A stretch of DNA of 24,000 nucleotides from Desulfobacteraceae bacterium. GTDB taxonomy: Bacteria > Desulfobacterota > Desulfobacteria > Desulfobacterales > SURF-7. The stretch is taken from NCBI GenBank assembly GCA_003599865.1, contig QZKS01000095.1, positions 55,248 to 79,247 on the forward strand, written 5' to 3'. The position numbers were made by a program, and so were the translations under genes. Under the pieces are notes generated by a model that ran no database searches, was not told the DNA's origin, and was given only the letters and a program-made list of their open reading frames with translations. The stretch's first letter is position 1, and every line of letters starts with the position of its first letter. Below, in pieces: positions 1 to 24,000 of this stretch.

Positions 1-718
1 ATTTGTTTTCGCTGGTTTCACCCTCAACAACCAGTGCCGGGCAAGAGATATCCTGCAAAATCGGCCATGGATCGAATTCTCCTCCTCCTACAAAAAGGCC
101 AGCCTCGTTTTCAGGAGGGCAGGATAGTTGCAGACATCTATCTGCATTTTGAATCATTCCATGTTCAATATAAAGTTGAATCGCTTCATCATCCCATTGT
201 TGAAACATTTTTTTGGATCGCAGATAGGTTTCCGCATCCTTTTGATTTTCCCATGAATTTCGTCTTTTGATCGATTTGCTTGCCAGAGGGTGTTCCTCAA
301 TTCCAATTCGGACGTTATAAAATTCACGGGGCAAAAAAATGGGTTCAACCAGGACCATTTTTTGTGTCTTGATCCCGAATTTTGCAGTCGCAATGGTTGC
401 CAGCGTTGCCCCCATGGAATGACCCACCAGATAGGGGTTTTCGATATTCAAATGAGCACAGAAAAGTGCAAGATCCTCGGAAAGTTTGAGCCATGAGATC
501 GACTTTTGGGTTTGATCCGGTTCACGATGGGTGCAGAAATAGGGAGCGACAATCCGGTACGTATCGGAAAGCTTTCTTGCGATAGGGTGCCATTGCCAGG
601 GCTGAAAACCGGTGGCATGGGTCATGACGATCGTGGGGCCCGGATTTTCGTACAGCAGGTAGGGAATTTCCACCTCTCCAATATTTTGACGGGAAACCGT
701 TGGTTCTTTTGGGGGCAT
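1..718 (-). CDS. alpha/beta-fold hydrolase (3' end runs off the window)
   Basis: Absent from the ORF track because there is no stop codon inside the window. My minus-strand translation from the ATG at 718-716 reads MPPKEPTVSRQNIGEVEIPYLLYENPGPTIVMTHATGFQPWQWHPIARKLSDTYRIVAPYF...NPYLVGHSMGATLATIA...ALVVEGETSENK. It stays open to position 1. It contains a GHSMG nucleophile elbow (G-x-S-x-G) and an HATG oxyanion-type motif. AGGA lies about 8 nt upstream of the ATG. Confidence 0.8.
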   Translation of the reverse strand, partial: MPPKEPTVSRQNIGEVEIPYLLYENPGPTIVMTHATGFQPWQWHPIARKLSDTYRIVAPYFCTHREPDQTQKSISWLKLSEDLALFCAHLNIENPYLVGHSMGATLATIATAKFGIKTQKMVLVEPIFLPREFYNVRIGIEEHPLASKSIKRRNSWENQKDAETYLRSKKMFQQWDDEAIQLYIEHGMIQNADRCLQLSCPPENEAGLFVGGGEFDPWPILQDISCPALVVEGETSENK

Positions 719-839
719 ATGATATATCCTGTTTTCTGTTTTTGGCTCGGAACCGTTCTGTTGCATGGTAAATTTTTGTTGGTATAGTACGGCTTGAATA
801 AAAATGCAAATCGGTCTTGTGTAGGGATTTAAAAAAAAT

Positions 840-1832
840 ATGCTTCCAAATCTGTTCTTATGTCTTGCGGGATTTATCCTGCTGTATTTTTGCGCAGACT
901 GGCTCGTAAAGGGCTCATCGGCTCTGGCACGGAGTCTGGGTGTTACGCCGCTGGTGATCGGGCTGACCGTGGTTGCGTTTGGAACTTCTGCGCCGGAGCT
1001 GGTTGTCAGCCTCGTTTCTTCCATCAAGGGGAAAAGTATGATTGCCGTTGGAAATGTTGTGGGAAGCAATATCTGCAATATCGCACTGGTGCTCGGAATT
1101 TCCGCTCTTTTTCAACCCATTGTATGTCAAAAATCCGTCATCCGGAGAGACATACCCATTATGCTGGCTGCGTCCTTTGTATTGCTTGTTTTCTCCTTGA
1201 ATTCAAGGATTGGGACACTGGAAGGACTGATTTTATTTATGGGATTGATCATATATATCATCACAAGCTATCGGTTTGCCGTAAAAGCTTCCATCACGCC
1301 GATGAGCCATGAAGTCCCGTTTGCAGATACCGGAAGAGGCGGAACGCTGTTTCTTCTTGAATCCCGGCCCAGACAGATCCTGTTGATCATTGTCGGCATA
1401 TCAGGAGTGATATGCGGAGCCCAGCTTGTGGTTGACGCGGCAACAAAGATTATGCAGGTTCTCGGAGTCAATGAAAAATTTATCGGATTGACCATTGTCG
1501 CCGTGGGCACTTCCCTTCCGGAGCTTGCAACTTCCGTGGTCGCTGCTGTTCGCAAGGAGATGGATATCAGCATCGGCAACCTTGTCGGAAGCAATATTTT
1601 CAATATTCTGTGCGTAATCGGCGCGGCCGCGATTGTTCATCCTCTCCAACTTCCCGGCGGTTTCCGGGAAAGCGGACTCGTGATTGACTATTCGGTGATG
1701 ATACTGATCAGCTTGCTTCCCTGGGTGATGATGAGAAAAACATATACCATCAACCGTCTCGGCGGCGGGATACTGCTGGCGTGTTATGCCGGTTATTTTG
1801 CATATCTTCTGACTGTTGCGTTTCAATCATAG
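840..1832 (+). CDS. Ca2+/Na+ antiporter, CaCA family (YrbG-like)
   Basis: 330-aa polytopic membrane protein. It carries the two internally repeated alpha-repeat motifs GTSAPELVVS...GNVVGSNICNI and GTSLPELATS...GNLVGSNIFNI, which are characteristic of CaCA exchangers. Confidence 0.9.
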   Translation: MLPNLFLCLAGFILLYFCADWLVKGSSALARSLGVTPLVIGLTVVAFGTSAPELVVSLVSSIKGKSMIAVGNVVGSNICNIALVLGISALFQPIVCQKSVIRRDIPIMLAASFVLLVFSLNSRIGTLEGLILFMGLIIYIITSYRFAVKASITPMSHEVPFADTGRGGTLFLLESRPRQILLIIVGISGVICGAQLVVDAATKIMQVLGVNEKFIGLTIVAVGTSLPELATSVVAAVRKEMDISIGNLVGSNIFNILCVIGAAAIVHPLQLPGGFRESGLVIDYSVMILISLLPWVMMRKTYTINRLGGGILLACYAGYFAYLLTVAFQS

Positions 1833-1871
1833 GGAAAGAGGACAGATCCGGATTCCGAATCAGCTGCGCAA

Positions 1872-3104
1872 TCATCTGTTTTGAATATGTTGAATCAGTT
1901 TATCCCATCCCATCATTTGCACCTTTTTTTTCATATCCCGATACCCGTCGCCGTATAGCGGATCAGAATCTTTTTCCATGTTCTCCAGCAGAATCATTGC
2001 AAACTTCGAACCGTCCTCCTGATATACTTTCATGGTTCCCAGATTGCAAAATCCTTCTGTTTCCGGATCGGTGAGCTTGATATCCTTCTCATTCAACCAG
2101 ACATGCATGATTTCATGGGCAAGAACGCCGTTAAACTCGGATAACGGCAGGCCATTTAGAATGTATATTGACTGTTTTCGGGAAACTGTCCGGTCGTTCC
2201 GATAGGATACCATGCATGTTGTGAATCCCTTGGAGTTGGGGGTATGCCGGGATTTTGAATATTGTTTCAGATGTTCCATATCCACAACATGGACCGGAAT
2301 CGTTGTCGGAATATCGGTGATTCCGATGGAGTGCAATACGGCCAATACGGTGTTCCGGCTTTTCATCACTTCATCACTTTTTTCTACAACCGTTGGTCTG
2401 CAGAACCCGCAGATGGTTCGACCGTCTGTATAGCGGTATCCGCCTTTGGAGGTTTTATTGGAAATAATCCGCATGCAGGAACTGCAAGCGATAGTCCGGT
2501 TATCACCATGTTTTTCATGGGCCTGGTTTCCCCACGGGTCGATCATCATCCGGCCTTCAATGGGTCTTTGGCATACAACACATTTGTGCAGTTTGAAATT
2601 CCGGAAGCAGTCGATGTGATAATTCCGGGACTGATCTTTTGTATATTTGCTGGTAATTGGTTTGCCGCAGATGTCGCATTTGAGTCTGGTTTGCTGCAAA
2701 TGCTCTTTTAAACAGGCAGCATGAAATTTCTGATCTCCCAAAACCTGCCATTTATCACCCAGCAGCTTCCCGCACCGTGCACAAACGAGACCCATTGTTT
2801 TTTTGTAACAATCCGGATGATAAAAATCTTTATCTTTATGCTGAAATGATCCGGTGATGGGCTTGCCGCATCTGCTGCATAGAAAGCAGTCTGGATGAAA
2901 CCGATAGCCGTCGGCCTTGATGTGTCCTCCCAGAAGCGGCTTTTGGCAACGGTCGCAGAGATTCCCGCCCGTCCGGGAAGAACCTGTTGAATAATTCGGA
3001 CTGTTCCCGTTCTGGGCATAAACACGGTCAGCAGACAGTCCGGACACCAGAATGAAAACGGCTGTTGCCAATATCAATAGTCGGTTACGTGAAATACAGT
3101 CCAT
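1872..3104 (-). CDS. exported LIM-type zinc-finger protein fused to a DA1-like HExxH metallopeptidase domain
   Basis: The N-terminus MDCISRNRLLILATAVFILVSGLSADRVYA looks like a signal peptide. A LIM-like double finger follows: CDRC-x16-HPDC-x2-CSRC-x17-HPDC. Two further C-x2-C-x16-H-x2-C half fingers come next. The C-terminal domain has CSSC...CGFC, LAHEIMHVW (HExxH), TEGFC and DPLYGDGYR. These parallel the plant DA1 peptidase motifs as I recall them (LAHEMMHAW, EEGICQV, SPVYGDGFR). Confidence 0.8.
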   Translation of the reverse strand: MDCISRNRLLILATAVFILVSGLSADRVYAQNGNSPNYSTGSSRTGGNLCDRCQKPLLGGHIKADGYRFHPDCFLCSRCGKPITGSFQHKDKDFYHPDCYKKTMGLVCARCGKLLGDKWQVLGDQKFHAACLKEHLQQTRLKCDICGKPITSKYTKDQSRNYHIDCFRNFKLHKCVVCQRPIEGRMMIDPWGNQAHEKHGDNRTIACSSCMRIISNKTSKGGYRYTDGRTICGFCRPTVVEKSDEVMKSRNTVLAVLHSIGITDIPTTIPVHVVDMEHLKQYSKSRHTPNSKGFTTCMVSYRNDRTVSRKQSIYILNGLPLSEFNGVLAHEIMHVWLNEKDIKLTDPETEGFCNLGTMKVYQEDGSKFAMILLENMEKDSDPLYGDGYRDMKKKVQMMGWDKLIQHIQNR

Positions 3105-3152
3105 GATTTTTCACCACTTTATATTCCATACATGATTTCCAATGGTCTGAAA

Positions 3153-3181
3153 ACAATACGGTTGTCCGGATATCCTGTCAA
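3153..3181 (-). promoter_or_regulatory. candidate sigma70 promoter for the LIM/DA1-like gene
   Basis: On the minus strand: TTGACA (3181-3176), a 17-nt spacer, then TATTGT (3158-3153). This sits about 45 nt upstream of the ATG at 3104. GGTGA lies about 7 nt before the ATG as a possible SD. Confidence 0.35.
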
Positions 3182-3366
3182 TAGTTTGCTTTTTCTTTGC
3201 TTTTTTCTTTTGCCAGGGGTATTTTTCTTTACGATGATGATGCCGTTAACAGGTGATTTCCGCCCATCCAGCCGACTGGAAATCGGATGCCCGGTTCAGC
3301 GGATAAGACAACCGGACCACAATTGAAAACCAGACATTTATTTTAACCGGATAAAAAACGATTCAA

Positions 3367-4905
3367 ATGGGATATCGGGAAATCACCATAAAACTTCCTG
3401 TCGGATATGAGGAAGACCATCTTCAAAAACGCATTCAGCAGGAACTGAATGTTTCCGATTTTTCCTATCAGATGGAACAGAAAAGCCTGGATGCCCGAAA
3501 AAAAAGCGATATCCACTGGCTGGTCCGGGTTGCGGTATTTTCGGATCAGTTGGATGGCCAGGACCGGATTCCTGTTCCGGTCCTGGATATCCCGTTTCGA
3601 AAACGAAATCAAAAGATCGTTGTGGTGGGAAGCGGCCCGGCCGGTTTTTTTTCCGCTTTTGTTTTACAGAAGGCAGGGTTTCCGGTGACCCTTATCGAGA
3701 GAGGCTCGGATGTCGGAAAACGGTCGGCCGGCATCCGAACGTTGGAACATACCGGCAGTTTTGATCCCACCGGCAATTATGCGTTTGGTGAAGGCGGCGC
3801 AGGAACGTTTTCAGACGGGAAGCTTACGTCCAGGACCAAAAATATTTCCCGGGAAAAGCAGTTTATTATCGAAAACTATATCCGGGCCGGAGCACCTGAG
3901 GAAATCCGGTATATGGCCCATCCTCATCTCGGCAGCAACAACCTGAAAAAGATCGTTAAAAATCTGAGAAACGATTTGATTCATATCGGCGGTACGGTTC
4001 TGTTTGAAACATTTTGCCGGGATCTGAAAATCAGGGACCATCGGATCGTTTCCGTCATCACAGACTCGGAAAGCATTGATACGGACTATTGTATCCTTGC
4101 GACCGGTCAGAATGCCTATGAAACCTATCGCATGCTGATCGGCCATGGCGTTGCCTTCCGGACGAAAAATTTTGCCCTTGGCTGCAGGGTGGAGCATCCC
4201 CAGGAACTCATCAACCTCGCGCAATGGGGGCAGAAGGAACTGCCGGGCGTCAAGGCTGCGGAATACCGGCTGACAGCCAACACTCCCGGAAGCCTGCCGG
4301 TCTATACCTTCTGCATGTGCCCGGGCGGAATGATTGTCCCCGCGATGCCATATGAAGATGTAAACATCGTCAATGGCATGAGCCTGTATCTTCGGAACAA
4401 GAAATTTGCAAACGCCGCCTGTGTGGCCGGGGTCAGTATGGAAAGGCTCCTGGGAAGGGAGGCGGCACCGATGCAGGCGCTTGAATGGCTGAACAACCTG
4501 GAACATCGGTTTTACGAGTATGCCAAAGGATATCAGGCGCCTTTTTGCCGTATTCAGGATTTTATAGATCAGAAAGAAACGGCTCAAACCGTTGAATCCA
4601 GTTATCCTTTAGGCTTGAAACCGGCGGCTTTATGGGAATTGCTTCCTGCCGACATCAGCCATTCTATTCGGGAAGGACTGAAGGTTTTTTCCCGGAGAAT
4701 AAAAGGTTTTGAAACCGGTGTGATCATGGGACTGGAAAGCAAGACATCCGCTCCAATCCAGGTCATCCGTGATGAGCGGCATCTCTGCGCAGGATTTGCA
4801 AATCTGTTTATGGTCGGTGAAGGGAGCGGCCATTCCGGTGGAATCATCTCCAGCGGTGTTGACGGTATCAAGGCTGCGATGCGGATTATTGAATTATCCA
4901 ATTAA
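3367..4905 (+). CDS. FAD-dependent protein (COG2509-type NAD(P)/FAD-dependent oxidoreductase)
   Basis: 512 aa. It has a dinucleotide-binding motif VVVGSGPAGFFSAFVL. It also has the family-typical motifs FGEGGAGTFSDGKL, HPHLGSN, FCMCPGG and GEGSGHSGGIISSGVDG, and the N-terminal pattern REITIKLPxxxEE...SLDARKK. Confidence 0.85.
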   Translation: MGYREITIKLPVGYEEDHLQKRIQQELNVSDFSYQMEQKSLDARKKSDIHWLVRVAVFSDQLDGQDRIPVPVLDIPFRKRNQKIVVVGSGPAGFFSAFVLQKAGFPVTLIERGSDVGKRSAGIRTLEHTGSFDPTGNYAFGEGGAGTFSDGKLTSRTKNISREKQFIIENYIRAGAPEEIRYMAHPHLGSNNLKKIVKNLRNDLIHIGGTVLFETFCRDLKIRDHRIVSVITDSESIDTDYCILATGQNAYETYRMLIGHGVAFRTKNFALGCRVEHPQELINLAQWGQKELPGVKAAEYRLTANTPGSLPVYTFCMCPGGMIVPAMPYEDVNIVNGMSLYLRNKKFANAACVAGVSMERLLGREAAPMQALEWLNNLEHRFYEYAKGYQAPFCRIQDFIDQKETAQTVESSYPLGLKPAALWELLPADISHSIREGLKVFSRRIKGFETGVIMGLESKTSAPIQVIRDERHLCAGFANLFMVGEGSGHSGGIISSGVDGIKAAMRIIELSN

Positions 4906-4954
4906 ATAGGGCTTTCTTTGTATATCCAATTTTTTATTGATCAACCAGGAGGTC

Positions 4955-5365
4955 ATGATGGGCTTCATTTTCTACCTAAAGTTGTACCTGATCACGATCC
5001 CTATCTTTTTCGCTATTGATCTTCTCTGGCTGGGAGTGGTGGCCAGGGGGTTCTATCGCAACCAGTTGGGATTTATCCTCAGCCCTCAGGTAAAATGGAC
5101 AGCGGCAATTGCTTTTTATTTGCTCTATATCGTCGGAATTCTCATTTTTGCCGTCAGGCCGGCGGTGAGTGAAAATTCCTGGCGACAGGCTGCGATTTTA
5201 GGCGCCTTGTTCGGACTGTTTACCTATGGAACCTATGATCTGACAAACCTGGCCACCATCGAAAACTGGCCGCTTGCAGTGGTTGCCGTGGATATAGCAT
5301 GGGGAATGTGTCTGTGTACCTTGGTTTCACTCCTGAGCTTTGCCGCATCCCGCTGGATGATCTGA
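4955..5365 (+). CDS. DUF2177 family integral membrane protein
   Basis: Four predicted TM helices. Motifs DLLWLGVVARGFYR and TYDLTNLATIENWP match my recollection of DUF2177. The track start (TTG at 4937) is probably too early. AGGAGG at 4947-4952 precedes ATG ATG at 4955/4958, and 4958 has the better spacing. Confidence 0.7.
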   Translation: MMGFIFYLKLYLITIPIFFAIDLLWLGVVARGFYRNQLGFILSPQVKWTAAIAFYLLYIVGILIFAVRPAVSENSWRQAAILGALFGLFTYGTYDLTNLATIENWPLAVVAVDIAWGMCLCTLVSLLSFAASRWMI

Positions 5366-5414
5366 TAAACAGTGCCGTAAATCGGGAAGCTGTTAGAAAC
5401 GATCTTCGCTGCCA

Positions 5415-6728
5415 ATGTTCTTGAAAAACGATCAATCAAGGGGGCTACAGGTGGTTTTTAAAAGGAAAAGCAGGCCAACGGTAATCATTATCGGGGCAAA
5501 TTTTGGTGGTTTGACAGCTGTGACCACATTATTAAAACAGTTTACTGTGATTGTCGTAGACCCGACTCCCTGGTTTGAATATTTACCGGGTATTCACGAA
5601 CTTGTCTCCGGTGTCAAGACTCCTTCGCTATTAAAACTTTCCAGCCCCAAGATTGTTCGGCGTGCAGGACATCGTTTCATTAAAGACCGTGTCGTACAAA
5701 TCCTTCCGGATAAGAATCTGGTCATTATGAAGAATGGGACGTCATTGTCTTACGATTTCTGCATCGTGGCCATTGGCGGTGTAAAAAACACCTTTGGTAC
5801 GCCGGGTGCCGATACGCATGCGGTGTCATTTTCGAACATTGAAAATTGCCATTTCATCGGGAAACAACTTAAGATTCTGTCCAAAGCGAAAACCCCTTCT
5901 CATATCGTTATCGTCGGCGGGGGTATCGAAGGCATTGAAGTGCTCGGAGAGATTCTCCGCAAATTTAAGGATATAAAGCATATTCGTATCCGCCTCATTG
6001 AGAGAGAAAACCGTCTGCTCAATGAAATTCCGGCTGACATCGATTCCGAAATCCGGAAACACTGCCGTCCCTATCCGGTGGAATTCATCACCGAAGCATC
6101 TGTAAAAAAAGTTACAGGAAAGACCGTTTTTCTGACAAATGGTAAGCGGTTAAAATCTGATTTAACCATCTGGACTGCCGGGGCAAAACCACATCCTCTC
6201 TTATTGTTATCCGGATTCACCGAAACCGCTGATCAATGGGCACCGGTCTCCGGCACGCTTCAACACATTGTTCATAAAAATGTTTTTTTTGCAGGAGATG
6301 CGGCAGATGTGCCTGATGTTCACTCCAAACAGGCCTACCATGCCATTGACATGGGACATTGTGCAGCGTTGAATATTAATCGGATACACAGCGGGAAAGC
6401 ATTACAGCCATTTAAGCCAAGGCCAAAACCCATCATCGTATCGTTTGGAGATTTGGACACATATGTCATCGCAGGCGATTTTGTTCTTGCAGGGAGTGCG
6501 CTCAGCTCATTGAAGGAAGTCGTATTCCAAAAGGTCATGATGGATTTTGATCCGGCAGGGATCGCGTTGAAAGGGCTTCACTTATCAAATCGTGCTGTTC
6601 GCTCCGCACTCCCGTTAGCTCTCTCGACGACCTTCTCCCTTTCGGCGTTAAAACGTCTGGGCAAGGTTCGCCTGCTTGATAAACGGAAGGAAAAAACCAA
6701 AAGAATGAGACAAAGAAAACATGACTGA
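5415..6728 (+). CDS. NDH-2-like FAD-dependent pyridine nucleotide-disulfide oxidoreductase
   Basis: 437 aa. It has two Rossmann motifs (VIIIGANFGGLTAV and IVIVGGGIEGIEVLGE) and a FFAGDAA FAD-binding motif. The C-terminal segment is hydrophobic then strongly basic (KRKEKTKRMRQRKHD), which is consistent with membrane association. Confidence 0.8.
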   Translation: MFLKNDQSRGLQVVFKRKSRPTVIIIGANFGGLTAVTTLLKQFTVIVVDPTPWFEYLPGIHELVSGVKTPSLLKLSSPKIVRRAGHRFIKDRVVQILPDKNLVIMKNGTSLSYDFCIVAIGGVKNTFGTPGADTHAVSFSNIENCHFIGKQLKILSKAKTPSHIVIVGGGIEGIEVLGEILRKFKDIKHIRIRLIERENRLLNEIPADIDSEIRKHCRPYPVEFITEASVKKVTGKTVFLTNGKRLKSDLTIWTAGAKPHPLLLLSGFTETADQWAPVSGTLQHIVHKNVFFAGDAADVPDVHSKQAYHAIDMGHCAALNINRIHSGKALQPFKPRPKPIIVSFGDLDTYVIAGDFVLAGSALSSLKEVVFQKVMMDFDPAGIALKGLHLSNRAVRSALPLALSTTFSLSALKRLGKVRLLDKRKEKTKRMRQRKHD

Positions 6729-6973
6729 TCTTACTGCAGATGTCATCATTCGGAGAGAGATACTTACGTTTCCGGAAAGCCGAACTTTTCTTCGTCAAGC
6801 CATTCGACAGACGCAGGAGAAATATTCGTTTCGAATAGACGCTTTGGTATTGCGTAAGGAAGATGCGCTTAAAAGCATATCCTACCAGGCTGTACAAGTT
6901 AATAGCGGGTTGTCAATATTTTTTTGCCTCAACCTGACACTGCACAGGACACCAAACTACCGGCGCCTGTGGG

Positions 6974-7963
6974 TTAGCCTTGAAGAAATTTTTTAATTTT
7001 TGACTTGTCCCGGAGGATCTTGATATAGCTTTTAATGCCGTTGGCTATTTTTTTCTGGACAATCAGTTGGGTGATGTCCTCTTTGATCTCTCCAAAGGCA
7101 GGTATACGTTCGGGTTGTTTGTCCAGGACCTTGATCAGGTGAAAGCCGTATTCGGTTTCCACCACATCGCTGACTTCGTTGACTGCAAGGGAAAATGCTG
7201 CCCTGGAAAACGGTTCGACCATTTTGTTCCGGTCGAAATATCCCAGTTCCCCGCCGTTTTTTCCATTCGGGTCATCTGAAAACTTGTTGGCCAGTGCGGA
7301 AAAGCTTTCCCCCCGCTTGATCCGCTTTTTGATTTTTTCCAGTTTTTCTCTGGCTTCCTGCTTCCGGTCTGCAGGCATGCTGGGGGGGAAGGATACCAGA
7401 ATATGCTGGGCCCGAACCATTTCAGGCTGTTTGAACTGGTTTTTATTCTTTTCATAAAAGGCAATTCTTTCATCCTCTGTTGTCTGGGCCCTGCTGACAA
7501 CTTTTTCCTGAATCAGACGGCGGATCAACAGGCCGCGTTCGACCTGTAATTTCATCTCCGTTTCCGACAGGTTCACTGCCGATAATTTTTCGGCAAATGT
7601 GCTTTGGTCCGGATACATTTTTTTCATCAGCTCATATTGCTGGTCCACAATTTTTTCTTCAACAAGGAGCCCCAGTTTCCGACTCTCCTGAAACAGCAAT
7701 TCGCGATCAATGAGTTCTTCGAGGGTTTGATGGGTGATTTCCAATAATTGATCCTGCGGAAGATTGTTTTTCAGGAGTCCTTTCTTGCGCAGAACAATGG
7801 TAACATTCTGATCCAGCGTTTTTTTGCTGATCACCACATCGTTCACCACCACTGCCGCTTCATCCTCTGTTTGTTGTTCTGTTGAAGCCGGAAGTGATGT
7901 ATTGAGAAACAGCAGGATAATGATTGCCGTGATGGATTGAATCGGAAAAGATTTGCGCAGCAT
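6974..7963 (-). CDS. peptidyl-prolyl cis-trans isomerase, parvulin type (SurA/PrsA-like, exported)
   Basis: Signal-peptide-like N-terminus MLRKSFPIQSITAIIILLFLNTSLPAST. The parvulin core is present: AQHILVSF...ALANKFSDDPNGKNGGELGYFDRNKMVEPF...ETEYGFHLIKV. GGAG lies about 8 nt upstream of the ATG. Confidence 0.85.
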   Translation of the reverse strand: MLRKSFPIQSITAIIILLFLNTSLPASTEQQTEDEAAVVVNDVVISKKTLDQNVTIVLRKKGLLKNNLPQDQLLEITHQTLEELIDRELLFQESRKLGLLVEEKIVDQQYELMKKMYPDQSTFAEKLSAVNLSETEMKLQVERGLLIRRLIQEKVVSRAQTTEDERIAFYEKNKNQFKQPEMVRAQHILVSFPPSMPADRKQEAREKLEKIKKRIKRGESFSALANKFSDDPNGKNGGELGYFDRNKMVEPFSRAAFSLAVNEVSDVVETEYGFHLIKVLDKQPERIPAFGEIKEDITQLIVQKKIANGIKSYIKILRDKSKIKKFLQG

Positions 7964-8106
7964 GGAAAGACTCCGGTTAACGGTTATGTTGTTTATGAAA
8001 CAAATGTCCGGCGATGATGGTGCTTACAAGATGTGATAGATAACAAGAGATCTTGGCGGCTGCAAGCATTTATTGATGTATCGTATCCTGTCGACCTGAG
8101 GATCAT

Positions 8107-8742
8107 TCAGACGGTTTTATCCGGAAAAGGACAAAGGCTGTTCAGGTTGCAGATCCCGCACGCCGGTTTTCTGGCGGTGCAGGTCGCTCTTCCAAAATAG
8201 ATCAGAAGCAGGGAAAAATCATTCCATTCCTTTTCGGGAATCACTTCCATGAGATCAAATTCGATTCGGGTCGGGTCTTGATGGGTTGTCAGTCCCAGGC
8301 GCTGTGAAATCCTGGCAACATGGGTATCCACGACAATGGATGGAATTTGGAAGGCCGCACCCCGAACAACATTGGCGGTTTTTCTCCCAACGCCGGGAAG
8401 CCGCACCAGTTCCTCCAGTCCGGACGGAACGTTTCCCTGATGATCCCGGATCAGTGCGGTCGCACACTGTTTCAGGTTTCTGGCTTTATTCCGGTAGAAT
8501 CCTGTGGAATAGATCAATTTTTCTATTTTTTTCAAGGGGGCTTCGGCAAAGGCCTCGGCTGTCGGGAGTTCTCTGAATAATTCAGGCGTCACACTGTTTA
8601 CCTGCCGGTCTGTACACTGGGCCGACAATATGGTGGCCATCAGCAGTTCAAACGCACTGTTGTGATAGAGCTGGGTCTTGACATCCGGGTAGCTCTCTCT
8701 TAAGATCTGTCGAATTTTGCGTATACGGGTATTGTTTTTCAT
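8107..8742 (-). CDS. nth: endonuclease III (DNA glycosylase/AP lyase)
   Basis: 211 aa. Motifs: FELLMATILSAQCTDRQVN, the HhH-GPD motif LPGVGRKTANVV...VDTHV, and the C-terminal 4Fe-4S cluster ligands C-x6-C-x2-C-x5-C (CTARKPACGICNLNSLC). Confidence 0.95.
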   Translation of the reverse strand: MKNNTRIRKIRQILRESYPDVKTQLYHNSAFELLMATILSAQCTDRQVNSVTPELFRELPTAEAFAEAPLKKIEKLIYSTGFYRNKARNLKQCATALIRDHQGNVPSGLEELVRLPGVGRKTANVVRGAAFQIPSIVVDTHVARISQRLGLTTHQDPTRIEFDLMEVIPEKEWNDFSLLLIYFGRATCTARKPACGICNLNSLCPFPDKTV

Positions 8743-8757
8743 AGGATGGTCTGTACC

Positions 8758-9756
8758 ATGAAAACCGGAAGAAAAAAAGTCAGAGGTCTTGGATTGTGTT
8801 CCGGAGGTCTGGACAGTATCCTTGCCGGACGTGTTTTGCAGGAGCAGGGCATCGAGATCGAATGGATTTCTTTTGAAACTCCTTTTTTTTCATCGGAAAA
8901 AGCACAAAAAGCATCCCGGTTATACGGCATCCCGCTGACAATAAAGGACATGACAAAGGAGTATCTTGTCATGCTCAAAGACCCTCCTGCCGGTTATGGG
9001 AAGCATATGAACCCCTGCATGGATTGTCATGCCCTCATGTTTCATCTTGCCGGCGGCATCATGAGGGAAAAAGGATTTGATTTTCTGTTCAGCGGAGAAG
9101 TGCTGGGGCAGAGGCCCATGTCGCAGACCCGGCAGTCATTGCGTTATGTGGAAAAACATTCCGGATTTGACGGCTATATCATCAGACCGCTGAGTGCAAA
9201 ACTTCTGGCAGAGAGCATTCCGGAGAAACAGGGTATGTTGGATCGGGAAAAACTGCTGGACTTGACGGGCAGATCCAGAAAACCGCAGATCTCCATTGCT
9301 GAAAAACTGGGCATTTCCGAATATCCGGCGCCTGCGGGCGGCTGCTTGCTGACGGACAGGGGATTCAGTCTGCGTCTGAAAGATCTGTTTGACCATCAGG
9401 ACGTTTACCATGAAAGGGATTTTCATCTCCTGAAAGCAGGCAGACATCTTCGCCTGGATCCATTGATGAAAGCGGTTGTGGGGAGAACGGAAGAGGACAG
9501 CAACCGGATTGCGAAATTGTACAATTCAAAAACAGACATGATCTGCAGTCTGGTAAAAATTCCCGGACCGGTTGTGCTGGTGCCGGGCGGCTGTGAGAGT
9601 GAGGACAAACGTCTCTTGGCAGCAACCATCTGTGCCTCCTACAGCAAGGTGCCGAAGACGATTCCCGTTGAGGTCTGGATCAAGACGGTTGACGAACGGA
9701 AGAGGGTTCCGGTGATTTCTCTTCCGACATCCGTATTTCAAAAATGGATGATCTGA
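8758..9756 (+). CDS. PP-loop ATP pyrophosphatase superfamily protein (MnmA/ThiI-like tRNA thiolation-type enzyme)
   Basis: PP-loop motif GLCSGGLDS at the N-terminus, plus cysteine motifs NPCMDCH and GGCLLTD. I prefer the ATG at 8758, which has AGGATGG about 8 nt upstream, over the track start at 8746. The exact function was not resolved from sequence. Confidence 0.6.
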   Translation: MKTGRKKVRGLGLCSGGLDSILAGRVLQEQGIEIEWISFETPFFSSEKAQKASRLYGIPLTIKDMTKEYLVMLKDPPAGYGKHMNPCMDCHALMFHLAGGIMREKGFDFLFSGEVLGQRPMSQTRQSLRYVEKHSGFDGYIIRPLSAKLLAESIPEKQGMLDREKLLDLTGRSRKPQISIAEKLGISEYPAPAGGCLLTDRGFSLRLKDLFDHQDVYHERDFHLLKAGRHLRLDPLMKAVVGRTEEDSNRIAKLYNSKTDMICSLVKIPGPVVLVPGGCESEDKRLLAATICASYSKVPKTIPVEVWIKTVDERKRVPVISLPTSVFQKWMI

Positions 9757-9937
9757 TGCCATCAGGATTGCTCAAACAGCATATTGGAATGTTGTTTCCG
9801 GACATGAAATATGCTAACGGTAATACGGCTATCAAAAATCCATCAAATCAAAAATGCATAAATCTGATCAAACCAAATGAAAAAGCAGTCTTCTATATTA
9901 ATTTGCCATGGAAATATAAAGGGGGATCGGAAGTATT

Positions 9938-10786
9938 ATGACACGCAAACGACATCAAAAATCGGGAAGTGGAAATGGGATCGGGAAAATATTCATGATC
10001 CTGGGTGTAATGTTTCTCATCGCCTCATTTACCGTGGGGTGCGATGACAGCATTCTGGAAGGTGTGGCAGATGATGATTCCTTTGAGGCAAAGCTGGAGG
10101 AGGCCCGCATCGCTCTTGACAAGGGCGAATATGCCAAAGCGGTTGACCTGCTGACGGCTCTGGACAACGAAAATCCCGGCAACGCAACCATTCAGCAGTA
10201 CTTGAGCAATGCGTATGCCGGTCTGGCGGGATTGGATACCTTCAATTTACTGATGACCATTGAGGCTCTGGATGATTCAAATAATTCCGGAAGCATTGAT
10301 ATGATGGGGCTGATCCTGGGGGATAGCAATGGTCTGATAACCGCATCTCAGCTCCAGTCCAAACTGGAAAATCTTGAAAATGCGATTCATACACTGGAAG
10401 GGATTTCCAGTCCGAATAATGACCACAAGGTTCAGCTTGGCCTTCTGGCGGTCGCCCATATTTCCCTGACACTGGGAAATATCGTTCTGGAGGACCAGGG
10501 GGGGACATCCGTCACGCTGACCGAGGATGCTTTGGCCAGCCGGTACAGCAGCGGCCAGCCGGCTGAATTCAGCAATGTTTCACCGGCCACTTTGAATACA
10601 TCAGGGTTGACAGCCGATCTTGGATATGTAGGAGAGGCCGTAATTGCACTGGACAGTATTTCCAGCCAGGATAATGACCTGTCACAGGATTTTTCACAGT
10701 TCCAGAGTGATATTGATAATGATGGTGACGGAAGCGTATCGGAAAGTAATCTTGAAACTTATATCAACAATCAAATCCGGGATTGA
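9938..10786 (+). CDS. acidic lipoprotein of unknown function with C-terminal DxDxDG calcium-binding-like loop
   Basis: Signal peptide with a lipobox (FLIASFTVG-C). A TPR-like helix pair follows (EEARIALDKGEYAKAVDLLTAL). The composition is rich in D, N and S. The C-terminal DIDNDGDGSVSESNLE (10709-10756) resembles an EF-hand or dockerin-type loop. Confidence 0.6.
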   Translation: MTRKRHQKSGSGNGIGKIFMILGVMFLIASFTVGCDDSILEGVADDDSFEAKLEEARIALDKGEYAKAVDLLTALDNENPGNATIQQYLSNAYAGLAGLDTFNLLMTIEALDDSNNSGSIDMMGLILGDSNGLITASQLQSKLENLENAIHTLEGISSPNNDHKVQLGLLAVAHISLTLGNIVLEDQGGTSVTLTEDALASRYSSGQPAEFSNVSPATLNTSGLTADLGYVGEAVIALDSISSQDNDLSQDFSQFQSDIDNDGDGSVSESNLETYINNQIRD

Positions 10787-10811
10787 TCTATTGATCTTAA
10801 GGAGGAATACT

Positions 10812-11915
10812 GTGAGTAAACGATCTTCGTATACCAATATCTCTGTGGCGGCGTTCACTTTCATGTGTCTCATCGGATTTACGGTTAGCCTTTCCGCTGC
10901 AGAATACCCGAACAATTATCGGGGAATCCGTCCTCTTGGAATGGGCGGGGCTTTTACCGCGATTTCAGATGATGAAAACGCCCTGTTTTATAACCCGGCA
11001 GGATTATCAAACATATCAACATTCAGCATGGGTATTGTGAATCCAATGGTTGATGTTTCGGAAAACAGCATTGATTTCTATCGCGATCTTACCGATGCGG
11101 ATCTGGATGATACCGGTGAAACCACGGAGTTGCTCAGAAAGCATGTCGGCGAATATCAGCATCTTGCCATCAACTGGATCCCTTATGTGGGTTTTAATGC
11201 CGCCAATGTCGGGGTTATGGTTGCCGGAATCGCCAGTGCGAGTGTGGATGCCGAAATCCGGAATCCGCCGTATCCTGAGTTTCACCCCAAGGCAAACTGG
11301 GACTACGGGTTCACTGGAGGAGCCGGCCTCAAGGTTCCGCTTCAGGGACTCCGTGTCGGGGGTACGGTAAAATACATCGACCGCGAAAGTCTTGATGAGG
11401 TTTATACCGCAGCCGATATCGCGGATGACGACTTTGAGGACCGCCTGGATGATGACCGGAAATCCGGTTCCGGCGTGACTATGGATCTCGGGGTGCTGTA
11501 TGAACTGCCCATAGAATCCTCTTTTACCACCGATGTCGGCCTGAGTGTCAACAACCTGATTGAAATGGATATGGATGATGCGGAAGATATCAAACGGACG
11601 ATCAATCTTGGCATTGCGACACGGCGGTCATTCGGCGGCTTCAAATTGATTGGTGCTTTTGATATCCTGGATATTACCAAAAGCTATGAGCAGGACGATG
11701 ATTTTATGAAGCGGATTCACATGGGTGCAGAGCTTCAGATGCCGGTAATTGCCGCCATTCGAATGGGGTTTAACCAGGGATACCTGACTGCCGGAGCCAC
11801 CCTGGATTTTCCCGTCGTGCGGCTTGATTTTGCGACCTATGCAGAAGAGGTCGGTGCCTATTCCGGCCAGCGGGAAGACCGGCGATATGTGGGCCAGCTT
11901 TCCATTGGATGGTAA
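10812..11915 (+). CDS. outer-membrane beta-barrel protein (PorV/TraF/FadL-like family)
   Basis: The true start is probably the GTG at 10812, with AAGGAGG at 10799-10805 six nt upstream. The signal peptide ends at LSAA-EY. The motif RPLGMGGAFTAISDDENALFYNPAGL is typical of this OMP class. The sequence shows an alternating beta-strand pattern and ends in the aromatic signal LSIGW. The track start at 10644 overlaps the upstream gene. Confidence 0.7.
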   Translation: MSKRSSYTNISVAAFTFMCLIGFTVSLSAAEYPNNYRGIRPLGMGGAFTAISDDENALFYNPAGLSNISTFSMGIVNPMVDVSENSIDFYRDLTDADLDDTGETTELLRKHVGEYQHLAINWIPYVGFNAANVGVMVAGIASASVDAEIRNPPYPEFHPKANWDYGFTGGAGLKVPLQGLRVGGTVKYIDRESLDEVYTAADIADDDFEDRLDDDRKSGSGVTMDLGVLYELPIESSFTTDVGLSVNNLIEMDMDDAEDIKRTINLGIATRRSFGGFKLIGAFDILDITKSYEQDDDFMKRIHMGAELQMPVIAAIRMGFNQGYLTAGATLDFPVVRLDFATYAEEVGAYSGQREDRRYVGQLSIGW

Positions 11916-11920
11916 TACTG

Positions 11921-11968
11921 AAAAATGCCCGGATTTTATCTGTTTCAGAAAATTCCGGGCATTTTTTT
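11921..11968. terminator. bidirectional rho-independent terminator between convergent genes
   Basis: AAAAATGCCCGGATTTT ... AAAATTCCGGGCATTTTTTT. The core stem ATGCCCGG/CCGGGCAT is 8 bp. An A-tract on one side and a T-tract on the other let it work on both strands. The T-tract overlaps the plsC-family stop codon at 11967-11969. Confidence 0.6.
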
Positions 11969-12827
11969 ATTCGGATGTTGCCTGTTTGGCATAATCGGCA
12001 GGCAACCCTGACTGGATGATGTTCTTCACATCATCCATGAGCAGTTGAATATCTTTGTCCTTATAAGTTTCAATCGACACCGGCGGATGGATCATCATCT
12101 TCGCCCTTCCCGGAAAGAGATCCAGGGTTTTGGCAGGAAGGATGTCCTTTGTGCCCATGATGGTGATGGGTAGCAGGGGAAGATCCATATCCAGCGCAAA
12201 CCGGAAAGCACCTTTTTTAAACGGCCTGAGTTCACCGGTTTCGCTGCGGGTGCCTTCCGGAAAAAATATAACGGAAGTCCCATTTACAATCCGTTTTTTG
12301 GCCATATTAATGGATTCAATGGCAGCCGCCGGATTGGAACGGTCGATATAGATATGCTCGATTTTTTCACAGGCCGGTCCCAGGAAAGGCACCTTTCTAA
12401 GGGATGCTTTCATGACCCATTTGAAATCAATACCGATCCATCCATAGAGAATGAAAATGTCATAAAAACTTTGATGATTGGAAACAATCACATAGGATTG
12501 TTTCTCATCGATGAATTCGCGACCTTGAATGCTGACGAGCATGGGGGTCGCGTAGCTGTTTATTTTTGCCCACAGCATGCCGAATACGGTACTGGCAAAT
12601 CTGGGATTGACCAGCAGGGCCGATAGATAAGCCAGCATTCCTATAACAAACGTGTTCATTCCGACAAAAGGCATGAATATCAGGATTTGATAGGGTTTAT
12701 ACAGGATTCCGGCGACTCTCAGCGCAAACCTTTTGAATCGGATCGGCCTGAAATCCGTAAGGGAAAACATAAAGTATTTTTTAAACCTGTTGTTCAACAG
12801 ATTTTCCGTTTGATTGGTTTCCGGCAT
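11967..12827 (-). CDS. 1-acyl-sn-glycerol-3-phosphate acyltransferase family protein (PlsC-like)
   Basis: Acyltransferase motif I SNHQSFYDIF (NHxxxxD) and motif III FPEGTRS, with an N-terminal TM segment. The start codon is uncertain, and M20 at 12770 is an alternative. Confidence 0.85.
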   Translation of the reverse strand: MPETNQTENLLNNRFKKYFMFSLTDFRPIRFKRFALRVAGILYKPYQILIFMPFVGMNTFVIGMLAYLSALLVNPRFASTVFGMLWAKINSYATPMLVSIQGREFIDEKQSYVIVSNHQSFYDIFILYGWIGIDFKWVMKASLRKVPFLGPACEKIEHIYIDRSNPAAAIESINMAKKRIVNGTSVIFFPEGTRSETGELRPFKKGAFRFALDMDLPLLPITIMGTKDILPAKTLDLFPGRAKMMIHPPVSIETYKDKDIQLLMDDVKNIIQSGLPADYAKQATSE

Positions 12828-12926
12828 GTGATTATACCTGAATAAAGGTGAAAATGAATGTTACGGCAATAAAGCTTATTTTCACTTTTACAAAAGTTTT
12901 ACAAATAAATTAATCGACAAATTCGA

Positions 12927-13946
12927 TCATGTCAATAGGGGATAGGGCAGACGGTATTGTTTCTTCAATTGAAAAATCCGGTCCAGGGATTGATATGCCT
13001 GGTTTTTACGGTTTGAAGAATGCCCGGTCAGTGTGAGCATTTCCGTAAAGGCGGATTCGATATCCGGCCCCTTATGACAGATCAGGGCAATATCAATTTC
13101 CGCATCAAAAATGTACCGGATCGAATCCTTGATATCAAAATAGTTACGAATCGATCCCATATCCAGATCATCCGTCAGGACAAGCCCTTGATAACCCATC
13201 TGATCCCGCAACAGATCTTTTGCGATACGCCGGGAAAGACTCGCCGGAAGATCCTGGTCAAACTGAACATACCGGATATGGGATAACATGATGCCGGCTA
13301 CGTTCCGGTCAATGGCAGCCCGGAAAGGAAGCAGGTCGGTTTCCTCCATATCGGAAATGGATGCATCCAGAAAGGGAGCGTCAATATGGGAATCCAGGGT
13401 TGTCCGTCCAATACCGGGATAGTGTTTGGCAACGGCCATGATCCCATTATCCTGAAGGGTCTGAATAACGGTTTGGCCCATTGTTGCCACCCATTTCGGA
13501 TCGCAGCCGAAGGCTCTTTCCGTCATAACACTTTGAATACCTTCCAGAGGAACATCCATTACCGGGGCCATGTTCATGTTGATTCCAATGCTTTTCAGTT
13601 CGGATGCGGTAATCCTAGCAAAATCAACCGCATCTACTTCGTTTTTCATGGAGGGGTTTCCGGGGAAACAGGTGAACGGCTTCTTGAGCCGGGCAACCTG
13701 GCCGCCTTCCTGGTCGATGGCAATAAAAAGAGGCGGCTGGTTGCAGGAAAGAGCATAATCCTGAGCGGAAACGCATAACTCTCTGATCTGTTCCGGCGAA
13801 GACAGGTTTATGGCAAATAAAATAAGGCCTCCGATTTTTAATTCGCGAATGATGTATTTGAGGTCGCTGTTCAGTTCTTTTCCCTCAAAACCGACCATCA
13901 ATCGCTGTCCTGCTATCTGTCTGTCTGAGAAATCATGGAATGTCAT
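12927..13946 (-). CDS. nagZ: beta-N-acetylhexosaminidase (GH3, NagZ)
   Basis: Motifs QRLMVGFEG, IDQEGGQVARL, KHYPGIGRTTLDSH and VLTDDLDMG. The start is set at the Met of MTFHDFSDRQIAG (13946), 7 nt after the mltG stop. The track extension to 14132 would overlap mltG by 179 nt. Confidence 0.9.
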   Translation of the reverse strand: MTFHDFSDRQIAGQRLMVGFEGKELNSDLKYIIRELKIGGLILFAINLSSPEQIRELCVSAQDYALSCNQPPLFIAIDQEGGQVARLKKPFTCFPGNPSMKNEVDAVDFARITASELKSIGINMNMAPVMDVPLEGIQSVMTERAFGCDPKWVATMGQTVIQTLQDNGIMAVAKHYPGIGRTTLDSHIDAPFLDASISDMEETDLLPFRAAIDRNVAGIMLSHIRYVQFDQDLPASLSRRIAKDLLRDQMGYQGLVLTDDLDMGSIRNYFDIKDSIRYIFDAEIDIALICHKGPDIESAFTEMLTLTGHSSNRKNQAYQSLDRIFQLKKQYRLPYPLLT

Positions 13947-13953
13947 AATGTGA

Positions 13954-15000
13954 TTATCTTTTCCTGATCTGGTATTTTCTGACAGCCTTGTTGTGTTCAG
14001 AAATGGTTGTTGAAAAATGATGTGTTCTATCCCGTTTTGCAACAAAAAACAGATAAGGGGCTTCGGCAGGATAGAGTGCCGCTTCCAGTGCTTTGTCCCC
14101 GGGATTGGCGATCGGTCCGGGAGGCAGTCCACGTATTTTATAGGTATTGTAAGGTGTCACCGTCTGAAGGTGTTTTCTGGTCAGATTTCCATTGAAATCC
14201 GGAATGGCATATATCACTGTGGGATCACTTTCCAGCCGCATTTTTTTTCGAAGCCGGTTATGGAAGACCGACGAAATCATTTTCCTTTCATCAGGAACAC
14301 CGGTTTCCTTTTCGATGATGGACGCGAGGGTGACAATCTCATGAATGGTCAATCCCAATCGTTTTGCCTGTTCATTCCAGTTTTCTGTAAACATTTCCTG
14401 AAACCGATTCACCATGGCGGTAATGATTTTCCGGGGTGTTGTTTCTTTTGAAAAAAGATACGTATCCGGGAAAAGATAACCTTCAAATGTATCGGCAGGG
14501 ATTCCCATTTCATGGGCGAGTTCAGGATCGGTTGCCGCCTGATAAAAATGATCAAAGGTTGCCAGACCTGATTTTTCGATCACCTGTGACACCTGAAAAA
14601 GATTGTAGCCTTCCGGAACGGTCACCCGATACAACATACTTTTGCCGGACACGATGATATCCAATATCTCATTCGGGGTCATGGACGGTGAAAGCGGGTA
14701 CTCACCGACCTTCAACCGGCGATCCAGGTCTCTTATCCGAGATAATACTTTTAATTTAAATGGACTTTTAATGATATTCCGTTCCTGAAGCTGTCTGGCT
14801 GCCTCATGAATATTTTGTCCGGGATGAACGGAAAAGAGTATCTTTTCCGTATTGGAGCTGCATGGCGTTTCAGCATATTGATAGATGCTTCTGATGAAAA
14901 AAAAGGCCGCTGTCAGAATGATGAAAGTGCAGATACAGAGTATGATAATCAGTTTTTTCAAGATCCGGCTTTTGCTTTTTGGGTGATCCGATTGTTTCAT
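13954..15000 (-). CDS. mltG: endolytic murein transglycosylase MltG (YceG-like)
   Basis: Motifs YLFPDTY, ASIIEKE, HNRLRKKMRLESDPTVIYA, TPYNTYKIRGLPPGPIANPG and YLFFVA. An N-terminal basic stretch is followed by a single TM helix. The start is set at MKQSDHPK (15000). The track extension to 15171 would run through the atpE terminator and into atpE. Confidence 0.9.
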   Translation of the reverse strand: MKQSDHPKSKSRILKKLIIILCICTFIILTAAFFFIRSIYQYAETPCSSNTEKILFSVHPGQNIHEAARQLQERNIIKSPFKLKVLSRIRDLDRRLKVGEYPLSPSMTPNEILDIIVSGKSMLYRVTVPEGYNLFQVSQVIEKSGLATFDHFYQAATDPELAHEMGIPADTFEGYLFPDTYLFSKETTPRKIITAMVNRFQEMFTENWNEQAKRLGLTIHEIVTLASIIEKETGVPDERKMISSVFHNRLRKKMRLESDPTVIYAIPDFNGNLTRKHLQTVTPYNTYKIRGLPPGPIANPGDKALEAALYPAEAPYLFFVAKRDRTHHFSTTISEHNKAVRKYQIRKR

Positions 15001-15063
15001 CCGTAGGTTTTTATATTCCGTACTATTCTTAAACCAGTTTGCGGTTTGCGGCAAGCTCAAGTC

Positions 15064-15103
15064 AAAAAAAAAGGGCCGTACCACATTTAATGGTGCAGCC
15101 CTT
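15064..15103 (-). terminator. rho-independent terminator after atpE
   Basis: The minus-strand RNA reads AAGGGCUGCACCA-UUAAAUG-UGGUACGGCCCUU followed by U9. The stem is 13 bp with one mismatch and one G-U pair. It lies 22 nt downstream of the atpE stop. Confidence 0.7.
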
Positions 15104-15124
15104 TTAAAACAAAAGACGCTTTTC

Positions 15125-15412
15125 TTACTTGGTGAGCAGTTCTGTAACCGTTGTAGCCATTGGTGCGGCATAGATCAAAATCAATGCAACAACCAATGCA
15201 TAAATACAGAGAGACTCGATCATCGCAAGACCGATCAGCATGGTAACCGTTACTTTACCAGAAGATTCGGGATTTCTTGCAATACCTTCAACAGCGGCCT
15301 TTAAACCAAGACCCTGTGCGATACCGCAACCAAATGCTGCGATGGCGATTCCAAAACCTGCTGCAGTTACGCAAGCGATAAAAAACTTTAATGCTTCAGC
15401 TTCCATTGACAA
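15125..15412 (-). CDS. atpE: F0F1 ATP synthase subunit c
   Basis: A 95-aa hairpin proteolipid: [18 protein letters not shown] ... ARNPE loop ... [24 protein letters not shown]. The conserved ion-binding Glu is present. Confidence 0.95.
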
Positions 15413-15484
15413 CCTCCTTAGAGTGATAAGTTAGCTCGGGCTTCTTCCATTAAACCCAATTTATGAATAAAAATTGTTTTTTCA

Positions 15485-16183
15485 TTAATGTGCATGTTCC
15501 ATTGCACCTGTAAAGTAGATGATGGAAAGCAGGAAAAAAACAAATGCCTGAACAAAAGAGACAAAAATACCGAGTGCCATGATCGGCAGCGGCGCCAGGA
15601 AAGCCCCGGCAAGACCAAAAAGGATCGCGAGTACAATTTCATGTCCCATCATATTTCCAAAAAGACGGAAGGTGAGGGAAAGGATTCGGGCGGCGTGTCC
15701 GATCACTTCGATAACGAAAATCAGGGGGCTCATCCACCATACCGGCCCCATGAAATGTTTGATGTATTTTGCACCATGGTATTTGATACCAATAACATGG
15801 GTAAAGACCACGACAACCAGCGCACAGGACAGGGTGGTATTGATGCTGGCGGTCGGCGGAAAGAATCCGGGTACCAGTCCGACCAGGTTTCCGACAAAGA
15901 TATAAATAAAGACAGTTGCCGCCAGTGGAAGCAGCCATCTTCCTTCTTCACCGGTGTTTTCGACCATAAACTCTTCAATGCCGGAAATCGTGACTTCAAA
16001 AAAGTTCTGCATTTTGTTCGGAACCATGGATATGTTTTTTGCGGCAAGGGCGCCAAAGAGCATCAGAATTGCCATAACCACCCAGGAATAAACGACATGA
16101 GGGTAGTGATGTGCAAAAGCATATACTGATTCCAATCCGATTACTTTAAATAAATCAACGAAAAACAGATAGGGATGTTCCAC
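15485..16183 (-). CDS. atpB: F0F1 ATP synthase subunit a
   Basis: Polytopic membrane protein with the signature LTFRLFGNMMGHE, which contains the essential Arg. The start is set at the GTG at 16183 (VEHPYLFF), 1 nt after the atpI stop. AGGAGG at 16198-16193 lies upstream. Confidence 0.93.
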   Translation of the reverse strand: MEHPYLFFVDLFKVIGLESVYAFAHHYPHVVYSWVVMAILMLFGALAAKNISMVPNKMQNFFEVTISGIEEFMVENTGEEGRWLLPLAATVFIYIFVGNLVGLVPGFFPPTASINTTLSCALVVVVFTHVIGIKYHGAKYIKHFMGPVWWMSPLIFVIEVIGHAARILSLTFRLFGNMMGHEIVLAILFGLAGAFLAPLPIMALGIFVSFVQAFVFFLLSIIYFTGAMEHAH

Positions 16184-16184
16184 C

Positions 16185-16571
16185 TTAGACAGCCTCCTTG
16201 AAGATGATTTTTGTAAGTTCATTCATGGTTGCGGCGATAATGCTGGCAACAACAACCGAAAGACCGATGAACAGGCCCAGCGGATTTACAAAATGCCCGG
16301 AAATGAGTACAAATATAATAATTCCGCTGGCAATAAAGCGGATATAATATTTTGCAAGAACAACATTATGGGATGATAAATAGGGGGGAGTTAATGCTTT
16401 TTTCAGTGTTTTGGCCAGAAGATGAAAATTGACGGTAACGATCAGTCCTCCGGAAAAAATTCCCAGGGCAAAGGCCATGGATGAGAAAAAAAATCCTGCC
16501 AGACTGGATAGGATAAACAGTATCCAGTTTGCCCGGGTAACGAAAAATAAAAGCCGTTCCTGTATGCTCAC
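16185..16571 (-). CDS. atpI: ATP synthase protein I-like small membrane protein
   Basis: 128 aa with four hydrophobic helices. It sits immediately upstream of atpB, as in many atp operons. Start codon is GTG. The call rests on position and topology rather than strong motifs. Confidence 0.6.
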   Translation of the reverse strand: MSIQERLLFFVTRANWILFILSSLAGFFFSSMAFALGIFSGGLIVTVNFHLLAKTLKKALTPPYLSSHNVVLAKYYIRFIASGIIIFVLISGHFVNPLGLFIGLSVVVASIIAATMNELTKIIFKEAV

Positions 16572-16585
16572 TCCAAATATCCTTA

Positions 16586-16804
16586 TTAAAGCTTCCGGCT
16601 TTTTTTAACAGCCAGTGCTATGTTTTTAAACGCAGCCGCAATACCCAGTCCCAGACCGATCAGTGTCAGCCAAGGAGTTGTATCCAACCATCTGTCCAGG
16701 TAAACACCTGCAAACAGTCCGATGAAAATTGACAAGGCTACTGAAAAGCCCAGACTGCTGTAGTATGCAAGTTCGCGTATGGCAAGTCTGGTTTCTTTCT
16801 TCAT
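16586..16804 (-). CDS. atpZ: AtpZ/AtpI-family (ATPase_gene1) small membrane protein
   Basis: A two-TM protein: LGFSVALSIFIGLFAGVYLDRWLDTTPWLTLIGLGLGIAAAFKNI. This matches my recollection of the AtpZ family. The start is set at MKKETRLAI (16804). The track start at 16870 would coincide with the predicted transcription start. Confidence 0.7.
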   Translation of the reverse strand: MKKETRLAIRELAYYSSLGFSVALSIFIGLFAGVYLDRWLDTTPWLTLIGLGLGIAAAFKNIALAVKKSRKL

Positions 16805-16877
16805 GGAAAAGAAGCCTTTACAAAAATCGCTCTGCAGCCGTGAATTCATCCTATATCCGAATGAATTCAAATTATGC

Positions 16878-16907
16878 TAAATATCACACGGAATTTAGAT
16901 AAGTCAA
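16878..16907 (-). promoter_or_regulatory. candidate sigma70 promoter of the atpZ-atpI-atpB-atpE module
   Basis: On the minus strand: TTGACT (16907-16902), an 18-nt spacer, then the extended -10 TGaTATTTA (-10 hexamer at 16883-16878). An A/T-rich UP-like tract lies upstream. Confidence 0.4.
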
Positions 16908-17075
16908 TGCAAAAAACAGAATTGCTGGGGAATATTTTTTTCGGGTGTCTTTAAATATAATTATTTGATTTCAATAATTTTTTTTTGTAAATTTCCGGCA
17001 TGGCAAAGCCCTCATTTGATAGCGGATTTAAGAGGATTTCACCGGTTATCGTTGGTTGGTTTGCCGGTACACAGA

Positions 17076-18116
17076 TCACACTATGGTGATAAAACCATCC
17101 GGATGGTCCCCGGTGATTTCTCCGATGATGGCAGCGGTTATACCCTGATCCTTCATGGCTTTGAGACATTCTCCGGACTGTTTTGGGGGGATGGAGATCA
17201 AAAGGCCACCGGATGTCTGAGGATCAAAAATCAGATCCGAAAATACCTGCTTTACAGAGGAATCGACCCGGATATTCGGTTCACAAAAGGTTCGATTGTG
17301 ATAGGTTCCGGCAGGAATCAGGCCCATGGTTGCATATTCGACCGCCTGGGGAATAAACGATATGCTGCCGGTATCCAGACGGATCTGTTTCCGGCTTCCT
17401 TTTGCCATCTCCAGAAGATGACCGGCCAGTCCGAATCCGGTGATGTCGGTACAGGCAGACGGGGAAAACAAAAGCATGATTTCCGCAGCTTTCTTGTTCA
17501 GCGTTGCGGCGACAGCAACCAGCGTGCGGATTGTCTGTTGATCCGCAATTTTACCTTTGATGGCTGTTGCAAGGACTCCTGTGCCGATGGGTTTTGTAAG
17601 AATCAGATGGTCTCCGACCTTGGCCTTACAATTGGTCAGGACCTTATCGGGATGGATCAGACCGGTGACGGACAGTCCATATTTCAGCTCCCGGTCATCC
17701 ACGCTGTGTCCGCCGGCCAGAACCGCGCCGGATTCGTTGATTTTTTCCAGTCCGCCTTCCAGAATTTCCTGTAAAACGGTTTTCGGCATGTCTTCAATGG
17801 GAAAACAGACAATATTCATGGCCGTAATCGGTCTTCCGCCCATGGCATACACATCACTCAACGCATTGCCGGCGGCAATCCGTCCGAAATCAAACGGAGA
17901 ATCGATGATCGGTGTCAGGAAATCAAGCGTTTGAATCAGGGCAATGTCCGGGCTGATGCGAAAGACACCGGCATCATCCGCATGATCGAAACCGACAATC
18001 AGATCCGGATGTTTTTGTATTTTCAGATTTTTGAGAACCGAGTCCAGGACCCCTGGACTGAGTTTCGCCGCTCAGCCGGATGCCCGGACTTTTTCGGTTA
18101 ATGGTATTTCGATCAT
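17076..18116 (-). CDS. selD: selenide, water dikinase (selenophosphate synthetase), selenocysteine-containing
   Basis: The track ORF 17076-17861 (DVYAMGGRPITAMNIV..., AIRS-type domains) continues in frame upstream with only one interruption, a TGA at 18074-18072. The N-terminus reads MIEIPLTEKVRASG-U-AAKLSPGVLDSVLKNL...GFDHADDAGVFRI...TLDFLTPIIDSPFDFGRIAAGNALSDVYAMGG. The U falls in the glycine-rich Cys/Sec active-site loop of SelD. The full length of 346 aa is typical for SelD. Confidence 0.9.
18041..18074 (-). promoter_or_regulatory. in-frame UGA (18074-18072) plus SECIS-like hairpin (18059-18041)
   Basis: The mRNA reads UGA GCGGCGAAACUC AGUCCAGG-GGU-CCUGGACU. This is a perfect 8-bp stem starting 12 nt after the UGA, with a G/U-containing apical loop. 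That matches what is expected for a bacterial SelB-binding SECIS. Confidence 0.6.
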
Positions 18117-18117
18117 G

Positions 18118-18909
18118 TTAACTCCCGTTGGACCCGGTTTTAAGTCCGATTGCACCGGCAAAACGGCCGGTGATTTTTTGACTGCGGTATGAAAAAAACA
18201 GATCACTGCGGCATTTGGTACACAAACCGCTGATATGGATATTGTTCGCTCTGATCCCTGCCTCTTGCAACTGGTCGCGGCTCAATTCCCAGAAGTCAAA
18301 ATGGTTTTCGGTTTTCTGATATTTCCAGAACGATTCGGGGATTTCCTTTCGGTAATGAATAAATTCAGCACAACAAGGTCCCAGTGAAGGCCCGATTCCG
18401 GCAATGATTTGTTCCGGGTCGCAATCAAAATGATCTGCCATGGATGAAACGGTTTTACCGATGATATTCCGGAGACTGCCGCGCCAGCCGGAATGAACGG
18501 CCGCGACCACTTTCTGACCCGGATCAAACAAGAGGACCGGCTGGCAGTCTGCCACCTGGACCACGAGCATTTTCCCCAGGATGTTCGTAATCATCGCATC
18601 GCCGGTTTTTTCATCATGGATTGCCGGGCCGTTCTTCTGATCTTTTTTCAGACAAACAATATCCGAACCATGCACCTGACGGATAAACACCAGCTCATTT
18701 CCATCAAAGTATCTGGAAATTGCACGACGATTTCCGGCGGTGTCCGTCGGATCATCTCCGACGGTGGTGCTGATATTCAAACCCTGAAAAGGGCCTTTGC
18801 TGAATCCGGACAGGCGGGTAAACACACCATGATGGATTTCCGTATAACCGTTTAGATTGGGAAACCGATAAACGGTCAGGCTGTTTTGTTCCGAAAATTC
18901 AGATTCCAT
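18118..18909 (-). CDS. pgeF: peptidoglycan editing factor PgeF (YfiH/DUF152, laccase-domain protein)
   Basis: Motifs RQVHGSDIV, TGDAMITN, VQVADCQPVLLFDP, VAAVHSGWRGSL and IGPSLGPCCAEF. AAGGGGA lies 5 nt upstream of the ATG at 18909. The stop is 1 nt before the selD ATG. Confidence 0.9.
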   Translation of the reverse strand: MESEFSEQNSLTVYRFPNLNGYTEIHHGVFTRLSGFSKGPFQGLNISTTVGDDPTDTAGNRRAISRYFDGNELVFIRQVHGSDIVCLKKDQKNGPAIHDEKTGDAMITNILGKMLVVQVADCQPVLLFDPGQKVVAAVHSGWRGSLRNIIGKTVSSMADHFDCDPEQIIAGIGPSLGPCCAEFIHYRKEIPESFWKYQKTENHFDFWELSRDQLQEAGIRANNIHISGLCTKCRSDLFFSYRSQKITGRFAGAIGLKTGSNGS

Positions 18910-21430
18910 TTTTTTCCCCTTTTTTCAGCCAGCCTGTTTCCGGAGAAAAAGATTCCCATTCGGGTTTGTGCATGGTGTTGTAAACCACGGTAAACATAAG
19001 AGACAGAATATCATATACGGTCAATTTTACATACGGTTCGTCCAGTTGGGAACAAAAATCTTGTAATACCATATTGTGGTATTTCAAATGTTCAAGAGCC
19101 TGAAGGACCTTGAGCTGTTCCGCCTTGTCCTGTGCCATCGAACCGTTTTGTTCTTTCCGTTTTGATTTCAGCGCAAGAATTTGTTTGTAAGGGGCTGTGA
19201 TCAATTGTTGACGGTCCTGATCACCGGAAAATGCGGTCTGGGATTGAATATACTGTTGAATGGTGTTGATCAGTTCCTGATTTGTCTGAAACACTTCTCT
19301 TCGAAACAGGGTCTTTACCGTTTCAGGCAGTTTCAGTTTCAGAGACTGCAGATCAGATGCATTTTTGTGGATCCGGGTGGTGAAATCTTCAGCGGCGCGT
19401 CGCCAGAACATCCGGCTGATCTCTTTAATGATTGTCTCCGGTTTTTTCTTGTTCGCCACGGCTTGATGGATGGTTTTGACAATGTTTGGAAGCAGTTTGC
19501 CTGTATTTTGAAACAGTGTTTTTCCCATTGTCGTTTTATAGATCATTCCAATGGTTGCCTGCCAGTCCTGAAGGTGCAGGATACGCGGCAGATTATGGTA
19601 AACCAGTGACAGCGTCCGGTTGTCAAACAGATGAGTGGGGGTTGCATAGTTCGGTGTCCCCCCAAGCTGAGGCTGGGGAATTTTTCGTTCATTCGAATCA
19701 TCATAATCCACGGCGGTTTCCACATCGATCAGACCGATGCTGAATTTTTCAACGGAAGTCAGGAATTGGGGATATTCCGTTGGTTCGCCGGCAACCAGCA
19801 GGTTGTCCGGCTTGAGGTCCCGCATGGCAATTTTCTTTTCCCCCAGCCAGGAAAGCAGCGTGAGGAGGTTTATGGAGATGTTTTCCAATTGCGAACGGCT
19901 CCGGGCAAAGCTGATATTGCGAACATATTTGAGGACCACCTTTTTATACAGGGCTATTTCCTTTGCGTTCCGTTGAAACAGTTCATCTGCAAGCTTGTCT
20001 ATGTGATCCGCCAGTACGGGAGAAACAAGTTTTTCATCAGGTTTGATGGTATTTCCGGCCAGGTATAATAAATACCAGTTCTTGATTTGATACGGCGGTA
20101 CGGAAACCGGAGGATCCTGTGCCATCAGCCGGTTCCGGATTTCTGTTTCAAAATCCGTATGGATTTCCTGCATCTTATCGCAGATTTTGGCGGTCGACAG
20201 CCCATACCGTCCGGAAAATCCTTGCAAATCCCATATGATACCCGGATTGCGGAGGATTTCTTCATTTGCTTTCTGGCCCAGATCATGAAGGTTATCCAGG
20301 ATATGACCCAGGAAAAAATATTTTGAAAGATCCATGAAAAAAACAAAGCTTCCTCCTATTTTCAGATATTCCTGAAGGGCAGGGCGTTTTTCAAGAAGAC
20401 GGATATATTTTTCTTCCAGTTTTTCCGGAGCGATATTGTCCCCTCCCGGAAAGGTATAGACCCTTTGCAGGATGACGGAGATTTTGGGAACAATGCACTG
20501 TTTGGGGGCGAGTTTGTCTACAATGCGGCCGTCACTTTTAATGGAGTCGATATACCCCTGAAAATCATTCAGGGGTTTGGGGGGGATTTTGATGACCATA
20601 TGCACATCATAAATGACATAAAAGCATTTGCTTTTGCTGCCGCTTTCTTCACCAAGGGGGCCGATGCTCATTCTTCGTTTGACCCATTCCCCATTGTGCA
20701 GGATGCGCAGTTGATAGATCCGGTTGGATCCGATGGTTCTGGCCTCGACCGGAAACAGCTCCGCCGGCGCATCCGGCCCTGCCCCTGTCTGGAGTCGGAA
20801 TAAATCAAGGAAAAATCTTGCGATTCGGAGCGTGTCTGAAATATCCTGTTCTTCCTCTTTCTTTTTTTGAACAGCAACACCGGATTCCCGACTTTTTTTT
20901 TCGTTTGGGATCTTTCTTTTCTGTTTCTTATGGTCGGCAAATCGCCTGCGTACAACAAGATAAACTACCGGAATGAGGATGAGAAGAGGCAGCCATGATA
21001 AGTTCTTTTGGAAAATTTTTGCAAACCCGTCCTGTATCCGGTTTGCGTCCGTTTTATCGGATGGAATGAGGTTTTTGAATTTCTCTTTTGCAAGGGTTGC
21101 ATAACCGGACAGGTACTTCTCTCCGTTGGTTGTTTCCGTGGCATCACCATAGCCGATATATTCCACATCCTCCTTGGGCAGCACCTTGGTGATGCCGTCC
21201 TGCCGATAATAAACCAGTTTTTCCCCATCCGTTATTTCTTCAGCGATAATGATACGCGTGTCCTTTAAATAGAGAATGTCTTTTTGAGTCTTCCATTCAT
21301 AGCGCAGAAACAACAGGGCGCTTGTGGTGATGATTCCAAGAATCAGAAACAGCAGAAATAGAGTGCTTTTTTTTATCATGGTTCCGGGGTTGTTGTTTTC
21401 TCGTCTGTTGATGATGCCAATGCAGGTCAT
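18899..21430 (-). CDS. membrane-anchored divergent Ser/Thr-type (eukaryotic-like) protein kinase with large insertion
   Basis: Two TM helices (aa 22-42 and 145-160) flank a roughly 100-aa extracytoplasmic segment. Kinase-fold motifs: G-rich loop GPLGEESGS, beta3 Lys in MVIKIP (K281), catalytic loop MRDLKPDNLLV (D538, N543), Mg-binding IDVE (D569) in place of DFG, and GTPNYATPT in place of GTxxYxAPE. An alternative start is MIKKSTLF at 21379. The gene overlaps the pgeF start by 11 nt. Confidence 0.7.
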   Translation of the reverse strand: MTCIGIINRRENNNPGTMIKKSTLFLLFLILGIITTSALLFLRYEWKTQKDILYLKDTRIIIAEEITDGEKLVYYRQDGITKVLPKEDVEYIGYGDATETTNGEKYLSGYATLAKEKFKNLIPSDKTDANRIQDGFAKIFQKNLSWLPLLILIPVVYLVVRRRFADHKKQKRKIPNEKKSRESGVAVQKKKEEEQDISDTLRIARFFLDLFRLQTGAGPDAPAELFPVEARTIGSNRIYQLRILHNGEWVKRRMSIGPLGEESGSKSKCFYVIYDVHMVIKIPPKPLNDFQGYIDSIKSDGRIVDKLAPKQCIVPKISVILQRVYTFPGGDNIAPEKLEEKYIRLLEKRPALQEYLKIGGSFVFFMDLSKYFFLGHILDNLHDLGQKANEEILRNPGIIWDLQGFSGRYGLSTAKICDKMQEIHTDFETEIRNRLMAQDPPVSVPPYQIKNWYLLYLAGNTIKPDEKLVSPVLADHIDKLADELFQRNAKEIALYKKVVLKYVRNISFARSRSQLENISINLLTLLSWLGEKKIAMRDLKPDNLLVAGEPTEYPQFLTSVEKFSIGLIDVETAVDYDDSNERKIPQPQLGGTPNYATPTHLFDNRTLSLVYHNLPRILHLQDWQATIGMIYKTTMGKTLFQNTGKLLPNIVKTIHQAVANKKKPETIIKEISRMFWRRAAEDFTTRIHKNASDLQSLKLKLPETVKTLFRREVFQTNQELINTIQQYIQSQTAFSGDQDRQQLITAPYKQILALKSKRKEQNGSMAQDKAEQLKVLQALEHLKYHNMVLQDFCSQLDEPYVKLTVYDILSLMFTVVYNTMHKPEWESFSPETGWLKKGEKNGI

Positions 21431-21557
21431 ATATCTGTATTTTAAGATTTATGTCAAATGATAATCCATCCGGTTCCGACTTTTTACAGGCATATCGGAT
21501 TCCTATGTCAATACCTTATCCTGCCTGGTAAAGAGCTTATATCCGATGGGCTTTACA

Positions 21558-21586
21558 TTGACATTTACATTTGAAAAAGATATTCT
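21558..21586 (+). promoter_or_regulatory. candidate sigma70 promoter of lexA-imuB-dnaE2
   Basis: TTGACA (21558-21563), a 17-nt spacer, then TATTCT (21581-21586). It lies about 125 nt upstream of the lexA ATG cluster. Confidence 0.45.
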
Positions 21587-21712
21587 GCCGGATATCGCAA
21601 TCACGACAGATACCATAAAGCGCGATCTTTCGGGATGAAACGTTTTGAGCTTCGGAAATCCGGGGTGCCAATACATGACAGGAAGATGGCCGGATCTCAG
21701 AAAACGGAAGGA

Positions 21713-22390
21713 ATGATGATGGATGAATTGACGCCCAGACAGCAATTGTTTTTTAATTATCTGGAAAGAGAAATCTCCCATACCGGCAAGGCGCCGAGTT
21801 TACGTCAGGCCGCTTCCGATATGGGCGTGAGCCATGCGGCTGTTTCCCAGCTGATGAAGATGCTGGAAGCAAAGGGAATGCTCAGACGGGATGGATTTTA
21901 CAGCCGCAAGATCGTTCTCCTGAACCGTTTTCAGAAGACCGCAGGCCGGATGCGCTGGCGGGAAGTGCCGGTGATCGGGGACATTGCTGCCGGATTACCC
22001 CTGTATGCCCAGCAGGAATGGGCCGGCAGCGTGGTTCTGGATGCGGATATCTATCGGGGCAACAACCTGTTTGCATTGAAGGTCCGGGGGGATTCCATGA
22101 AAAATGCGGCAATTCTGGATGGTGATATCGTCGTCTGTGAGCCGCGACAATTTGCGTCCAACCATGAGATCGTCGTTGCCTTAATTCATCAGGAAGAGGC
22201 AACCGTCAAGCGGTTCTTTTTGAAGGAAAACCGGATTGAACTGCATCCGGAAAATCCGGAGTTTACGGCCATGTCCTATGCATTTGACGAGGTGCTGATC
22301 CAGGGGAAGGTCGTCGGGGTCCAGCGGGGACCGGAGGTCATGGAAAAAATATGTGGGACATATGTATTGAAGAAGTCCGGGAAGGCCTGA
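21713..22390 (+). CDS. lexA: LexA repressor (S24 peptidase)
   Basis: N-terminal wHTH (LTPRQQLFFNYLEREISHTGKAPSLRQAASDMGVSHAAVSQLMKMLEAKGML). The Ala-Gly cleavage site is in VIGDIAAGLP. The catalytic Ser is in VRGDSM and the catalytic Lys in ATVKRF. The start is one of three tandem ATGs at 21713-21721, preceded by GGAAGGA. The track start at 21635 adds 26 unlikely residues. Confidence 0.9.
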   Translation: MMMDELTPRQQLFFNYLEREISHTGKAPSLRQAASDMGVSHAAVSQLMKMLEAKGMLRRDGFYSRKIVLLNRFQKTAGRMRWREVPVIGDIAAGLPLYAQQEWAGSVVLDADIYRGNNLFALKVRGDSMKNAAILDGDIVVCEPRQFASNHEIVVALIHQEEATVKRFFLKENRIELHPENPEFTAMSYAFDEVLIQGKVVGVQRGPEVMEKICGTYVLKKSGKA

Positions 22391-22402
22391 AAGTCGGATA
22401 AC

Positions 22403-23587
22403 ATGCCGTCACGATCTATTATCCATCTGAATGTGGCTGATTTTGCCGTAGCGGTGGAGCGTCAGGTAGACTCCCGTTTGCGGAACCGGCCGGTGATCAT
22501 TGCTCCGCAAGCGGCGGTCCGGGCCGCGGTGTATGATATGAGTGAGGAAGCATACCGGCAAGGGGTCCGCAAGGGAATGTCTTTAAAGACCGCCCTTCGT
22601 TACTGTTCCGGCGCCAGGGTGCTGGCCCCGCATCCGGATCGGTATGGGCAGGTCATGATGCAATGCTTCCGGAGGGTCTTGCCTTACTCTCCGCTGGCGG
22701 AACTTACGGATCATAAGGGGCATATTTTTGTGGATGTCACGGGGAGCAGTCGATTGTTCGGACCGCCGCCGGATATTGCCCGGCGCATTCAAAAGGCGTT
22801 TCGTTCGGAGATGGGGCTGGATCCGATCTGGTCGGTGGCAACCAACAAGCTGGTGGCCAAGGTGGCCACCCGTCTGGTCAAACCATCCGGAGAATACATT
22901 GTCCGGGAAGGGGAGGAAGCCTGTTTTTTAAAACCGCTTCCCTTATATCTTGTGCCGGGTATATTACCGGAAGATCTGAAGCAGTTCGGAGAATTCAACC
23001 TGTCAATTGCCGGCCAGGTTGCCGGACTCACCCTGGAGCAGCTGGAGCTGATTTTTGGAAGACGCAGTCAGGGTTTGTACAATCTTGTCCGCGGGATCGA
23101 CCTGTCGCCGGTTCAATCCATTGACCGGAAACAAAAGGCGATCAGTTTTGATCATGAGTTTGGTATCGATACCGGCCAGGTGTCTGTGATGGAAGCGGTG
23201 CTGTACGTTCTGGTGGAAAAGATCGGTTCCCAGCTCCGCAGGCAGGGGCTTTCCGCAAAACGGTTCGGGTTGATCCTGGATTATTCGGATGGCAAGCGGG
23301 TTGTCCGGCAGGCGGTTGTCAAGCCTCCTGCGGCGGATGATTTTTCGTTGTTCTTCGCGGCAAAGCTTGCCCTGCAAAGAGCCTGGACCCGCCGCGTCCG
23401 GATCCGGCACATGACGCTCCGTTGTGACCGGCTTGGATCAGGATCATCACAACTGGATCTTTTTGCCGAATCCCGGGCGGAAAAGGAAAAAAAAGAACAG
23501 TTGATGTGCGCCATGGACCGGATTCGTCAGCGGTTCGGGAACGGTTCGGTCCGGATGGGGCGCGTACTTTCCCTGGATGCGGTATGA
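22403..23587 (+). CDS. imuB: ImuB-type catalytically inactive Y-family DNA polymerase
   Basis: DinB-like fold (IIHLNVADFAVAVE..., FVDVTGS, ATNKLVAKVATRLVKPSG). The positions of the DinB catalytic carboxylates are replaced: D-x-D becomes N-x-A, and the DE before YLDVT becomes GH. The gene sits between lexA and dnaE2. Confidence 0.8.
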   Translation: MPSRSIIHLNVADFAVAVERQVDSRLRNRPVIIAPQAAVRAAVYDMSEEAYRQGVRKGMSLKTALRYCSGARVLAPHPDRYGQVMMQCFRRVLPYSPLAELTDHKGHIFVDVTGSSRLFGPPPDIARRIQKAFRSEMGLDPIWSVATNKLVAKVATRLVKPSGEYIVREGEEACFLKPLPLYLVPGILPEDLKQFGEFNLSIAGQVAGLTLEQLELIFGRRSQGLYNLVRGIDLSPVQSIDRKQKAISFDHEFGIDTGQVSVMEAVLYVLVEKIGSQLRRQGLSAKRFGLILDYSDGKRVVRQAVVKPPAADDFSLFFAAKLALQRAWTRRVRIRHMTLRCDRLGSGSSQLDLFAESRAEKEKKEQLMCAMDRIRQRFGNGSVRMGRVLSLDAV

Positions 23588-24000
23588 TTCTCCTTTCCAT
23601 GCATTCCTGTTATTCCCTGATGTGGGGAACGGCTTCTCCGGAAGAGATCTGCAAAGCGGCAAAAGCAATGGGATATCGGCGGATCGCCCTGACCGACATC
23701 AACAACCTGTATGGCCTGTTCCCTTTTCTGCGGGCATGCCGGCAGGAAGGGCTGATACCCATTATCGGGGCTGAAATGATTGATCCGGGTTCCGGTGAAC
23801 GGGCGGTCTGCCTGGTGGAAAACAGCCGGGGATATAAAAACCTCTGCCGCCTGATCACACGCCGCCATACCGATATTGATTTTCATCTGAAAACAACCCT
23901 TCCGGTCTATTCCGAGGGTCTGGCGGTGCTTGTCCGTACCCCGGAGCTGCTTCGGGATTTTTTTGAATCCGGTGTAACCGTTGCCGCCGCGCTTTCCGGG
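23584..24000 (+). CDS. dnaE2: error-prone DNA polymerase DnaE2 (N-terminal PHP domain; runs off the window)
   Basis: Absent from the ORF track because there is no stop in the window. The ATG at 23584 overlaps the imuB stop (ATGA). Translation reads MILLSMHSCYSLMWGTASPEEICKAAKAMGYRRIALTDINNLYGLFPFLRACRQEGLIPIIGAEM... This aligns with the PHP N-terminus of Pol III alpha/DnaE2 (VHSDYS...ALAITD...GIKPIVGAE). The frame stays open to position 24000. Confidence 0.8.
   Translation, partial: MILLSMHSCYSLMWGTASPEEICKAAKAMGYRRIALTDINNLYGLFPFLRACRQEGLIPIIGAEMIDPGSGERAVCLVENSRGYKNLCRLITRRHTDIDFHLKTTLPVYSEGLAVLVRTPELLRDFFESGVTVAAALSG

Follow-up and report, generated by a model that had tools for sequence, protein, structure and literature searches.

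A 24,000-nucleotide stretch of DNA from a Desulfobacteraceae bacterium (the window) contains an open reading frame that was described, in an initial annotation, as an exported protein joining eukaryote-type LIM zinc fingers to a peptidase resembling plant DA1. This locus raises the question of whether the protein is what it appears to be and, if so, where it acts and what its fingers are for.

Identity of the gene and its family

The reported 410-residue reading frame is present, and its coding strand is the minus strand, on which all features given below lie. The complete CDS (1872..3104) runs from an ATG start through 410 codons to a stop, and the corresponding plus-strand frame is riddled with stops. 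Its product is identical to GenBank RJP75219.1, 'MAG: protein DA1 [Desulfobacteraceae bacterium]', the name 'protein DA1' being the NCBI pipeline's label for members of this family. Burroughs, Iyer and Aravind are said to have reported bacterial 'LIM-peptidases', for example from Roseiflexus, in 2011. An exhaustive representative search placed the family size at 573 or more clusters at 50% identity (E <= 1e-30), most of them bacterial. The novelty implied by the initial annotation was overstated: the exact protein is deposited under an apt name, bacterial LIM-peptidases are in the literature, and the family has many members, chiefly in bacteria. The gene product is an already annotated, correctly named and ordinary member of a known, understudied bacterial LIM-peptidase (DA1-like) family, which for the gene itself is a modest result.

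The zinc-finger array

Inspection of the sequence revealed five fingers of the form C-x2-C…H-x2-C/H and one C4 finger. The array opens with a canonical two-zinc LIM domain (residues 50-102; 2799..2957), which was recognized by Pfam, by sequence matches in the PDB and by Foldseek. Its ligands are arranged as C50-x2-C53-x16-H70-x2-C73-x2-C76-x2-C79-x16-H96-x2-C99. Compared with the LIM pattern that we used (C-x2-C-x16-23-H-x2-C-x2-C-x2-C-x16-21-C-x2-C/H/D), residues 50-99 supply all eight zinc ligands, both fingers and the 2-residue spacer; the seventh ligand is His rather than Cys, a variant that is also found in the family consensus. The Pfam LIM profile (PF00412) scored 53.5 bits against a curated gathering cut-off of 22.9 (E = 2.8e-14), with the best stretch at residues 50-102 covering profile positions 1-56 of 58. 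Sequence matches of this region in the PDB included CRP1 and PINCH, with E values down to 2e-9, and a Foldseek search of the PDB with the AF2 model returned LIM4-5 of PINCH1 at E = 1.5e-6, followed by Lhx3, LMO2 and FHL, all with a probability of 1.0. With the eukaryotic multi-LIM adaptors (PINCH, the 'four-and-a-half LIM' protein FHL, LMO and paxillin) the query shares the LIM fold, the ligand pattern, and the use of tandem and 'half-LIM' units. In contrast to these adaptors, which are cytoplasmic or nuclear scaffolds lacking an enzyme domain, the query carries its array fused to a protease behind a predicted secretion signal.

Two single LIM-type C2HC fingers ('half LIM') follow, at residues 108-131 (2712..2783) and 143-166 (2607..2678), each supported by spacing, conservation and the AF2 model. 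One full LIM-like double finger and two half fingers with C-x2-C-x16-H-x2-C spacing had been proposed from the sequence, and all of these were found, the half fingers with exactly that spacing. The proposed inventory overlooked a fifth finger, C175-x2-C178-x17-H196-x2-H199, which begins a 'LIM-like' double finger preceding the peptidase (residues 175-235; 2400..2582), defined by conserved columns and modeled with pLDDT above 90. The ligands of this module (C175, C178, H196 and H199, together with C207, C210, C232 and C235) are each invariant or at least 90% conserved, and a near-invariant D189-x-W-G-N motif sits within it. Among 92 homologues C175, C178, C207, C210 and C232 were invariant, and the remaining finger ligands were nearly so. 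Because all of the metal ligands in the protein are invariant or nearly invariant, we predict that it binds up to six structural zinc ions and one catalytic zinc.

The DA1-like peptidase domain

The remainder of the protein forms a DA1-like, putatively gluzincin peptidase domain (residues 240-410; 1875..2387). The Pfam DA1-like profile (PF12315) scored 49.8 bits, well above its curated gathering cut-off of 25 (E = 3.6e-13), so that both of the profiles relevant to the proposed architecture pass their thresholds. The best stretch covered profile positions 66-124 of 213, which is mainly the catalytic core, and this was similar in other bacterial members. These E values, together with more than 100 full-length homologues, place the LIM and DA1-like identity of the protein far above chance. 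AF2 modeled the full-length protein with a pLDDT of 92.2 and residues 172-410 with a pLDDT of 94.5 and a pTM of 0.91.

Every C-terminal motif quoted in the initial annotation was located in the protein: CSSC at residues 207-210, CGFC at 232-235, LAHEIMHVW at 328-336, TEGFC at 349-353 and DPLYGDGYR at 381-389 (1938..1964). The catalytic zinc motif, H330-E331-x2-H334-x15-E350 (2055..2117), did not vary in any of the 92 aligned homologues, and HExxH…E was found in all but one of 139 family representatives (138/139). Within DPLYGDGYR, Y384 is invariant in the family alignment and is a candidate for the tyrosine that would stabilize the transition state.

The proposed parallel between these motifs and the peptidase of plant DA1 held up. 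The plant motif, HEMMH-x15-EE, is required for DA1 peptidase activity (Dong et al. 2017), and the query motif, which lies inside the DA1-like match, retains the published spacing as HEIMH-x15-EG; compared with the published motif, the second glutamate is replaced by glycine. Mutation of the HEMMH histidines abolishes cleavage of BB and DA2 by DA1, and mutation of C274, a LIM-like cysteine, also abolishes peptidase activity (Dong et al. 2017). The same study aligned a bacterial LIM-peptidase from Roseiflexus to DA1, and the LIM-like module of the query corresponds to the four CxxC/H pairs reported from the LIM-like region of both proteins. C232 of the query falls in the region equivalent to C274 of DA1.

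We assign the domain a gluzincin fold on the basis of its motifs. As in gluzincins such as the M1 aminopeptidases and the minigluzincin MJ1213, HExxH is followed by an 'EGF'-type motif whose glutamate provides the third zinc ligand. Profile matches to these proteins were marginal (E = 0.15-0.3), with HExxH and the EGF glutamate aligned; HEIMH and E350-G-F of the query fall on the HExxH…(N)EGFA of M1. However, the spacing is x15 in the query and x18 in M1, and at E values of 0.15-0.3 the motif alone is held in common, without membership of the family. A Foldseek search of the PDB with residues 172-410 returned no significant structural neighbor (best E = 0.15).

The N-terminus and predicted export

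The N-terminus, which had been called signal-peptide-like, fits a cleavable Sec (type I) signal peptide with N-in/C-out orientation, predicted at residues 1-30 (3015..3104) from sequence inspection, the AF2 model and conservation of the cleavage junction. It comprises the n-region MDCISRNR, which contributes R6 and R8, a 15-residue h-region (L9-L23) and the c-region SADRVYA, with cleavage predicted at VYA|QN (V28-Y-A30|Q31). The leader thereby combines the positive n-region, the h-region of 7-15 residues and the small residues at -3 and -1 that define Sec type I signals. This call was made by rule-based sequence inspection and conservation. Although their h-regions have diverged, the 70%-identical orthologues P0002-P0004 retain the A-x-A|QN junction as A-F-A|QN. 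AF2 placed a helix at residues 7-22 and a disordered stretch at residues 26-45; the low-complexity linker at residues 31-47 (QNGNSPNYSTGSSRTGG; 2964..3014) was modeled with pLDDT below 50.

Two other types of signal were considered and rejected. A Tat signal would require the twin-arginine motif S/T-R-R-x-F-L-K, but S-R-N-R-L-L-I, the corresponding n-region sequence, contains no adjacent arginines, and the orthologues have a single R or R-H-R. A lipoprotein (type II) signal would require a lipobox (L-[AS]-[GA]-C) closing the h-region, but Cys is absent from the query between residues 4 and 49. Certain homologues, P0051, P0058 and P0060 among them, do carry lipobox-like motifs ('LLFSAC', 'FFSAC'), and such relatives are predicted from their sequences to be lipoproteins instead.

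The leader is far from peculiar to the query. It was found in 176 of 338 relatives (52%) across many phyla, some of them with lipoboxes, and leader-bearing proteins cluster in large, coherent clades. Carriers of such forms include Melioribacteraceae, Opitutales and Gemmatimonadota. Family leaders have a median uncharged span of 16 residues, and their n-regions carry a net charge of +1.85 compared to +0.11 after the core. The remaining relatives include 126 of the 338 (37%) that start directly at the first finger; the members sampled from Chloroflexi (Anaerolineae) and Sericytochromatia are of this kind and look cytoplasmic. Among bacterial LIM-peptidases such as that of Roseiflexus, with which it shares LIM and LIM-like fingers joined to a DA1-type peptidase, the query sits in the leader-bearing branch, predicted to be exported.

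The helix at residues 7-22 and the flexible linker behind it would also suit an uncleaved signal anchor, which would hold the protein at the inner membrane and leave its fingers and peptidase facing the periplasm. Lipobox-anchored relatives show that membrane tethering occurs in the family, and the uncharged span is longer in some relatives (upper quartile 19 or more). We nevertheless consider a signal anchor unlikely, since the h-region spans only 15 residues and is followed by the canonical small-x-small site V-Y-A|Q, which is conserved in the orthologues as noted above.

One point against export is that Cys-rich zinc fingers are uncommon in extracytoplasmic settings, in which thiols are prone to oxidation. 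If the start codon had been misassigned, or if the hydrophobic N-terminus were an anchor with N-out/C-in orientation, the fingers would lie in the reducing cytoplasm, to which they are chemically better suited and where the 37% of the family that begin at the first finger evidently reside. Even so, this arrangement strikes us as highly improbable. The next in-frame Met lies only at residue 104, within the finger array, and an SD-like GGTGA is found 6 nt 5' of the ATG. The leader is kept in orthologues and in stable clades across phyla, and the shift from a positive charge ahead of the core to a neutral one behind it predicts N-in/C-out insertion. Judging from these features of the sequence, we infer with good support that the protein is synthesized with a cleavable Sec signal and that its fingers and protease are probably periplasmic, as is predicted for about half of the family's members. 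Only the size of this branch, predicted to be exported, came as a mild surprise. Secretion signals or lipoboxes in about half of the family point to zinc-finger-bearing envelope proteases in mostly uncultured, often anaerobic phyla, and pose a chemical puzzle, namely how zinc sites rich in Cys persist in an extracytoplasmic environment.

Relationship to plant DA1

Plant DA1/DAR proteins (Arabidopsis DA1, At1g19270) present the same order of modules as the query, LIM followed by LIM-like (four CxxC/H pairs) and an HExxH-x15-E peptidase, and both fall in PF12315, although the match of the query spans the catalytic core only. They differ in other respects. The query has extra single fingers between its LIM and LIM-like modules, and its predicted Sec signal indicates an extracytoplasmic location, whereas plant DA1 is nucleo-cytoplasmic. 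Plant DA1 also has two N-terminal ubiquitin-interaction motifs (UIMs), and a genomic survey treats the combination of UIM, LIM and C-terminal region as the module that defines the plant proteins; no UIM was detected in the query by Pfam at E <= 1. Because UIMs are absent and the protein is predicted to be extracytoplasmic, where there is no ubiquitin, we would not expect it to be subject to the activation by multiple mono-ubiquitylation that operates in plants.

Most of what is known of LIM domains and DA1 comes from eukaryotes, and one genomic survey labels DA1-like genes plant-specific, both of which could suggest that a bacterium recently acquired a DA1 gene from a plant or other eukaryote. 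Such a transfer is extremely improbable, and we rejected it. The family comprises the many clusters described above, and all taxon-labeled loci among 73 genome loci were bacterial and came from many phyla. The GC content of the gene is indistinguishable from that of its flanks, local synteny is shared between the query locus and that of a 71%-identical orthologue, UIMs are absent, and published work considers the LIM-like domain of bacteria to be ancient. No recognizable plant DA1 sequence appeared among the best 120 matches listed from the profile search or the best 150 from the representative search.

In crops, the size of organs and seeds is controlled by DA1 peptidases, and to our knowledge no structure of a DA1 peptidase exists. 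Because the bacterial relatives are small proteins without the ubiquitin layer and yield very confident models, they would make good material for structural and biochemical study of the core mechanism.

Proposed function

The reading that we favor, with a probability of roughly two in three, is that the protein is a stand-alone periplasmic gluzincin endopeptidase, exported via Sec, whose finger array docks substrates. By analogy with LIM domains and with plant DA1, the array would act as a scaffold: it would bind extended stretches of a single envelope protein, or of a small specific set of them, and deliver these stretches to the gluzincin active site, where endoproteolysis would occur at defined sites. 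By the same analogy, the LIM-like module may pack on the catalytic domain and be needed for its activity. Activity could be constitutive, or could be set by the zinc occupancy or redox state of the fingers, or by substrate availability.

Instead of docking substrates, the array might mainly sense zinc or redox state, or buffer zinc, through as many as six structural zinc sites in the periplasm, and would then turn the peptidase on or off according to metal or thiol status. The density of Cys/His sites is unusual for an exported protein, the effect of the LIM-like Cys mutation on plant DA1 activity would fit such a switch, and ion-transporter genes adjoin the gene, namely a Na/Ca exchanger in the window and, at two homologous loci, CNNM/CorC (L001) and CobW, DUF1007 and NicO (L004). 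However, these transporters belong to differing families and are not conserved across 77 loci, and the number of N-terminal fingers among relatives varies from 0 to more than 5, as is typical of modular binding domains. We accordingly regard a sensing or buffering role as quite unlikely and retain substrate docking as the preferred function of the array.

A broader proposal, which we offer as speculative and would not bet on, is that exported LIM-peptidases, at about half of the 573 or more clusters, constitute a major unappreciated class of envelope proteases. Their Cys/His fingers would work in the periplasm as a zinc- or redox-gated substrate clamp, and this ubiquitin-independent, LIM-like control would be ancestral to the regulation of plant DA1.

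Genomic context and candidate transcription signals

The gene is monocistronic, its upstream neighbor being divergent and its downstream neighbor convergent. That it has no obviously linked partner gene had been noted at the outset, and this agrees with the wider comparison: when all ORFs within 4 kb were clustered across the 77 loci, no conserved neighbor family emerged. A conserved operon partner was rejected on these grounds, as only lineage-specific synteny was seen. An Rfam search of positions 1700-3500 gave no matches.

The gene had also been credited with its own candidate promoter. A sigma-70-like consensus match, TTGACA-17-TATTGT (3153..3181), does lie about 50 nt upstream of the ATG and agrees with the consensus at 10 of 12 positions. 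As a promoter it is less convincing, since such matches were not enriched relative to shuffled sequences (2 found, 3.2 expected), and the upstream region, including the match, was neither conserved nor alignable at L001, the locus of the closest orthologue. A weak, imperfect palindrome (3150-3193) overlaps the promoter match. At the other end of the gene, a terminator-like hairpin with a T-rich tail, identified as a consensus match only, lies 11 nt past the stop codon (1845..1861).

Domain identity and active site

The gene of interest lies at positions 1872..3104 of the window on the minus strand and encodes a protein of 410 aa, with an SD-like GGTGA 6 nt 5' of its ATG start; the plus-strand reading frame over the same interval is riddled with stops. 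By inspection, we located every motif quoted in the initial annotation at its expected position. The protein contains five C-x2-C-x16/17-H-x2-C/H units (residues 50-73, 76-99, 108-131, 143-166 and 175-199) plus a C4 unit, C207-x2-C210…C232-x2-C235. Units 50-73 and 76-99, separated by a two-residue gap, form the single canonical LIM domain described previously, while units 108-131 and 143-166 each stand alone as 'half-LIM' fingers, their spacing being just as originally given. Unit 175-199, which had been overlooked, forms together with CSSC and CGFC a second, LIM-like double finger directly N-terminal of the peptidase.

Both proposed domain identities scored well above the Pfam curated cut-offs (LIM, 53.5 bits vs 22.9, E = 2.8e-14; DA1-like, PF12315, 49.8 bits vs 25, E = 3.6e-13). 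Peptidase_M78 matched below threshold, and an NCBIfam search with the protein returned no match. In an alignment of 92 homologues, residues C175, C178, C207, C210, C232, H330, E331, H334, E350, G351 and Y384 were invariant and the remaining finger ligands were at least 90% conserved. The metal ligands are all conserved, as are the zinc-ligand catalytic triad and the general base. The catalytic motif reads HEIMH-x15-E, compared to HEMMH-x15-EE in plant DA1, where mutation of the histidines abolishes activity (Dong et al. 2017).

A full-length AlphaFold2 model built from the family alignment was confident (pLDDT 92.2, pTM 0.76), with poor definition confined to residues 1-3 and 26-45; the C-terminal half alone reached pLDDT 94.5 and pTM 0.91. 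Searches of the PDB returned only LIM proteins, both by sequence (e.g. CRP1 at 2e-9, PINCH and paxillin) and by Foldseek with the full model (best E = 1.5e-6). The C-terminal half had no significant Foldseek neighbour in the PDB (best 1oz9, E = 0.15), and its profile matches to gluzincins, namely the minigluzincin MJ1213 and M1 aminopeptidases, were marginal (E = 0.15-0.3); in these alignments the HExxH and the E-G-F glutamate lined up with those of our protein. Taken together, these findings indicate a gluzincin-type zinc peptidase with no close relative of solved structure.

Predicted export of the protein and its family

Leaders were called by classical signal-peptide rules. The leader of the 410-aa protein comprises an n-region (residues 1-8) with R6 and R8, a 15-residue hydrophobic core (L9-L23), which is below typical membrane-span length, and a c-region ending in V-Y-A|Q-N; neither a twin-arginine motif nor a lipobox was found in it by inspection. 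The three closest orthologues (~70% identity) retain A-F-A|Q-N, although their cores have diverged.

A leader was present in 51 of the first 114 homologues, 11 of these 51 carrying a lipobox-like L-x-[AS]-C, and in 74 of 139 unbiased representatives of 50%-identity clusters. In the pooled set of 338 proteins, 176 (52%) bore a leader and 126 (37%) began right at the first finger. The pooled leaders had a median uncharged span of 16 residues (IQR 14-19) and a mean n-region net charge of +1.85 (positive in 90%), while the 15 residues past the core averaged +0.11. Judged from sequence, this pattern is the signature of N-in/C-out insertion, and the fingers and protease are therefore predicted to face outward. 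For the 410-aa protein, charge bias and the A-x-A site likewise argue for the export proposed in the initial annotation rather than for a cytoplasm-facing anchor.

When the conserved half was placed on a neighbour-joining tree, large coherent clades of leader-bearing proteins emerged, among them the clade of our protein and the deepest branches, with ~11 inferred changes of state, part of them owing to incomplete entries. Leaders occurred in Desulfobacterales, Calditrichota, Zixibacteria, Latescibacteria, GN15, Melioribacteraceae, Gemmatimonadota, Verrucomicrobia and Sumerlaeota; Sericytochromatia, Bacteroidales, Anaerolineae, actinomycetes and Ktedonobacteria had leaderless forms. Export or lipid anchoring of about half the family is a robust prediction, and a mildly surprising one for LIM zinc fingers.

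Genomic context and transcription

Since its neighbours are convergent on one side (a Na+/Ca2+ exchanger gene, 840-1832) and divergent on the other (a gene for an FAD-dependent protein, 3367-4905), the gene must be transcribed alone. The candidate promoter noted earlier, TTGACA-17-TATTGT ~50 nt upstream, does match the consensus; however, such matches, as well as the hairpin with a T-tract 11 nt past the stop codon, were no commoner than in shuffled sequence, and the upstream region is not kept at L001, the locus of a 71%-identical orthologue. Overlapping the promoter-like -35/-10 is an imperfect 24-nt palindrome (3150-3193; 71% complementary; core GGATATCC/TCCGGA) that could represent an operator and was not conserved at L001. 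An Rfam search around the gene gave no match.

We clustered all ORFs within 4 kb across 77 loci drawn from a wide range of phyla. Conservation of neighbour families did not extend beyond single lineages, supporting the earlier view that the gene lacks a linked partner, and annotated neighbours at sampled loci were unrelated housekeeping genes.

Ion or metal transporters did recur beside these zinc-rich proteins: the Na/Ca exchanger in the window, CNNM/CorC at L001, and, in a Sericytochromatia genome (L004:3365-8077), a metal-homeostasis cluster (CobW/COG0523 GTPase, MerC, DUF1007, NicO) followed by a leaderless LIM-DA1 gene. Since the transporter families differ between loci, this recurrence may be coincidence. 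Two related loci (L002:2519-14581 and L006:2388-13791) shared the order GlnD, MscS channel, GNAT acetyltransferase, LIM-DA1 (P0058 and P0015, leader- or lipobox-bearing), giant Ig-like/PKD surface protein (1118-1423 aa), DnaJ and M48 peptidase. The adjoining surface protein is a possible substrate, but we saw this arrangement at these two loci only.

Origin and prior recognition

The gene matches its flanks in GC content, and the surrounding housekeeping genes (SurA-like PPIase, endonuclease III, ThiI/NFACT-R) show synteny with those around the 71%-identical orthologue. When the conserved half was searched exhaustively with HMMER, 3508 clusters passed E <= 1e-3, 2296 passed E <= 1e-10 and at least 573 passed E <= 1e-30; thus, the family is large and predominantly bacterial. 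On these grounds, a recent eukaryote-to-bacterium transfer of this gene is ruled out.

We know of no experimental work on bacterial members. An identical protein is deposited as GenBank RJP75219.1, 'MAG: protein DA1 [Desulfobacteraceae bacterium]', an automatic name common to many relatives. An alignment of DA1 with a 'Roseiflexus LIM-peptidase' was published by Dong et al. (2017), who described the LIM-like domain as ancient and gave Burroughs, Iyer & Aravind (2011) as source. The report that the UIM+LIM+C-terminal architecture is plant-specific (Zhao et al. 2014) is compatible with a bacterial family, since the bacterial proteins are without UIMs. Hence, while the original observation was confirmed and its interpretation supported, novelty is limited: the protein belongs to a family that has been recognised since 2011, and its existing annotation is correct.

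Proposed mechanism

Sec export with cleavage at A30|Q31 would yield a mature periplasmic protein of ~380 aa, holding one zinc ion for catalysis and as many as six with a structural role. The LIM-like module probably packs on the peptidase; it is present in every form, even the shortest (232-260 aa), and is confidently modelled with the peptidase. [quoted passage not shown] 2017). The invariant tyrosine Y384 might help to stabilise the transition state, a role that a tyrosine has in M1 gluzincins. Eukaryotic tandem LIM domains bind partners through extended peptide segments; the N-terminal fingers, which number from 0 to >5 among relatives, might similarly dock such segments of specific substrates. 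The activation of plant DA1 by UIM-dependent ubiquitylation cannot apply to our protein, which has no UIMs.

Variation within the family

Finger number was highly variable. Some relatives (P0309, P0247; loci L055, L058, L060, L064, L070, L076) have much longer arrays of 8-12 CxxC pairs, so that the equivalent of three to four complete LIM domains precedes the LIM-like module. Leaderless proteins of 232-256 aa with only the LIM-like finger and peptidase occurred in Bacteroidaceae, Lachnospiraceae, Alistipes and Rikenellaceae. One such gene (L050:8001-12259) directly adjoins genes for a vWA protein, a PP2C phosphatase and a protein kinase-vWA fusion, unlike the context of our gene; L052 repeats this arrangement, and L042, L043, L037 and L041 have the same gene families within 4 kb. 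The gene group resembles a mobile cassette for signalling or of the conflict type. Verrucomicrobial homologues from Opitutales (L025, L027, L028, L031, L032, L034, L038) bear an extra conserved segment of ~60 aa between leader and fingers (~75-95 residues before the first CxxC; …GxxSEGELxxxxGDxxxLxIxGREYxFxxSRFxxxDxxYxxxW…), which drew no Pfam name in the related protein P0105. Lastly, P0335 (450 aa), found in the representative search on a 1.8 kb Logan contig, has a signal peptide and a long Q/E/R/A-rich low-complexity region ahead of its fingers, a composition that looks more eukaryotic (algal?) than bacterial.
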